Assembly (NCBI GenBank): GCA_964614205.1
Contig: CAZTKF010000007.1
Coordinates: 153-64,152, forward strand
From: an uncultured Loktanella sp.
Lineage (GTDB): Bacteria; Pseudomonadota; Alphaproteobacteria; Rhodobacterales; Rhodobacteraceae
DNA length: 64,000 nucleotides
Direction: 5' to 3'
Shown: piece by piece, positions 1 to 64,000 of the stretch
Layout: each line of letters opens with the position of its first letter
Numbering within the stretch: the first letter of the stretch is position 1
Notes under the pieces: model-generated
What the model was told of the DNA's origin: nothing
The model's input: the letters and a program-made list of their open reading frames with translations, nothing else
Databases searched by the model: none
Translations under genes and position numbers: made by a program

Positions 1-305
1 CATTGGTTCGCGCCCCAGCCCTTGAACTTGCTATCGACCTTGTCCCACCAGCCGCCACCCTGCGGCCCGCCATCCTGCGGCTCCATATCCTTGATGCGGA
101 AGCTCAGCAGAACGGCCTTCTTGGCCCATTGGTTCACGTGCCAGCTGCCGTCATCCTGCTTTTCGGCGACACGCAATTGACCGCTATCGAGCGCATTGAG
201 CGTATCTTCGATCGCCTCGCGGGTTTCACCTTTGGTTGACGATGTGATCGTATCGCGGGCATCCCACGCAGCTTCTATGGCGGTCTCAAGGGCGGCATTG
301 GACAT
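1..305 (-). CDS. dapD: 2,3,4,5-tetrahydropyridine-2,6-dicarboxylate N-succinyltransferase, N-terminal part (gene runs off the window start)
   Basis: Absent from the ORF track because it has no stop in the window. My own minus-strand translation from ATG 305 gives [74 protein letters not shown]..., which looks like an alphaproteobacterial DapD N-terminus. The listed + ORF 3..239 is its antisense shadow. Confidence 0.8.
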
Positions 306-447
306 GGGGTCTTCTCCGTAAAATGGTTTCTCAGGCTTCTAGCGGCGGCGGGCGGATCAATCAACGCTCCTTGGAAGGTGTCAGCCCTTGCAAACCAGAC
401 CCAGCCGCGCGACGTTGCTCTTAAATCAGGCAGGATACCCGAATACG

Positions 448-1293
448 ATGAAAGACAACCGCCAGCACCCGTTTCGCGATAGCCATCAGGACAGCGAGGC
501 GGCCAGCCATATCCCCGACACGCCACAAACGCGGGCGCCGTCCTATGCGCTGGCCTTCGCGGACGAGGCTTTCATGTATCGCGAAGAGCTGCGGCCCGTG
601 CGCTTGCAGCTTGAATTGCTGAAACCCGAATTGCTGATGAACGAGGCGGATATCAACTCGACCATCGTGCTGTTTGGCGGGGCGCGTATTCCTGAACCTG
701 CCAAGAAAGAGACGGCGCGGACCAAGACACTGGCCGATTTGTCCAGATACTATGAGGAGGCGCGCCGCTTTGCGCAAATGATGACGGCGAAATCCATGGA
801 ATCGGGTGGCACAGAGAATGTGATCGTCACCGGCGGTGGCCCCGGCGTAATGGAGGCCGGAAACCGCGGTGCTGCAGAGGCCGGCGGGCGGTCCATCGGA
901 CTGAACATCGTGCTGCCTCATGAGCAGGCGCCCAACACCTATGTCACGCCCGAGCTTTGCTTCAATTTCCATTACTTCGGTATCCGCAAGATGCATTTTC
1001 TGATGCGCGCCTCGGCCGTCTGCATCTTCCCCGGCGGGTTTGGCACATTGGATGAAATGTTCGAGGCACTGACCCTGATCCAGACCGGACGGATGGCGCA
1101 AATCCCGTTCCTGCTTTTCGGCCGTCATTTTTGGGAAAAGATCATCAATTGGGAGGCCCTCGCCGATGCGGGCACGATCTCGGCCGAAGATCTGAAACTG
1201 TTCCGTTTTGTCGAGACTGCAGACGAGGCCATCGCTGCGCTGGAAAACTGGGAAGGCAAGGGTGAAAAACGCGGAATGATTCCGGGCCGATAG
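448..1293 (+). CDS. LOG family / TIGR00730 Rossmann-fold protein (lysine-decarboxylase-like nucleotide hydrolase)
   Basis: Contains GGGPGVMEAGNRGA and PGGFGTLDEMFE motifs. The first ATG is at 448; the ORF-track start 388 is TTG. Confidence 0.8.
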   Translation: MKDNRQHPFRDSHQDSEAASHIPDTPQTRAPSYALAFADEAFMYREELRPVRLQLELLKPELLMNEADINSTIVLFGGARIPEPAKKETARTKTLADLSRYYEEARRFAQMMTAKSMESGGTENVIVTGGGPGVMEAGNRGAAEAGGRSIGLNIVLPHEQAPNTYVTPELCFNFHYFGIRKMHFLMRASAVCIFPGGFGTLDEMFEALTLIQTGRMAQIPFLLFGRHFWEKIINWEALADAGTISAEDLKLFRFVETADEAIAALENWEGKGEKRGMIPGR

Positions 1294-1294
1294 G

Positions 1295-1780
1295 GTGAAG
1301 GATGCGATCATGGTGATGGGTGTGTCCGGCTGTGGCAAATCCACGGTCGGTGCGGCCCTTGCCAAAGCAGTTGGCGGCGTGTTTCTGGATGGCGATGACT
1401 ATCATCCACAGTCCAATGTCGATCACATGGCGGCGGGACACCCCCTGACGGATGCGATGCGCTGGCCGTGGCTGGACCGGCTTGCGCAGGCGGTCCAAAA
1501 AAGGCGGGCGCAGTCAACCGTGGTCTTTGCTTGCTCTGCCCTGCGCAAGAGCTATCGACAGCATCTGCGTGCCGCGATCCCAGAACTGAAGATCGTTTAT
1601 CTGGATGCACCGTTTGACGTCATTGCCGAACGCATGGCTGCCCGGACCGCACATTTCATGCCGGCGTCCTTGCTGAAAAGCCAATTCGCGACACTGGAAC
1701 CGCCGCAGAATGTCGCGGCGCGCATCAACATGGATCAGCCCCCTGAAGTTATCGCGGATTTGCTGTCCACGATCCTTTGA
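1295..1780 (+). CDS. gntK: gluconokinase
   Basis: P-loop MGVSGCGKST is followed by FLDGDDYHPQSNVDHMAAGHPLTDAMRWPWL, the gluconokinase signature. GTG start lies just after the upstream stop; an alternative ATG is at 1310. Confidence 0.8.
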   Translation: MKDAIMVMGVSGCGKSTVGAALAKAVGGVFLDGDDYHPQSNVDHMAAGHPLTDAMRWPWLDRLAQAVQKRRAQSTVVFACSALRKSYRQHLRAAIPELKIVYLDAPFDVIAERMAARTAHFMPASLLKSQFATLEPPQNVAARINMDQPPEVIADLLSTIL

Positions 1781-1811
1781 GGGCCGCAGCTTTCGGGCGC
1801 CGGCCGGAGTG

Positions 1812-2987
1812 CTACAGCCCGGCGTCTTGCGCGATCTGCGCCTTTGACTTGCGCGCCCGTTCGGTTGCGGACTTCAACTGGCCGCAGGCTGCCATGATAT
1901 CTTCGCCCCGTGGTGTGCGGATCGGTGACGCGTACCCGGCTTTGTAGATGATATCAGCGAACTTGCGGATGCGGTTGTTCGAGGACCGTTTGTAGGGTGC
2001 CCCGGGCCATTCGTTGAACGGGATCAGGTTGATCTTGGCCGGAATGCCGTCGATCAATTTGATCAGGCGATGCGCGTCTTCGTCGCTGTCGTTCACGCCG
2101 TCAAGCATCACGTATTCAAAGGTGATCCGCTCGGAGTTCGACACCTTTGGGTACTCTCGCAGCGCATCCAGCAGATCGGCTATTGGCCAACGCTTGTTGA
2201 TCGGTACCAGCCGGTCGCGCACCACGTCTGTGGTCGCATGGAAAGAGACGGCCAGTTGACAGCCGATTTCAGAGGCCGTCCGCGCAATCTCCGGCACCAC
2301 ACCAGAGGTCGACAGTGTGATCCTGCGGCGGGATAGCGAAATGCCTTCGGGGTCCATCGCGATCTTCATCGCATCGCGGACGTTCTCGAAATTATAAAGC
2401 GGTTCGCCCATACCCATCAGGACAATATTGGACAGCAGGCGGGTTTCATCCTTGGGCGTCCCCGGGACCGGCCATTCGCCCAGATCGTCGCGGGCGACCA
2501 TAATCTGCCCCACGATTTCAGCCGCTGTCAGATTGCGTACCAACTTTTGCGTGCCGGTATGGCAGAAAGAACAGGTCAGCGTGCAGCCCACCTGACTGGA
2601 AATGCACAGTGTGCCGCGATCCGTTTCAGGGATATAGACAACCTCGACTTCATGCCCGCCTGCAATGCGCACCAGATATTTCCGTGTGCCGTCGTCGGAG
2701 ATTTGCCGCGTCACGACCTCGGGCAGTGCGACCACGAACTTGTCTGCCAGAAGCGCGCGGTAATCCTTGGCCAGATTGGTCATCTGCGCAAAATCGCGCA
2801 CGCCCCAATAGTAGATCCACTGCCAGATCTGCCCGACCCGCATCTTGGCCTGCTTTTCTGGCGTGCCAGCGGCAATCAGCGCCGCACGCATCTGGTCGCG
2901 GGACAAACCGATCAGGTTCTGCGGTCCTTCGGGCAGCTTGCGCGGAATGGTCAGCACGTCCTGCGTAATGGGGGCCTTGGCGTCCAT
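1812..2987 (-). CDS. rlmN: 23S rRNA/tRNA (adenine-C2)-methyltransferase RlmN (radical SAM)
   Basis: Has the [11 protein letters not shown] radical-SAM motif and C-terminal IMAACGQL. The ORF extends to 3044 but overlaps a terminator hairpin, so I prefer ATG 2987 ([11 protein letters not shown]...). Confidence 0.9.
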
Positions 2988-3027
2988 GGAGTGTCTCTCA
3001 ATTCGGGGTTTGAGGGCCATATAAGAG

Positions 3028-3061
3028 AAAGAGGCGGCCTCCACAAGGAAACCGCCTCTTT
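3028..3061 (-). terminator. intrinsic terminator-like hairpin downstream of the IalB-like gene
   Basis: AAAGAGGCGG (3028-3037) pairs with CCGCCTCTTT (3052-3061) as a 10-bp stem with a 14-nt loop. On the minus strand it is followed by TTTCTCTT. Confidence 0.5.
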
Positions 3062-3081
3062 GGTGTCGGGTCTAAGGTGCC

Positions 3082-3612
3082 TTATCCTGCGCAGCGATTG
3101 GCTGCTTCTTCCACTGCGGCAGTAAAGCCCAGCAGGCTGAAGGTATCCTGAGTCTGTGTGCCGCGGCCTGACCGGCCCGTGATGACGGCATTCGCACCGC
3201 GCTTCATAGCCTCTACGAATTTGGCGTCATCTTCCTGCGTTGCGGGCCAGGCTGTTTCGCCTTGCGTAAACATCTGAAAAGTCGTGTCGCCGATCTCGAC
3301 ACTGACGGTTGAGTCGCTTGCAAAGGGATAGCCGCCGGTGAACATCACCTGACCGTTCACATTCTCGGACGGACGGTAGAAGACAATCAACCTGATATCG
3401 CCGCGCCGCACATCGACAGCATTGCCGTCACGCGTGTTCAGTGTTTCTTTCGGGGCCGATACTGCCCAGCATTCGTTCGGGTCACTTTCCACAAACACGC
3501 TCCAATCGGTGTTTGCCGCCACGCGGTTATCGCTTTCTTCCTGCGCCATTGCTGCATTCGCCAGCAAGACGGCCAGGGACACGCCAATCATTCGCGAAAA
3601 ATTCAAAATCAT
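3082..3612 (-). CDS. invasion-associated locus B (IalB) family periplasmic protein
   Basis: Signal peptide MILNFSRMIGVSLAVLLANAAMA, with overall resemblance to IalB-family proteins. A GGAGG SD precedes ATG 3612. Confidence 0.65.
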   Translation of the reverse strand: MILNFSRMIGVSLAVLLANAAMAQEESDNRVAANTDWSVFVESDPNECWAVSAPKETLNTRDGNAVDVRRGDIRLIVFYRPSENVNGQVMFTGGYPFASDSTVSVEIGDTTFQMFTQGETAWPATQEDDAKFVEAMKRGANAVITGRSGRGTQTQDTFSLLGFTAAVEEAANRCAG

Positions 3613-3813
3613 CTTACAGCCTCCAAGCTGTCCTTGCCTCTGGATGCCCCATCCAGTCAATAGGCGCATCTGACGGCACCTTTTCGACTGGCGAGACGTT
3701 GTTCAACTCGATAGCCTAGAGCCTAGCAAAAATCCGCCCGCGGGGGAAAGCCCCATATCCGGGTCGCGCTTTGCGCTATCGAACCGACATATACAATCCA
3801 AAAAGGCGAAAGA

Positions 3814-4803
3814 ATGGCAAATCCCGTTGATCTGGTCGAAGTCTGGCGTGGTGACCTGCTTGAAAGCATTCACCAAGGTCACGCAGTTGTGACCGATGAG
3901 ACCGGACAGATCGTCGAAAGCTGTGGTGATCCCGAAGCGGTGATTTATCCGAGGTCTTCTTGCAAGATGATTCAGGCGCTGCCGCTCCTTGAGAGCGGCG
4001 CCGGGGCGCATCTGACCCAAGAGCAACTGGCCCTTGCCTGCGCATCGCACAACGGGGCAGCCATCCATACCGACCGTGTGCGGGCATGGCTGAAGGATCT
4101 TGGACTGACTGAAGATGCGCTGCACTGCGGGCCGCAGATGCCAGATGATCGTGACGCACGCTATAGCCTGATCCGCGCCTACGAAAGCCCTTGCCAGATC
4201 CATAACAACTGCTCGGGGAAACACACGGGGTTCCTGACACTGAGCCGGCATCTCAAGGCTGGTCCGGATTACGAGTTGATCGACCATCCGGTGCAGCAGG
4301 CCTGCAAGGCTGCATTCGAAGAAGTCACCCAAGAGACAAGTCCGACATTCGGGATCGACGGCTGTTCAGCCCCGAACCATGCCTGCACAGTCCATGGGCT
4401 TGCGCGGGCGATGTCTTTCTTTGCGACAGCGGGCGACCGCTCTGACCGGCGCAGCGAAGCTGCGCAGAAACTGGTCGCGGCGATGGTCCGCTATCCTGAA
4501 TTGGTGGCAGGCGAGACCCGCGCCTGTACCGAACTGATGCGGGCGATGGATCACAAGGTGGCCATCAAAACGGGTGCAGAAGGCGTTTTTGTCGCGATCA
4601 TCCCCGAAAGGCGGCTGGGTGTTGCCTTGAAAATCGCAGACGGGGCAACCCGAGCCAGTGAGGCCGCAATAGCTGCTATCCTTGTCAGATACGGCGTGCT
4701 TGACCCCGATCATCCGGCAGCCATTGCGCGCCGCAATCCTGCAATTCTGAACCGGCGGGGGCTGACAGTTGGCCAGATCCGCCCAACTGCAACCTTGGTT
4801 TGA
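3814..4803 (+). CDS. L-asparaginase II family protein (Rhizobium-type asparaginase)
   Basis: 329 aa with RSSCKMIQALPLLESGA and NCSGKHTGFL motifs, which I remember from the Asparaginase_II family. Confidence 0.7.
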   Translation: MANPVDLVEVWRGDLLESIHQGHAVVTDETGQIVESCGDPEAVIYPRSSCKMIQALPLLESGAGAHLTQEQLALACASHNGAAIHTDRVRAWLKDLGLTEDALHCGPQMPDDRDARYSLIRAYESPCQIHNNCSGKHTGFLTLSRHLKAGPDYELIDHPVQQACKAAFEEVTQETSPTFGIDGCSAPNHACTVHGLARAMSFFATAGDRSDRRSEAAQKLVAAMVRYPELVAGETRACTELMRAMDHKVAIKTGAEGVFVAIIPERRLGVALKIADGATRASEAAIAAILVRYGVLDPDHPAAIARRNPAILNRRGLTVGQIRPTATLV

Positions 4804-4806
4804 CCA

Positions 4807-5997
4807 ATGAGTGAAGTTCAAGACCAGTACGAGGCATTCCCCTATCCCGAACGTGATCCAAAGGACGAAACAAAGCGTCTGATCACGGGGTCACCTTCCT
4901 TGCCCTCCGAAATGGACCATTGGCTTTGGGGTGGTCAGCGCAACTGGTCGCAATCCCTGCAGGTTCTGGTTGCCGGTGGTGGTACGGGCGACGGTCTGGT
5001 CCAGTTGGCCCAACACTTGCACAGCGCCGGAAAACCCTATGACATCACCTATGTCGATCTGTCCAAGGCATCGCGCCGTATTGCCGAGGCGCGCATCAAA
5101 GCCCGCGCGTTGCCGAATGTCCGCTTCGTGACAGGTTCGCTCTTGGAGGCCGCCGATCTGGGCCAATTTGACTATGTCGACTGCTGCGGTGTCCTGCATC
5201 ATTTGCCGGACCCCGAAGAGGGGTTGCGGGCGCTGCGTGGCGCACTGGCACCGGGTGGCGGACTGGGCTTTATGGTCTACGCCCCCTATGGCCGCTCGGG
5301 GGCGTATCCGCTACAATCAGCCTTCAACCGGCTCTTCGGACACTTGCCGCCAAAATCACGGCTGAAACATGCCCGGTCAGCTTTTGAAAAGATTCCACCC
5401 GCCCACCCGATCAAGCGCAGCCTGACACTTGTGGACCAAAAACAGTCGGACGCGGGTTTCTATGATTTGCTTATCCATTCGCAGGACAGGGCATTCACGG
5501 TGGATGAATGGATTGCGGCGCTTGACAACACAGACTGGCAACTGGCGGGTTTTGCGCAGCCGGGGCTATATGATCTATCACAGTTTACTGACGTACCTGC
5601 TGACATGGACCCCGTGGCGCAGATGAAGGCTGCAGAAGAACTGCGCGGGACGATCAAGGCGCATGTGGGATACGCGCGGCCCAAAGCCGAGGTCGCACCT
5701 TCGTTGCGGGATATGGCAGATCGCACGCCACATCTGCGCGGCGCGCCGCGCGGCGCACTGGCGCAGGCGATTGCAAAGGGCAAGCTGCCCAAGCTGCGAA
5801 TTGGCCCAGACGAAATCGAGGTGACGATTTCACCCAAGGCGGCCCCGCTCATTGCCGCAATCGATGGTCGTGCAACCGTCGGTGAACTGATAGCAGCAAC
5901 GCAGCTTTCTCAAAAGGAGGCGTTGCATCTGTGGGGCAAGCTGGAAGCGGCGCTTTTGCCGTGGGGGCTTATCCACTATTCGGAATTCCAACGCTAA
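4807..5997 (+). CDS. class I SAM-dependent methyltransferase with an uncharacterized C-terminal extension
   Basis: SAM-binding motif VLVAGGGTGDG plus CCGVLHHLPDPEEGLRAL. ATG lies 4 nt after the upstream stop. Confidence 0.7.
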   Translation: MSEVQDQYEAFPYPERDPKDETKRLITGSPSLPSEMDHWLWGGQRNWSQSLQVLVAGGGTGDGLVQLAQHLHSAGKPYDITYVDLSKASRRIAEARIKARALPNVRFVTGSLLEAADLGQFDYVDCCGVLHHLPDPEEGLRALRGALAPGGGLGFMVYAPYGRSGAYPLQSAFNRLFGHLPPKSRLKHARSAFEKIPPAHPIKRSLTLVDQKQSDAGFYDLLIHSQDRAFTVDEWIAALDNTDWQLAGFAQPGLYDLSQFTDVPADMDPVAQMKAAEELRGTIKAHVGYARPKAEVAPSLRDMADRTPHLRGAPRGALAQAIAKGKLPKLRIGPDEIEVTISPKAAPLIAAIDGRATVGELIAATQLSQKEALHLWGKLEAALLPWGLIHYSEFQR

Positions 5998-6074
5998 CAG
6001 TTGATCAAAGACACAGCAGGCGGCACAGAGTTGGTCTGGTTCGCGGCCCGTCCAAAGCAAAGAAAGACAAAGAC

Positions 6075-6863
6075 ATGCCATTCACCCTTGCCACGTGGAA
6101 CATCAACTCGGTCCGTCTGCGCGAAGACATCGTCGCCCGCCTGATGCGCGACGAGGCACCTGATGTGCTTTGCCTGCAAGAATGCAAAAGCCCTGTGGAC
6201 AAGATCCCGTTGGAGCAGTTTCAGGCGCTGGGCTATACGCACATGGTCGCGCGCGGGCAAAAGGGCTATAACGGCGTGGCGATCTTTTCCAAAATCCCGA
6301 TGGTTGAGGCAGGGGCCGAGGATTACGCCGGTCTTGGTCATGCGCGCCACATCGCGGCCAAGCTGGAGAACGGTGTGACGATCCACAACCACTATGTCCC
6401 GGCCGGTGGCGATGTGGCGGATCGCGAGGTGAATGAAAAATTCGGCCAGAAGCTCGATTACCTGACCGACATGCGCGACGCCTATCATGCGCAGAAACCG
6501 GCAAAATCCATTCTTGTCGGTGATCTGAATATTGCACCGCGCGAAGATGACGTTTGGGATCACAAGAAACTGCTCAAAGTTGTCAGCCACACGCCGGTCG
6601 AAGTAGAGCACTTTGCCGATGTGATGGACGCGGGCGCATGGTCCGACGTCACGCGCAATGATATTCCTGAGGGCTTACTCTACAGTTGGTGGTCGTATCG
6701 CGCCAAGGATTGGGACGAGGCCGACAAGGGCCGCCGACTCGATCACATCTGGGCCACGCCAGACATCAAGAACGCCGCCCACAGCAGCCGTGTCTTGCGC
6801 GATGCGCGTGGCTGGGAAAAGCCCAGCGACCACGCGCCCGTTTTTGCCACCTTCGATCTGTAG
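6075..6863 (+). CDS. xthA: exodeoxyribonuclease III
   Basis: N-terminus MPFTLATWNINSVRLR, plus LCLQECK and C-terminal SDHAPV. The ORF-track start 5931 adds an implausible 48-aa extension. Confidence 0.9.
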   Translation: MPFTLATWNINSVRLREDIVARLMRDEAPDVLCLQECKSPVDKIPLEQFQALGYTHMVARGQKGYNGVAIFSKIPMVEAGAEDYAGLGHARHIAAKLENGVTIHNHYVPAGGDVADREVNEKFGQKLDYLTDMRDAYHAQKPAKSILVGDLNIAPREDDVWDHKKLLKVVSHTPVEVEHFADVMDAGAWSDVTRNDIPEGLLYSWWSYRAKDWDEADKGRRLDHIWATPDIKNAAHSSRVLRDARGWEKPSDHAPVFATFDL

Positions 6864-6872
6864 GGGCCTGCC

Positions 6873-7898
6873 ATGACACTTCCGACCTCGATGAACGCAC
6901 TTGTGCAATTGCATGATGGTTATGCAGGCACACAAACCGGCCCGAACATCAGCGACCTGTCCCCTTTTCTGGCCTATCAGGACGTACCCCTGCCGCAGCC
7001 CGCCGAGGGGCAGGCCCTGATCAAAGTACATCTGGCGGCGGTGAACCCGTCCGATATCCATTTTATCAAAGGCGAATACGGCCAGCCCCGCGTCAAAGGG
7101 GCACCCGCAGGTTTTGAGGCTGTGGGCGAGGTCGTGGCAGGGAATACACCGTTGATCGGAAAACGCGTCAGTTTCTTTGCCGGCGGGTCAGGCACATGGG
7201 CGGAATACGCGCTGGCTGATGTGGGTAGCCTTGTGCCCTGCCGCCCTGATCTGGCCGAAGTCGATGCCGCCTGTCAGCTGGTCAATCCGCTGACCGCGAT
7301 TGCGATGTTCGATCTGGTCAAGGAAAGCCGCGCCGAGAGTTTTGTGCTGAACGCCGCCGGATCACAGCTTGGGAAATACCTGATTGCGTTGGCTAAGGAT
7401 AATGGCGTCGCGCCAATCGCGGTGGTCCGGCGTGCCGAGCAGGCGGCGGAATTGCGCGACCTTGGCGCCCATGCCGTGATTGTGTCCACCCAACCGGACG
7501 CGCTTGATCAGGCCAAAACGGCCTTCCGCGCGCTGCCGCCCGCAATCTTGCTTGACGCTGTTGGTGACCAGTTCACGGCTGATCTGTTCTTTGCGATGCC
7601 CAAACACAGCACATGGGTAAACTACGGCAAGCTATCGCAAGAGGCCCCGCGACTGACCGAACTGGGCCAGCTGATCTTTATGAACAAGAAGATCGAGGGC
7701 TTTTGGCTGACGCGCTGGATCAAACAGGTGGGTGCGGACCGCGTGCGCGCGGGCTTTGTGGAAATCCAGGAGCGCTTTGTCAGTGGCGCATGGAAAACCG
7801 ATGTGGCGGGGATCGTGCCGTTGTCAGGGGCGATGGCACGGTTACCCGAAGTACTGGCCATGCCTGATGGCAAGGCGTTTATTGATCCGCGAGGCTGA
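6873..7898 (+). CDS. MDR-family NAD(P)H:quinone oxidoreductase / zinc-type alcohol dehydrogenase-like protein
   Basis: AAVNPSDIHFIKGEYG and a nucleotide-binding region NAAGSQLGKYLIALAK, typical of the MDR architecture. Confidence 0.7.
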   Translation: MTLPTSMNALVQLHDGYAGTQTGPNISDLSPFLAYQDVPLPQPAEGQALIKVHLAAVNPSDIHFIKGEYGQPRVKGAPAGFEAVGEVVAGNTPLIGKRVSFFAGGSGTWAEYALADVGSLVPCRPDLAEVDAACQLVNPLTAIAMFDLVKESRAESFVLNAAGSQLGKYLIALAKDNGVAPIAVVRRAEQAAELRDLGAHAVIVSTQPDALDQAKTAFRALPPAILLDAVGDQFTADLFFAMPKHSTWVNYGKLSQEAPRLTELGQLIFMNKKIEGFWLTRWIKQVGADRVRAGFVEIQERFVSGAWKTDVAGIVPLSGAMARLPEVLAMPDGKAFIDPRG

Positions 7899-7989
7899 TC
7901 TTGCTTGCATCTGCACTGTAAATCCGCGACACGCGCGCTTTCGGATCAGAAATGTTGAAAATGGCCCCAAGCGTTGCTAGTTTTCAGGT

Positions 7990-8445
7990 ATGCCCGGCGT
8001 CGGGGTGATGACGACGTGTTTTAAGGAGGACAATGAACTGTCTCTTTCTACAGCGGCTGATAGCTCAGCCAAAGCCGGAGCCGCAGCAATGACGGCCCAG
8101 CCTACAGCGACCAGTGAACGCCTCTTGGCGGCGGTCCTGAAATCTCTTGATGACGACAAAGGCGAAGACATCGTGCAGATCAATCTGCGCGGCAAGTCCG
8201 AGATGGGTGACTATATGGTCATCGCATCGGGGCGCTCGACCCGTCAGGTGACGGCCATGGCGGAAAAGCTGGCCGACAGGATCAAGCAGGAATTCGGGAT
8301 CATCTCGAAAACCGAAGGCAAAGACACCGGTGATTGGGTGCTGATCGACACAGGTGATATTATTGTGCACATTTTCCGTCCCGAAGTGCGCGAGTTCTAT
8401 CAGCTTGAAAAGATGTGGCAGCCCGGGACGGCGACCGCCGTCTGA
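7990..8445 (+). CDS. rsfS: ribosome silencing factor RsfS (iojap family)
   Basis: KGEDIVQINLRGKSEMGDYMVIASGRSTRQVTAMAEKLADRIK and GDWVLIDTGDIIVHIFRPEVREFYQLEKMW. The start is uncertain; in-frame ATGs occur at 7990, 8008 and 8089 (see finding on the uORF). Confidence 0.85.
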   Translation: MPGVGVMTTCFKEDNELSLSTAADSSAKAGAAAMTAQPTATSERLLAAVLKSLDDDKGEDIVQINLRGKSEMGDYMVIASGRSTRQVTAMAEKLADRIKQEFGIISKTEGKDTGDWVLIDTGDIIVHIFRPEVREFYQLEKMWQPGTATAV

Positions 8446-8915
8446 TGCGGGTCCAGATATGCGCTGTGGGTCGTCTGCGCAAAGGGCCCGAGCGTGACCT
8501 GTATGATGATTACCTCACCCGGTTTGACCGGACGGGGCGGGCGCTGGCCCTTGGTCCGGCACAATTGATCGAAGTCGAAGACAAAAAGGGCGGCGGCATG
8601 GCCGGCGAGGCGGCTTTGCTGGAACGGGCGGTGCCGGATGGCGCCCTGATTTGCACTCTGGACGAACGCGGTAAGGTCATGAGCTCGCCGGACTTTGCAG
8701 CCCTTCTCGCCGACTGGCGTGACCAAGGGAGGCAGGATGTCAGCTTTGTCATTGGCGGGGCAGACGGCATTGATCCCGCCCTACGAGACCGTGCCCATGC
8801 GTGCTTGAGCTTTGGCAAGATGGTCTGGCCGCATATGCTGGTGCGCTTGATGCTGGCAGAACAACTGTACCGCGCGGCGTCGATTCTTGCGGGCGGTCCC
8901 TATCATCGGGCCTAG
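8445..8915 (+). CDS. rlmH: 23S rRNA (pseudouridine1915-N3)-methyltransferase RlmH
   Basis: MRVQICAVGRLRKGPERDLYDDY... with a SPOUT C-terminus. ATG 8445 overlaps the rsfS TGA stop. Confidence 0.9.
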   Translation: MRVQICAVGRLRKGPERDLYDDYLTRFDRTGRALALGPAQLIEVEDKKGGGMAGEAALLERAVPDGALICTLDERGKVMSSPDFAALLADWRDQGRQDVSFVIGGADGIDPALRDRAHACLSFGKMVWPHMLVRLMLAEQLYRAASILAGGPYHRA

Positions 8916-8930
8916 GGTCGGAACTTTTGT

Positions 8931-8962
8931 GCCTCCGGTGGGAGTTTTCGCCAAGATGAAGA
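8931..8962 (+). repeat. dispersed short repeat, copy D
   Basis: GCCTCCGGTGGGAGTTTTCGCCAAGATGAAGA lies in the rlmH-gpmI spacer and aligns to the copies at 35224, 43618, 50393 (reverse) and 63269. Confidence 0.7.
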
Positions 8963-9027
8963 CTGGAGCCTGTTTCCCTGCGACAGCGCCTGCGCTAGGG
9001 ATACCTTGAGAAGAAAGGGAGGTCACC

Positions 9028-10542
9028 ATGCCGATACCAAAACCCGTTGTTCTGTGCATCCTCGACGGCTGGGGGCTGCGCGATGAGACTGAAGGCAACG
9101 CACCCAAGCAGGCGGATACCCCCAACTTCGATGCGATCATGAAAGGCCCACACGCACAGCTTGTCACCCATGGCCGCGATGCCGGATTGCCCGGTGGTCA
9201 GATGGGCAATTCCGAGGTCGGACATACCAACATCGGGGCCGGACGCGTTGTTGCGATGGATCTGGGGCAGATCGAGCTGGCCATCGAAGACGGAACGTTT
9301 TTCAAGGCAGAGGCGTTGACCAGGTTTATTCAAAAGATGAAGAAGAGCGGGGGTACCGCGCATCTGATGGGGGTTGTCTCGGATGGGGGTGTGCATGGTC
9401 ATATCGATCACATTATTGCCGCTGCCAAAGCGTTGACCGACGCCGGCGTACCTGTCGTTGTCCATGCGATCACCGATGGGCGGGATGTGGCACCGTCTTC
9501 TGCGAATGTCTTTATGAAGACGCTTCTGGATCAGCTGCCCGCACATGCGCGGGTCGCAACGGTGATTGGCCGCTACTTTGCGATGGACCGTGACAACCGC
9601 TGGGAACGTGTCGCGACAGCCTACAACGCAATGATAAATGGCGAAGGACACAAGGCCGAGACGCCGCAGGCCGGGATCAAGGCCGCCTATGACGATGGCC
9701 AGACAGACGAGTTTATTCCCGCCACCGTCATCGCAGGCTATGACGGTATGACCGCAGGAGACGGATTCTTTTGCCTGAATTTCCGTTCTGACCGCGCCCG
9801 CGAGATTCTGGCGGCGATCGCAGACCCCGAATTTGACGGTTTCGATCGTGTCCAGCCGGCTTTTGCAGCACTTTTGGGGATGGTCAGCTATTCCGACCGC
9901 CACGACCTTTGGTTCGATACAGTTTTCCCCAAGCGCGACATCAAGAATACTCTTGGTGCCTGGGTTGCCAAACACGGTCTGCGTCAGTTTCGGCTGGCCG
10001 AAACGGAAAAATACCCGCATGTGACGTTCTTTCTGAACGGTGGGGTCGAGACGCCGGAAGAGGGCGAGGATCGCTATATGGCGCCGTCGCCCAAAGTCGC
10101 GACCTACGACATGCAGCCCGAAATGTCGGCCGGTGAGGTCACAGAACATTTCGTCAGGGCAATTGAAGACGGATATGATCTGATTGTCACCAACTATGCC
10201 AACCCAGACATGGTGGGGCATACCGGCGATCTGGGGGCTGCGATCAAGGCTTGCGAAGCAGTCGATCAAGGGCTGGGGCAGGTCGTCGCGGCGCTCAGGA
10301 AAGCTGGCGGTGCGATGATCGTCACAGCAGACCACGGCAACTGCGAAACGATGATTGATCCCGAAACCGGTGGTCCGCATACAGCGCACACGTTGAACCC
10401 TGTTCCTGTGGCTCTGGTGGGCGGACCCGAAGGGGTTTCTTTGCGTGACGGCCGTCTGGCTGACCTGGCGCCGACGGTGTTGGCGTTGATGGGGTTGGAG
10501 CTGCCACCGGAAATGACGGGGCGGAGTTTGATCCAGAAATGA
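9028..10542 (+). CDS. gpmI: 2,3-bisphosphoglycerate-independent phosphoglycerate mutase
   Basis: 504 aa, with LCILDGWG, GNSEVGHTNIGAGR and ADHGN motifs. A GGGAGG SD is present. Confidence 0.95.
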   Translation: MPIPKPVVLCILDGWGLRDETEGNAPKQADTPNFDAIMKGPHAQLVTHGRDAGLPGGQMGNSEVGHTNIGAGRVVAMDLGQIELAIEDGTFFKAEALTRFIQKMKKSGGTAHLMGVVSDGGVHGHIDHIIAAAKALTDAGVPVVVHAITDGRDVAPSSANVFMKTLLDQLPAHARVATVIGRYFAMDRDNRWERVATAYNAMINGEGHKAETPQAGIKAAYDDGQTDEFIPATVIAGYDGMTAGDGFFCLNFRSDRAREILAAIADPEFDGFDRVQPAFAALLGMVSYSDRHDLWFDTVFPKRDIKNTLGAWVAKHGLRQFRLAETEKYPHVTFFLNGGVETPEEGEDRYMAPSPKVATYDMQPEMSAGEVTEHFVRAIEDGYDLIVTNYANPDMVGHTGDLGAAIKACEAVDQGLGQVVAALRKAGGAMIVTADHGNCETMIDPETGGPHTAHTLNPVPVALVGGPEGVSLRDGRLADLAPTVLALMGLELPPEMTGRSLIQK

Positions 10543-11612
10543 TCCGCCTTTGCGTCCTTCTTATTTGCATGGCGACTGGTTTATTTGCGCAGCAAACGGC
10601 GCAGGACGCGGTGTCGCAATTGCAGTCTGCCCAAGAGCAGCTTGCGGCGGCCGAAGATGCGCGTGACCGGATCGCGGCCCTGACCCGAACGGTGCGGGCC
10701 TATGAAGCAGGTTTGGCGGCTCTGCGACAGGAACAGCGTGAAATTGCCCTGCGCGAAGGGATCCTGTCAGAAGAGCTGGATCTGAGGACAGCTGAGTTCG
10801 CGCAGCTTCTTGGCGTGTTTTCAGCGATCGGCAGGACCCCGCAACCCGTTTTGCGCGCGCATCCTGACGGGCCATTGCATACGGTGCGTGCAGGTATGCT
10901 TGTGGCAGATGTCACACCTGGTCTTGAGGCCGAACTGGCCCGACTCAACGCGCTCTTGGCAGAAACACAGGCGGTGCGGATGACAAGAGAGGCGGCGGCA
11001 CAGACCCTGACAGACGGCTTGCAAGGGGCGCAGGCGGCACGGGCGGCCTTGGGGCAGGCTGTGTCGGAACGTACAGACTTGCCAACACGATTTGAAGATG
11101 ATCCGGTGCAAACCGCGCTTTTGCTGGCAAGCGCGGAAACACTGGCGGATTTTGCGGCAGACATCGCCGATGCCCGTCCAGACGGTGCGCAAACACTGAC
11201 ACCGCAGGGCAACCTGCCTTTGCCTGTCGCGGGGACACTTTTGCAGGGCGACGGTAGCGGTCGCACCGGCATCCGCATTGCTGCTGCGCCGCGCGCGCTG
11301 GTGACAGCACCTGCGCCGGCGACAATCCTGTTTCAGGGGCCATTGCTGGACTATGGCACTGTTGTGATTCTGGAGCCTGCAGTTGATGTCCTGTTCATCC
11401 TTGCCGGTTTTGCCGAGGTCTTCGGAGAGACAGGGCAAGTGCTGCCAGCAGGTGCGCCGATCGGCCTTTTGGGTGGTGCGGAGGGTCTAGATGACGGGAT
11501 TTTGACCGGAAATCCGGGCGATGCGGGTGTGCAAGCTGCGCAAGCCCTTTATCTTGAGGTGCGACAAGGGCAAACTCCCGTCGGAACCGAAACTTGGTTT
11601 GCGGTCGAGTAG
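10539..11612 (+). CDS. murein hydrolase activator EnvC-like protein (coiled coil + degenerate M23/LytM domain)
   Basis: Signal peptide, long Ala/Gln/Glu coiled coil, and a C-terminal LytM-like fold lacking the HxxxD/HxH metal ligands. The gpmI-envC-ctpA order is conserved. ATGA overlap with gpmI. Confidence 0.7.
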   Translation: MIRLCVLLICMATGLFAQQTAQDAVSQLQSAQEQLAAAEDARDRIAALTRTVRAYEAGLAALRQEQREIALREGILSEELDLRTAEFAQLLGVFSAIGRTPQPVLRAHPDGPLHTVRAGMLVADVTPGLEAELARLNALLAETQAVRMTREAAAQTLTDGLQGAQAARAALGQAVSERTDLPTRFEDDPVQTALLLASAETLADFAADIADARPDGAQTLTPQGNLPLPVAGTLLQGDGSGRTGIRIAAAPRALVTAPAPATILFQGPLLDYGTVVILEPAVDVLFILAGFAEVFGETGQVLPAGAPIGLLGGAEGLDDGILTGNPGDAGVQAAQALYLEVRQGQTPVGTETWFAVE

Positions 11613-11625
11613 GTAAGGAAACGTG

Positions 11626-12966
11626 ATGAAAAAGATGATCTTGGCCGCTGTCGGTGGCGCCTCCCTCGGGTTGGCTGTGACCTCTCAGATTGCCGGACCG
11701 GTCTTGGCTGAAGAAACGCGGTCCAACACCAGTGTTTACGAGCAACTTGATCTATTCGGCGATATTTTCGAGCGGATCCGGGCCAACTATGTCGAAGAGG
11801 TCGACGACCGCGAATTGATCGAAGCCGCGATCAATGGAATGCTCACCTCGCTTGATCCGCACTCCAGCTATCTTTCCCCAGAGGCCGCGCAGCGGATGCG
11901 GGTCAGCACATCTGGTGAATTTGGCGGTCTTGGCATTGAGGTCACGCAGGAAGAAGGCTGGGTCAAGGTTGTTTCGCCCATGGATGGGACCCCTGCAGAG
12001 GCCGCCGGCATTCAGGCCGGTGATTTCATTACCGCGGTTGATGGCGAAAGCGTATTGGGACTGACGCTGGACGAGGCGGTGCGCCTGATGCGCGGTCCGG
12101 TCGGGGCAGAAATCATCGTGACCATTGTCCGTGAAAGTGAACCAGAGCCGTTCGACGTCTCGATCATCCGCGATACGATCAAGTTGACGGCAGTCAGGAG
12201 CCGGACCGAAGGCAATGCCGTCGTTTTGCGGATTACGACCTTCAATGAACAGACCTTTCCGAACCTGCGCGAGGGGATAGAAAAGCAAGTCGAAGAGGCA
12301 GGCGGGTTCGAAAACATCGATGGCATCGTGCTGGACTTGCGCAACAACCCGGGCGGCCTTCTGAGCCAAGCGGTTTATGTCTCTGATGCCTTCCTTGATG
12401 CAGGTGAAATCGTATCAACACGAGGGCGGGAGCCTGCGGATGGTGATAGGTTCAATGCGACCCCCGGCGATCTGGCCGAAGGCAAACCGATTGTCGTGCT
12501 TATCAATGGTGGTTCTGCATCTGCGTCGGAAATCGTTGCAGGTGCCTTGCAGGATCACCGCCGTGCCATCGTGATCGGCACCAATTCCTTCGGCAAAGGA
12601 TCTGTGCAGACTGTTGTACCGCTGAGCCAAGATGGGGCGATGCGCCTGACAACGGCGCGCTATTACACGCCCTCCGGACGGTCGATTCAGGCCTTGGGCA
12701 TTTCCCCCGATATCATCGTCGAACAGCCATTGCCGCGCGAGGACAGTGGTGAAGAAGTCGAGGAACGCCGGCAGCGGTCCGAAGCGGGTCTGCGCGGGTC
12801 GCTGGAAAACGATAGCCTGACCGAGGATGAAATACGCCAGATTGAAGAAGATCGCGCGCGCGCCGAGGCAGCGGCAGCGCTGCGTGAAGATGATTATCAA
12901 TTGGCCTATGCAATTGATATTCTGAAAGGTTTGAATGCTTTGGGTCCCTTGGCGGGCAACGAATAG
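11626..12966 (+). CDS. ctpA: carboxy-terminal processing protease (S41 family, PDZ domain)
   Basis: PDZ GIQAGDFITAVDG, plus LDLRNNPGG and NGGSASASEIVAGALQD. ATG 11626 has better SD spacing than GTG 11623. Confidence 0.9.
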   Translation: MKKMILAAVGGASLGLAVTSQIAGPVLAEETRSNTSVYEQLDLFGDIFERIRANYVEEVDDRELIEAAINGMLTSLDPHSSYLSPEAAQRMRVSTSGEFGGLGIEVTQEEGWVKVVSPMDGTPAEAAGIQAGDFITAVDGESVLGLTLDEAVRLMRGPVGAEIIVTIVRESEPEPFDVSIIRDTIKLTAVRSRTEGNAVVLRITTFNEQTFPNLREGIEKQVEEAGGFENIDGIVLDLRNNPGGLLSQAVYVSDAFLDAGEIVSTRGREPADGDRFNATPGDLAEGKPIVVLINGGSASASEIVAGALQDHRRAIVIGTNSFGKGSVQTVVPLSQDGAMRLTTARYYTPSGRSIQALGISPDIIVEQPLPREDSGEEVEERRQRSEAGLRGSLENDSLTEDEIRQIEEDRARAEAAAALREDDYQLAYAIDILKGLNALGPLAGNE

Positions 12967-13068
12967 CACCGCGGCATTGGCCTTCACATCATTGTGCGTG
13001 ACAATCGGGACGCTTGTCCTATCTCCTTTTGCAGTGACCTGACTTGCATCACCAATAGGAGAGAAGAC

Positions 13069-13992
13069 ATGACCAAACTGACACGCCGCAATCTGCTTGC
13101 TGCCGGTACGGCGCTTCCATTTGCCGGGCTTGCTGCGGGCTCTGCCCAAGCGGCAGCGCCTATGAAAGGGGCTAGCTTTGCAACACACCGCCGATTCATG
13201 ATTGGCGACTTTGAGGTGACGACAATTCTGGGCGGTACGACCCCGCGAGAGAACCCGCAAGGGATTTTCGGGATGAATGTCTCTGAAGACGAATTCTCGT
13301 CTGTCAGCCGCGAAAACTTTCTGTCGACCGAAGCCTCTCAGTTCTTCTTTACGCCAACGCTTGTGAACACAGGCAGCGAAGTCGTGTTGTTCGACACCGG
13401 ATTAAATGCCGCCGCGACAGTGGGTGCGCTTGAAGGGGCTGGCTATAGTGCGGATCAGGTCGACATTGTTGTTTTGACCCACATGCACGGTGACCACATT
13501 GGCGGGCTGATGAATGACGGTGCGCCAACCTTTGCCAACGCCCGTTATGTCACGGGGCAGGCTGAGTTTGATCACTGGGCGGGTGCGGAAAACGAAGGCT
13601 TCGAAGCAAATGTGCGCCCGATGGCCGACAACACGACTTTCCTTGGTGACGGTCAGGATGTCGTCAGCGGCATCACCGGCATGGCGGCCTTTGGCCATAC
13701 ACCCGGTCACATGGTTTATCGTCTTGATAGTGCTGGCAAAGGTCTGGTGATCTTTGCAGACCTTGCCAACCACCCTGTCTGGTCTCTGGCCCGCCCTGAT
13801 TGGGAAGTCCGCTTTGATGCAGACAAAGAGGCCGCCGCCGCGTCACGTCGCAACGTTCTGGGTATGATCGCTGCCGACCGTGTGCCGGCGATTGGCTATC
13901 ACATGCCGTTCCCGGCTGTGGGCTATGTCGATACAGGCAGCGATGGTGCGGAATTCCGCTGGGTGCCCGAAGCCGGTCAGTTGATGGGCTAA
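13069..13992 (+). CDS. MBL-fold metallo-hydrolase, Tat-exported
   Basis: Twin-arginine signal MTKLTRRNLLAAGTALPFAGLAAGSAQA, THMHGDHIGG motif, AGGAGA SD. Confidence 0.8.
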   Translation: MTKLTRRNLLAAGTALPFAGLAAGSAQAAAPMKGASFATHRRFMIGDFEVTTILGGTTPRENPQGIFGMNVSEDEFSSVSRENFLSTEASQFFFTPTLVNTGSEVVLFDTGLNAAATVGALEGAGYSADQVDIVVLTHMHGDHIGGLMNDGAPTFANARYVTGQAEFDHWAGAENEGFEANVRPMADNTTFLGDGQDVVSGITGMAAFGHTPGHMVYRLDSAGKGLVIFADLANHPVWSLARPDWEVRFDADKEAAAASRRNVLGMIAADRVPAIGYHMPFPAVGYVDTGSDGAEFRWVPEAGQLMG

Positions 13993-14000
13993 CCCGCGCC

Positions 14001-14035
14001 GAACAAAAAGTCTGACCATGTCAAAATGGTCAGAC
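14001..14035 (-). terminator. intrinsic terminator of the dimethylglycine-dehydrogenase-like gene
   Basis: Perfect 10-bp stem GTCTGACCAT (14010-14019) / ATGGTCAGAC (14026-14035) with a 6-nt loop. On the minus strand it is followed by TTTTTGTTC. The stop codon sits inside the stem. Confidence 0.6.
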
Positions 14036-16474
14036 CTTCACCCGCGTGCTCTGGGGGTCATAAAACGGCTTGAGTTGTGCCTCTGCCTTCACCCGCGTGC
14101 CCATCACGTCGATTTCGAATGTGCTTGCCAGCAATTCGGCCACACTTTCACCTTTACAGGGCACATATCCCATGCCGATTGCCGCTCCGAGGTGGTGGCC
14201 ATAGCCACCCGACGACAGGTATCCTACAACCTCACCGTCCCGCAGCACCGGTTCGTTGTGATAGAGTAAAGGTTCTGGATCAGTCAGTTTGAATTGGACC
14301 AGTCGTTTTGCCAATCCGGCCTCGCGTTTGCGCAGCACGGCGTCGCGCCCGATGAAATCTGGTTTCTCGGTTTTCACCGCAAATCCCAGTCCGGCTTCAA
14401 GCACATGGTCTTCGGCGGTGATGTCATGGCCAAAGTGGCGGAACCCTTTCTCCATCCGCGCAGCATCCATCATATGCATCCCGCACAGTTTTAGCCCCAT
14501 CTCCTGACCGGCCTCGTGCAGGGTTTCGAACACATGGCACGCCATATCGGAAGAGATATAGACCTCCCAACCCAATTCACCGACGTAGGTCACACGGTGA
14601 ACACGCGCAAACCCCATGCCGAACTCGATCTCTTGCGCGGTGCCGAAGGGATTTGTGGCGTTCGAGAAGTCCGCGGGAGAAACCGCCTCTAGCAGTTTGC
14701 GGCTGTTGGGCCCCATCACGGCCAGCACGCCTTCGCCCGCGGTGACATCGGTGATGACGACATCAAAGTCACCCCGATGGCGCTGCATCCACGTCTGGTC
14801 TGCCAGACGCGTCGCGGCAGGGGTCACAACCAGATAAGCGGTCTCTGACAGGCGGGTGACCGTGACATCTGCCTCGATCCCTGCACGGGTGTTCAGAAAC
14901 TGTGTGTAGACGATCTTGCCAATAGACACGTCAAAGTCACCGTCAGCGATGTAGTTCAAGAAGGTTTGGGCATCGCGGCCTTCTACCCTGATCTTGCCGA
15001 AAGACGACATATCATACATGCCGACATTGGTGCGGATGGCGTCCAATTCGCGGGCCACATTGCCAAAGAAATTCTGCCGCTTCCATGAGTATTCATAGGC
15101 AGGGGTTTGCCCGTCATCCGCGAACCAGTTGGCGCGTTCCCACCCTGCGATCTCGCCCATGACGGCACCCTGATTCAGTAGGTGCTGATGAAACGGTGTG
15201 CGGCGCACACCGCGTGCGGTGGCCTTCTGGCGGAAAGGGAAGTGATCGGCATAAAGCAGCCCCAGCGTTTCCTTGGAGCGTTCGAACAGATAGGTCTTGT
15301 TGCCCTGAAACGGCTGCATCCGGCCAATATCCACGTCACCCAGATCAAACGGCTTTTCGCCTGCGTCCATCCACTGCGACAGGGCCATTCCCGCGCCACC
15401 GGCAGACTGGATGCCAATCGAGTTGAAACCGGCGGCGACCCAAACGTTTTCCATCTCCGGCGCAAGGCCGAGGTGGTAGGCATCGTCAGGGGTAAAGCTT
15501 TCGGGACCGTTGAAGAACGTGTGAATTCCCGCCTCGGCCAGCATCGGCATCCGTGAAACTGCCGCTTCGAGGATCGGCTCGAAATGGTCGAAGTCCTCGG
15601 GTAGCTGGTCAAACTCGAAGTCGTCAGGGATGCCTTGCATTGCCCATGGCTTGGCGTTCAGTTCAAACGCCCCGAGCAGCATCTTGCCCGCATCTTCCTT
15701 GTAATATGCGCATTCGTCCGGCACCCGCAGGACAGGCATTTGGGTCAAGCCTTCAATTGCCTCGGTCACGATATAGAAATGCTCGCAGGCATGGAGCGGT
15801 ACATTCACACCTGCCATGCGGCCAACCTCATGCCCCCACATGCCTGCACAATTCACAATCATGTCACAGGTCATGGTGCCGTGTTCGCCACCCTGCTTCC
15901 ACTCAACAGAGTGAACGCGGCGGCCCGTCCTGTTGATCTTGGTCACCTTGGTACGTTCCGCGACCACTGCGCCATTCATCCGCGCACCTTTGGCCAGCGC
16001 CAGCGCGATATTCGCCGGATCGCCCTGACCGTCCTTGGGCAGGTAGACACCTCCGGTGACGCCGTCGATGTTAAGATGCGCATACCGGCTTTTGATCTCG
16101 GCCGGCGAGATTTCTTCAATTTCGACACCAAATGCCCGCGCCATCCCTGCGGAGCGGGACAATTCTTCACGGCGTTCTTCGGTCAGGGCTACGGTGATCG
16201 AACCGACGCGCTTGAAACCCGTCGCCACGCCTGTTTCGTCCTCAAGGCTGCCGTAGAGTTCCTGTGAGTATTTTGCGAGTTTAGTCATATTCGCTGTCGC
16301 CCGCAGTTGCGCGATCAGCCCGGCTGCATGCCATGTCGTACCGGATGTCAGCTGTTTGCGTTCCAGCAAGACGACATCCTGCCAGCCTAGCTTGGCCAGA
16401 TGGTAGGCGACCGAGCAGCCGATAACGCCGCCACCAATGATGACGACACGCGCATGTGAAGGAAGCGTAGGCAT
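14030..16474 (-). CDS. FAD-dependent oxidoreductase fused to a GcvT-type folate-binding domain (dimethylglycine/sarcosine dehydrogenase family)
   Basis: Dinucleotide fold VVIIGGGVIGCSVAYHL, SGTTWHAAGL, and a C-terminal aminomethyltransferase-like domain; about 815 aa. ATG 16474 has an AGGAAA SD. Confidence 0.8.
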   Translation of the reverse strand: MPTLPSHARVVIIGGGVIGCSVAYHLAKLGWQDVVLLERKQLTSGTTWHAAGLIAQLRATANMTKLAKYSQELYGSLEDETGVATGFKRVGSITVALTEERREELSRSAGMARAFGVEIEEISPAEIKSRYAHLNIDGVTGGVYLPKDGQGDPANIALALAKGARMNGAVVAERTKVTKINRTGRRVHSVEWKQGGEHGTMTCDMIVNCAGMWGHEVGRMAGVNVPLHACEHFYIVTEAIEGLTQMPVLRVPDECAYYKEDAGKMLLGAFELNAKPWAMQGIPDDFEFDQLPEDFDHFEPILEAAVSRMPMLAEAGIHTFFNGPESFTPDDAYHLGLAPEMENVWVAAGFNSIGIQSAGGAGMALSQWMDAGEKPFDLGDVDIGRMQPFQGNKTYLFERSKETLGLLYADHFPFRQKATARGVRRTPFHQHLLNQGAVMGEIAGWERANWFADDGQTPAYEYSWKRQNFFGNVARELDAIRTNVGMYDMSSFGKIRVEGRDAQTFLNYIADGDFDVSIGKIVYTQFLNTRAGIEADVTVTRLSETAYLVVTPAATRLADQTWMQRHRGDFDVVITDVTAGEGVLAVMGPNSRKLLEAVSPADFSNATNPFGTAQEIEFGMGFARVHRVTYVGELGWEVYISSDMACHVFETLHEAGQEMGLKLCGMHMMDAARMEKGFRHFGHDITAEDHVLEAGLGFAVKTEKPDFIGRDAVLRKREAGLAKRLVQFKLTDPEPLLYHNEPVLRDGEVVGYLSSGGYGHHLGAAIGMGYVPCKGESVAELLASTFEIDVMGTRVKAEAQLKPFYDPQSTRVKV

Positions 16475-16567
16475 AGAGGGGTTTCCTGTCGTGTGTTGGT
16501 ATCCCAATTTGTGGCACCACAGCGCCTTACGCTATCACGCAAAAGCGTCACTATTGACGCATATTTG

Positions 16568-17512
16568 CTATTTGTGACGGCCTTTCTTGCGGGCAGCATT
16601 CGGCGTCATGCCAAAAGCACTGCGGTAGATCGTGGTAAATCCACTTGGAAAGCCGCAGGCCAGACCAATCTCATGGATTCGCATATCGGTATTCAAGAGC
16701 AGGTTGTTGGCCTTGTTCAGTCGCAGCCCCCGATAATAGCCATTGGGTGTCGCCTTCAGCAGGCGGTTGAACTTGCGCTCAAGCGAGCGCTTGGAAAGGT
16801 TGGTCCGCTGGGCAATCTCGCTGATATGCAGGGGGAACTCCATGTTGTCTTGCATCAAGGCAAGACATGCATCCAGTGCGGCGTCGCCGGTGGTCGTTAC
16901 CTCTTTTCCGGAGAACGGTTGAAGCGTGTTGAAGTGCCTGACCCGCTCGTGCAGCAGAATATCCGCGACTGTCGTCATTGTCGTTGCCGAGGCATGTTGT
17001 GTTGCAATTGACAGGGCTAGATCAAAGGTCGCCCCCATGCCGGCACAGGTGATGATGGACCCGCTTTCGACGGCCAGCGTCGCTTTGGTGTCAAAAAGGC
17101 CCAGACGCTCCATCAGGATCGTCCTGTTTTCCCAATGGGTCGTGTGACTGCCGGGATCACCATTAGTTTCAGCGATGTAGCGGGCAGCGGCCTCTGACAA
17201 GAGCACCACGCGCGCTTGGCGGCTGGTATAGTTAGCCAGCGCTTTGCCCAAGGACAAGTCAGGGCACGCGGGATCAGCATTGCCAAGCACGAACAGATAA
17301 TCCGCATCGGGGCGCGAAGGCAGGGGCGTTGTCTCGACCGTCACGGCACTGCTTGCCGAGACCGGCCCGCCGTGTCGTGACCTGACCTGCCATGCAAAGA
17401 GCGGGCTGCCGTTGATCCGGTTGGCCAGCCGGATCACTTCTACGACGCCTGCAAATTCAGTCAGGACAAAGCCCTCGGCAACGTAGATATCAAAGATGCA
17501 GGGCGCGCTCAT
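16568..17512 (-). CDS. GlxA-family transcriptional regulator (DJ-1/PfpI-like domain + AraC HTH)
   Basis: C-terminal AraC-type HTH (LSKRSLERKFNRLLKATPNGYYRGLRLNKANNLL...IGLACGF). ATGA overlap with the upstream methyltransferase. Confidence 0.8.
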   Translation of the reverse strand: MSAPCIFDIYVAEGFVLTEFAGVVEVIRLANRINGSPLFAWQVRSRHGGPVSASSAVTVETTPLPSRPDADYLFVLGNADPACPDLSLGKALANYTSRQARVVLLSEAAARYIAETNGDPGSHTTHWENRTILMERLGLFDTKATLAVESGSIITCAGMGATFDLALSIATQHASATTMTTVADILLHERVRHFNTLQPFSGKEVTTTGDAALDACLALMQDNMEFPLHISEIAQRTNLSKRSLERKFNRLLKATPNGYYRGLRLNKANNLLLNTDMRIHEIGLACGFPSGFTTIYRSAFGMTPNAARKKGRHK

Positions 17513-18387
17513 GGCGCAACGATTTGATGCCCGGCTGCCCGGATCTCGTCAGCGAGCGTGGCAATATGCATCGGACCTACTTCGCAGCAACCGCCCACAA
17601 TCGTCGCACCTTTTGCGATCCAGCCCATCGCGAACCGGGCGTATTCTTCGGGGCCAAGGTCCTTGCGGGCGGTTAATGCATCGACAGTTGGCTTGTCTGT
17701 CAGAAAACCGCTGCTGATTTTCGTGAAGCCATTCGCGTAGCCGCCAAAAGGTTTGCCAGACGTCGCCAGAACATCAATCGCGGCATCAATTGCTTCGGGC
17801 GATGAACAATTTGCCAAAATGGCGCTTGCGGCCTCTGCAACAGCAAACACTGCGGCGACAGGCTCGCCTGACCGCAGCTTTGTCCCGTCAGCATCATCAA
17901 CGGTCAGGGCCAGCCATACGGGTTTGCCAGTCGCAGCAGTGGCTTCAAGGATGGCACGGGCGTGTGCAACAGATGCAACGGTCTCGCAGATGATCAGATC
18001 AACCTTTGGTGCCAGTTGCTGCGCAACTTCGGAATATGTCGCAACGGCAATGTCATGGGCGGGCAGAAGATCGGGACGATAGGACGCGCCAAGCGGGCCG
18101 ATCGAACCTGCCAGCACACCAATACCTTCAGCTTCTTTGAGAGCTGCCGTGAAAAGTGCCTCAAACCGGTCTTCCATCCCGGTGCCGGCAAGACGGTCGC
18201 GCAGGATGGCATAGGTGTTTGTCGTATGGACCGTGGCACCTGCAGCAGCGTAGTCCGCATGGATCTCGGCCACCAGACCGGGGTGGTCGATCATCACTTG
18301 TGTCGACCAAAGCGGCGTGGGCCTGTCGCCAGCACGGCGTACCAGTTCCTGGCCCATGCCGCCGTCAAGAAGGATAATATCTGTCAC
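17509..18387 (-). CDS. homocysteine S-methyltransferase family protein (betaine-homocysteine methyltransferase-like)
   Basis: ILLDGGMGQEL N-terminus and a C-terminal GGCCEVGP zinc-site motif. GTG start. Confidence 0.8.
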   Translation of the reverse strand: MTDIILLDGGMGQELVRRAGDRPTPLWSTQVMIDHPGLVAEIHADYAAAGATVHTTNTYAILRDRLAGTGMEDRFEALFTAALKEAEGIGVLAGSIGPLGASYRPDLLPAHDIAVATYSEVAQQLAPKVDLIICETVASVAHARAILEATAATGKPVWLALTVDDADGTKLRSGEPVAAVFAVAEAASAILANCSSPEAIDAAIDVLATSGKPFGGYANGFTKISSGFLTDKPTVDALTARKDLGPEEYARFAMGWIAKGATIVGGCCEVGPMHIATLADEIRAAGHQIVAP

Positions 18388-18448
18388 CGATAGGGCGCTC
18401 CAAACTCAGCTATCCGGGCGACCGGCCTGACCCCAAGGGTGGCGTAGA

Positions 18449-20902
18449 CTACGCACGCAGTCGTGCGTTCTCCGGATCCCAGAGCGGCTTATTTTCCGCG
18501 ATAGTTGCTTTATAGCGCGCGCCATAGATGTCAACGTCAACCTTGGTGCCGGGGATAGCCGCATCGGCGCGGATCATGCCCAGCGCGATGGATTTATTCA
18601 CCCGGTAGCCCCAGCCGCCTGATGTGGTTTCCCCCGCCACTTCGTCACCGATCCAGATTGTCGACATGTAGGGTGCATCCGCAGGGCCCGGCTCATCCAG
18701 TGTCAGCGTGACAAACTTCTTGGCCACACCGCTCTGCTTTTCTGCCAAGAGAGCGGCCTTTCCGGGGAAATCTTGTGCCTTGTCGAACTTGATGAACCGT
18801 TCCAGCCCGCCTTCAAGCAATGAATAATCCGTGCTGAGATCGCCCTTCCACGCGCGATACCCCTTTTCAAGGCGCAGCGCGTTCAGGGCAAACATGCCGA
18901 ACGGTACGGCACCGCCAGACAGCACGGCATCATAAAGCGCAGGCATATTCACGTTCGCGGCGTGGATCTCCCAGCCCAGTTCACCGGCAAAGCTCACGCG
19001 GGCCAAGGCACAGTCAATACCTGCAACCGATGCAGGTTGATGGCTGAGCCATCCTGCGGAAAGGTCGGCCTCGGTTCCGATGTTTTCGAACAATTCACGT
19101 GCTTTGGGTCCTGTAACGATTAGCGTGGAATACTCCTTGGTATGATCGGTCAATGTCAGCCCGTCCGGTAGAGCACTGGCCAATACCTCATAGTCATGCC
19201 ACTGCGCCGCTGCCGCGGTGATCAGGGTAAAGCGATCCTTTCCGTGGTTCATCACCGACATTTCTGTCAGAATGCGCCCGCGGTCATCCGCGAAGTAGGC
19301 AAGATTCATGCGGCCTGCGGGTGGCAGGGCCCCCGCAATCCGGCTCAGAAGCCAGTCTGCCGCGCCTTCGCCCGACAGATTGAAACGGGAGAAACCGGGG
19401 AGGTCCAGCACGCCCACGCTATCGCGTACCGCTTCGCATTCCTCTTTCACACGCGGCTGCCATGGGCCTTCACGTTCCCAAGTGTGGGTTGCTTCGAGCG
19501 ACGTGTCATCGCCATCCTTGGCGAACCAATTGGCCCGCTCCCAGCCGTTGTAGGCGCCCATCTGGCCACCCAACTTCACGACCTTGTCATGGACCGGCGA
19601 TAGCTTCTTGTCGCGTCCTGCGGGCCATTCGTGGTGCGGGAAGTGCATCGCGTATTCGTGTCCGTAGACCTCCATCGCCTTGGCGAGACAATAGTCCTGA
19701 TCGGTGTAATCGGTATAGCGTCGCGGATCGCAGGCCCACATATCCCATTCGGTCTGACCATCGACGATCCATTCCGCTGCAACTTTACCAGCCCCGCCAC
19801 CTTGGGTGATGCCGAAGGTAAAGACACAGACCTCGAACGCGTTCTTCACGCCCGGCATCGGCCCGAGCAAGGGCAAGCCGTCAGGAGCGTAAGGGATCGG
19901 GCCGTTGATCACGCGGCCTACACCAGCGGTGCCAAGGATCGGCACGCGGGCCATCGCATCCTCGATATACCACTCCAGCCGTTCCAGATCATCAGGGTAA
20001 AGCTGGAAGCTGAAGTCCTCGGGTTGCGGGTCATCGGGTGTAACCCAATGGGCTTTGCAGTTGCGCTCGTAGGGGCCAAGGTTCAGCCCGTTCTTGTCCT
20101 GCCGCAGATAATAGGAACTGTCCACATCGCGCAACAGCGGCACCTTGTGTCCGTGTTGTTCGGTCCATTCCTTCAACGCTGGAATTTCCTCTGTCAGAAA
20201 GAACTGGTGCGACATCGTCACCATCGGCACAGTGCGCCCTCCATAGGGTTTGAACCATTCGCCGACGCGCTGGGCGTAATAGCCTGCTGCGTTCACGACC
20301 TTTTCGCAGTCGATATCACCCTTTTCGGTATGCACGGTCCATGTGCCGTTGGGGTGCTGGGTCACGCCAGTCGCGCTGCAAAAGCGTTCAATCTTTGCAC
20401 CCATCTGACGGGCGCCCTTGGCCAGCGCCTGCGTCAACTGGGCGGGGTCGATATCGCCATCGTCGGGGTCATAGAGCGCGCCTTCCAGATCATGGGTCTC
20501 TAGAAACGGGTACATGTCTTTTGCTTCATCAGGGGTCAAAAGTCTGAGGTTCAGACCCTGATAGTTGCCCATCCCCATGGCACGCGCGAATTCCTGCATA
20601 CGTTCTTTGGAATGCGCCAGACGGATTGAGCCTGTGACGTGGTAATTCATCGGGTAGTCAACTTCTTTCGCCAGCCCTTTGTAGAGCCCCAGCGAATAGC
20701 GCTGCATGTTCATCACGGCCCATGAGGTGCTGAACGAAGGGCAGTTCCCTGCCGCATGCCAAGTAGAGCCTGCGGTCAATTCGTTCTTTTCCAGCAGAAC
20801 ACAGTCGGTCCAGCCTTTCTTAGCCAGATGGTAAAGGGTCGACACGCCGACGACGCCGCCTCCAATGATCACAACACGCGCAGTGGTTGGGAAATCAGCC
20901 AT
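18449..20902 (-). CDS. second FAD-dependent oxidoreductase + GcvT domain protein (sarcosine/dimethylglycine dehydrogenase family paralog)
   Basis: VVIIGGGVVGVSTLYHL, AGSTWHAAGN, and a C-terminal GcvT-like domain; 817 aa. GAGGAAA SD. Confidence 0.8.
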   Translation of the reverse strand: MADFPTTARVVIIGGGVVGVSTLYHLAKKGWTDCVLLEKNELTAGSTWHAAGNCPSFSTSWAVMNMQRYSLGLYKGLAKEVDYPMNYHVTGSIRLAHSKERMQEFARAMGMGNYQGLNLRLLTPDEAKDMYPFLETHDLEGALYDPDDGDIDPAQLTQALAKGARQMGAKIERFCSATGVTQHPNGTWTVHTEKGDIDCEKVVNAAGYYAQRVGEWFKPYGGRTVPMVTMSHQFFLTEEIPALKEWTEQHGHKVPLLRDVDSSYYLRQDKNGLNLGPYERNCKAHWVTPDDPQPEDFSFQLYPDDLERLEWYIEDAMARVPILGTAGVGRVINGPIPYAPDGLPLLGPMPGVKNAFEVCVFTFGITQGGGAGKVAAEWIVDGQTEWDMWACDPRRYTDYTDQDYCLAKAMEVYGHEYAMHFPHHEWPAGRDKKLSPVHDKVVKLGGQMGAYNGWERANWFAKDGDDTSLEATHTWEREGPWQPRVKEECEAVRDSVGVLDLPGFSRFNLSGEGAADWLLSRIAGALPPAGRMNLAYFADDRGRILTEMSVMNHGKDRFTLITAAAAQWHDYEVLASALPDGLTLTDHTKEYSTLIVTGPKARELFENIGTEADLSAGWLSHQPASVAGIDCALARVSFAGELGWEIHAANVNMPALYDAVLSGGAVPFGMFALNALRLEKGYRAWKGDLSTDYSLLEGGLERFIKFDKAQDFPGKAALLAEKQSGVAKKFVTLTLDEPGPADAPYMSTIWIGDEVAGETTSGGWGYRVNKSIALGMIRADAAIPGTKVDVDIYGARYKATIAENKPLWDPENARLRA

Positions 20903-20916
20903 ATCGTTTGTTTCCT

Positions 20917-21300
20917 CTAGTCAGGGATGTGCGGCGCATCATCCGGGATGGTGTAATAATCGCCGGCATCGGCGGTAAAGATATGTCTAGCAGGGGTCAT
21001 CGCCGTGGGCAGGTCAAGGCAACCTGCGGCAATGCCTAGGTGATTTGCGCCAATTGGCTGGTAAAACAGGCTCGATCCACAGATTTTGCAGAATCCGCGG
21101 CGCGCGTCGTCCGAAGACTGGTACCATGCCAACCCGTCTTGCGCGGTGAACGCAATATCTGCGTTGTCCGCGCGGGTCGCAGCCCAGTAATGCCCGCTGG
21201 TGCGACGACATTGGCTACAGTGGCAGAAGGTGACCGTGTCACGCAGGTTTGCCACTTGAAAAGCGACTGCCCCACATTCGCATCTGCCTTGATGTGTCAT
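20917..21300 (-). CDS. GFA (glutathione-dependent formaldehyde-activating / CENP-V) family protein
   Basis: CECGAV...CHCSQCRR...C.ICGS cysteine pattern. ATG 21300 (MTHQGRCECG) is preferred over the longer ORF-track start. Confidence 0.8.
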   Translation of the reverse strand: MTHQGRCECGAVAFQVANLRDTVTFCHCSQCRRTSGHYWAATRADNADIAFTAQDGLAWYQSSDDARRGFCKICGSSLFYQPIGANHLGIAAGCLDLPTAMTPARHIFTADAGDYYTIPDDAPHIPD

Positions 21301-21308
21301 GGCGGCCC

Positions 21309-21875
21309 TTAATAGATCGGTGGGGCAATTACCCATACGATTTCGCAGGGTATGTCGTGGCGGTTCCACCATTGAAATTCTTCACCGCGCAGGCGGAAAC
21401 TGTCTCCGGCCTTCAGGCTGAACCGCTTGCCATCCAGGGCAATTTCAAACTGGCCACTGACAATGTAACATACCTCTTGGGTTGGCCGGGTCAGCGGCTC
21501 CTTCAGGCGCGAATGCGGGGCAAAGGTGGAAAGGATGACTTCGAAATCATCTGTCAGATCCGGTGAAAGCAGGGCCTCACTCAGGCCTTCGGTGCGGCTT
21601 CCGATGGGCCTGCGTGCGTCCGCCCGCACGATCCGCCCTTCTTCTTCAGGGGTGGTGCCGACCTGAAGGAAGCTGGAAAATGATACATCCAAGGCCTCTG
21701 CGATCCGGCTAAGGTCGGAAATCGCCGGATGCGACTTGTCGCGCTCGACCTGACTGAGCCATCCCACTGAACGCCCAAGCACATCTGCAAGATCAACCAG
21801 TGTCATCTTGCGGGCTTTGCGCAGGGAACGGATATCAGCACCCAGCGAAGAAACTGTAATGCGATCATCACGCAT
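21309..21875 (-). CDS. XRE-family transcriptional regulator with C-terminal cupin domain
   Basis: HTH IRSLRKARKMTLVDLADVLGRSVGWLSQVERDK followed by a cupin-like beta region. Confidence 0.8.
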   Translation of the reverse strand: MRDDRITVSSLGADIRSLRKARKMTLVDLADVLGRSVGWLSQVERDKSHPAISDLSRIAEALDVSFSSFLQVGTTPEEEGRIVRADARRPIGSRTEGLSEALLSPDLTDDFEVILSTFAPHSRLKEPLTRPTQEVCYIVSGQFEIALDGKRFSLKAGDSFRLRGEEFQWWNRHDIPCEIVWVIAPPIY

Positions 21876-21964
21876 GGATGAACTGCGAAAGTTTCATATT
21901 TGTGCTCCTTGCAAATTCACCAGACGGTTTCATCTTTCGATTGTGCAAGAGTGCCATCGCAAGA

Positions 21965-22417
21965 TCATTTTTCAAAGACCATTCGCAGCATGTCTTGCAG
22001 GTGCAAGACGTCCTCTTGCGTAAAGATGTCCGGCTGGTCGCTATCGATATCAAAAACACCAATAAGCCTGCCTTCGCGGTTAAGAACCGGCAGAACCAAT
22101 TCCGATTGCGTGCTGCTGGCACAGGCTATGTGATCGGGAAATGCATGTACGTCCGGCACCAGCTGCGCTTTGCCTGTGCGTGCGGCCGCCCCGCAAACAC
22201 CTCTGCTGAAGGGGATCACCAGACAACCATGACCACCCTGATACGGTCCGATCTTCAAGAGTTCGGGGGCAGTCACGCGATAGAAGCCAGTCCAGTCAAA
22301 GCGGTCGTCACTGTGATGAACCTCGCAGGCGACGGTCGCCATCAGGGCGATTTCATCGTCTTCGCCTTCGGTGAGGGCGGCGATTCTCTTGTGCAAATCG
22401 GCGTAGTTCACGCGCAT
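21965..22417 (-). CDS. GAF domain protein (free methionine-R-sulfoxide reductase-like)
   Basis: 150 aa with WTGFYRV and GHGCLVIPFSRGVCG...LVPDVHAFPDHIACASSTQSELVLPV, which resemble the fRMsr/YebR family. Confidence 0.7.
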   Translation of the reverse strand: MRVNYADLHKRIAALTEGEDDEIALMATVACEVHHSDDRFDWTGFYRVTAPELLKIGPYQGGHGCLVIPFSRGVCGAAARTGKAQLVPDVHAFPDHIACASSTQSELVLPVLNREGRLIGVFDIDSDQPDIFTQEDVLHLQDMLRMVFEK

Positions 22418-22421
22418 TGCG

Positions 22422-23480
22422 TCAGTCTCCTTCCTTGGCGGCTACGGACAATACGATCTTTCCAGTATAGCTCTTGTCGGCAAAGGCGGCTTGTGCGGCT
22501 TTGATCTCACACAGTGGAAAGACAGCCGCAACCAAGGGCTTGATTGCCGCGCTCTCGATCCGTTTGACCAGATTGCCGAACACCTCCGGCTCGAGCACGG
22601 TGCAGCCAAAGAAACGTAAGTCCTTCAGGTAGAGCGTGCGCAGATCGAGCGACACGATCGGCCCACCAACTGCACCGGAGACCGCATAGCGCCCCTTGGG
22701 CCGCAACACATCCAGCAGACCGGGCCACTTGTCGCCGCCAACCAGATCAAGCACCACATCCACGCTATTGCGGCCGAGGGCCTGCACAAGGTCAGCATCG
22801 CGGCTAATGATGATGTCGGCACCAAGATCGCGCAGCGATTGCGACTTAGGGGCGCTGGTGACGACTGCAACATGCGCCCCGCGCGCTTTGGCCAGTTGTA
22901 GCGCCGCCGAGCCCACGCCGCCCGACGCCCCGGTAATCAGAACTGTTTCGCCCTGCAGCAAGTTCGTCCGTGTCAGCATGTTTTCGGCAGTGGAATAAGA
23001 GCATGGGAATGACGCAAGCTCTATATCACTCAGGCTGGTTTCGACCCGGTAGGCGTGCCGCGCCGCAACCGTGCAATATTTCGCAAAACCACCATCGCAC
23101 TCAGACCCCAGAAACCACGGCGGATCGCGCATCTCGCCTCTCGCCTCGGTCAGGCAGGGCTCCACCAGCACCCGCTCTCCGATCCGGGCGCTATCGACAT
23201 CCGCACCAACCGCCACAATGTGTCCGCAGACGTCGATTCCCTGAATGCGCGGCAAATGCAGGGCTTCACCGGTCCAACCGGCATCAGCGGCATCGTTGTC
23301 GCCCTTGGAATACCAACCGACACGCGTGTTGATATCCGTATTGTTGACACCAGCGGCGGCAACGCGGATCAGTACCTCGCCTGTCATCGGTACCGGCCTT
23401 GGCAAATCCTCGCGCCACACCAGGCACTCCGGTCCGCCATGGCCCGTCAGCGCGACGCCATGCATCGTTTGACGCTTCAT
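22422..23480 (-). CDS. MDR-family zinc-binding dehydrogenase / quinone oxidoreductase
   Basis: AAAGVNNTDINTR and ITGASGGVGSAALQLAKARGA. Confidence 0.75.
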   Translation of the reverse strand: MKRQTMHGVALTGHGGPECLVWREDLPRPVPMTGEVLIRVAAAGVNNTDINTRVGWYSKGDNDAADAGWTGEALHLPRIQGIDVCGHIVAVGADVDSARIGERVLVEPCLTEARGEMRDPPWFLGSECDGGFAKYCTVAARHAYRVETSLSDIELASFPCSYSTAENMLTRTNLLQGETVLITGASGGVGSAALQLAKARGAHVAVVTSAPKSQSLRDLGADIIISRDADLVQALGRNSVDVVLDLVGGDKWPGLLDVLRPKGRYAVSGAVGGPIVSLDLRTLYLKDLRFFGCTVLEPEVFGNLVKRIESAAIKPLVAAVFPLCEIKAAQAAFADKSYTGKIVLSVAAKEGD

Positions 23481-23492
23481 ACGGCGGCTTCC

Positions 23493-24647
23493 CTATACCC
23501 GCTCAATCGCGATGGCCGTGCCCTCGCCACCACCGATACAGATCGCCGCAACGCCACGTTTCAATCCACGCGTTTCCAGAGCATTCAGCAATGTCACGAT
23601 AATGCGGGTGCCTGATGCCCCGATGGGATGGCCCAAGGCACAAGCGCCGCCATTCACGTTGACGATGTCGCGGCCAATGTGCATTTCCTGCATGAAAGCC
23701 ATCGGGACAACGGCGAAAGCTTCGTTGACTTCCCACAGGTCCACATCGTCGACGTCCCAGCCGATCTTGGCCAACAGCTTTTGTGCGGCAGGCACGGGCG
23801 CTGTCGTAAACCACGCCGGCGCCTGCGCATGGCTGGCATGGCCCACGATCCGCGCGCGGGCGTTCGCCCCGTCAGCGGACAAGACCAGCGCTGCCGCGCC
23901 ATCTGAGATGCTCGATGCATTCGCCGCAGTCACTGTGCCATCCGGACGGAACGCAGGCCTGAGCGTCGGTATCTTTTCTGGTCGGGCCTTGCCGGGTTGT
24001 TCATCACGGGTGATCATCTCTTCACCGGTGCGGGCATGGACGGTGACAGGGGTGATCTCTGCATCAAACGCGCCCGAGCGTTCCGCCTCAAGAGCATTGG
24101 ACAGTGATGCAATCGCGTACTGGTCCTGCGCCTCGCGGGTGAACTGATACTTTTCGGCGCAATCCTCGGCAAAGGTGCCCATCAGCCGGCCCTTGTCGTA
24201 GGCATCCTCCAAGCCATCCAGAAACATACTATCGATCACGGACTGATGGCCAATCCGTGCACCTGCCCGCATCTTGGGCATCAGATAGGGGGCCTTGGTC
24301 ATGCTCTCCATCCCGCCGGTCACCATCGCCTCGGCCCCACCCAAGGCAATCTGGTCAAACCCCATCATCGTGGTTTTCATGCCCGAGCCACACATCTTGT
24401 TGACGGTTGTCGCTGGCACACTTTCATCCAGCCCGGCACGAAAGGCCGCCTGACGCGCAGGGGCCTGCCCTTGCCCGGCGGGCAAGACGCAGCCCATCAG
24501 CACCTCGTCCACGGTTCGCAGCCCTGCTCCGGCCAGAGCAGCCCTGATCGCCGCACCGCCCAATGCAGGCGCATCGACTTCGGCAAAGACCCCCTGAAAC
24601 CCGCCCATGGGCGTGCGGGCAGCGCCCGAAATGAATACATCGCGCAT
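23493..24647 (-). CDS. acetyl-CoA C-acyltransferase (thiolase)
   Basis: ISGAARTPMGGFQG, VNKMCGSGMK (active-site Cys), and C-terminal NGGACALGHPIGASG and CIGGGEG. Confidence 0.9.
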   Translation of the reverse strand: MRDVFISGAARTPMGGFQGVFAEVDAPALGGAAIRAALAGAGLRTVDEVLMGCVLPAGQGQAPARQAAFRAGLDESVPATTVNKMCGSGMKTTMMGFDQIALGGAEAMVTGGMESMTKAPYLMPKMRAGARIGHQSVIDSMFLDGLEDAYDKGRLMGTFAEDCAEKYQFTREAQDQYAIASLSNALEAERSGAFDAEITPVTVHARTGEEMITRDEQPGKARPEKIPTLRPAFRPDGTVTAANASSISDGAAALVLSADGANARARIVGHASHAQAPAWFTTAPVPAAQKLLAKIGWDVDDVDLWEVNEAFAVVPMAFMQEMHIGRDIVNVNGGACALGHPIGASGTRIIVTLLNALETRGLKRGVAAICIGGGEGTAIAIERV

Positions 24648-24774
24648 GATCTGTCCTCCCTTCAGTTCGTATCGACGCTACGCCCGCGCCGCAAAAAGGA
24701 AAAGCCCCCAAACAATGGCGTTGCACAGCGCCACTATTGGTCTAGTTTCCTGACCAAACCACGAAGGATATCCC

Positions 24775-26349
24775 ATGCGCAACTTTCATCATCCGGGCCG
24801 CTCTGCTGTCTACGCAACCAATGGCATGTGTGCTACGTCCCACCCGCTGGCTGCGAAAGTCGCCGTGCAAATGCTGGAATCCGGCGGTAACGCCATGGAC
24901 GCTGCGATTGCCGGGGCGGTTCTGCTGGGCCTGTGCGAGCCGCAGATGACAGGCATCGGTGGTGATTGCTTTGTGCTGATGACACCACCGGGGGAAGACC
25001 GGGTTGTGGCACTCAACGGATCAGGTCGTGCGCCTGCCGGGATTGACGCTGAAAGACTGCGCGCCAAAGGTGGGGTGATCGCGCCCTATTCCGCCGATGC
25101 CGTCAGCATCCCCGGTGCGGTCGATGCCTTCTGCCGCCTCTCCAAGGACTGGGGCAAACTGGGGCTCAAGGCGGTTCTGGCCCCATCCATTCATTACGCC
25201 GAGGCCGGCGTTCCGGTGGCCGAGCGTGTCGCCTCTGACTGGGCGCAGTCGGTGGATAACCTTTCGGGTCACGCCCGCGACCTCTATCTGATAAACGGTG
25301 CCGCCCCCAAAACAGGGCAGGTGTTCCGCGCGCCGGAACAGGCGCAGGTTCTGCGGCGCATTGCCATGGACGGACGCGCCGGGTTCTATGAAGGCGAGGT
25401 TGCCGAAGACATGGTCGCCTCGCTCAACGCGCTGGGCGGCACCCACACGCTCGAGGATTTCGCCAACACCTCGTGCGACTACACCGACCCGATCATGGGC
25501 GGCTATGGCGGGCTCGACCTCTATGAGCATCCACCGAACGGGCAGGGGGCCACGGCAATCCTGCTGCTCAATATCCTCAAACATTTCGACATTGCTGCCA
25601 TGGACCCGTGGGGCGCCGAGCGCGCGCATATCGAGGCCGAAGCAACAAAGCTGGCCTATGATGCGCGCAACCGGTTCCTCTCCGATCCCGCTCATATGAC
25701 GCGGCTAGACTATATGACGTCACCCGACACAGCGGCAAAACTGGCGGCCCTGATTGACCCGAAGAAAGCGATGCCGGCAGGTCTGCCGGGGGCCGAGGCT
25801 GTTCACAAGGACACCATCTACATCACAGTTGTCGACAAGGACCGCATGTGCGTGTCGCTGATCTACTCAATCTTCCATTCGTTCGGATCAGGCATCGCAT
25901 CAGACAAATTTGGCGTGCTGTTCCAGAACCGCGGTGCGGGCTTCACCCTGCAACGAGGTCACCCCAACGAGGTCGGCGGCGGCAAACGCCCGATGCACAC
26001 GATCATCCCCGCCATGCTAAAGAAAGACGGCAAGGTCCACATGCCGTTTGGCGTCATGGGCGGGCAGTACCAGTCCACCGGACACGCACGTTTCGTCACA
26101 AACATCACCGATTTCGGGCTATCGCCACAGGCTGCCATGGACGCGCCGCGTTGTTTTGCGGAAGGCGACGAGTTGCGGGTCGAAGACGGTTACAGCGATG
26201 CGGTCAAAGCCAAACTTGCCGCAATGGGCCACAACGTCGTGCGGCCAGAGACTGCGATCGGGGGATCACAAGCGATCCTGCTGCATGAGGACGGTGTGCT
26301 TGAGGGTGGCAGCGACCCACGCAAAGACGGCTGTGCGCTCGGATACTAA
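24775..26349 (+). CDS. ggt: gamma-glutamyltransferase family protein
   Basis: ATSHPLAAKVAVQMLESGGNAMDAAIA, a DTIYITVVD nucleophile region, and MGGQYQ. Confidence 0.9.
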   Translation: MRNFHHPGRSAVYATNGMCATSHPLAAKVAVQMLESGGNAMDAAIAGAVLLGLCEPQMTGIGGDCFVLMTPPGEDRVVALNGSGRAPAGIDAERLRAKGGVIAPYSADAVSIPGAVDAFCRLSKDWGKLGLKAVLAPSIHYAEAGVPVAERVASDWAQSVDNLSGHARDLYLINGAAPKTGQVFRAPEQAQVLRRIAMDGRAGFYEGEVAEDMVASLNALGGTHTLEDFANTSCDYTDPIMGGYGGLDLYEHPPNGQGATAILLLNILKHFDIAAMDPWGAERAHIEAEATKLAYDARNRFLSDPAHMTRLDYMTSPDTAAKLAALIDPKKAMPAGLPGAEAVHKDTIYITVVDKDRMCVSLIYSIFHSFGSGIASDKFGVLFQNRGAGFTLQRGHPNEVGGGKRPMHTIIPAMLKKDGKVHMPFGVMGGQYQSTGHARFVTNITDFGLSPQAAMDAPRCFAEGDELRVEDGYSDAVKAKLAAMGHNVVRPETAIGGSQAILLHEDGVLEGGSDPRKDGCALGY

Positions 26350-26503
26350 GTGGGGTGATCCTGCTGGTCCGAAGAAGTGGACACACGAAAGGTGATCAGC
26401 CGTTGAGCAAGGCAGCGTCGCCTTTCGAGACCGGACATTGACCAAAATCAAAGGCAGACGTCCAATTGGGTTTTAGGTTTGTGGCAGGAGCAGAGCCAAG
26501 CAG

Positions 26504-26689
26504 ATGAACCTAAAATCCAAACGAAAAGAATTGCAGGGCGTCAATGGCGCGATTGGACTGGTCCTTGGGCTGGGAGGTTTTGTCGGACAGCTCTATGCTC
26601 CGGCATTTGGCGTATTCCTGATGCTAGCGGTGTGGATCGTTGGCGCAACAGTGATCAATCTGCTGACTGACCCACCCGACAGAAAGTAG
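26504..26689 (+). CDS. possible small two-TM membrane protein
   Basis: 61-aa ORF with two hydrophobic segments in an otherwise empty 400-nt gap. The SD is weak and no homology was recognised. Confidence 0.3.
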   Translation: MNLKSKRKELQGVNGAIGLVLGLGGFVGQLYAPAFGVFLMLAVWIVGATVINLLTDPPDRK

Positions 26690-26750
26690 AGGGTGCTGTC
26701 ACAAAGCTTTCTAGCTTGCTCTTGTCACAAACTGTGTCGGGTGTTCAGGA

Positions 26751-27143
26751 TTACCGCGCCCTGAGCGACCGTAAGAACAGCCCGATCCCGCCAACCAGCA
26801 GAACCAATATCACGATCAGGTCAAAGGCGCTCATCCGAGCCAGTTGCAGCGTCATGTTTGCGATCACGCCGAACACCAGTGCGACCAGCGACGCGCCCGC
26901 GATGCCCCATCCGATCCAACTGCGCGCATTGTAGAAAATCATACCGACGCCAAACATAAATGGGATCAGGATCATACCCGAGGTGATCGGCATGCCGCCG
27001 ATCCCGAAAACGCGGCTGCCCAGCCCGAAGTTCGGACGCACCACAATCCCGTTCAACAACAGATAGCCGCCGCCCACCATCATGATCAGACCGATCAGAA
27101 AGCTGCCGGTCCCACCATCACTGCCGCCTGCGCCTCGTGCCAT
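26751..27143 (-). CDS. hypothetical integral membrane protein (about 4 TM)
   Basis: 130 aa, Gly-rich hydrophobic helices, no competing ORF. Confidence 0.55.
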   Translation of the reverse strand: MARGAGGSDGGTGSFLIGLIMMVGGGYLLLNGIVVRPNFGLGSRVFGIGGMPITSGMILIPFMFGVGMIFYNARSWIGWGIAGASLVALVFGVIANMTLQLARMSAFDLIVILVLLVGGIGLFLRSLRAR

Positions 27144-27210
27144 CTATGTCTCCAGTTTCTCACCTAGGGCCTTTTATCCGGCATACGGTTGTACGTACAG
27201 CTTCTGTATA

Positions 27211-27741
27211 TCAAATACGGGCCTTCAGCGCTTCCATCAACTCGGTCAGCAGTTTGATATAGATTCCGCCCGTCAGCTTGCCGCTCTCATCGAATTCCTT
27301 GCTGGAATTCGCAACCAGAACCTCGGGTCCCTGAAGAATGTCAGGGCGAAACGGCATCATCATTAAGCGCAGTGCGAATTGTGTCCGTTCCCCCCCTGCG
27401 CGGCCTCCGGCGGCGGACATGATGGCGACGGGTTTATCCTTCCAGGGGTTGCCCTCGGTCCGGCTGACCCAGTCAAGAGCGTTCTTGAGCGCGCCTGACG
27501 GGGCTTTGTTGTACTCCGGGGTCGAGATGATGACAGCATCCGCCGCGGCAATCTGCTCTGCCAGCGCCTGTACCTTGGCTGGAATGCCGTGGGCGTCTTC
27601 CACATCTCCGTTGTAGAGAAGCAAGTCTATATCGGCGAACTCAAATCTATCGGCATCGAAAATCTCTGCCGCATTGCGGACCAGAAGTGTGTTTGTCGAT
27701 GCTTTGCGGAGCGAGCCGGAAATACCAAGTAGCGTTGTCAT
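27211..27741 (-). CDS. NAD(P)H-dependent FMN reductase family oxidoreductase
   Basis: LGISGSLRKASTNT and TPEYNKAPSGALKNALDW motifs. Confidence 0.8.
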   Translation of the reverse strand: MTTLLGISGSLRKASTNTLLVRNAAEIFDADRFEFADIDLLLYNGDVEDAHGIPAKVQALAEQIAAADAVIISTPEYNKAPSGALKNALDWVSRTEGNPWKDKPVAIMSAAGGRAGGERTQFALRLMMMPFRPDILQGPEVLVANSSKEFDESGKLTGGIYIKLLTELMEALKARI

Positions 27742-27858
27742 CGTTCATCCTTTTATCTGCTTGCCGGACAGCTAGTTTCTTATGCCGAATGTGCAACCGC
27801 AGGCCTTGCACAGGGCATGTGCATGGCACATTGTAGCCCTGAAATCAGGGAGGCGGTC

Positions 27859-29511
27859 ATGAACAGGCACGGCGGAAAAATACTGAGTGATCAGCTTGTT
27901 AAGCTTGGCGTAGAGCGTGTGTTCTCGGTTCCTGGAGAAAGTTTTCTTGCCGCGCTTGATGGTCTTTATGACAGTGGCATTGCCAATATCGTCTGTCGGC
28001 AGGAAGGCGGGGCGGCGATGATGGCCGAGGCCTATGGCAAGATGACCGGCAAACCCGGAGTTTGCTTTGTGACGCGTGGACCGGGGGCCACCAATGCTTC
28101 GGCAGGCGTGCATGTGGCAATGCAAGACAGCACCCCGATGATACTTTTCGTGGGGCAGATCGACAACCGCCATACGGATCGCGAGACCTTTCAGGAGATT
28201 GACTATAAGGCTGTTTTCGGAGGTTTGGCAAAATGGGTTGCGCAGGTCGACGATACCGATCGTCTGCCTGAATATATCGGGCGTGCGTTTCGCGTGGCGG
28301 TGTCGGGGCGCCCCGGTCCGGTGGTGCTGGCCTTGCCCGAAAACATGCTGAGCGCGACTGCAGATGTACCGGATCTAAAGATTCCCGATACTGTTCCCCA
28401 GCCTCTGCCAGATAAGGCAGCGCAGTTGATCCTGCATCAACTGGCGCAGGCGGAACGGCCACTCGTCGTTGTGGGCGGTCCTCATTGGTCGGCTCAGGCG
28501 CAAGCGGATTTGCAGGCGTTTGCCGAACGGCAGCAAGTGCCCGTTGCCGCAGGTTTCCGTCGTCAGGACTACATGGACAACCGGCACGGAAATTATGTGG
28601 GCGATCTGAATGTCGGCATCAATCCCCGTTTGGCCGCGCGGGTCCGGGATGCCGACACGCTGATTCTGCTCGGGACCCGCTTTGGCGATATCGAGACACA
28701 GGGCTATACACAGGTCGATCCGGCCAATCCGGCAAAACGCATCGTTCATGTCCATGCCGATCCGGATGAACTGGGCCGTGTGTATACACCTGATCTTGCG
28801 ATCAACGCGACTGCCCCTGCAGTCCTGCGCCAGCTGGCCAACGCAGAGCACGCCGGCGAATGGGCAAGTTGGACAGCTGCTGCGCGGGCCGATTACGAAA
28901 GCTGGTTGACCCCGCAAGAAAGCCCCGGTGCGCTCAAGCAGGAAGTGGTTATCAAGTGGCTCTCTGATCATCTGCCTGAAAATGCCATCGTGACAAACGG
29001 CGCAGGCAACTATGCCGCGTGGTTGCATCGCTATTTCGTCTACAAGCAATATGGCACCCAGCTTGCGCCGACGTCAGGGTCAATGGGCTATGGCTTTCCT
29101 GCGGCGATTTCTGCATCACTCGCACATCCTGACAGGGCGGTGGTTTGTCTTGCCGGTGACGGCTGTTTTCAAATGACCTGCAACGAAATGTCGACAGCCG
29201 TACAGCACGGGGCAAAGCCCGTTGTTGTGGTAATGAACAACGGACGCTATGGCACGATACGGATGCATCAGGAAAAATCCTACCCGGGCCGTGTGTCCGG
29301 TACAGCCTTGATGAACCCCGATTTTGCCACTTTTGCGCGGGCCTATGGTGGACACGGTGAACGCGTGACGCGCTCTGAGGACTTTCCCGCAGCCTTTGCG
29401 CGGGCACAAGCCTCCGGAACGGTTGCTTTGATCGAATGTCAGGTTGACGATGAAGCACTGGCGACTGGTGCAACACTGAGCGCGATCAGGAGCGCGGCAT
29501 ACAAGGGCTGA
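27859..29511 (+). CDS. thiamine pyrophosphate-binding enzyme (acetolactate synthase-like)
   Basis: N-terminal TPP-pyrimidine domain (VPGESFLAALDG...RQEGGAAMMAEAYG...TRGPGATNA) and GDGCFQM...NNGRYG TPP motif. GGGAGG SD precedes ATG 27859. Confidence 0.8.
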   Translation: MNRHGGKILSDQLVKLGVERVFSVPGESFLAALDGLYDSGIANIVCRQEGGAAMMAEAYGKMTGKPGVCFVTRGPGATNASAGVHVAMQDSTPMILFVGQIDNRHTDRETFQEIDYKAVFGGLAKWVAQVDDTDRLPEYIGRAFRVAVSGRPGPVVLALPENMLSATADVPDLKIPDTVPQPLPDKAAQLILHQLAQAERPLVVVGGPHWSAQAQADLQAFAERQQVPVAAGFRRQDYMDNRHGNYVGDLNVGINPRLAARVRDADTLILLGTRFGDIETQGYTQVDPANPAKRIVHVHADPDELGRVYTPDLAINATAPAVLRQLANAEHAGEWASWTAAARADYESWLTPQESPGALKQEVVIKWLSDHLPENAIVTNGAGNYAAWLHRYFVYKQYGTQLAPTSGSMGYGFPAAISASLAHPDRAVVCLAGDGCFQMTCNEMSTAVQHGAKPVVVVMNNGRYGTIRMHQEKSYPGRVSGTALMNPDFATFARAYGGHGERVTRSEDFPAAFARAQASGTVALIECQVDDEALATGATLSAIRSAAYKG

Positions 29512-29540
29512 TGGTTGTTTTTGGGCATCCGATGCGCGGT

Positions 29541-30164
29541 TCAGACCTCTTGCCAGATGGTCTCGGCGTTGGATTGCCATTCATTGCGATGCAACAGCGG
29601 CGTATCATTGTCAGAAGCTGCTTTTCCAAGGCAAAGGTACCCCGTCAACTGCCAGTGTTCGGGCGCATCCAGACAGCGCGCAACAGCTTCAGGCTCCAGA
29701 ATCGACACCCAGCCGACGCCAAGATTTTCTGCGCGTGCCGCAAGCCAGAGCGTGTGGATCGCCGCGACGGTTGAGTAGTTCAGCATCTCTGGCATGGTCT
29801 GGCGGCCCAACCCGTGTCCGGCTTCGGGTTCGGTTTCGGTAAAGATGGCAAGGTGAACCGGCGCCTCGCGCAAACCAGCCAGTTTCAGAGCATTGTATGC
29901 GGTGCGCTGCTTGTCTTCGTAAATACGTGATGCCTTCGTGTTCGCAGCTTCGAAATTGCGGATGACGGCATCGCGGAGTTCCGCCGATGTCACTTGCAGC
30001 ACGCGCCAAGGCCGCGCATTGCCGACAGAGGGTGCGAAATCCATCGCCTTGCGCAAACGGTCCAACGTCTCTGCCGGGATCGGGTCGGGCAGAAAATGCC
30101 GGACATCACGCCGCCACAACAGGATGTCTTGCAAGGCATCGCGATGTGCCTGCGTCAGTTCCAT
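29541..30164 (-). CDS. bluB: 5,6-dimethylbenzimidazole synthase BluB
   Basis: Nitroreductase fold with LLWRRDVRHFLPDPIP and SVGNARPWR, plus cob-cluster context. Confidence 0.85.
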   Translation of the reverse strand: MELTQAHRDALQDILLWRRDVRHFLPDPIPAETLDRLRKAMDFAPSVGNARPWRVLQVTSAELRDAVIRNFEAANTKASRIYEDKQRTAYNALKLAGLREAPVHLAIFTETEPEAGHGLGRQTMPEMLNYSTVAAIHTLWLAARAENLGVGWVSILEPEAVARCLDAPEHWQLTGYLCLGKAASDNDTPLLHRNEWQSNAETIWQEV

Positions 30165-30524
30165 TCAGGCCTGAACCCAATTGCCCGCTTGTGAGGGCAG
30201 GAAGGCTTCCACCGCAGCGGTTGCGACAACGGCGGTGTCTCCGGTTTCTGGGTTCGGGATGTTGAGGCCGCCTTTGACTACGCCAACCTCGGCCCGCCCC
30301 CGCGGCAGCCCGGATTTCAGACCTTCGCTGTCGATCTTTTCAGGCTCTTGCACAGCGACGGTGACCTGTACCCGCATGTCGGTGTGCGGCAGGTCGATGC
30401 TGTCAAAGATCGGCAAGGTGGAATGCCGGATGGCATCCTCGATCGCACGGCGGGCCGCTTTTTGATAGTCCATGCCGTGCAGGTCGTTGCCCATCCCCAT
30501 TTCGATGATCACGCGCTGTTCCAT
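30165..30524 (-). CDS. Lin0512-family protein (motif-intact paralog)
   Basis: 119 aa. It carries GMGNDLHG, which fits the GxGxDxHG signature I recall for TIGR02058/Lin0512_fam. The stop abuts the bluB ATG. Confidence 0.6.
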   Translation of the reverse strand: MEQRVIIEMGMGNDLHGMDYQKAARRAIEDAIRHSTLPIFDSIDLPHTDMRVQVTVAVQEPEKIDSEGLKSGLPRGRAEVGVVKGGLNIPNPETGDTAVVATAAVEAFLPSQAGNWVQA

Positions 30525-30868
30525 CAGCTCCGCTCCATTTCAAACGAGACATTGATCGCTACATTCGCGATCACAGTCGGGTTGCCATCAGGGCGGGGGA
30601 TATCAAGGCCGCCATGGTGCACAGTGATCGTGGGCTGGCCGTAAGGAAAAATGTCCAGCAGGCTGTCAGTGTCGACCTGCTCGGGTTGCTGCACGCCGAC
30701 CAGCACATCAATCAGCATGGCCTCTTTGGGAAAGCCGAACAGTTCCGCCATTTTGATGGAATTGTGCCAAAGCGCGTCCTGCAAGCCACGCCTTGCGGCC
30801 TCCGTATAATCTTGGCGGCGCAGGCTGGTGCCCATGCCGAATTCGGTCAGAACGCGGTGTTTGGGCAT
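30524..30868 (-). CDS. Lin0512-family protein (motif-degenerate paralog)
   Basis: 114 aa and collinear with the neighbour, but the signature reads GMGTSLRR. There is a 1-nt stop/start overlap with the neighbour. Confidence 0.55.
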   Translation of the reverse strand: MPKHRVLTEFGMGTSLRRQDYTEAARRGLQDALWHNSIKMAELFGFPKEAMLIDVLVGVQQPEQVDTDSLLDIFPYGQPTITVHHGGLDIPRPDGNPTVIANVAINVSFEMERS

Positions 30869-30869
30869 C

Positions 30870-31478
30870 TTAATACTCCACGCCGATTTGGGCCTTTATA
30901 CCGGACCGGAACGGGTGCTTGACCAGTTCCATCTCCGTCACGAGATCGGCCAGTTCGATCAGGTCTTCATGGGCGTTGCGTCCGGTCAGGACCACATGTG
31001 TCATTTCCGGCTTGTGGTCGCGCAGGAAGGCCACGACCTCGGCGGCGCTGACATAATCATAACGGATCGCAATGTTGATTTCGTCCAGCAGGACCATGTG
31101 GTTGCTCTCATCAAGGATCAACTCCTTGGCTTTGGCCCAAGCTGCCTGTGCCATCTCGGTATCGCGGGATTTATCCTGCGTTTCCCATGTGAAACCCTCG
31201 CCCATCGTGTGAAAGGCGCAGGTATCGCTGAATTTCGAAAGGATCAGATCGCGTTCGCCGGTTGACATGCCGCCCTTGATGAACTGAACGACGGCGCATT
31301 TCATGTCGTGCGCAATGCAGCGGAAGATCATGCCAAAGGCTGCAGAAGATTTGCCTTTGCCCTTACCGGTGTGGACAATGATAAGACCCTTCTTGTCCGT
31401 CTTTGTGGCCATGATCTTGTCGCGCGCGGCCTTCTTCTTGGCCATTTTCATCGCGTGGCGGTCGGTGTCTTCGGTCAT
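30870..31478 (-). CDS. cobO: cob(I)yrinic acid a,c-diamide adenosyltransferase
   Basis: GLIIVHTGKGKGKSSAAFG P-loop and DEINIA; typical CobO/BtuR length. Confidence 0.9.
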   Translation of the reverse strand: MTEDTDRHAMKMAKKKAARDKIMATKTDKKGLIIVHTGKGKGKSSAAFGMIFRCIAHDMKCAVVQFIKGGMSTGERDLILSKFSDTCAFHTMGEGFTWETQDKSRDTEMAQAAWAKAKELILDESNHMVLLDEINIAIRYDYVSAAEVVAFLRDHKPEMTHVVLTGRNAHEDLIELADLVTEMELVKHPFRSGIKAQIGVEY

Positions 31479-31597
31479 TTGGGGCTCCCCGTTCCTCTTG
31501 CGGACAATGTGCCGCCAACCGGGGGTGCGTGCAACGGGGTAATTCCGCGACAGAGGTTGCCGAGCGACGCCATTTGCCGCCGCCCGGTTGCAGGGGT

Positions 31598-32812
31598 TTA
31601 TTCAGCAGGCACAACCTGCGCGTTGCCAGTGCGGCCAAAGTGGCGGCGGTTCAGGTAGATGACCAGAAGGACCATGGCAATCTGGAAGCCAAGAGCAACT
31701 GCGCTAAAGCCCCAATACGCAATACCGAACTTCGCGATCAGGCCTGTGGCGACAAGGCCCTTGTTGATCCAGAAGTGTAGCATGACCGAGAGCGCAACAC
31801 CGGGGCAGACCAGCGCATAGGCACCTGCAGAATTGCCCTGACCGCGCAGGAAGGCATCTGCATAGCCCTGACGCCGGAGCACCAGCAGCCCCAGCAAACC
31901 GAATGCGAACTGCACGGCGAGGATTTTGGTCAGCAGCATCAGCGTTTCCGCGTTGGCGGCGTGAACCTCGAATGTTGTGTGCAGGCCGTGGTTCTGCCGC
32001 AGAAGCATGATGCCCAGAACAGTCAGCAACGGAACAACAACCATCAGGGTCGGGCCGCTTTCCTTTGCGGTGCCATGGTGCAGCATCGAGTTGAATGCTG
32101 TAATCGCAGCGATTGTGGCATAGACCGCCGCGACAGTGCCGATCACGGTCGACAGAACAAGGCTACTGCCGACGATCACGGGTTGCGTGCTCATCGCGGC
32201 AGGGGCTGATAGGCCCACGGCGATCATCGCCAAGGCAAATGCGGGCAGCAGCTGCGCGAAAGAGTTGTTGGCGGTGACGTCGAAGACGCCGCCTTCGGCC
32301 AGGACGCGGCCAAGGAATTGCCCGATCTGACGCAGGGCCAGAACGGCGATTGCAAGGAAGGCGATCATCGCCAGTGGGAACAGATACTCAACCACTGTCC
32401 AGAGCTTCGGTACGAAAACCAAACCCAGAATGAAGCCCACATTGACCGTCATAGCCAGTGCCAACGGCATGGCCAGAAGCTGGGTTTCGCCGTTTGTCTG
32501 GCGCAATTTGGCATAGCTTTCGGTTTTCTTGAACTTCGACATTTCTGTCAGGTTCCAGATCAGGGTCTTGATGTTCAGAAAGGCGAATCCGGCGATGCCG
32601 GTCACGGCAATGACAAGCGCTGTCTTCATTGCAAGACCGCTTGCCGACCAAGCCCGCAGAAGGTCTTCAAAGACCGGAACAGGTTGGCCTGGATGCGGCA
32701 CCCAGAACATCAAATACATGAAAAACGTGACCGCCAGGCCGCCAGCACCAAGCGATGCCAAGAAATAGAGCGGAGAGTATGCGTCCGCAGGGCGCGTTCC
32801 AGTGTGAGCCAT
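31598..32812 (-). CDS. polytopic membrane protein of unknown function (about 10 TM), embedded in the cob gene string
   Basis: 404 aa, uniformly hydrophobic helices, GGAGG SD 6 nt before ATG 32812. I did not confidently recognise a family. Confidence 0.6.
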   Translation of the reverse strand: MAHTGTRPADAYSPLYFLASLGAGGLAVTFFMYLMFWVPHPGQPVPVFEDLLRAWSASGLAMKTALVIAVTGIAGFAFLNIKTLIWNLTEMSKFKKTESYAKLRQTNGETQLLAMPLALAMTVNVGFILGLVFVPKLWTVVEYLFPLAMIAFLAIAVLALRQIGQFLGRVLAEGGVFDVTANNSFAQLLPAFALAMIAVGLSAPAAMSTQPVIVGSSLVLSTVIGTVAAVYATIAAITAFNSMLHHGTAKESGPTLMVVVPLLTVLGIMLLRQNHGLHTTFEVHAANAETLMLLTKILAVQFAFGLLGLLVLRRQGYADAFLRGQGNSAGAYALVCPGVALSVMLHFWINKGLVATGLIAKFGIAYWGFSAVALGFQIAMVLLVIYLNRRHFGRTGNAQVVPAE

Positions 32813-32870
32813 TTGGGCCTCCAGTAATTACATTCCAGAAATGAAATATATTCCTCAATAGGGCGTTTCC

Positions 32871-32884
32871 TTGATATATGTCAA
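32871..32884. promoter_or_regulatory. FNR/Crp-family box
   Basis: TTGATATATGTCAA matches TTGAT-N4-ATCAA at 9 of 10 half-site positions. Its centre is 65 nt upstream of ATG 32812, in an AT-rich spacer, flanked by CATTCCA/TGGAATG inverted repeats. Confidence 0.4.
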
Positions 32885-33011
32885 GTTTGGAATGTTTTCT
32901 TTGTCCCGAAACGGGCAGTGAGCATTGCGCCAGCAAGAATGCCTGCCGGAGTGTAGGCTGAAAGAGACTGGTTGGGACAAGCGCTGCCCGCAGCGGCAGA
33001 AAGATCAGGGA

Positions 33012-36000
33012 TCAGGAAAGCAGGCCTGCGATCCGCGCCCGTGCGGAATTGGATCTGGGTTGCCAGAGGTCACGATCAATCGCCTCTTGCAACCGCTCGG
33101 CGATGTCTTTGAGGGCCGGCGCGTTGACGTCGGCGATAAAGTCGCGGGTGTCATCGTCCTGAATGAAAGCTTCCTCCACCAGATCAAAGTGGTGGTTGCG
33201 GACAGCCCCTGTGGTGGCGGCGAAAGCAAATAGGTAGTCAACAGTTGCGGCGATCTCGAAGGCGCCTTTGTAGCCGTGGCGTTTTACACCGTCGATCCAT
33301 TTGGGGTTCACAACGCGGGATCTGACGACGCGCCCGATCTCGTCATCAAGGGTGCGGATCACGGGTCTTTCGGGCCGTGAATGGTCGTTGTGGTAGATTG
33401 GCCGATCTTGTCCCTGAAGAGTGCTGATGGCTGCGGCGGCCCCTCCCTCGAACTGATAGTAGTCATCGCTGTCGAGGATGTCGTGTTCCCGGTTGTCCTG
33501 ATTTTGGATGATTGCTTCGGTCTGTGACAGTCGCGCTTCAAAAGCTTGTCGGTCCTTGCGGCCCTCCGCGCCTTTGCCGTAGGCATAACTGCCCCATTCA
33601 AGGTAGGCTTCGGCGAAGTCGGATCTTTCGGCCCATATCCGTTCATCGATCAGCGCCTGCAGGCCTGCACCATAGGCCCCGGGTTTTGAGCCGAACACGC
33701 GGGTCTGGTCCTCGCCTGCTTTGGCTCTTGCGGCGGCAGGGTTCAGATCGGCGGGCTCGTCCATTTCCTGCACGGCCCGTGCCGCGCTGTCGACCAAAGC
33801 AATCAGTTGCGGGAAGGCATCGCGGAAGAAGCCCGAGATGCGCAGCGTCACGTCGACCCTTGGCCGACCCAGCACGGATTGTGGCAGGATGTCGAAGCCG
33901 GTGACGCGACGGTTAGCGCTGTCCCATGTGGGCTTGACCCCCATAAGCGCGAGCGCTTGGGCGATATCATCGCCACCTGTCCGCATATTGGCGGTTCCCC
34001 AGGCGGTGACCAACATCGTCCTTGGCCAGTCGCCGTGGTCTTGCAGGTGCTTTTCGATAAGAAGATTGGCAGACTTCCAACCCAGTGCCCACGCAGTAGG
34101 CGTGGGAACAGCGCGACTGTCGACTGAGTAGAAGTTGCGGCCCGTCGGCAACACATCCATGCGCCCGCGCGTTGGCGCACCTGAAGGGCCGGGCGGCACG
34201 AATTGGCCCGAGAGAGCGGTCAGCAAAGCTGCACCTTCTGCCGTCCCGCAGGCTTGGATCGTGGGGAGGACCGTCGTCTGGATTTCCGTCAGCACTGTCG
34301 CGCTCATCGGCCCTGGCGGGCGCGCGTCGCCTTTGAGCAGGCGTTGGCTCAGGTCTTCGAGCCTTTCGATGGTGTCGCCGTTCGTGCGCCATGTTGTGCC
34401 ATCTTCCAGCGCATCCGGTTTGTGCGGGGGGGTGCCGGTCATGTCACAATCCAGCGGATCAATGCCCAGACCCAGATCGCTGGCCAGCGCTCGCAAGAAC
34501 GATGCGTTTTTTCCGGTGCCATCGCCGCGCGGCACCCGCGCAAGAGCAATCGCGAGGTCGCGTTCCTGCTGACCGCTTGGTGATTGTCCGAAGATATGTA
34601 ACCCGTCGCGGATCTGCGCCTCTTTGAGTTCGCACAGGTAGGCATCCAGCTTGCCAAGGTCGCCGTCCTGATCACCCGTGCACCCTGCGTCTTTCGCAAG
34701 TCCCGTGACATCGGACAAGGACAGGATTTCGCGGCGCAGATGCGTGATCCGGCGCGGGTCGACGCCAGCGGCTTCATAGTATTCGTCCACGAGCGCTTCG
34801 AGATCACGCAGGGGTCCATAGCTTTCGGCACGTGTCAGCGGCGGGGTCAGGTGGTCGATGATCACAGCTGATGTCCGCCGCTTCGCCTGTGTCCCTTCGC
34901 CGGGATCGTTCACGATAAAAGGATAGATGTGTGGCGTGGGGCCGAAGACCGCTTCGGGCCAGCAGGTTTCTGACAGCGCCACCGCCTTGCCCGGGAGCCA
35001 TTCGAGATTGCCATGCTTGCCCATATGTACGATGGCATCCGCGCACCAGTGATGCCGCAGCCAGAAATAGAACGCGAGGTAATTGTGTGGCGGGACCAGA
35101 TCGGGCGCGTGGTAGGTGTCGGTCGGGTCGATGTTATAGCCCCGTGCCGGTTGCAGGCCGACGACGGCGTTGCCGAAACGGTGGATGCTGAGGGCAAAAC
35201 CTGCGCTTGTCTTTGCTGTTGGAGCCTCCGGCGGAGGTATTTCTGAACATGAGAAGAAGGGGTCGTCTTCGGGTTGGCCCCAGCGTGTTGTGATCTGTTC
35301 CTTGATCTCCCATGGCAGGGCGTTGAAATGCCGGTTGTAGATTTCCAGCGGCAGGAATTCGCCGCCTTCTTTGTCGGCGCGGTCTGTGAGCCAATTGGTT
35401 GGACCAGCGAGGATTTGCGCCATGAGCGCGGCACTGTCGGTGGGTGGCGTCACGTCAGCTCCGGTCGCTTTGAGCAGGTTCAAGACGTGCACCGTTGCAG
35501 CGGGTGTGTCGAGACCCACACCGTTCGCGAGCCGCCCGTCCTTGTTGGGGTAGTTGGCGAGGATCAGAGCGGTCCTTCGGCTGGCAGGATCGCTGCGCCG
35601 CAGGTTGGCCCAGTTCATGGCCAGTTGCGTGACAAAGTCGATCCGGTCACCACGTGCCTGATAGGTGGCAATCGGGCATTCGGTGGCATCGTCAAAGAAG
35701 GCTTCACCTTTGAAACTGACCGCGCGGGAAAGGATGCGCCCGTCAACCTCGGGGAGAGCTACGTTCATGGCGATGTCGCGGGCGCTGAGACCATGCAGGC
35801 CATCTGCCCAGGATGCCTCGGTGGCCCCTGACAGGATCACCTGGAAAATCGGGGCCGCATTGCAAAGAAGCGGGTTCTGCGGGCCGCCGTCGCTGTCATG
35901 CGGGGTGCCGACCGCAAAGGCGGTGCAGTTGAGAATGACCTCGGGCGGGGCCTCTGCAAAGAGTTGGTGAAGCGTCGCGGTGCTGACGGGATCTTTCAAA

Positions 36001-36716
36001 CTGGCCACGAAAACGGGCAGGGGGTTCAGGCCTGCGCGCGACAGGCTGCGGACAAGCCGGTTGATGGGGTTCAGCCCACCACCCTGCACCAATGCCCGGT
36101 AGAAAATGATGGGCACAACCGGTGCCCCTTCTGTCCAGCTGTCCCGGGCAGCGGCGAGGTCCGCGATGCCGGCACCGGGCCAGTAGACGCCGGCACGCAA
36201 GAGCGGTGCAGGTGCAGCCGGTTTGTCACCCCCATCAAGCATTGCCTTGGCATAGGTGAGAAGATTGGCGCTGTTTTCGGGGCCCCCTTCGACAAGATAA
36301 GACCAGAGCGTATCATAGTCATCGCTGGTCACCGTCGAGAGTTCGCGGAGTTCCGGATCGGGTTTGTCATCGCCGGGCAAGGCGGCGAAGGGGATGCCAG
36401 CCGCGCGCAAGCGGACGGCGTATTGGGTCAGACCGTATTTCCAGTAGCCTGCGCCACCCAGAATGCGCGCGATCACCAGACGTGACTTGGTTGCGCAGCC
36501 GTCCAGATGCAGATCGACCGACATCGGGTGGGTCAGATGCATCAAATTGGCAAGACGCAGGCTTGGCGGGTCTGTCATTTCGGCGCGTGCGTCTGACAGG
36601 GCAGCCAGTTCGGTATCGGCGGCAGAGATGATGATGACATCGGCGGGTGTCTGTCCCAGATCAACAGGTTCGGTCCCGTCCGAGATAGCGCCCGGTGTGG
36701 CGGCAAGCAGGTGCAT
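33012..36716 (-). CDS. cobN: cobaltochelatase large subunit CobN
   Basis: 1234 aa, with CobN/Mg-chelatase H-type similarity throughout (e.g. GLQPARGYNIDP, HMGKHGNLEWLPGK). Confidence 0.95.
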   Translation of the reverse strand: MHLLAATPGAISDGTEPVDLGQTPADVIIISAADTELAALSDARAEMTDPPSLRLANLMHLTHPMSVDLHLDGCATKSRLVIARILGGAGYWKYGLTQYAVRLRAAGIPFAALPGDDKPDPELRELSTVTSDDYDTLWSYLVEGGPENSANLLTYAKAMLDGGDKPAAPAPLLRAGVYWPGAGIADLAAARDSWTEGAPVVPIIFYRALVQGGGLNPINRLVRSLSRAGLNPLPVFVASLKDPVSTATLHQLFAEAPPEVILNCTAFAVGTPHDSDGGPQNPLLCNAAPIFQVILSGATEASWADGLHGLSARDIAMNVALPEVDGRILSRAVSFKGEAFFDDATECPIATYQARGDRIDFVTQLAMNWANLRRSDPASRRTALILANYPNKDGRLANGVGLDTPAATVHVLNLLKATGADVTPPTDSAALMAQILAGPTNWLTDRADKEGGEFLPLEIYNRHFNALPWEIKEQITTRWGQPEDDPFFSCSEIPPPEAPTAKTSAGFALSIHRFGNAVVGLQPARGYNIDPTDTYHAPDLVPPHNYLAFYFWLRHHWCADAIVHMGKHGNLEWLPGKAVALSETCWPEAVFGPTPHIYPFIVNDPGEGTQAKRRTSAVIIDHLTPPLTRAESYGPLRDLEALVDEYYEAAGVDPRRITHLRREILSLSDVTGLAKDAGCTGDQDGDLGKLDAYLCELKEAQIRDGLHIFGQSPSGQQERDLAIALARVPRGDGTGKNASFLRALASDLGLGIDPLDCDMTGTPPHKPDALEDGTTWRTNGDTIERLEDLSQRLLKGDARPPGPMSATVLTEIQTTVLPTIQACGTAEGAALLTALSGQFVPPGPSGAPTRGRMDVLPTGRNFYSVDSRAVPTPTAWALGWKSANLLIEKHLQDHGDWPRTMLVTAWGTANMRTGGDDIAQALALMGVKPTWDSANRRVTGFDILPQSVLGRPRVDVTLRISGFFRDAFPQLIALVDSAARAVQEMDEPADLNPAAARAKAGEDQTRVFGSKPGAYGAGLQALIDERIWAERSDFAEAYLEWGSYAYGKGAEGRKDRQAFEARLSQTEAIIQNQDNREHDILDSDDYYQFEGGAAAAISTLQGQDRPIYHNDHSRPERPVIRTLDDEIGRVVRSRVVNPKWIDGVKRHGYKGAFEIAATVDYLFAFAATTGAVRNHHFDLVEEAFIQDDDTRDFIADVNAPALKDIAERLQEAIDRDLWQPRSNSARARIAGLLS
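35224..35259 (+). repeat. dispersed short repeat, copy A (inside cobN, antisense to it, in-frame)
   Basis: GCCTCCGGCGGAGGTATTTCTGAACATGAGAAGAAG is 33/36 identical to the intergenic copy at 63269-63304. Confidence 0.85.
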
Positions 36717-36752
36717 GTCAGATCACCTTTGCCGATATGGCTTGTGGTCGGA

Positions 36753-37202
36753 TCACAGCACCTTCTCCATGAAGATCGAGCTGTTGGCGGCGGCATAATC
36801 GCCAAACACGCCGCATTCCTTGAACCCGTGCCGGGCATATAAACGGTGGGCCGCATGCAACACGTTTCCGGTTTCGAGTTTCAGCACCGCAACGCCCTCT
36901 TCGCGAGCGGTGTCTTCGATCTGGCGCAGGAGGGCCGCGCCAACACCTTTGCCGCGTGCCGCTTCACTCACAAACATCGACTTCACCTCTCCGTAGCGGG
37001 GTTTTACCATCAATGCCCCGGTTCCCAGGGCATCGTCGCCGACCCTTGCAGTGAAGAAGTGAATACCGGGAGCGACCAGTTCGTCGATGTCGAGGTAGAA
37101 GTTGTCTTCGGGTGGGAACAGATTTTGTATCAGGGCATGGCTTTGCCTGAGCAAAGCGGATGCTTGTGGGTGACGCGGATCTGTCCGTTCCACGATGATC
37201 AT
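36753..37202 (-). CDS. GNAT family N-acetyltransferase
   Basis: Acetyl-CoA motif ARGKGVGAALLRQ. ATGA overlap with the cobW stop. Confidence 0.8.
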   Translation of the reverse strand: MIIVERTDPRHPQASALLRQSHALIQNLFPPEDNFYLDIDELVAPGIHFFTARVGDDALGTGALMVKPRYGEVKSMFVSEAARGKGVGAALLRQIEDTAREEGVAVLKLETGNVLHAAHRLYARHGFKECGVFGDYAAANSSIFMEKVL

Positions 37203-38272
37203 GTCTGCAAGGCAGCCGTGATTGTCGCGTGATCCAGACCTGCCTCTCCTATTACGACCAAGCGTGTTTCGCGGGGGGCATCGCCGAAAGGCTGATCGAA
37301 ATAGGTGTCCACGCGCGGACCGACCGCTTGCAGCGTCAGCCGCATCGGTTTCCCGACGACGGCGACAAAGCCTTTCAGGCGAAGGATGTTGTTGGCGCGG
37401 ATCACATCGGCGACTTGGGCGGCAAAGGTGTTTGCATCAGCGATTTCACCGCGGGTGACGATAAAGCTTTCGAATTCGTCATGACCATGCTCGTGTTCAT
37501 GATCATAGTGGTCATCGTCGTCATCGTGGTGGTGGTGATGGTGGATTTCGTGGCGCGCGGCCAGATCGGCCTCGGCACCAACGCCCTGACCCAGCAGTAC
37601 ATCGACAGGAAGCGCCCCCATTGCTGCCTTAACGACTTGTACTCCGGAGCGGGCTTCGGATTTCAGCTTTCCTGTGAGAACCTCAGCCTCGGATGCATTC
37701 AACAAATCGGTCTTGTTGACGACAATCATATCCGCGCAGGCCACCTGATCTTCAAACAGTTCGGACAGCGGTGTTTCATGGTCAAGGTTTTCATCTTGCG
37801 CGCGTTGGGCATCGACGGCGGCGACGTTATGGGCGAATTGCCCGTCATGGACGGCGCGGCCATCCACAACGGTCACGACGCCATCGACGGTGACTTTGGT
37901 CGATATGCCGGGCCAGTTGAACGCGCGCACCAGAGGTTGCGGCAGGGCCAGACCGGATGTTTCAATCACGATATGATCGGGCTTTTCCTCGCGGGCCAGC
38001 AGGGCCTCCATCGTCGGGATGAAATCGTCGGCAACCGTGCAACAGATGCAGCCATTGGAGAGCTCTACGATATCATCCTCGGTGCAGACCTCATCGCCGC
38101 AACCCTTCAGAATATCGCCATCGACGCCTAGGTCGCCAAACTCGTTGATGATCAGAGCAATCCGCTTGCCTTGCGCGTTTTGCAGCATGTGCCGGATCAG
38201 AGTTGTCTTACCGGCGCCGAGAAAACCGGTGACGACAGTGGCAGGGATTTTTGCGGGCATGACTTGGTCCAT
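37199..38272 (-). CDS. cobW: cobalamin biosynthesis GTPase metallochaperone CobW (COG0523)
   Basis: VVTGFLGAGKTT P-loop, GCICC motif, and a His/Asp-rich tract HEIHHHHHHDDDDDHYDHEHEHGHDE. Candidate starts are 38272, 38260 and GTG 38311. Confidence 0.9.
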   Translation of the reverse strand: MDQVMPAKIPATVVTGFLGAGKTTLIRHMLQNAQGKRIALIINEFGDLGVDGDILKGCGDEVCTEDDIVELSNGCICCTVADDFIPTMEALLAREEKPDHIVIETSGLALPQPLVRAFNWPGISTKVTVDGVVTVVDGRAVHDGQFAHNVAAVDAQRAQDENLDHETPLSELFEDQVACADMIVVNKTDLLNASEAEVLTGKLKSEARSGVQVVKAAMGALPVDVLLGQGVGAEADLAARHEIHHHHHHDDDDDHYDHEHEHGHDEFESFIVTRGEIADANTFAAQVADVIRANNILRLKGFVAVVGKPMRLTLQAVGPRVDTYFDQPFGDAPRETRLVVIGEAGLDHATITAALQT

Positions 38273-38329
38273 TACAGTTCGCGTATGACCCTGCCTTTCT
38301 TGCGTCACCACGTGGAAGTTGCAAGTGCC

Positions 38330-38806
38330 CTATTCGATGATGAAGGTCTCTTCTACGAACAATGGCTGCCCGTCAGCGACCCATACTTTGTGGTCGTTTC
38401 CGCCCAGATACACGTGAATCGTTGCCTCCCCTTTTGGCAGGTCAATCAGGTGTCGCATGTCGGTGTAAAGCCGGCCGAGATTCTGACCATTTACAAAAAG
38501 GTGCCCATGGCCGGTGCCGGGCTCAACGGCTGTGTTGACGTCATGCGGGGTCATCCGAAAGCCGTCCATCGCAACAAACAGGTTGTGACCAGAGGCCGGA
38601 TCGGGCTGCAGATCGAGGGCGAGTGTCGGGGTTGGCAGGTCGGAGGGCCAAATGTTCTTGCGCTCGTCGCTCAGCTCCGCGTAGGGGGCCATCCCCATGT
38701 GATGAACACCGTTGCCACCGTTGCGAGACAGCACACCACTGTCCAGCATTGTGCCAGCGAATGTGCCAGCCGCCAGACCAACGATGAGGAATGTCAGGTT
38801 TCGCAT
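38330..38806 (-). CDS. exported His-rich protein of unknown function (possibly DUF4399-like)
   Basis: Signal-like MRNLTFLIVGLAAGTFAG, with HHMGM and GTGHGHLFVNG...IHVYLGGNDHKVW motifs. The DUF4399 resemblance is from memory only. Confidence 0.5.
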   Translation of the reverse strand: MRNLTFLIVGLAAGTFAGTMLDSGVLSRNGGNGVHHMGMAPYAELSDERKNIWPSDLPTPTLALDLQPDPASGHNLFVAMDGFRMTPHDVNTAVEPGTGHGHLFVNGQNLGRLYTDMRHLIDLPKGEATIHVYLGGNDHKVWVADGQPLFVEETFIIE

Positions 38807-38973
38807 TTTTTGTAGCCCCAATCAGCCCAATCGATATCCTGTGTACGTGCGATCGTGGGGGTTGGATGTATAAATGCTGGGGAACTTGGCACATGGAGCA
38901 CAGAAGCGCCGCCCTGTGCAATTTCTCAATTTCTCAGGGTCAATGCGCTGGGCCGCACGAGGGAGGTCGAGAA

Positions 38974-39002
38974 GGGCGCCTTCGAGAAAGCTGAAGGCGC
39001 CC
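38974..39002 (-). terminator. perfect hairpin between the CbiM-like gene and the next gene (possible intra-operon attenuator)
   Basis: GGGCGCCTTC (38974-38983) / GAAGGCGCCC (38993-39002) with a 9-nt loop, 8 nt after the stop. The trailing U-tract (TTCTCG) is weak. Confidence 0.4.
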
Positions 39003-39009
39003 GAACCGA

Positions 39010-39684
39010 TCAGACCGAATAGAGCCGCGATGTGACCAGCGCGCTGCCCTCAAGCTTGCGCATAGCCTTTGCCGCGGCAAGAACCGCCAAGTCGGCGAGG
39101 GGTTCGAGCAAGAGGACCGCCATGTAGGCAGCTCCGAATGACATTATGGCAGATACATTTTCAGCGCCAAATCCGGTGCCATAGAAGGCCCAGAATGCAA
39201 CCCAGGCAACAATACCGCCTTGATAGGTCGCAGACATCGCAAGGCATTGCTTGAATGTCAGATCAACATAGGCAGTCCCCTTTGCGATGACGTGTTTGGA
39301 CAATACCTGCAGTCCGAACAATGGAACCAGAAGCGTGGTGAGGTTCATCGCATATTGCGGCAAATCGGTTGGGGCGAAAAGCATCCCTTGCAGCAGCAGG
39401 CCCAGCGCAAGACCGATGGCAGCCGGGGCCGCCCCGAGGATCAGCAGCAAGGTTGATCCAAGGATGAGGTGCACTTCGGATACGCCGACGGCTACATGTG
39501 GAAGCAATTCGAAAAAAACGAAGACTGCGACGGTGGCGATGATAGCACGCGCCGCAAGGGATATGATGCCGCGATCGCGCAACGCCTCCCAGACCAGCTT
39601 GGCTGAATAGACTGTGGCGCCGGCGGCTGTTGCGTATGACAACGCAAGCTTGGCCCCGGTAACGATACCTGGTTCGATATGCAT
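39010..39684 (-). CDS. CbiM/NikM-like membrane protein (candidate cobalt permease), with no cbiN/Q/O nearby
   Basis: 224 aa, about 6 TM, N-terminus MHIEPGIV (compare CbiM MHIMEG). An AAGGAAGGA SD precedes ATG 39684. It lies directly downstream of a cobalamin riboswitch. Confidence 0.6.
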   Translation of the reverse strand: MHIEPGIVTGAKLALSYATAAGATVYSAKLVWEALRDRGIISLAARAIIATVAVFVFFELLPHVAVGVSEVHLILGSTLLLILGAAPAAIGLALGLLLQGMLFAPTDLPQYAMNLTTLLVPLFGLQVLSKHVIAKGTAYVDLTFKQCLAMSATYQGGIVAWVAFWAFYGTGFGAENVSAIMSFGAAYMAVLLLEPLADLAVLAAAKAMRKLEGSALVTSRLYSV

Positions 39685-39729
39685 TTTGTATTTTCCTTCC
39701 TTGACCGTCATCCCCGACAGCCGGTTTCA

Positions 39730-39930
39730 CATTTCGCATGGCTGGTCTCCTGGCTTGCGGGTCAGTGCGCTTTGCTGCCTTCCCAGAGATGTTCTCCAGT
39801 GGCGTGCTGCAAAGCACTCTCCGCATACAGTCGCGGGGGCGGCTGTGGCTTGGGGCCTCTGGTGAAGATCGGCCCGACCACATTCCCATTTGATCCCCTG
39901 ACACTCTAGTGCCGTGCGGGGAACCATGTT
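39730..39930 (-). promoter_or_regulatory. cobalamin (AdoCbl) riboswitch
   Basis: The minus-strand read contains, in canonical order, GGTTCCCCGCACGGC, AAATGGGAATGTGGT, GCCGCCCCCGCGACTGTA, CACGCCACTGG..CTGGGAAGGC, and the B12 box AAGCCAGGAGACCAGCC (39756-39740). Confidence 0.85.
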
Positions 39931-40154
39931 CTTTGACCGTGCGACCAAAGTGGCTGTCACGTCAAGTTGAAAACCGACGTTTACAGTCAAGTTGGCGGCC
40001 AGTGTCAGGCAAGGCCCTGTTTCACATGTCCCGGATCGCAATATCTTGTGGATAAGGCAGCGGAAGATAGCACATGCGGGGCACGGGGCGTTGACTCACG
40101 CAGTGTCACAGGGCGATGCTGTCGCAGATTGAGGAATCATACGGGCAAGGAACG

Positions 40155-43100
40155 TTGCGCTTTAGCAAACTGCGACTGAATGGCTTCAAGAGCTTTGTGG
40201 ACCCCACTGATCTGATCATCGCAGATGGTTTGACAGGTGTTGTGGGCCCCAATGGCTGTGGCAAATCGAATTTGCTCGAGGCACTGCGCTGGGTCATGGG
40301 CGAGAATCGTCCGACCGCAATGCGTGGCGGGGGCATGGAAGACGTCATCTTTGCCGGCGCTGCAACACGGCCCGCGCGCAATTTCGCGGAAGTTTCTCTG
40401 GTCATCGACAATGGCGAAAGGCTGGCACCCGCGGCATTCAACGATGATGACAACCTCGAGATTGTGCGGCGGATCACGCGGGATGCGGGCTCGGCTTACA
40501 AGGTTGGGGCCAAGGACGTCCGCGCCCGTGATGTACAGATGTTGTTTGCGGATGCCTCGACCGGGGCGCATTCACCGGCGCTTGTGCGGCAAGGCCAGAT
40601 TTCCGAACTGATCAATGCCAAGCCAAAAGCGCGCCGTCGTATCCTCGAAGAGGCTGCCGGGATTTCCGGACTTTACCAGCGCCGTCACGAAGCGGAACTG
40701 AAATTGAAAGGCGCCGAGACAAACCTGACCCGTGTCGATGACGTGATTGAGCAATTGGCAACACAACTGGGTCAGCTGGCGCGGCAGGCCAAGCAGGCCG
40801 CGCGTTACCGCGAGATCGGCGACAAGCTGCGTCGCGCCGAGGGGATGTTGCTGTTCCGTCGCTGGAAGGAAGCAGACGAGGCTTTGTTGGCGGCCGCCGA
40901 GCAATTGCGTGAACGTACGACCGTTGCCGCGCAAGCTGAAAAAGCTGCACGAGATGCTGCCAAGGCACGTGCTGTTGCCGAGGATGCCTTGCCTCCATTG
41001 CGCGAGGAAGAGGCCATCGCGGCAGCTGTCTTGCAGCGCTTGCAGGTGCAACGCGATACATTGAAAGATCAAGAGCAACGCGCACTTGAAATGATCGAGA
41101 CCTTGCGTGCGCGGATTGAACAACTGACCCGCGATATGGACCGCGAAAGCGGTTTGAACAAGGATGCCGGCGAAACGATCGATCGGTTGGAGTGGGAATC
41201 CCGGGAGATCGCAAAAGCGGGTGAAGGCCATGATGCGCGGCTGGAAGAGGCACAGGTCGCCGCACGCGAGGCGGCGGGTGTGCTGCAACAACGCGAGGCT
41301 GATCTGGCGCAACTGACAGAAGATGTCGCACGGCTGGCGGCGCGACATCAATCAGCACAGCGTTTGCTTGATGATAACCGTACAACTCTTGCCAAGAGCG
41401 AAGAGGAAGCAGCCCGCGCCAAGGCCGCAATGGGCGAAGCAGAGACTGCTTTGCACAGGGCCGAGGCAGAGTTTGCCGCTGCTGGCGAAGCCGAGAAAGC
41501 GGCGGTTGCCGCTGCCGAGGCCGCTGACAGGGCCTTGGTTGAAGCCGAGACCGCGCGCGCCGATACGCAAGCGCGCGAAAGCGATGCGCGCGCGCTGCGT
41601 TCCGAGGCAGAGGGTGAGGCAAGTGCCTTGCGTGCCGAGGTTTCTGCCCTTGCAAAGCTGGTTGAGCGCGACACGGCAGAAGGTGGGCAAGTGCTTGATC
41701 TGTTGCGGGTGCAGGGCGGATACGAGAAAGCACTTGGTGCGGCACTGGCAGATGACCTGCGCGCGCCGGAGATTGACGCAAAAACCAAGTCCGGTTGGGC
41801 GCTGATGCCCGGTTATGGTATGACACAAACCCTGCCAGAGGGTGTGGCTGGGCTTGTGAACTATGTCACTGTTCCAGAGGTTTTGGCGCGTCGCATGAGC
41901 CAGATCGGCCTTGTTGATGCGCATGACGGACCGCGATTGCAGGCACAATTGAAACCGGGGCAGCGGCTGGTATCGATTGAAGGTGACCTGTGGCGCTGGG
42001 ACGGGTTTCGCGCAGGGGCCGAAGATGCGCCATCCGCAGCTGCATTGCGTCTGCAGCAGTTGAACCGCCTAACCGAACTCAAGCGTGACCTGGAAGAGGC
42101 ATCGGCCACTGCCGCCGGTGCGGCACAGGCGCATGAAACCCTGACCGGTATGCTCAAGGCCCAGACAGAGGCTGACCACGCCGCCCGCCAGGCGCGCCGC
42201 GACGCTGATCGCGCGGTCGCAGATGCCAACCGGGCGGCCAGCCGGGCAGAGGCAGATCGCAATCTGACGCAAGGCAAGCTGGAAAGTCTGGGCCTTGCCT
42301 TGAAACGCCATGAGGAAGAAGCGCTCAATGCACGTCGCGCCTTGGTTGCTGCAGAGAAGGCTGCCGAAGAACTGGGCGATCTGGAGACGGCACGCGCCTC
42401 TGTCGAAGATGTGAAAATGACAGTCGAGGCGGCGCGGATCACCATGATGTCCCGCCGGTCTGCCTATGACGAAGTGCGCCGTGAAGGTGAGGCACGGCTG
42501 AAACGCAGCCAAGAGATCACCAAGGAAATCAGCGGCTGGAAGCACCGGTTGGAAACGGCCAGCAAGCGCACGGCCGAGTTGGCGGAGCGCAAAACGGAAT
42601 CTGAGGCAGCCCTGACAGAAGCAACGGCAGCCCCCGAAGAAATTGCTGCGAAACGCGCCGAACTTGCTGACGCCATTGCTGAGGCAGAGGTGCGCCGCAA
42701 GGCTTCCGCTGACAAGCTGGCGGAGGCCGATAACATCCTTCGTGAGGCGGGCCACCAAGAGCGCGAAGCGGAGCGCCAAGCCTCTGAGGCCCGCGAGGCG
42801 CGGGCGCGCTCTGAAGCGCGGTCCGATGCTGCACGTGAAACTGTGGCCTATGCTGCAGAGCGGATTTTGGAAGCGCAGGATGTGACACCGCAAAAGCTGC
42901 TGGAAACACTCGAGACGAATGTCGACCAGATGCCGGTGGCCGAGGTGATCGAAGGGCAGGTCAACGCGCTCAAGCGCCAGCGTGATGCGCTGGGCGCTGT
43001 CAACCTGCGTGCCGAAGAAGATGCCAAGGACGTACAAGTCGAGCATGACGGGCTGGTGTCCGAGAAGGCGGATCTGGAAGCAGCCATCGCAGCGCTCCGG

Positions 43101-43610
43101 TCTGGCATTGCAAGTCTGAACAGGGAAGGCCGCGAGCGGTTGTTGACCGCATTTGAGCAGGTGAACGAAAATTTCGGCCTGCTCTTTACCCATCTTTTCG
43201 GCGGGGGCGAGGCAAAGCTGGTGCTGGTGGAATCCGATGATCCGCTGGAAGCCGGTCTTGAGATCATGTGCCAGCCGCCGGGCAAGAAACTCAGCACGCT
43301 CTCTTTGTTGTCAGGTGGCGAGCAGACGCTGACGGCGCTTGCGCTGATCTTTGCGGTGTTTCTTGCCAACCCCGCCCCGATCTGTGTGCTGGATGAGGTT
43401 GACGCGCCACTGGATGACGCCAACGTGACCCGTTTCTGCGATCTTCTGGATGAAATGACCCGCCGCACCGAAACACGATTCCTGATCATCACGCACCACG
43501 CGGTCACAATGAGCCGGATGGACCGGCTCTTTGGGGTGACGATGGGTGAACAGGGTGTGTCGCAGTTGGTCTCGGTTGATCTCAAGCGGGCCGCTGCGAT
43601 GGTGGCCTAG
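40155..43610 (+). CDS. smc: chromosome segregation protein SMC
   Basis: (M)RFSKLRLNGFKSFVDP...GPNGCGKSN Walker A, long coiled coils, hinge, LSGGEQ signature and VLDEVDAPLD Walker B. TTG 40155 has an AAGGAA SD; an alternative ATG is at 40116. Confidence 0.95.
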   Translation: MRFSKLRLNGFKSFVDPTDLIIADGLTGVVGPNGCGKSNLLEALRWVMGENRPTAMRGGGMEDVIFAGAATRPARNFAEVSLVIDNGERLAPAAFNDDDNLEIVRRITRDAGSAYKVGAKDVRARDVQMLFADASTGAHSPALVRQGQISELINAKPKARRRILEEAAGISGLYQRRHEAELKLKGAETNLTRVDDVIEQLATQLGQLARQAKQAARYREIGDKLRRAEGMLLFRRWKEADEALLAAAEQLRERTTVAAQAEKAARDAAKARAVAEDALPPLREEEAIAAAVLQRLQVQRDTLKDQEQRALEMIETLRARIEQLTRDMDRESGLNKDAGETIDRLEWESREIAKAGEGHDARLEEAQVAAREAAGVLQQREADLAQLTEDVARLAARHQSAQRLLDDNRTTLAKSEEEAARAKAAMGEAETALHRAEAEFAAAGEAEKAAVAAAEAADRALVEAETARADTQARESDARALRSEAEGEASALRAEVSALAKLVERDTAEGGQVLDLLRVQGGYEKALGAALADDLRAPEIDAKTKSGWALMPGYGMTQTLPEGVAGLVNYVTVPEVLARRMSQIGLVDAHDGPRLQAQLKPGQRLVSIEGDLWRWDGFRAGAEDAPSAAALRLQQLNRLTELKRDLEEASATAAGAAQAHETLTGMLKAQTEADHAARQARRDADRAVADANRAASRAEADRNLTQGKLESLGLALKRHEEEALNARRALVAAEKAAEELGDLETARASVEDVKMTVEAARITMMSRRSAYDEVRREGEARLKRSQEITKEISGWKHRLETASKRTAELAERKTESEAALTEATAAPEEIAAKRAELADAIAEAEVRRKASADKLAEADNILREAGHQEREAERQASEAREARARSEARSDAARETVAYAAERILEAQDVTPQKLLETLETNVDQMPVAEVIEGQVNALKRQRDALGAVNLRAEEDAKDVQVEHDGLVSEKADLEAAIAALRSGIASLNREGRERLLTAFEQVNENFGLLFTHLFGGGEAKLVLVESDDPLEAGLEIMCQPPGKKLSTLSLLSGGEQTLTALALIFAVFLANPAPICVLDEVDAPLDDANVTRFCDLLDEMTRRTETRFLIITHHAVTMSRMDRLFGVTMGEQGVSQLVSVDLKRAAAMVA

Positions 43611-43617
43611 GGCCGGA

Positions 43618-43636
43618 GCCTCCGGCGGGGATATTT
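43618..43636 (+). repeat. dispersed short repeat, copy C (5' half only)
   Basis: GCCTCCGGCGGGGATATTT lies between the convergent smc and transglycosylase stops. Confidence 0.6.
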
Positions 43637-43663
43637 GTTGGGCCAATAATAACCTCGATGGTA

Positions 43664-44830
43664 TCAAAGCCGGTTAAGGAGCTCCTGCGTCGGCCACGCA
43701 TCCGCCGGCATCCCCAGCCGTACTTGTTCAGCTTGAACGGCAGCCCGGGTCATGGCACCCAAGATGCCATCAATGCCGCCCACATCATGGCCCCGTTGTA
43801 TGAGTTTCTGCTGCAACTGCTGCATTTGCGGGCCAGTGAGTGCCGGAGTCGGGTTGCCGGCATCATAGACAGCAGCCCCCCCCAGGCGCGTTGCGAAATA
43901 GGCAGCTGTTGTCACGTAGACAAAGCTTTTGTTCCAGTCGAAATAGACTTCAAAATTGGGGTAGGCCAGAAACGCTGGTCCGTCACGCCCCATTGGCAGC
44001 AGTACCGAAGCTTGCAAATTTGAGGGGCCCAGACTGCCCTCGCGTGCGCGGACACCCCGCGCGGCCCAATCCCGCACGCTTGCCTTGTGGTTCAGGCCGG
44101 TTTGCGACCAGTCCAGGTCTGCAGGTACGACAATTTCCTGCAACCATGGCTCGTTCGGCCGCCATCCTAAAGAGGAAAGAACATTTGCACCCGTCATCAG
44201 TGCATCTGGCGATGAACCTTTCAGATCCACGATCCCGTCACCATCACCGTCCATGCCTTGGCGTACGATTTCGCGCGGCAATTTTTGCAACTGTCCGATT
44301 TCCCCTGCCCATGCCCCGGTCGTGGTCGCGGGGTTCATCCCGCCGCGGCGAAAGAGCTCGATTGCGGCGATCAGTTGTGGGCGAAACAGTTCTGGTCGAC
44401 GGCAGTCATGGGCCAGAGTCAGTAGCGCATTGCGCGTGTTGAAGCTGCCTTGCACCTGCCCATAGTCCGTTTCGAACGCCCAGAAGGCCAAAAGCACACC
44501 ACGCGGGATACCAAAGCGCGCTTCGATGGCGTCAAATGTACTGTCGAAGCGCTGCCCGTAGATCCGGCCGTTATCAATCCGGTTCTGGCTGATCAGGGCA
44601 CGTGAAAAACTGATGAAGTCACGTTGGAATACGCCCTGCGCGCGGTCTGCGTTGATGACCGATTGTTCGATCTGCGCGCCTTGGAAGAAGGCATCAACTG
44701 TCTGGGCGGGTAGGCCTTCGGCCCGTGCCTCGGCCTTGACCCCTTCGATAAAGGCGTCCACCGGCCCGCCACAGGTTTGTGCAGCGGCTGTACTGGCGAA
44801 AATCGAAAGGACGAGGGCCGCTGCGCGCAT
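43664..44830 (-). CDS. lytic murein transglycosylase with C-terminal peptidoglycan-binding domain
   Basis: Signal MRAAALVLSIFASTAAAQ, an MltB/SLT_2-like core (AFWAFETDYG), and a C-terminal PG_binding_1-like LQQKLIQRGHDVGGIDGILG. GGAGAA SD at ATG 44830. Confidence 0.85.
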   Translation of the reverse strand: MRAAALVLSIFASTAAAQTCGGPVDAFIEGVKAEARAEGLPAQTVDAFFQGAQIEQSVINADRAQGVFQRDFISFSRALISQNRIDNGRIYGQRFDSTFDAIEARFGIPRGVLLAFWAFETDYGQVQGSFNTRNALLTLAHDCRRPELFRPQLIAAIELFRRGGMNPATTTGAWAGEIGQLQKLPREIVRQGMDGDGDGIVDLKGSSPDALMTGANVLSSLGWRPNEPWLQEIVVPADLDWSQTGLNHKASVRDWAARGVRAREGSLGPSNLQASVLLPMGRDGPAFLAYPNFEVYFDWNKSFVYVTTAAYFATRLGGAAVYDAGNPTPALTGPQMQQLQQKLIQRGHDVGGIDGILGAMTRAAVQAEQVRLGMPADAWPTQELLNRL

Positions 44831-44921
44831 GGGTGTTCTCCGGAATGCCGTTTCCACACAGCCTAGCAGGGGCAATGCCCAAAGCAAGGTCGGTGCAGGC
44901 GGCAATGTGGGAAATTGCCTA

Positions 44922-45830
44922 TCAGGCGAGGTGCTGCAACACCGCAAAGGCAAATGCCAGTCCAAGTGCGAGTGTCCAGGTCTTCCACAGGACCGCAACG
45001 GCCTGATCGATATGTTCGGCGTGAAGGTTTCGTTCGCCGTCACCATTCACAAAAGGATAGTCCCTGATCTCACCGTCATAGCTGCGCGGCCCGCTCAGTG
45101 CGATATCCAACCCATGTGCCATAGCAGCTTCAGGCCATCCGGCATTCGGCGAACGATGCAATGGTGCCTCTTGGAAGATGGCTCTTGCCGGTGGGCGTGT
45201 CGTGACCGCCCAGATCAACAGAGCAGTCAGACGGGCCGGAATGAGATTGAGCAGATCATCAAGTTTCGCGGAGGCCCACCCGTATTCCGCGTGTCTGGGT
45301 GTCTGGTAGCCGATCATACTGTCAGCGGTGTTGGTGATCTTATAGATCAGCAGTCCGGGTAATCCGGCCAGAGCGAACCAGAAGATCGGCGCAATGACAC
45401 CGTCCGACAGGTTTTCGGCGGCGCTTTCGATGGCGGAGCGGGCGACGGCCGATCGTTCCATCGCCTTGGTATCGCGTCCGACGATCATGGCGACGCTGCG
45501 CCGCCCGTCACCGAGCGATAGGCGCAGGGCATCCCCGACAGCCTGCACGTGCGCGACCAGTGATTTCTGCGCAAGCAGAACGGCCAGCACGATCACATCA
45601 AGGATGTTGCCCGGCGCCGACTGGATCAGCCAGCCTGCAACGCCGACTGCCAGACACAAGGCCGCAATTGTCAGGATGCCTCTCTGCCGTCTGTTGTCGC
45701 CCGCATTGAAACTCCGGTCGCACCATCCGATCAGCCGGCCCATCAAGATAGCAGGGTGCGGGATTCGCGACCAAAGCCATTTGGGTTCGCCCAATAGCGC
45801 ATCCAGCAACATGCCGAAGACAAGCGTCAA
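44922..45830 (-). CDS. cbiB: adenosylcobinamide-phosphate synthase
   Basis: LLDALLGEP...HPAILMG motif. TTG 45830 has a GGAGG SD 7 nt upstream and forms a TTGA overlap with the upstream stop. The ORF-track start 45887 is also TTG, and ATG 45812 is an alternative. Confidence 0.85.
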   Translation of the reverse strand: MTLVFGMLLDALLGEPKWLWSRIPHPAILMGRLIGWCDRSFNAGDNRRQRGILTIAALCLAVGVAGWLIQSAPGNILDVIVLAVLLAQKSLVAHVQAVGDALRLSLGDGRRSVAMIVGRDTKAMERSAVARSAIESAAENLSDGVIAPIFWFALAGLPGLLIYKITNTADSMIGYQTPRHAEYGWASAKLDDLLNLIPARLTALLIWAVTTRPPARAIFQEAPLHRSPNAGWPEAAMAHGLDIALSGPRSYDGEIRDYPFVNGDGERNLHAEHIDQAVAVLWKTWTLALGLAFAFAVLQHLA

Positions 45831-46762
45831 AAAGCGGCCTCCAATTGCGCCCAGCGGTCTGGGGCGGGCAGTCCCAAACGCAGCCAATCAGGGGCATAGG
45901 GAAAGATGCGTGACCAGATCCGGTGTTCGGCAAGCCTGTCTTGAACGGCCATTGCGTCATGCACCCGATAGAGGCGAAAGAGGCTGGTGCCGCCGACAAG
46001 GTCTGCGCCGCTCTTTCCCACAAGCGCATCCAGACGTCTGGCGTTTTCTGCCAGTCGTACCCGTGTTTCCTTGGCCCAAGCGAGGTCAGACAAGGCCTCG
46101 GCCCCGATCGACAGGGCAGGCCCAGAGATTTGCCACGGCCCCAGAAGGTCGGCCAGTCTTGCAATGAGTTCGGGGTCTCCGATGGCGAAGCCAAGCCGAA
46201 GTCCAGCCAGGCCCCAGAATTTGCCAAAACTCTTCAGAACAACAACACCGGGCCGCGATGCCAAATGGATCAGCGACTGATCTGGCATGACGTCGCAAAA
46301 ACTTTCATCGATCACGGTGTAAGCTGCTTCGAAATCGTTGACGCTCCAGATGTGACCATCGGGATTGTTGGGGTGTACCGCGACCAGCGCGTGGCTTGGA
46401 TCTTGCCCCAAGCGCCATCCAGGTGTGGAAAAGGCGGCCCCGTGTTCGTTGTAGGTCGGTCCCGGGATGCAGACCTCGCCTATCGGAATGACGCGTGGGA
46501 GAGCTGCAATAATCGCCGAAGCCCCGGTTGCACCGATGATTGCCGCGCTATCGGGGACGTTCCAGAAACTGCGCGCCAAGGCGTAAATCCGCGCGAATGC
46601 CGCTTCGTCAGGCAAGGCGGTCCAAGTATCCTGTGGCATCTCGGGGATCGGGTATGGGACAGGATTAATGCCAGTCGACAGGTCAAGCCAGTCTGCCCGC
46701 GTCCCGCCATATGTGGCGATGGCCGCATCAAGCCCGCCGCCATGATCGCGTTTGCCGCTCAT
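45827..46762 (-). CDS. cobD: threonine-phosphate decarboxylase (class I/II aminotransferase fold)
   Basis: DHGGGLDAAIATYGG..WLDLSTGINP and KSFGKFWGLAGLRLG (PLP Lys region). ATGA overlap with the DUF1636 stop at 46759-46762. Confidence 0.8.
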   Translation of the reverse strand: MSGKRDHGGGLDAAIATYGGTRADWLDLSTGINPVPYPIPEMPQDTWTALPDEAAFARIYALARSFWNVPDSAAIIGATGASAIIAALPRVIPIGEVCIPGPTYNEHGAAFSTPGWRLGQDPSHALVAVHPNNPDGHIWSVNDFEAAYTVIDESFCDVMPDQSLIHLASRPGVVVLKSFGKFWGLAGLRLGFAIGDPELIARLADLLGPWQISGPALSIGAEALSDLAWAKETRVRLAENARRLDALVGKSGADLVGGTSLFRLYRVHDAMAVQDRLAEHRIWSRIFPYAPDWLRLGLPAPDRWAQLEAAF

Positions 46763-47133
46763 TCGTCTAGCGGCAATGGTGGATGGCGGGTCACGAAATG
46801 GCCTTTCACGGCTTGTGGCCATTCGCGATACGGGACCTGTCCCGTTGCAGAGCCTGCATGCGCCATGGCATAGGCAACGATCCCGCTCGCGGCTTCGGTT
46901 GTCGGTTCAAATGCACCCAAAGTGTAATTGAGTTTGCCCGCGCCCTGAATTGCGACATTGCAGGCATTCTTGCATCCCATCAGACAAGAGACCCTGCGGG
47001 TCTTTACGTCTTGCAGACCGGTTGCTGCAGCCTCGACCAGTTTGGCAAGCGCCTCGCCGTCGGTCTGGGCCATATCGCCCGCGTCCCACCCTTCTTGTTT
47101 GCAGGTGTCGCAAATGGTGATCCAGGTTGTCAT
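46759..47133 (-). CDS. DUF1636 family metal-binding (thioredoxin-like ferredoxin) protein
   Basis: ICDTC...SCLMGCKNAC cysteine pattern; first gene of the cobD-cbiB operon. Confidence 0.7.
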   Translation of the reverse strand: MTTWITICDTCKQEGWDAGDMAQTDGEALAKLVEAAATGLQDVKTRRVSCLMGCKNACNVAIQGAGKLNYTLGAFEPTTEAASGIVAYAMAHAGSATGQVPYREWPQAVKGHFVTRHPPLPLDE

Positions 47134-47328
47134 GCAGGGGAGCCTCTTTCTTGCTGTCGCGTTTCAAGCGCATTCGCGCCGTCAACACAAGGCCATCGGC
47201 AAGGACCTGTCCTTTGGTACAGTTCAATTCCGGCGTTAACACTTCGTTAAGGATTTCGTCACAGTTGTCGTCAGTACGCGGGTGAAGAACCAGTTTTAAC
47301 AAGTTTTGTGGGTACCGGAAGGGTGGGA

Positions 47329-47730
47329 ATGATGAAGGCTTTGATTGTCCAGCGGAATGATGACTTGGGGCGAATCTGGCAGCGGCATCTTGAGCGGCTT
47401 GACGTGCATGTGTCCTGTGTGCGTACGGCCGAAGATGCCTTGCAAATGGTGCAGGCTACTGGGTTCGACGTGATTGTGCTGGATCTGGTTCTGACCGAGG
47501 GCAGCGCCCTGGCGATTGCGGACCTCGTCCAATTCCGTCAGCCGGACGCCAATATTGTTTTCGTCACGGACACCACATTCTTTTCGGACGGGTCCATTTT
47601 CACTCATGCGGGGAATGCCCGTGCCTTGGTGAAAACGGCGACACCTCCCAAAGACCTTGCCGCAATCGTTCACCACTACGCCATCAGGCCCCCCGACCAT
47701 GCGGGGCGTCATAGTCCAGCTCCGGGTTGA
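47329..47730 (+). CDS. single-domain response regulator (receiver only)
   Basis: ALIVQRNDD...DVIVLDLVL...IVFVT...K pattern of a CheY-like receiver. No kinase gene is adjacent. Confidence 0.65.
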   Translation: MMKALIVQRNDDLGRIWQRHLERLDVHVSCVRTAEDALQMVQATGFDVIVLDLVLTEGSALAIADLVQFRQPDANIVFVTDTTFFSDGSIFTHAGNARALVKTATPPKDLAAIVHHYAIRPPDHAGRHSPAPG

Positions 47731-48661
47731 TCGGGATGATCCTGTGCGGGTTAATGCTATTGTGGCTGTAGTGATAGTGCCGCACGATGTGGTGCATGTT
47801 CACGGTCGCAGCGATTCCCGGCATTTGGTAAAGCTCACGCAGAAAGCCCGACATGTTGGGATAGTCCGCAATCCGTTTGCGGTTGCACTTGAAGTGCAGG
47901 TGATAGACCGGATCGAAGCGGACAAGTGTTGTCCAAAGGCGCCAGTCTGCCTCGGTCAGGCGTTCACCTATCAAATACCGGTTTTCGCCCAGCCGTTGTT
48001 CCAGCCAATCCAGCGTGTCAAACAAGGGGTGGACCGCATTTTCATAGGCTTCCTGCGATGTTGCAAAGCCGGATTTATAGACGCCGTTGTTGAGTGTATC
48101 ATAGATGCGGTCGTTCACCGGCGCGATGGCATCGCGCAATTCTTGTGGCCAATAATCATCGGTATTGCCGGTAATTCCATCAAAGGCCGAATTGAACATG
48201 CGGATAATCTCGGAGCTTTCGTTTGAGACGATTGTCTCGCGCTCTTTGTCCCATAAGATCGGCACCGTGACGCGACCATTCATGTCCGGAAGCGCCTTGA
48301 GATAAATATCCCGTGCAAACGGTAGACCATAGAGCGTGTCTCCGGTGGCGCCGTAATCGTCTGTTTCAAAGGTCCAGCCGTCAGAGAGCATGTCGGGATG
48401 CACGGCAGAGATGCCGATATGGCCCGTCAGGCCCTTGAGTTGCCGGAAGACCAGTGTGCGATGGGCCCAAGGGCAGGCATAGGATAGATAGAGATGATAG
48501 CGTCCGCTTTCAGCTTTGAACCCGCCCTCGCCTGATGGGCCGGCAGAGCCATCGGCGGTGATCCAATTGCGGAACTGCGCGTCCTTGCGCACAAATGCGC
48601 CGCCAGTCTTCTTGGTGTCATACCAATCATCATGCCATACACCGTCTACCAGTTGGCCCAT
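47684..48661 (-). CDS. glutathionyl-hydroquinone reductase (Xi-class GST, YqjG/ECM4-like)
   Basis: YLSYACPWAHRT (CPWA active site) and N-terminal MGQLVDGVWHDDWYDT. ATG 48661 is preferred over the 32-aa-longer ORF. Confidence 0.85.
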   Translation of the reverse strand: MGQLVDGVWHDDWYDTKKTGGAFVRKDAQFRNWITADGSAGPSGEGGFKAESGRYHLYLSYACPWAHRTLVFRQLKGLTGHIGISAVHPDMLSDGWTFETDDYGATGDTLYGLPFARDIYLKALPDMNGRVTVPILWDKERETIVSNESSEIIRMFNSAFDGITGNTDDYWPQELRDAIAPVNDRIYDTLNNGVYKSGFATSQEAYENAVHPLFDTLDWLEQRLGENRYLIGERLTEADWRLWTTLVRFDPVYHLHFKCNRKRIADYPNMSGFLRELYQMPGIAATVNMHHIVRHYHYSHNSINPHRIIPINPELDYDAPHGRGA

Positions 48662-48971
48662 CTTCAACATCCTTCTATTTGCCTGCACGCTAGTTAGTAT
48701 TCTGACGCAGATGAACAAATAGGCGCGTAAGCGCACCATCAGTGCATTTGCGCACATAATCTTCCGGTCTTGCTTGCCGCCCCTCGGTGCTTATGCGTCG
48801 CTTAAGCGTTTGCCCAATGCGGCCGTCCCGACTATACCCAGCGGCGACGAAGCCACTACAGGGCCAGAGAGGTTGGAGACGGCAGGGTTGACCCAAAACG
48901 GGAACTGCGCCGCTCGTCGTCAAGACCCGTTGGGATGGGCTCTCTGGCGTGTGACAAAACGGAGGACACCG

Positions 48972-49187
48972 ATGCGGGGTTTTTTAGCAATCTTGATTAT
49001 CTGTTCTGGATCATCGGTGATGGCGCATCCGGGCCATTGGGCCGATGTGGCAGGCCATGACCACTGGATTGCAGGTGCGGCCATCGGTTTGGCCGGCCTT
49101 GCCGCGATCTGGGGCGCCTTGAAGGGCAAGAAAGAAAAGGAAGCCGCCGCCGAGGCTGAGGAAGAGCTGGAAGAGGAAGCGGCATGA
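48972..49187 (+). CDS. small bitopic His-rich membrane protein (71 aa), translationally coupled to cbiX
   Basis: GGAGG SD 7 nt before ATG 48972. Signal peptide MRGFLAILIICSGSSVMA, then HPGHWADVAGHDHW, a TM helix and an acidic tail. The stop overlaps the cbiX ATG (ATGA at 49184). Confidence 0.55.
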   Translation: MRGFLAILIICSGSSVMAHPGHWADVAGHDHWIAGAAIGLAGLAAIWGALKGKKEKEAAAEAEEELEEEAA

Positions 49188-50392
49188 AAACCGGTGTCAT
49201 GATTTGCGGCCACGGATCGCGCAGCCAGTCTGCGGTTGATGAATTCGCGACCCTTGCAGACAAACTGCCAGCCTATCTGCCCGAAGACTGGTTGACCGAG
49301 TACGGCTATCTGGAGTTCGCGAACCCTGTTATACGTGATGGCCTCGACAAACTGCGTGAAGCAGGTTGTGAACGTGTCTTGGCCGTGCCCGGGATGCTCT
49401 TTGCGGCGATGCATGCCAAAAATGACATCCCGACAGTTCTCAATACATATGCCGCAAAACATGGGATCACCGTGCAATACGGTCGCGAACTGGGTGTCGA
49501 TCCCAAGATGATCGCCGCCGCTGCCAGCCGGATTCAGGATGCTGTCGATCGGGCGAATGCCGCAATGGGTGAAATGCCTCTGACCGAAACCTGTCTTGTC
49601 GTGATCGGGCGGGGGGCGTCGGACCCAGATGCAAATGGAAACGTGTCCAAGATTGCGCGGATGTTGCAGGAAGGCATGGGCTTTGGCTGGTGCGAAGTCG
49701 GCTATTCGGGCGTGACCTTCCCCTTGGTCGAGCCGTGTCTGCAGCACGTGGCGCGACTGCCTTACAAGCGCGTCATCGTGTTTCCTTATTTCTTGTTCTC
49801 GGGCATTCTGATCGACCGGATTTATGGATTCACGGATCAGGTTGCCGCCGAGCACACCGATATCCAATTCGTCAAGGCAGGTTATCTGGGCGATCATCCG
49901 AAGGTGCTGGAAACCTTTGCCGAGCGGATCATGGAGCAGGTCAGCGAAACACCGCCACCAAACTGCGGGATCTGCGGGTATCGCAGTCAGGTTTTGGCGC
50001 TGGAAGAAGGTAAGCATCACCATATCAGCGCCGCAGACCGCGCGCATCCGGCATTCGGCGCGGTGCCGCCACCGACCTGCGTGTTGTGCAAATACCGGAC
50101 CGCTGTGCTTGGGTTCGAGGGCGAAGTGGGCGCTGTACAGGAAAGCCACCACCATCATGTCGAGGGTCAGGGTGCAAATGCGCCGGGGTCCAATGTGGCA
50201 GATTGCACACTGTGCGACACCTTCTGCACCGGGATGTGCCGGTTGGAGGCGTCCGATCACCACCATCATCACCACGACCACGGGCATCACCATCACCACG
50301 ATCATGATCACGACCATCATCATCACGCGCCGTACCCCCATGCCAAACACCCGCACGGTCCGGAAAGTGCGCGCAAGACCAGAGCGGGCTGA
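49184..50392 (+). CDS. cbiX: sirohydrochlorin (cobalto)chelatase CbiX, long form with Cys-rich and poly-His C-terminus
   Basis: ICGHGSR...VPGMLFAAMHAKNDIP and a second half VIGRGASDPDANG...PYFLFSGIL. The C-terminus has two PPPxCxxCxYR repeats, CTLCDTFCTGMC and HHHHHHDHGHHHHHDHDHDHHHH. Confidence 0.8.
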   Translation: MKTGVMICGHGSRSQSAVDEFATLADKLPAYLPEDWLTEYGYLEFANPVIRDGLDKLREAGCERVLAVPGMLFAAMHAKNDIPTVLNTYAAKHGITVQYGRELGVDPKMIAAAASRIQDAVDRANAAMGEMPLTETCLVVIGRGASDPDANGNVSKIARMLQEGMGFGWCEVGYSGVTFPLVEPCLQHVARLPYKRVIVFPYFLFSGILIDRIYGFTDQVAAEHTDIQFVKAGYLGDHPKVLETFAERIMEQVSETPPPNCGICGYRSQVLALEEGKHHHISAADRAHPAFGAVPPPTCVLCKYRTAVLGFEGEVGAVQESHHHHVEGQGANAPGSNVADCTLCDTFCTGMCRLEASDHHHHHHDHGHHHHHDHDHDHHHHAPYPHAKHPHGPESARKTRAG

Positions 50393-50426
50393 ATATTCTC
50401 TTGCCACATGAACTCCCGCCGGAGGC
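50393..50426 (-). repeat. dispersed short repeat, copy E (reverse orientation)
   Basis: The reverse complement reads GCCTCCGGCGGGAGTTCATGTGGCAAGAGAATAT. It lies in the cbiX-cobH spacer if cobH starts at GTG 50461. Confidence 0.6.
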
Positions 50427-50460
50427 TCTGGCGGTTATCACCCAAGACAAAGGCCCGCAC

Positions 50461-51096
50461 GTGCGCCCCTACGAAACAGACCCCGCCGCAATTTATGCGC
50501 AAAGTTTTGCAACGGTCCGAGCAGAAGCGCGGCTCGAACGGTTCCCGCCTGCAATGCATCCGTTGTTCACGCGGCTGATTCATTCCTGCGGTATGGTCGA
50601 GATCGCGGACCGGCTGGCTTTCTCGCAAGGCGCTGTGAAAGCCGGGCAAATGGCCCTGAAAGCCGGAGCACCTGTTTTGTGCGATTGTGAAATGGTTGGC
50701 GCTGGGATCATCCGGCGGTATCTGCCCGCTGCGAATGACGTGATTGTGACGCTGAACGACCCGTCGGTGCCCCAGCGGGCGAAAGAGATTGGCAACACCC
50801 GCTCTGCGGCTGCTGTCGAACTTTGGCAGGACCGGATCGAGGGTGCTGTCGTTGCCATCGGGAACGCGCCAACCGCCCTGTTTCACCTGCTTGAACTGCT
50901 GGACGCCGGATGGCCGAAACCTGCGGTGATACTGGGGTTCCCGGTGGGCTTTGTGGGTGCTGCGGAAAGCAAGGCCGAGCTTGCAGCCCGTCCCCGCGGG
51001 TGTGACTATGTCGCGCTGCGTGGACGGCGTGGCGGGTCTGCCATGGCCTCTGCGGCTGTTAATGCCCTCGCTGCGGGGTTGCCCGAAGATGCGTAA
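50461..51096 (+). CDS. cobH: precorrin-8X methylmutase
   Basis: (M)RPYETDPAAIYAQSFATVRAEARLERF...IHSCGM...GNAPTAL...GFVGAAESK. The ORF-track TTG 50401 would translate the repeat element. Confidence 0.9.
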   Translation: MRPYETDPAAIYAQSFATVRAEARLERFPPAMHPLFTRLIHSCGMVEIADRLAFSQGAVKAGQMALKAGAPVLCDCEMVGAGIIRRYLPAANDVIVTLNDPSVPQRAKEIGNTRSAAAVELWQDRIEGAVVAIGNAPTALFHLLELLDAGWPKPAVILGFPVGFVGAAESKAELAARPRGCDYVALRGRRGGSAMASAAVNALAAGLPEDA

Positions 51097-51158
51097 TCAG
51101 GCGCTTGTCATGCCCGACGGGCATTCCGCGCGAAGCCACTGCTAGGAGGCGACAAGCG

Positions 51159-52361
51159 ATGACTGACCCATGGCTCCATATCGTCGGGATCGGTGAGGAC
51201 GGGATGGATGGACTTGTTCCCGCAACCCGTGCCGTCGTCGAGGCCGCAGAGATCATAGTCGGGGGCGAGCGGCACCATACGCTGACCGGAAACCTGACGG
51301 CTGAACGTCTGGCGTGGCCCCACCCGTTCGATGCGTTGATTTCGACAATCGAGGGCCTGCGCGGCAGGCGTGTCGTCATACTGGCGACGGGCGACCCTTT
51401 ATGGTTCTCGGTCGGGGCACGGATTGGTCGTGCCATAGACCCGCGCGAGATTATCTACCATCCGCAACTTTCCGCCTTCCAGCTTGCGGCGGCGCGCATG
51501 GGGTGGTCTTTGCCTGATGTTGAAACGCTGACGGTGCATGGTCGCCCTGTCGAGCAGATGATCGCCTTCATCCAGCCGGATGCGCAGTTGCTGGTTCTTA
51601 CGACCGGAGCTGAGACACCTGCCCAGATTGCAGCTTTCCTGACCGAGCGCGGGTTCGGGCAGTCGAGGATGACCGTTCTGGCTGCGATGGGCGGCAAGGA
51701 TGAGGCCCGCTTTGAGGGGCTGGCTGATAGCTGGGATCACACGGTACCGGCTTTCAACACGCTTGCTGTTCATTGTGTTGCTGCCCCTGATGCAGCTTTG
51801 CTTCCACGTGTTCCGGGGTTGGCTGATGACCTGTTTCAGTCCGATGGGACCATGACCAAGCAAGAAGTACGCGCCGCCACAGTCGCCAAGCTTATGCCCA
51901 TGCGGGGGGCGCTCTTGTGGGATATCGGTTGTGGTTGTGGATCGGTCGCGATCGAATGGATGCGCGCGGCGCGATATGCGCGAGCAATAGGGATTGAGCC
52001 CCGCGCTGACAGGCGTGCCATGGCGGCTGCAAATGCTTTGGCGTTGGGTGTGCCGAAGCTTTCTCTGGTCGATGGGTTGGTGCCTCAGGCGCTGGAAGGC
52101 CTAGAGGCACCCGATGCCATTTTCATCGGTGGCGGGCTGAGCCGTGACACCTTTGATGCGGCTTGGGCGGCGCTGCGCCCCTTGGGCCGACTTGTGGCAA
52201 ACGCTGTGACGTTGGAGAGCGAGGCGGAGCTGATCGCCCTGCACAAGGCGCATGGCGGCGATCTGGTGAAGCTCTTGGTTCATCGCGCGGAGCCGGTGGG
52301 CCGCCTGACCGGATGGCGGCCACTCATGCCGGTTACACAATGGAGTCTAGTGAAGCGATGA
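51159..52361 (+). CDS. cobL: precorrin-6Y C5,15-methyltransferase (decarboxylating), CbiE+CbiT fusion
   Basis: WLHIVGIGEDG N-terminal domain and a C-terminal class I methyltransferase LWDIGCGCGSVAIE. AGGAGG SD at 51144. Confidence 0.9.
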   Translation: MTDPWLHIVGIGEDGMDGLVPATRAVVEAAEIIVGGERHHTLTGNLTAERLAWPHPFDALISTIEGLRGRRVVILATGDPLWFSVGARIGRAIDPREIIYHPQLSAFQLAAARMGWSLPDVETLTVHGRPVEQMIAFIQPDAQLLVLTTGAETPAQIAAFLTERGFGQSRMTVLAAMGGKDEARFEGLADSWDHTVPAFNTLAVHCVAAPDAALLPRVPGLADDLFQSDGTMTKQEVRAATVAKLMPMRGALLWDIGCGCGSVAIEWMRAARYARAIGIEPRADRRAMAAANALALGVPKLSLVDGLVPQALEGLEAPDAIFIGGGLSRDTFDAAWAALRPLGRLVANAVTLESEAELIALHKAHGGDLVKLLVHRAEPVGRLTGWRPLMPVTQWSLVKR

Positions 52362-53059
52362 AGGGCGTTCTTTACGGTGTAGGTTTGGGGCCGGGTGCGC
52401 CCGACCTTATGACGCTGCGCGCGGCGCGACTGATTGAGGCGGCCACGGTGGTGGCTTATCCCACGCTCGCGGGGGCTGCGAGTTTTGCGCGTTCTATTGC
52501 CGCTGATCTGATAGCCCCCGACGCGCGGGAGATCATAATGGATGTCCCGATGTCAGTGGAACGTGCGCCCGCGCAGGAAGCCTATGACAAGGGCGCAGCC
52601 GAGATTGCCGCCGTATTGGAAGCTGGACATGATGTCATATGTCTCTGCGAAGGCGACCCGTTTTTTTATGGCTCTTTTATGTATCTCTTTGCGCGGTTGT
52701 CTGCCGCCTATCAAGTCAAGGTTATTCCCGGTGTCACCTCGGTCACGGCATGCGCGGCACGGGCCGGCATGCCGCTGGCCGCCCGCAATGAACGGCTGAC
52801 GGTATTGCCTGGACCTTTGCCAGAAGACGAATTGCGCGCACGGATCGAAGGCGCAGAGAGCGTCGTCATCATGAAGGTCGGGCGGCATCTGGCCAAGATA
52901 CGTGGCGTGATTGACAGGCTGGGCCTGACTGGCGATGCCGTTTATGTCGAGCGGGCGACCTTGCCGGAAGAGGTTGTGCTACCATTGGCAGATGCACCCG
53001 AGAAGGCGCCGTACTTCTCGATGATCTTGTTGACGAAAGGGGCCGATCCTTGGCTTTGA
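52358..53059 (+). CDS. cobI: precorrin-2 C20-methyltransferase
   Basis: LYGVGLGPGAPDLMTLRA, CEGDPFFYGSF, APYFSMILL. ATGA overlap with cobL. Confidence 0.9.
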   Translation: MKGVLYGVGLGPGAPDLMTLRAARLIEAATVVAYPTLAGAASFARSIAADLIAPDAREIIMDVPMSVERAPAQEAYDKGAAEIAAVLEAGHDVICLCEGDPFFYGSFMYLFARLSAAYQVKVIPGVTSVTACAARAGMPLAARNERLTVLPGPLPEDELRARIEGAESVVIMKVGRHLAKIRGVIDRLGLTGDAVYVERATLPEEVVLPLADAPEKAPYFSMILLTKGADPWL

Positions 53060-54858
53060 AACCTGTTGTTCTGGCGCTGTCGCGCTCTGGTGAGGCAACG
53101 GCGCATCGCGTCGCGGCAACCCTTGGCGCATATGTCCACGGCCGTGAAGGCCGCGTCGATCGGGCAGATGCCTTTTTCGCCAATGCGCTGGATCATGCGC
53201 GCGATCTTTTTGCCGCCGGTGTCCCGATTGTCGGTGTCTGCGCGTCCGGTATCCTGATCCGCGCGGTCGCACCATTGTTGGCTGACAAGACGACAGAGCC
53301 GCCGGTTGTTTCCGTTTCGGATGATGGTGCAGTTGTTGTCCCTCTCTTGGGTGGGCACCGTGGCGCAAACAAACTGTCTGCCCAGATTTCCGCGGCATTG
53401 GGTGCCGTTTCAGCGGTGACAACGGCCGGAGATGTGGCGCTGGGTGTGGCACTGGATGCACCACCCGCCGGATGGCGTTTGGTCAATCGCAAAGACGCAA
53501 AGGCGGCAATGGCGGGTTTGCTGTCCGGAGGTGGCGCAGAGGTCGTCGGCGACGCGCCGTGGTTGGCACATTTGCCGAAAGGTGATGCTGTGCGGCTGTC
53601 CTGCACGATGGCGCGGCAGGATGATCTGGGTGCGGCGCACCTTCAGTTTGCGCCGCAGCGGTTGGCGCTGGGTGTCGGTTGCGCGCGCAATTGTCCTGCA
53701 GATGAACTGGCAGCCTTGGTATCGGATACCCTGCAAGAGGCAGGTGTCGCGCCGGAGGCGGTGCATTCGGTGAACACGATTTCACTGAAAGCGGACGAAC
53801 CTGCGATCATCGCGCTTGCCAAGGATTTGGGTGTTCCGCTGCGATTGTTCGAAGCCGATGCGCTGGAAGCGCAGACGCCGCGGTTGCAGAACCCGTCCGA
53901 TGTTGTCTTTGCCGAAGTCGGCGCGCATGGCGTTTCGGAAGCTGCGGCATTGGCGCAGGCGGGTGATGCGGGTGAATTCCTTGTCGCCAAGCGCAAGACC
54001 ACGAACGCGACCTGTGCCTTGGTCGTGACGCCTGAACCGCTGGTGAGCCTTAACGGGCGCGCGCGCGGTCGTCTCTCGGTGGTTGGCATTGGTCCCGGGC
54101 AAGCCGCGTGGCGCACACCTGAGGTTTCGCGCCTGGTGTCAGAGGCGGAAGAGCTTGTGGGCTACGGTCTTTATATCGATCTGCTGGGGCCGTTGGCTGT
54201 GGGTAAGGAACGTTCCGATTTCCCGCTGGGTGGCGAAGAAGAACGTTGCCGCTATGCGCTTGAACAGGCGGGGCGGGGCAAGAAAGTGGCCTTAGTCTGC
54301 TCGGGTGATGCGGGAATCTATGCCATGGCTGCGCTGGTTTTCGAGTTGCTGGATCGTGGACCGGACAAGATGGGCGTGAGTGATGCCGCCCGCCGTGTTG
54401 AGGTAGTCTGTTCGCCCGGTGTCAGTGCGTTACAGGGCGCCGCGGCACGCGCTGGCGCGCCTTTGGGCCATGATTTCTGTGCGATTTCGCTATCGGATCT
54501 GCTGACACCGCGCGAAGATATCTTAAAGCGGCTGAAGGCGGCGGCGGAAGGTGACTTTGTCATTGCCTTTTATAATCCGGTGTCGATGCGCCGCCGGACC
54601 CTGCTGGCCGAGGCGCGCGATATCCTGCTGCAGCATCGTCCGGCAGACACGCCAGTGATGCTGGCCTCATCCCTTGGGCGGCCCGAAGAGCATGTGCGCT
54701 ATCGCCGTCTTGATGCGCTTGAAGTTGATGAGGTGGATATGTTGACAGTGGTGTTGATCGGGTCGTCGCATTCGCGGCTGGCCGCGCTTGGCGAAGGGCC
54801 GCGAATGTACACGCCGCGCGGCTATGCGCGCAAGATTGACGGAGATCTGGCGGGATGA
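53050..54858 (+). CDS. cobJ: CbiG (cobalt-precorrin-5A hydrolase-like) fused to precorrin-3B C17-methyltransferase
   Basis: The N-terminal ~330 aa have CbiG N, middle and C domains (GVCASGILIR...PLLGGHRGAN...LGVGCARNCP...ISLKADEPAI). The C-terminal ~270 aa are a tetrapyrrole methylase (VVGIGPG...CSGDAGIYAMA...FYNP). TTG start overlaps the cobI stop. Confidence 0.85.
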   Translation: MALKPVVLALSRSGEATAHRVAATLGAYVHGREGRVDRADAFFANALDHARDLFAAGVPIVGVCASGILIRAVAPLLADKTTEPPVVSVSDDGAVVVPLLGGHRGANKLSAQISAALGAVSAVTTAGDVALGVALDAPPAGWRLVNRKDAKAAMAGLLSGGGAEVVGDAPWLAHLPKGDAVRLSCTMARQDDLGAAHLQFAPQRLALGVGCARNCPADELAALVSDTLQEAGVAPEAVHSVNTISLKADEPAIIALAKDLGVPLRLFEADALEAQTPRLQNPSDVVFAEVGAHGVSEAAALAQAGDAGEFLVAKRKTTNATCALVVTPEPLVSLNGRARGRLSVVGIGPGQAAWRTPEVSRLVSEAEELVGYGLYIDLLGPLAVGKERSDFPLGGEEERCRYALEQAGRGKKVALVCSGDAGIYAMAALVFELLDRGPDKMGVSDAARRVEVVCSPGVSALQGAAARAGAPLGHDFCAISLSDLLTPREDILKRLKAAAEGDFVIAFYNPVSMRRRTLLAEARDILLQHRPADTPVMLASSLGRPEEHVRYRRLDALEVDEVDMLTVVLIGSSHSRLAALGEGPRMYTPRGYARKIDGDLAG

Positions 54859-54949
54859 CGCTGTCTGGCTGGCGCCAAATGCGCCCCACCCTCCATCCCG
54901 TTGCATCCGGCGAGAGTTCTTGGGCCAAGATAAAGAAAGGAAAACTCCT

Positions 54950-55717
54950 TTGACCGTTTATTTCATTGGGGCGGGACCGGGTGATCCTGAATTGCTGACG
55001 CTGAAAGCGGCGCGGATCATCGGGGAATGTCCGGTGTGTCTTTATGCAGGTTCCCTTGTGCCTGCCGAAGTTGTGGCCTGTGCACCTGAGGGGGCACGGG
55101 TCATGGATACGGCCCCGATGACCTTGGATGATACGCATGGGGAAATCGTCAGGGCGCATGCCAAGGGGCAGGATGTGGCCCGTGTGCATTCGGGGGACCC
55201 ATCGCTTTATGGTGCGATTGCAGAGCAGATTCGCCGCCTGAAAGCCGACGGGATTGACTATCAAATCATCCCGGGTGTTCCGGCTTACGCTGCCGCTGCG
55301 GCGGCCTTGGGAACGGAACTGACGGTGCCGGAAGTCGCGCAGTCGATCATTCTGACGCGCATGTCGATGAAGTCGACGGGGATGCCCGCGGGTGAGACGC
55401 TTGAAAATTTCGCGCGGACAGGTGCGACACTTGCAATCCACCTCGGCATTCGCGCGCTGCGCGAGATCGAGCGGCAGCTGGCCCCCTATTATGGCGAGGA
55501 TTGCCCTGTGGCTGTGATCTACCGTGTCGGCTGGCCTGATCAGATGATCATCCGTGGCACGTTGACGGATGTGCGCGAGAAGGTGCGCGCAGCAAAGATT
55601 ACGCGGACGGCGCTGATCCTTGTTGGCCCAGCCTTGGCCGATTCGCACGGGTTTCCGGATTCAGCTCTCTATGATGCGGCCAAGCCGCATGTGCTGCGAC
55701 CGCGTGTGAAGGCATAA
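54950..55717 (+). CDS. cobM: precorrin-4 C11-methyltransferase
   Basis: (M)TVYFIGAGPGDPELLTLKAARII, HSGDPSLYGA. TTG 54950 is preceded by AAAGGAAAA. The upstream part of ORF 54788 is non-homologous. Confidence 0.9.
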   Translation: MTVYFIGAGPGDPELLTLKAARIIGECPVCLYAGSLVPAEVVACAPEGARVMDTAPMTLDDTHGEIVRAHAKGQDVARVHSGDPSLYGAIAEQIRRLKADGIDYQIIPGVPAYAAAAAALGTELTVPEVAQSIILTRMSMKSTGMPAGETLENFARTGATLAIHLGIRALREIERQLAPYYGEDCPVAVIYRVGWPDQMIIRGTLTDVREKVRAAKITRTALILVGPALADSHGFPDSALYDAAKPHVLRPRVKA

Positions 55718-55806
55718 AACTAAGGCCTTTCTGCGCTGCGGCGGATTTTGTCATTTGATATTTACCATTCTCGGGTCATCTTCTGACATGTCTGGAGGGA
55801 CTTGTT

Positions 55807-56154
55807 ATGTATACGTTTTTGCCTGATGCGGTACGTCAGGGTCTGGAAGAGGCGCGCAAAGCTGCGCTCAAGCGCAAGGATCGTCTGTCTGTTCACGACG
55901 GGGACGACACTTATCGCATTCGCCGTTTCTGGGATGGTGGGTTTGCCCTTGATCTGGAAGGGTCGGATCGGTTGCGCGGCCATGTCGATATCTATGACGG
56001 ACCCAAGCATCTTTATACGTGCCTTGTTGTCTCTTCGGTTGATGAAGACTTCGAACGGGTCTTTGAATTCAAGTGGGCGACGCCCGTTGCAACGGAACCG
56101 GCTGCGGACTTTGTCCGCCCCGATTTTGTACCGGCAGGCTTGATTGGCCGCTAG
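55807..56154 (+). CDS. hypothetical protein (115 aa)
   Basis: GGAGGG SD 8 nt before the ATG; no recognised domain. Confidence 0.5.
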   Translation: MYTFLPDAVRQGLEEARKAALKRKDRLSVHDGDDTYRIRRFWDGGFALDLEGSDRLRGHVDIYDGPKHLYTCLVVSSVDEDFERVFEFKWATPVATEPAADFVRPDFVPAGLIGR

Positions 56155-56163
56155 GTCCTTGCA

Positions 56164-57336
56164 CTATTGCAAGTCGCTAAAGGCGTCCTGCATGCGCCGG
56201 ACCGCCTCTTGGACCGTGGCATTCTGGGTTGCGAGGTTGAAACGCATAAAAGTTTCCCCTCCGGTGCCAAATGTCGGCCCCTGAGAGACAGCGATCTTGG
56301 CGGTGTCGCGGATACGTTCTGCAACTTCTGCATGTGTCATGCCTGTTCCCGAGAAATCGACCCAGGCGAGATATGTGGATTGCAGCGGCATGGACCACAC
56401 GCCGGGGATGGCGTTGATGCCTGCGTTGAAAATCGTACAGTTGCTTTGCAGGTGGGCGATTTGTGCGTCAGCCCATTTGGCACCTTCGGGCGAGTAGGCG
56501 GCAGTGATCATCTTTATGCCCAGCAAGGAAGGGTAATAGTCGAGTGTTGAAAGTCGCTTGCGCATTGCGGCTCGCAATTCCGGATTTGCGATGATTATGT
56601 TTCCGGTGCGTTGCCCCGCGATATTGAAGGTCTTGGAGGCGGCGGTCAGAGAAACGGTGTTATCGGTATCCTCTGAGGCTGCCACGGCCATCGGTACAAA
56701 GGTATTTCCAGGATAGACAAGATCGTGATGAATCTCGTCACTGACCAGAAGCAGCCCATTCCTGCGTGCGAATTGCGACACGGCCCGTAGTTCGTCTTCT
56801 GTCCAGACCCGACCAGAGGGGTTTTGCGGTGAGCACCAGATCAGAATCTTCTCTTTGCCGGTCAGGCGGGATTGCGCATCTTCCAGATCAAGGACGTAAG
56901 TTTGGCCTTGCCGCGCTAGCGGACATTCGGTGACGATCCTACCTGTCTTGTTAATCTTCAGCGCGAATTCGTGGTAGACTGGCGTAAAAATCACTGCGCC
57001 ATCACTGGGCTCTGTCCAGACATCAAGGCAAAGCGCAATCGCATTCCCAAGGCCCTGTGTTGTCAGAATCCAGTCCTTCTCGACTGCCCAGTTATGGCGT
57101 GTTTGCATCCACCATTGGATCGCGCCAAGGTAGGCGTCGTCTTCGAAACCATAGCCGAACACGCCGTGGTCGGCGGCGGCCCTCACGGCGTCAATCACAC
57201 AAGGGGCGGTTTGATAGTCAGAGTCGGCAGTCCACATCGCGAGCCCGTCTTTTGGCGACACACCATAAAGCTTCTCCATTCGGTCCCACTTTGTGCTGTT
57301 GGTGCCGCGACGGTCGATGGGGGTATTGAACGACAT
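56164..57336 (-). CDS. MalY/PatB-family PLP-dependent C-S lyase (cystathionine beta-lyase-like aminotransferase)
   Basis: MSFNTPIDRRGTNSTKWD, CSPQNPSGRVW, SKTFNIAG (PLP Lys). AGGAGA SD at ATG 57336. The 687-aa ORF-track version is an artefactual extension. Confidence 0.85.
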   Translation of the reverse strand: MSFNTPIDRRGTNSTKWDRMEKLYGVSPKDGLAMWTADSDYQTAPCVIDAVRAAADHGVFGYGFEDDAYLGAIQWWMQTRHNWAVEKDWILTTQGLGNAIALCLDVWTEPSDGAVIFTPVYHEFALKINKTGRIVTECPLARQGQTYVLDLEDAQSRLTGKEKILIWCSPQNPSGRVWTEDELRAVSQFARRNGLLLVSDEIHHDLVYPGNTFVPMAVAASEDTDNTVSLTAASKTFNIAGQRTGNIIIANPELRAAMRKRLSTLDYYPSLLGIKMITAAYSPEGAKWADAQIAHLQSNCTIFNAGINAIPGVWSMPLQSTYLAWVDFSGTGMTHAEVAERIRDTAKIAVSQGPTFGTGGETFMRFNLATQNATVQEAVRRMQDAFSDLQ

Positions 57337-57444
57337 GTGTTTCTCCTGCTGTCTTGCCGGCAAATTGGGGCGATGCAGCAACGGGCGCAAGGCGAAAAAC
57401 GCCCTGTGCTTGCGATGCGCGGCAGGACACACTAGATCAGCGCT

Positions 57445-57966
57445 ATGGCACTGCGAAATATACTCATCCATCCTGATCCACGTCTGAAGAAAGTGGCGAC
57501 GCCGGTTGCAACGGTGAACGATGATCTGCGCCGTTTGGCTGATGATATGCTTGAGACGATGTATAATGCGCCGGGCATTGGTCTTGCTGCCCCGCAGATC
57601 GCAGTGATGAGCCGGATGCTGGTTATGGATTGCGCCAAGGAAGACAATGCAACGCCAGAGCCGATGGTGTTGATAAATCCGGAAGTCACATGGCATTCCG
57701 AAGAGAAAAATGTCTATGAAGAGGGCTGCCTGTCGATCCCCGAACAATATGCCGAGGTTGAGCGCCCGACCGAGGTAGAGGTGACGTGGACGGACCTTGA
57801 CGGTCAATCCAAGCGCGAACGGTTTGACGGATTGTGGGCAACCTGTGTGCAGCACGAGATTGACCATCTGGATGGCAAACTTTTTATCGATTACCTGAAA
57901 CCGTTGAAACGTCAGATGATCACCCGCAAAATGCAAAAGCTGAAACGCGAAATGGCGCGGGGCTAG
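57445..57966 (+). CDS. def: peptide deformylase (all three catalytic motifs intact)
   Basis: GIGLAAPQ, EGCLSIP, HEIDHLDG. Confidence 0.9.
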   Translation: MALRNILIHPDPRLKKVATPVATVNDDLRRLADDMLETMYNAPGIGLAAPQIAVMSRMLVMDCAKEDNATPEPMVLINPEVTWHSEEKNVYEEGCLSIPEQYAEVERPTEVEVTWTDLDGQSKRERFDGLWATCVQHEIDHLDGKLFIDYLKPLKRQMITRKMQKLKREMARG

Positions 57967-57969
57967 GGT

Positions 57970-58431
57970 TTGGCGGTCCTTCCACTTCGGTTTGAAGGTG
58001 ACCCGGTCTTGTTGAAGACGGCTGCTCCGGTTGAGGTGTTCGGTGCGCCGCTTTCCACACTTGTCAGGGACATGTTCGAAACGATGTATGCCGCGCCCGG
58101 CCGTGGGTTGGCTGCGCCACAAGTGGGGGTAAGCCAGCGGGTCTTTGTTGTCGATACCACATGGAAAGATGCGGATCCTGATCCGATGATCTTTGTGAAC
58201 CCGCAGATCACGGCCCGCGCAGAGCAACAGGAGGTCGGGACAGAGGCCTGCCTGTCAATTCCCGGTAAGAGCTATGATGTCAGCCGTCCCATATGGGTCG
58301 CGCTCTCTTGGCAGGATATGGATGGGCGCAGACAGAGCGGTCGCTTTGAAGGTGTTCAGGCGGTCTGTATCAGCCATGAATTCGATCATCTGGAAGGCCT
58401 TTTGATTACGCAAACGGGAACCCTGCGATGA
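57970..58431 (+). CDS. peptide deformylase paralog 2 (short; motifs nearly intact)
   Basis: GRGLAAPQ, EACLSIPG, HEFDHLEG. TTG start lies 4 nt after the def stop. Confidence 0.8.
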   Translation: MAVLPLRFEGDPVLLKTAAPVEVFGAPLSTLVRDMFETMYAAPGRGLAAPQVGVSQRVFVVDTTWKDADPDPMIFVNPQITARAEQQEVGTEACLSIPGKSYDVSRPIWVALSWQDMDGRRQSGRFEGVQAVCISHEFDHLEGLLITQTGTLR

Positions 58432-58928
58432 CACACCGTCCCTTTGTCATGTGGCCGCATCCAGCGCTCCGGACCCCGGCAAAACCAGTTGCACAGGTTA
58501 CAGATGAGGTACGCGCAATCTGGGACGAGATGATCGTGGCGATGGATCGGATGCCGGGTGTTGGTCTGGCGGCGCCGCAACTGGGGATCGACATGGCGCT
58601 TGCCGTCGTCGACGCCTCTGAGGGGCGCGGACAGGCAATCCGCATGGCAAACCCAACGGTCTTGCATACCAGCGTTGAGCCGCGGGTGCATGAGGAAGGA
58701 TCCCCCAATCTGCCCGGTGTTTGGGCCAAGGTGACCCGACCACGCGCGGTGACGGTGCGGTTCCTGAATGCGGACGGTCAATGGGACCGGCAGGACTTTG
58801 TCGGGCTCTGGGCGACTTCGGTGCAGCATCAGATTGATCATTTGGCAGGCAAGATGTTCTTTGACCACCTGACGCGGGTGAAGCGGGATATGCTGATCAA
58901 GAAGTCTGCGAAGTTGCAGCGGCGTTGA
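58428..58928 (+). CDS. peptide deformylase-like paralog 3, predicted catalytically inactive
   Basis: GVGLAAPQ is intact, but EGCLS reads EGSPN (metal-ligand Cys lost) and HExxH reads HQIDH (catalytic Glu lost). ATGA overlap with paralog 2. Confidence 0.75.
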   Translation: MTHRPFVMWPHPALRTPAKPVAQVTDEVRAIWDEMIVAMDRMPGVGLAAPQLGIDMALAVVDASEGRGQAIRMANPTVLHTSVEPRVHEEGSPNLPGVWAKVTRPRAVTVRFLNADGQWDRQDFVGLWATSVQHQIDHLAGKMFFDHLTRVKRDMLIKKSAKLQRR

Positions 58929-58979
58929 GGTGTTGTTGCCTCTGGGGCAAGTTTAATTGAACAAGGAAAGTCGAGAGCG

Positions 58980-59879
58980 ATGCGCATCATCTTCATGGGG
59001 ACACCTGATTTTTCGGTGCCGGTTCTTGATGCGCTTGTGAGTGCAGGGCATGAAGTTGTGGCTGTTTATTGTCAGCCACCGCGGCCAGCAGGGCGCGGCA
59101 AGAAGGATCGGCCATCGCCTGTGCAACAGCGTGCCGAGGCGCTGGGGCTTGACGTGCGTCATCCTGTTTCGCTGAAAGGCGCGGCAGAGCAGGCCGATTT
59201 TGCGGCCTTGGGAGCGGATGTCGCAGTGGTCGTTGCCTATGGTCTGATTTTGCCGCAAGCCATTTTGGATATGCCCAAGGCTGGGTGTCTGAATATCCAC
59301 GCTTCTCTCTTGCCACGCTGGCGTGGTGCGGCGCCCATCCACCGTGCAATCATGGCTGGCGATTCCCATACTGGTGTATGCATCATGCAAATGGAGGCGG
59401 GTCTGGATACCGGACCTGTCTTGTTGTGCGAAGCAACGCCGATCGGCCCGGAAGAAACGACGGGACAACTCCATGACCGGCTTTCGCAGATGGGCGCGAG
59501 GCTGGTTGTGCAAGCTCTGGATGACCTGAACGCGCTGTCCCCTGATCCGCAGCCGGACGTGGGCGTGACCTATGCCGCCAAGATCGACAAGGCCGAAGCC
59601 CGCGTTGACTGGTCGCGGTCTGCCGCAGAGGTCAGCCGGCTGATCCGTGGCCTGTCACCCTTTCCCGGAGCATGGTGTGATGTGGCGGGTGAGCGGGTCA
59701 AGTTGCTGGGTGCGCGCGCAGTGGATGGTGCAGGCGTGCCGGGGCAGGTGCTTGGCGGATTTACGATCGCATGTGGTGACGGTGCAGTTGAAGTGACGCG
59801 GGCCCAACGGGCCGGAAAGAAAGCGATGTCGGCCGATGAAATATTGAAAGGTCTGACGCTGGGCCCAAGAATTGGGTGA
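58980..59879 (+). CDS. fmt: methionyl-tRNA formyltransferase
   Basis: [32 protein letters not shown]. Confidence 0.95.
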
Positions 59880-59994
59880 TGGCTTGCTTGGCCGGATTGT
59901 CACGTTCGCATGTGATTTGCGAAATTTCGCCTGATGGTCATTTTGTCCGTCCCGTTCAGAGTGCTATCAGGGGATTCGGACATTTCAGGGTAGC

Positions 59995-60792
59995 GTGATG
60001 ACATCTGAGACAAAACTAACCCGCCGGTCATTCGCAGCAATGGCGATGGCAAGTACGGCTGCAGCCTGTGCGCCTCGGGTGCCTGTCACGGAAATCGAAA
60101 CGCCAGAACCGGAACCCTTTGTCGAGGGATATGGTCCGATCGAGGACTCAGGGTATATCCTTCCCGGAATTCCCTCACAGTACCTGCAAGGCGTGAACCG
60201 GCGCATGTCGGGGTGGTATAACGGCGAAGCGGGGCCGAATACGCTCGACGTCGATCCGTATGCAAAGTTCCTCTACCACGTGCGCGAGGACGGCTCGACC
60301 ACGCGCTATCCTGTCGGTGTCGGTCGGGCGGGGCGCTCGATCCGCGGGACGGCAACGATGAGGTTCATGCGTAAATGGCCCGGCTGGGCGCCGACGCAGA
60401 ACATGTTGCGGACCGAGCCCGAGGTCTATGGTCCATTCCGCGAGGGCATTCCCGGCGGATTGCGCAGCCCACTGGGGGCCCGTGCGCTTTACCTGTTCCG
60501 CGGTAGCCGCGACACATACTACCGCATTCACGGCACGAATGATCTGGGATCAATCGGCAATTCCGGTTCAGCTGGCTGCATCCGCATGTTCAATCAGGAT
60601 GTGATTCACCTTTACAACCAGATCGAAGCGCCGATGCAGGTGATCATCCGGTCGCCTGAAGAATCGATGCGTGTTGATCCCGAAAACTTTGGTCGCGGAA
60701 TTGAATTGCCACCGAAAATCATCTCGGCTGAGGAACTTCTGGGTGAAGAGGCCGTTGCCAATGATCGTCCACCCGTCTTTGACGACGCATAA
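59995..60792 (+). CDS. L,D-transpeptidase (YkuD domain) lipoprotein
   Basis: TRRSF twin-Arg plus AAAC lipobox. Catalytic region YRIHGTN...GSAGCIRM. Confidence 0.85.
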   Translation: MMTSETKLTRRSFAAMAMASTAAACAPRVPVTEIETPEPEPFVEGYGPIEDSGYILPGIPSQYLQGVNRRMSGWYNGEAGPNTLDVDPYAKFLYHVREDGSTTRYPVGVGRAGRSIRGTATMRFMRKWPGWAPTQNMLRTEPEVYGPFREGIPGGLRSPLGARALYLFRGSRDTYYRIHGTNDLGSIGNSGSAGCIRMFNQDVIHLYNQIEAPMQVIIRSPEESMRVDPENFGRGIELPPKIISAEELLGEEAVANDRPPVFDDA

Positions 60793-60922
60793 ACCCTTTT
60801 CTTTAAGACGATTGCCGTTCAGACTTGCGTTTAAGGCGGCCTTACCGCGCTGGGCTGCAAATTGAATATTGCGACAGCAGTGCTTACATATTTGTGATCA
60901 ATGAAGAATTGAGGAAATGTAT

Positions 60923-61999
60923 ATGGCGAACTTCGAGACCCAAATAAGGGAAAGTCAGGCACAAGTTGCCGAGGCGCAAAGCAAGATCTCTGAGCTGACC
61001 AGCCGGATCGAGGTGGCGCGCAGCAAAATGGCCGAAGGGACAGATATCTCGGTCGATATCGAAAATGCCAGCCTAGAGGATGTGCATGCACATACCGAGC
61101 TGATGAACGCCAATATTGCAGAATTGATCATGGGTCTTGATGACGTCACAACCGCCTTTTCCAAGGACTTTGACGAGATGCGCTCAAAGACCGGGATGGA
61201 GAGCTTTATCGGCATATTCAGCAAGGCCAAGGCAGACAGCATGCGGCAGGAACGTATGCGCACCGCCTCGATTGATGACAAGCTGCAGGACCTGATCAGC
61301 AAATCCGATGTCATTATGAAGTTGCTTGAAGGGCAGCTGGCTATCTTGAATGAACAGAAGCTCAGTGTTGAAACGAACCTTGGCAGCACGTTGGAAGAGC
61401 GTGAGGCAACAGTCGGCACACTGGAGGAAACGCGCGCAGAGATCCTTGGGATGGACCCGGAGATTATTGCGCTTGAAAACAAGATTTCCGTGGAACAGGA
61501 CGCTGCCGCACGCACCAAGCTGGAAACCGAGCTTGCTGCACTGAATGCGAAATACAACGAGCTTGTGCAGGCAGAACAGGTGCAACTCGCCAAGTCACAG
61601 ACGCTCGAACGCTATATCGAAAAGGGCAAGACCTGGATCGACAGTCTGCAAAATCAGGCGGCCACGCAAATGGTGCTGATCAACAAGTTGCAGACCGACA
61701 CAAAACAGCGCGTGGTGCTTTATGATGCTTTGTCAAAGTCACTCAAGACAGCGCAGCAGCAGGACGTTGCCCACCAGATCAACGAGATCGGCGTGAAGAC
61801 GGACCAAGAGGCGCAGACGGCGATGGCGGCGATTGGTTCTGCCACAAATGCGCGGATGGCCGATATGCTGGAAGCACACGAAGATCACATGGTCTTTGCC
61901 CGCGAGGTACTGGAGCAAAAGGCAAAAGCAGATGAACGTTTCGTGCGCCGCTTTCAGGAGATCGTGAAGAAGCACGACAGCAATCAGTATGGGGCGTAG
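60923..61999 (+). CDS. coiled-coil protein of unknown function (TelA/KlaB-like architecture possible)
   Basis: 358 aa, almost entirely heptad-like Glu/Gln/Lys/Leu sequence. The FIGIFSKAK segment is reminiscent of TelA, unverified. GAGGA SD favours ATG 60923. Confidence 0.55.
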   Translation: MANFETQIRESQAQVAEAQSKISELTSRIEVARSKMAEGTDISVDIENASLEDVHAHTELMNANIAELIMGLDDVTTAFSKDFDEMRSKTGMESFIGIFSKAKADSMRQERMRTASIDDKLQDLISKSDVIMKLLEGQLAILNEQKLSVETNLGSTLEEREATVGTLEETRAEILGMDPEIIALENKISVEQDAAARTKLETELAALNAKYNELVQAEQVQLAKSQTLERYIEKGKTWIDSLQNQAATQMVLINKLQTDTKQRVVLYDALSKSLKTAQQQDVAHQINEIGVKTDQEAQTAMAAIGSATNARMADMLEAHEDHMVFAREVLEQKAKADERFVRRFQEIVKKHDSNQYGA

Positions 62000-62071
62000 G
62001 GCGGGTCAAACCCACGCGCCTAAGGAATTGCCTTGCGAGCATATGGTGGGTTTCACCCACCCTACTGTGAC

Positions 62072-63190
62072 ATGACAACCAACCTCCAAGCCGACCATAT
62101 GAAACTGGAAGATACCCGCGTGACGCGCAGGTACTTTGAAAAGTTCGCCAAAATCACAGGTTATCTGACCAAGGTCGCGGCCACGATGGAGACTGAAGGC
62201 CGTTTTGACCGCAAAGAGATCGAGGTGCTGGCCCGCTATCTCATTGGCCTGAACTGGACGTTCACCGCACTGGCCCACAAGTATCATTTTGCAGGCCGCT
62301 TTGCGCATGCGGGCAAGCTGACGTTTGATCGGGTGGAAAGCGGCTTTCCCGTTTATCAGGAATTGCTCGAGATGGCGAACGACGCGCTACAGGCAGAGCG
62401 TCACTTGCAGGCGCAGCCGGATGTGGGTGATCTGAAGGACCAGATGGTGCGCGTTATTCTGAGCGAACAGGAGATCCCGACCAAGCTGCAATACGCACTG
62501 TCGCAGCGGCTTTATTACGAAGAACTGGCGCGTGGTGATCAGTTCTGGGCACGCAATGACCCGCAGTGTCTATGGCGCGGAAACGAGGATGATCGCCGGC
62601 GGTTTCTGGTACATTGGGCGGTTTATGACAGTCAGGTCAATCTGCCGACCATATATCTGATGGATGTGTCGGATACCGGACGTGTCGGGCTGCCAAAAGA
62701 CGAACGTCGCTGGCCAGAGGCGCAAGCGCATTTGATGGCGCAGTCACTGGCGCATCTGAAATTGCTGACAATCGCCAAGGGCTTTGACGCGGATTTCGAC
62801 GATCTGCATCCGACCCGTTTGCGCCGGTTCCATATCGGCCCCATGTACAGCAATGCCTTTACCCGCCAGTCAGGCCCGCTCCGCGATGTCCTAAAGGCCG
62901 CCAACGCGCCAGCGGGCGAGGACTGGGCGCTGGTCTGGACCGAGGAAGACCTGGTTTCAGAGCGGGTAGAGAATGTGAAGTCAGGGTGGTTTGGCTCGGT
63001 TGAACGCCAGATTTTCGCGCTTGATCCATTTGAGGGCGGTGGCGCAGAGACGGGTGCCAGCCGCATGGAGCGCGCATTGATTATGCCAGAGCGACCTTAT
63101 CAGGCCTTGGCCGAACGCTCCCCGCCCGGTTTTCGTGACGTGCGCAAGTTCGTGGTGAGCGATAGCGGGCGCGTTTTGAGTTATCGGTAG
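62072..63190 (+). CDS. hypothetical protein (372 aa)
   Basis: Long ORF with coding-like composition; no motif recognised. ATG 62072 lies just after an inverted repeat that covers the ORF-track TTG 62033. Confidence 0.55.
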   Translation: MTTNLQADHMKLEDTRVTRRYFEKFAKITGYLTKVAATMETEGRFDRKEIEVLARYLIGLNWTFTALAHKYHFAGRFAHAGKLTFDRVESGFPVYQELLEMANDALQAERHLQAQPDVGDLKDQMVRVILSEQEIPTKLQYALSQRLYYEELARGDQFWARNDPQCLWRGNEDDRRRFLVHWAVYDSQVNLPTIYLMDVSDTGRVGLPKDERRWPEAQAHLMAQSLAHLKLLTIAKGFDADFDDLHPTRLRRFHIGPMYSNAFTRQSGPLRDVLKAANAPAGEDWALVWTEEDLVSERVENVKSGWFGSVERQIFALDPFEGGGAETGASRMERALIMPERPYQALAERSPPGFRDVRKFVVSDSGRVLSYR

Positions 63191-63268
63191 GGTGGGGCAA
63201 GACCCACCTTACGCAAAGGCCCTGTTGTGCCAATCTGGCGGAGGCAGGTGCTGATTGAAAGTGCGGGT

Positions 63269-63304
63269 GCCTCCGGCGGAGGTATTTGGCAACATGAGAA
63301 GAAG
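63269..63304 (+). repeat. dispersed short repeat, copy B
   Basis: GCCTCCGGCGGAGGTATTTGGCAACATGAGAAGAAG lies in the spacer between the two hypothetical genes. Confidence 0.85.
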
Positions 63305-63315
63305 AAGGATGCGGC

Positions 63316-64000
63316 ATGAGCCACTCGAGTGATCAAATGGAATTGCGTGAAGACGACATCCGCAAGCACTATGGGCCTGCCGCTGAAATGTTGATGCATC
63401 TGGATCACGCCCCCCGTCTGGCCAAGGCGCGGCTCTCGCTTGAGGCGCCCGAGAAATCGCCGGATGTGGCTGCAACGCGCCGCAGGTTCCGTTCAACGAC
63501 GCCTGGCCTGCTGTCGCGTACCTCTGCGCCTTCGGGCGGGGTCCGGTTGCTTGATCGTATTGCCGAAACCGACGACGATGATCCATTGACATCGCCAGCA
63601 CAGGCCGCCGTCGCCCATGCCTTGCGGCGGGCACTGTCGATTGCCTTGACGGTCGCGGATGCGTTTTCGGATCAGACGGCATTGACGGAATTGAAGCGGA
63701 TTAATCTTGAAGGCCGCTTGCCGCAGGATCGATCCGTCGCGTTCACAGAGTATCTGGCGGCTGAGGCGCTGGTGGCGCTTTATACCTTTGCCAATGCCAC
63801 CTCTTTCCTGCTTGCCGCGCAAGCAGGAGAGCAGAGTGTTGATGTTGGCAGTGTGGATGAGGTGCTGACCGACAATGCACCGCTTGCCCTGCATGGGGCG
63901 ATCTGGGAGTTGGACCAGAAACTGGGGCAGTTTGCCAAGGATGAGCCGACGCTGATTGCTACTGTGCTGGCCTACGCAGAGCAATTGATGGAAAAAGTTG
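63316..64000 (+). CDS. hypothetical protein, N-terminal part (continues past window end)
   Basis: Not in the ORF track because it has no stop. My own translation from ATG 63316 (MSHSSDQMELREDDIRKHYGPAAEMLMHLDH...AYAEQLMEKV) is open for 228 codons to the window edge. Confidence 0.5.
   Translation, partial: MSHSSDQMELREDDIRKHYGPAAEMLMHLDHAPRLAKARLSLEAPEKSPDVAATRRRFRSTTPGLLSRTSAPSGGVRLLDRIAETDDDDPLTSPAQAAVAHALRRALSIALTVADAFSDQTALTELKRINLEGRLPQDRSVAFTEYLAAEALVALYTFANATSFLLAAQAGEQSVDVGSVDEVLTDNAPLALHGAIWELDQKLGQFAKDEPTLIATVLAYAEQLMEKV

Follow-up and report, generated by a model that had tools for sequence, protein, structure and literature searches.

A riboswitch-linked solitary CbtC and an exported histidine-rich protein precede cobW-cobN in an uncultured Loktanella

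Organization of the locus

The locus described here lies in a 64,000-nucleotide stretch of DNA from an uncultured Loktanella sp., the whole of which is referred to below as the window. The gene order is riboswitch-cbtC-X-cobW-GNAT-cobN (Table 1), where X stands for a small exported protein, and three further contigs (L001-L003) are identical to the window at this locus. CobW passes incoming cobalt to the CobN chelatase. The initial annotation, made from the sequence alone, had placed cobW, a GNAT acetyltransferase gene and cobN after X, and family matches confirm all three, the match of cobW to its NCBIfam model reaching 498.9 bits. A GNAT gene occupies the equivalent position in L001-L003, in three loci with close X orthologues (L088-L090) and in a cbtB-cbtA-X locus (L094); judging by its position, it appears to correspond to RSP_2081, the gene between cobW and cobN in an operon published as cbtC-cobW-RSP_2081-cobN. 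The perfect 10-bp hairpin that had been noticed behind cbtC is likewise present.

Table 1 Features of the riboswitch-cbtC-X-cobW-GNAT-cobN locus (positions in the window)
Feature	Position	Strand	Basis
Cobalamin (AdoCbl) riboswitch aptamer	39723..39943	-	Rfam RF00174; B12 box AAGCCAGGAGACCAGCC at 39756-39740
Expression platform and ribosome-binding region	39685..39722	-	SD AAGGAAGGA at 39702-39694, from sequence
cbtC (224 aa, beginning MHIEPG), a predicted importer of Co2+	39010..39684	-	Pfam PF01891
GC-rich 10-bp hairpin, 8 nt past the cbtC stop	38974..39002	-	Fold -25.3 kcal/mol, z -3.0
Spacer between hairpin and X; may hold the X promoter	38807..38973	-	Context of L088-L090
X, 158 aa, exported or membrane-anchored beta-sandwich protein	38330..38806	-	Model and conservation
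cobW, cobalt chaperone (GTP-dependent) of the aerobic chelatase	37199..38260	-	TIGR02475, Pfam cobW and CobW_C
GNAT acetyltransferase	36753..37202	-	Pfam Acetyltransf_1, 62.8 bits
cobN, aerobic cobaltochelatase large subunit	33012..36716	-	PF02514 CobN-Mg_chel on the identical L001 protein

The riboswitch and the cbtC leader

The complete cobalamin riboswitch proposed for the minus strand was recovered with the Rfam covariance model, which is matched over its full length (positions 1-189) at 118.1 bits (E = 5.6e-29; the gathering threshold is 31.5 bits). An alignment of 36 sequences, consisting of the window and 35 upstream regions of orthologues, shows no variation in the core motifs, namely GCCACUG, GGGAAGG and the B12 box. 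The Shine-Dalgarno sequence and the ATG of cbtC noted in the initial annotation are present; the start codon lies 56 nt past the B12 box and 39 nt past the end of the aptamer, where the initial estimate was about 45 nt. A terminator scan detected no terminator-like site between the aptamer and this ATG.

The arrangement recurs elsewhere: a B12-box pattern search of 79 cbtC loci, complemented by Rfam spot checks, located a B12 box 46-224 nt upstream of cbtC in 69, with a near-constant box-to-start distance of 62-72 nt in most of these. Rfam confirms the riboswitch ahead of cbtC in L007, L008 and L009 and on pSymB of Sinorhizobium meliloti. We infer from the leader that the riboswitch controls the translation of cbtC. 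Ligand-dependent repression of the gene downstream of the riboswitch has its only support, an indirect one, in transcriptome data on the P. inhibens orthologue.

X, an exported histidine-rich protein of a cbtBA-associated family

X starts with a hydrophobic helix and contains the motifs VHHMGM and GTGHGH, in agreement with its initial description as an exported, histidine-rich protein. In the structural model, the N-terminal helix spans residues 3-20, and a beta-sandwich is predicted with confidence, residues 45-158 having a pLDDT near 90. Histidines H100, H102 and H139 (and additionally H119) are invariant. The family comprises 1621 representatives at 50 % clustering. In searches of Pfam and NCBIfam, neither the window protein nor the single-domain relatives reached any threshold. 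An assignment to DUF4399 (PF14347), a family that the initial annotation proposed to check, is not supported, since the window protein produced no match to it at E <= 1. DUF4399 and DUF2846 are also beta-sandwich domains, of unknown function, and multi-repeat relatives of X do score on DUF4399 (one match at 143 bits, several others below threshold), whereas X itself does not. A Foldseek search seeded with the X model retrieved nothing beyond generic Ig-like or FnIII sandwiches (TM scores of at most 0.4), which assign no function. The X domain is also found in long multi-repeat proteins and in YHYH-linked proteins, and in some databases relatives of X bear automatic names, among them copper chaperone PCu(A)C and Zn-binding protein. 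Identity with PCuAC was rejected because the window protein and four relatives gave no Pfam or NCBIfam match to that family. X, for which neither Pfam nor NCBIfam has a model, is the only fresh lead at the locus.

Among 73 informative metagenome loci, cbtA is directly upstream of the X-family gene in 54; 42 of these 54 have DUF1636 and/or cobW downstream, and 42 have a B12 box upstream. Rfam identified a riboswitch ahead of cbtB in all seven of the cbtB-cbtA-X loci scanned. A profile of X orthologues matches the genes that follow cbtA (1e-29 in L093 and 1e-25 in L094), and L094 has the order smc, cbtB-cbtA-X, cfrX, cobW-GNAT-cobN, with flanking genes as in the window. In the cbtB-cbtA module, which encodes the predicted cobalt transporter CbtAB, the X-family gene is normally the third gene, behind the same class of riboswitch and ahead of cfrX or cobW; in the RegPrecise tables this third gene is Pden_2526, of which X would, by position, be the orthologue. 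Two alternative orders are riboswitch-hupE-X-cobW, in which X follows hupE once, and riboswitch-X-cobW. The cbtB-cbtA-X module also occurs on plasmids, beside transposase or recombinase genes. Neither cbtA nor cbtB is present in the window, where X follows cbtC.

The cobalt role envisaged for the exported protein in the initial annotation is plausible. X could, alternatively, be unrelated to cobalt and a mere bystander at this locus that binds copper or zinc or has a solely structural task in the periplasm, as might be suspected from the automatic names of its relatives, from the multi-repeat and YHYH-linked proteins and from the approximately 16 of the 73 X-like genes that have no cob or cbt neighbour; in addition, the closest CbtC-bearing relatives, L007 and L008, show X in decay, degraded or absent. 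We consider this alternative rather unlikely, given the frequent position directly behind cbtA with a B12 box upstream, the riboswitches ahead of cbtB, the movement of X together with cbtBA on plasmids and the lack of a Pfam PCuAC match for the window protein, and also because the place of X ahead of cobW is kept beside three unrelated predicted cobalt transporters.

CbtC, a divergent member of the CbiM family

The membrane protein is 224 residues long and begins with MHIEPGIV, as annotated, but its AlphaFold model consists of seven helices rather than about six transmembrane segments; confidence is low in the N-terminal loop (residues 1-8) and in the loop just ahead of His72 (residues 62-68). 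The proposed resemblance to CbiM is borne out by Pfam: residues 2-209 align with positions 1-202 of the 205-position PF01891 (CbiM) profile at 50.4 bits (gathering cutoff, 23.1 bits), and the Met1-His2 metal-binding chemistry is kept. The scores against the NCBIfam CbiM equivalogs NF004909, NF004905 and NF008873 are only 15-22 bits, with cutoffs of 172-225. By sequence, then, CbtC is a divergent CbiM-family member. HMMER searches of PDB chains, whether with CbtC alone or with a 23-sequence profile, retrieved none of the solved CbiM, NikM or BtuM chains, so that at the sequence level the connection to CbiM/NikM is made by Pfam only; among folds, the best Foldseek hits of the CbtC model in the PDB are ECF S components, and these are weak (TM 0.38-0.50, E > 0.3) and assign no function.

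Four residues, H2, H72, Q99 and N114, are invariant in 200 of 200 homologues. The H72-Q99-N114 spacing (27 + 15 residues) is identical to that of His67, Gln94 and Asn109 of NikM2, a correspondence drawn from spacing and not from structural superposition; in NikM2 these residues constitute the metal site and its hydrogen-bond partners (PMC3945884). CbtC thus shares with CbiM/NikM (NikM2, PMC3945884; CbiMQO, 5X3X) the PF01891 domain, the MH N-terminus, the histidine in the linker of helices 2 and 3, the Gln and Asn partners at the same spacing and the seven helices that result from an extra N-terminal helix; it differs in having Thr/Asp as the equivalents of Gly101/Gly102 and in occurring without CbiN, CbiQ and CbiO. 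A comparison with BtuM (PMC6072759) is also of relevance, because this is another small S-component-like protein of proteobacteria and operates without an ECF module. However, BtuM ligates the corrin cobalt through Cys80, whereas in CbtC no alignment position exceeds 50 % Cys across the 200 homologues and a metal-ion site is predicted instead; a BtuM-like function was rejected on this ground.

CbtC homologues were detected in at least 578 species genomes, and the family shows very tight conservation, with 59-89 % identity across three proteobacterial classes. A solitary CbtC paralogue, 30 % identical, ends a nitrile hydratase operon.

CbtC is solitary and already predicted as a cobalt transporter

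The initial annotation had described the permease as solitary, and this is what we observe in the window and in the loci of 80 other species. ABC ATPases were sought by the combination of Walker A and LSGG motifs: the sole ORF of the 64-kb window with both is SMC, so the claimed lack of cbiO holds for the entire window, and that of cbiN and cbiQ holds for the genes adjoining the locus. The gene that follows cbtC in the window is X, a protein of one helix and a beta-sandwich, which leaves no CbiN/NikN-type partner there. At the 80 loci, no ABC ATPase other than SMC was found within 2 kb of cbtC. We further took the next co-directional ORF downstream of cbtC and its Pfam annotation at 73 loci; these genes include 27 tetrapyrrole methylases and 15 cobW genes, and none encodes CbiN, CbiQ or an ABC protein. 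A tblastn search of the plasmid collection for canonical cbiMNQO retrieved solitary homologues only. The neighbours of cbtC are genes of the de novo pathway (cobW, cobN, cobF/cobA-type methylases and cbiA), not btuB or btuR; in Cereibacter, for example, the cbtC homologue is followed by the gene for cobyrinate a,c-diamide synthase.

Rodionov et al. in 2003 is said to be an earlier source for CbtC as a predicted cobalt transporter. CbtC was tabulated as such in 2009 and 2013 (Zhang et al. PMC2667541; Sun et al. PMC3766115), so the riboswitch with a solitary CbiM-like gene, part of an architecture of which the initial annotation knew no characterization, is not uncharted. The published riboswitch operons are cbtC-cobW-RSP_2081-cobN, cbtC-cbiA and cbtC-cobF (PMC2667541, PMC3766115); in these, CbtC is likewise solitary, and it occurs in genomes of Rhodobacterales, Rhizobiales and S. 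meliloti that lack CbiMNQO, with no substantive difference from the window. The window protein matches CbtC in operon structures and species, a correspondence established from these and not by sequence comparison. The riboswitch-cbtC part of the locus is therefore a known prediction, already annotated and routine.

The resemblance of the CbtC fold to an S component could mean that CbtC docks, as ordinary ECF S components do, on a CbiQ/CbiO or EcfT/EcfA module encoded elsewhere in the genome, and is solitary in gene position alone. However, ECF genes adjoin cbtC in none of the 80 species, a published census lists genomes of Roseobacter, Sulfitobacter, Roseovarius and Oceanicola that have CbtC and no Cbi/NikMNQO at all, and the scores of the family fall well short of all NCBIfam CbiM equivalog cutoffs, which together make this possibility very unlikely. 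Canonical CbiM requires CbiN, and no CbiN equivalent was found here. In S. meliloti, the riboswitch-CbtC arrangement is intact, and cbtJKL mutants nevertheless require 1-10 uM cobalt; CbtC may therefore be a low-affinity transporter or may not import cobalt.

Relationship between cbtC and X

The co-occurrence of the two genes bears directly on the initial interpretation of the locus, namely that the CbiM-like protein and X constitute a dedicated, co-evolved two-component cobalt importer gated by the riboswitch as a unit. In the window and in L001-L003, the two genes do lie side by side and point in one direction, both products have metal-handling features, and in L097 and L007 the genes are still neighbours, in the other order. 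However, 78 of 80 CbtC loci lack X, the remaining two have it only as a pseudogene or remnant, and homologue clusters of CbtC number more than 7000 versus 26 for close X orthologues. Conversely, the close orthologues of X in L088-L090 form X-cobW-GNAT-cobN operons with neither CbtC nor a riboswitch. In L097 and L007, X is located upstream of the riboswitch and hence outside its control, and the usual neighbour of the X family is cbtBA. Given also the hairpin and the 203-nt spacer that set cbtC and X apart in the window, a conserved two-component unit appears most improbable. X is an uncharacterized, putative helper gene that normally follows CbtAB and not a dedicated partner of CbtC.

The hairpin behind cbtC has counterparts of differing sequence at the equivalent position in L007, L008 and L009. 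It was not called by the terminator scan because it has no U-run, and it is likely to be a partial terminator or a stabilizer of the transcript end. The L088-L090 operons, having no riboswitch, must possess a promoter of their own, and the spacer in the window may similarly hold a promoter of X. No consensus sigma-70 site was found in this spacer, and its alignment with the smc-X intergenic regions of the relatives revealed no convincing common promoter. Gating of X by the riboswitch of the window is conjectural. Collectively, what the initial annotation observed is confirmed, and its interpretation is partly supported.

A proposed cobalt-uptake slot with two independent elements

Import of cobalamin or a corrinoid precursor by CbtC in the manner of BtuM, rather than of Co2+, is barely credible: B12 transporters are also controlled by cobalamin riboswitches and BtuM is itself a solitary S-component-like protein of proteobacteria, but BtuM depends on its Cys80 (PMC6072759), which has no conserved equivalent in CbtC, the NikM-type Met1-His2, His72, Gln99 and Asn114 are invariant in CbtC, the N-terminal loop of NikM occupies the pocket where vitamins would sit (PMC3945884), cbtC adjoins de novo pathway genes, and a paralogue resides in a nitrile hydratase operon.

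The model that we favour, and hold to be reasonably probable, is that of a cobalt-uptake slot in which an independent riboswitch-cbtC-hairpin cassette, encoding a solo Co2+ importer, was combined with a retained periplasmic Co2+-binding protein X. In many alphaproteobacteria, such a slot appears to lie directly upstream of cobW-cobN, and that of the window would hold two independent elements. The first is a putative self-contained cassette composed of the cobalamin riboswitch, cbtC and the trailing hairpin. The free N-terminal amine of CbtC, together with His2 and His72, would form a four-nitrogen Co2+/Ni2+ site as in NikM/CbiM, and we infer that CbtC by itself moves Co2+ across the inner membrane, dispensing with CbiN and with the CbiQ/CbiO energizing module. 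A solitary BioY, like BtuM, functions alone. High adenosylcobalamin would turn off the translation of CbtC.

The second element, X, is predicted to be anchored in the inner membrane or periplasmic, and its family normally takes the third place in riboswitch-controlled cbtB-cbtA-X. X probably binds periplasmic Co2+ and would aid whichever transporter adjoins it. The riboswitch-cbtC cassette apparently displaced cbtBA, with X staying on as the first gene of X-cobW-GNAT-cobN. A more general proposal, which we offer tentatively and with considerable doubt, is that the X family is an undescribed one of periplasmic beta-sandwich proteins whose His cluster serves cobalt capture beside any type of transporter, and that CbtC is an S component for metal ions, freed fully from both CbiN and the ECF motor. 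On this proposal, the occurrence of X after CbtAB, HupE or CbtC, or with no transporter gene behind the riboswitch, and in each case ahead of cobW, would suggest that X concentrates scarce Co2+ or hands it over to any of three unrelated inner-membrane importers in marine roseobacters.

Cobalt is present in seawater at picomolar levels, and roseobacters count among the major B12 suppliers of algae. To our knowledge, cobalt uptake in roseobacters is known from gene-context predictions only. The slot upstream of cobW swaps CbtAB, HupE and CbtC and often keeps the small exported His-protein X, which yields a hypothesis that is cheap to test, that of a periplasmic cobalt-binding helper common to several transporters. 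Should CbtC act by itself, the solitary S components BtuM and BioY would have their first metal-ion counterpart, and this would bear on the question of how S components move their substrates without an ATPase.

Genomic context of the riboswitch-led gene

A full-length cobalamin riboswitch on the minus strand is followed by a gene for a 224-aa membrane protein (CbtC), a perfect hairpin, a gene for a signal-bearing protein (X) that starts with a hydrophobic helix and contains VHHMGM and GTGHGH motifs, and then cobW, a GNAT acetyltransferase gene and cobN, all as described in the initial annotation. Beyond cobN lie a TsoY-family gene, cobO, two Lin0512-family genes and a BluB-like nitroreductase gene. 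The product of the TsoY-family gene matches no Pfam family. An extended His/Asp-rich stretch (HEIHHHHHHDDDDDHYDHEHEHGHDE, residues ~236-262) separates the GTPase and C-terminal domains of CobW. On the smc side, a block around the DnaA-box-like site, GTCAACGCC...CATGTGC...TTATCCACAAGATATTGCG (~40030-40100), is kept intergenically in the comparison loci L007 and L087-L090 and could be a common promoter or regulatory element serving either smc or the cob operon. An ORF scan of the whole 64 kb for Walker A and LSGG motifs returned SMC as the only ABC-type ATPase, in agreement with the stated lack of cbiO in the window.

Features of the cob locus and of a related plasmid locus
Feature	Position	Strand	Evidence or context
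DnaA-box-like TTATCCACA, perfect	40047-40055	-	within the smc-side conserved block
Cobalamin riboswitch	39943-39723	-	Rfam, full-length, 118.1 bits, E 5.6e-29
B12 box	39756-39740	-	inside the riboswitch
Shine-Dalgarno AAGGAAGGA	39702-39694	-	between riboswitch and cbtC ATG
cbtC, 224 aa, MHIEPGIV	ATG at 39684	-	sequence
Perfect 10-bp GC-rich hairpin	39002-38974	-	8 nt past cbtC stop; -25.3 kcal/mol, z -3.0
X, 158 aa	38806-38330	-	start 203 nt after cbtC stop
cobW	37199-38260	-	TIGR02475, 499 bits; next after X
TsoY family (seleno)protein, 404 aa	31598-32812	-	NCBIfam NF047644, 513 bits; between cobN and cobO
cobO	31478-30870	-	flanks Lin0512_fam pair
Two tandem Lin0512_fam genes, 114 and 119 aa	30165-30868	-	between cobO and BluB-like nitroreductase
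BluB-like nitroreductase	30164-29541	-	after Lin0512_fam pair
Intact cbtC with own cobalamin riboswitch	4739-5681 of L092 (S. meliloti 2011 pSymB)		130.7 bits

CbtC is a divergent CbiM homolog and a published prediction

The membrane protein is indeed CbiM-like, with a 50.4-bit match over essentially the full Pfam profile (PF01891); it falls far under every NCBIfam CbiM equivalog cutoff, and HMMER searches with either the single sequence or the family profile found no similarity to the solved CbiM, NikM and BtuM chains. The AlphaFold model (pLDDT 79.5) consists of seven helices, and its top PDB matches, all weak (TM 0.38-0.50), are ECF S components, CbiM of 5X3X among them. Among 200 homologs, H2, H72, Q99, N114, E194 and D198 are invariant, and position 1 is M in 196 and V in four. 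In the NikM2 structure (PMC3945884), Met1, His2 and His67, the latter in the linker between helices 2 and 3, make up the four-nitrogen metal site, with Gln94 and Asn109 as conserved hydrogen-bond partners. The spacing of His72, Gln99 and Asn114 in CbtC (27 and 15 residues) is the same as that of His67, Gln94 and Asn109, and His72 is likewise located in the predicted helix 2-3 loop; this supports a NikM/CbiM-type Co2+/Ni2+ site. A BtuM-like corrinoid site is disfavored because BtuM requires Cys80 (PMC6072759), and no position is predominantly Cys among the 200 homologs. CbtC is a divergent, solitary CbiM homolog.

The initial annotation knew of no characterized example of this architecture. However, the combination of a riboswitch and a solitary CbiM-like gene is a known and widespread prediction, CbtC, matched here by both operons and species groups. 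The tables of Sun et al. 2013 (PMC3766115) contain the cobalamin-riboswitch operons cbtC-cobW-RSP_2081-cobN in Oceanicola batsensis, cbtC-cbiA in R. sphaeroides and cbtC-cobF in Roseobacter sp. [quoted passage not shown] Zhang et al. 2009 (PMC2667541) reported CbtC in S. meliloti, R. sphaeroides, Xanthobacter and several roseobacters, the latter without Cbi/NikMNQO, and the window family is present in the same groups. No transport assay of CbtC is reported in the literature consulted, and no equivalent of CbiN, which canonical CbiM requires, was found. Given that S. meliloti cbtJKL mutants require 1-10 uM cobalt despite an intact riboswitch-CbtC, CbtC may be of low affinity. Although S. meliloti is a model organism, many pSymB records in the plasmid table have no gene annotated under the CbtC match; an ar35 sRNA lies at 2086-2227 of L092.

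At 90% identity the family falls into more than 7000 clusters, and it has at least 578 carriers (one genome per species; 59-89% identity) among alpha-, beta- and gammaproteobacteria. A B12 box precedes the cbtC start by 46-224 nt, mostly 62-72 nt, in 69 of the 79 loci with enough upstream sequence; all core riboswitch motifs are invariant across 36 aligned leaders, and the riboswitches of L007-L009 and S. meliloti pSymB were verified with Rfam. Eight box-less loci were checked: seven lack a riboswitch and one has a riboswitch heading a longer operon. The next co-directional gene encodes a tetrapyrrole methylase in 27 and CobW in 15 of 73 loci, and CbiN, CbiQ or an ABC protein in none; within 2 kb of cbtC, no ABC ATPase other than SMC was found in 80 loci. 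A solitary CbiM-like paralogue (30% identical) closes a nitrile hydratase operon on Azospirillum brasilense plasmid p3 (L091, 1203-4654), directly after genes for a GTP-binding protein, nthB, nthA and an accessory protein. It may supply cobalt to the nitrile hydratase if the enzyme is of the Co type, which would fit a cobalt-supply role of solitary CbiM homologs.

X is not the partner of CbtC

The initial interpretation, a B12-repressed two-component unit in which CbtC and X feed CobW/CobN, is only partly supported. Sequence and profile searches found X in 2 of 80 CbtC loci, both times degraded, which argues against X as the partner of CbtC: L007 has frameshifted fragments upstream of the riboswitch and L008 a 56-aa remnant. 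In a Loktanella locus with 80% identical CbtC (L009), cobW directly follows cbtC. Intact X orthologs open the order smc|X-cobW-GNAT-cobN in L088, L089 and L090 (Yoonia algicola), where CbtC is absent and no riboswitch occurs anywhere in the locus, and L097 has the order smc|X|riboswitch-cbtC|cobW. The riboswitch thus accompanies cbtC rather than X or cobW. The two-component unit is not conserved as an architecture. The cassette lies 3' of X in L007 (8978-9637) and L097 (6001-7508) and 5' of X in the window (38330-39943). Hairpins of unrelated sequence follow the cbtC stop in the window and L007-L009, which fits riboswitch-cbtC-hairpin as a self-contained unit. In L087 (5747-6762), X is followed by an unannotated 222-aa minus-strand ORF and a 68-aa CobW_C fragment alone remains, so that cobW may be disrupted.

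X belongs to a family recurrent in the cobalt-uptake slot

X of the window matches no Pfam or NCBIfam family, including the suggested DUF4399, and has close orthologs in 26 clusters only. It is modelled with confidence as a beta-sandwich (pLDDT ~90 for residues 45-158) preceded by a helix and a disordered linker, with only generic Ig-like sandwiches as Foldseek matches. An exhaustive profile search expanded the family to 1621 representatives at 50% clustering; many have two to ten tandem copies of a ~95-aa domain, and some match DUF4399. Single-domain relatives (160-190 aa) share the N-terminal helix, usually have a His-rich linker, and are invariant at H100, H102, H139, D69, N75, R112 and Y114.

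Among 80 metagenome loci of the family, 73 had enough upstream sequence to judge; cbtA is directly 5' of X in 54 of these, 42 of them with DUF1636 and/or cobW downstream, and a cob link is absent in ~16 of the 73. Rfam detected a riboswitch before cbtB in 7 of 8 cbtB-cbtA-X loci scanned, the exception being L130. Sulfitobacter noctilucicola and Roseovarius sp. EL26 have cbtB-cbtA-X-cfrX-cobW-(GNAT)-cobN, the latter also flanked by smc, as in the window. On two metagenome contigs, X stands next to yet another kind of predicted Co/Ni transporter, the third, in riboswitch-hupE-X-cobW (L150, 4886-6430; HupE_UreJ, 108 bits), or directly behind the riboswitch, in riboswitch-X-cobW (L132, 5677-6492). 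On mobilizable plasmids of Leisingera (L177, 2326-8136) and Labrenzia (L176, 1843-4767), cbtB-cbtA-X, with a DUF1636 gene nearby, adjoins recombinase genes; the Leisingera copy additionally borders a Tn3-family transposase gene. The module of three genes appears to be mobile. RegPrecise tables give "cbtBA-Pden_2526" in three Rhodobacterales, and by position Pden_2526 is most likely an X-family member.

In Rhodobacterales, the position upstream of cobW serves as a cobalt-uptake slot, for which published tables give cfrX, hupE or cbtC. X often resides there, chiefly as the last member of the cbtB-cbtA-X trio. The window and the comparison locus L094 have smc as one flank and cobW-GNAT-cobN as the other, and the place of riboswitch-cbtB-cbtA in L094 is taken in the window by riboswitch-cbtC. 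This is most simply read as displacement of one predicted transporter by the other, with X retained. Cobalt insertion by CobW and CobN is well established. CbtC would bring in Co2+ alone, X would bind Co2+ in the periplasm, and CobW and CobN would then insert the metal. BtuM and BioY (PMC6072759) are precedents for CbtC acting alone. The CbtC half had been predicted before. X is the actual lead: its family of exported His-proteins has no model and is met repeatedly in the cobalt slot, next to three predicted transporters that are unrelated to one another.
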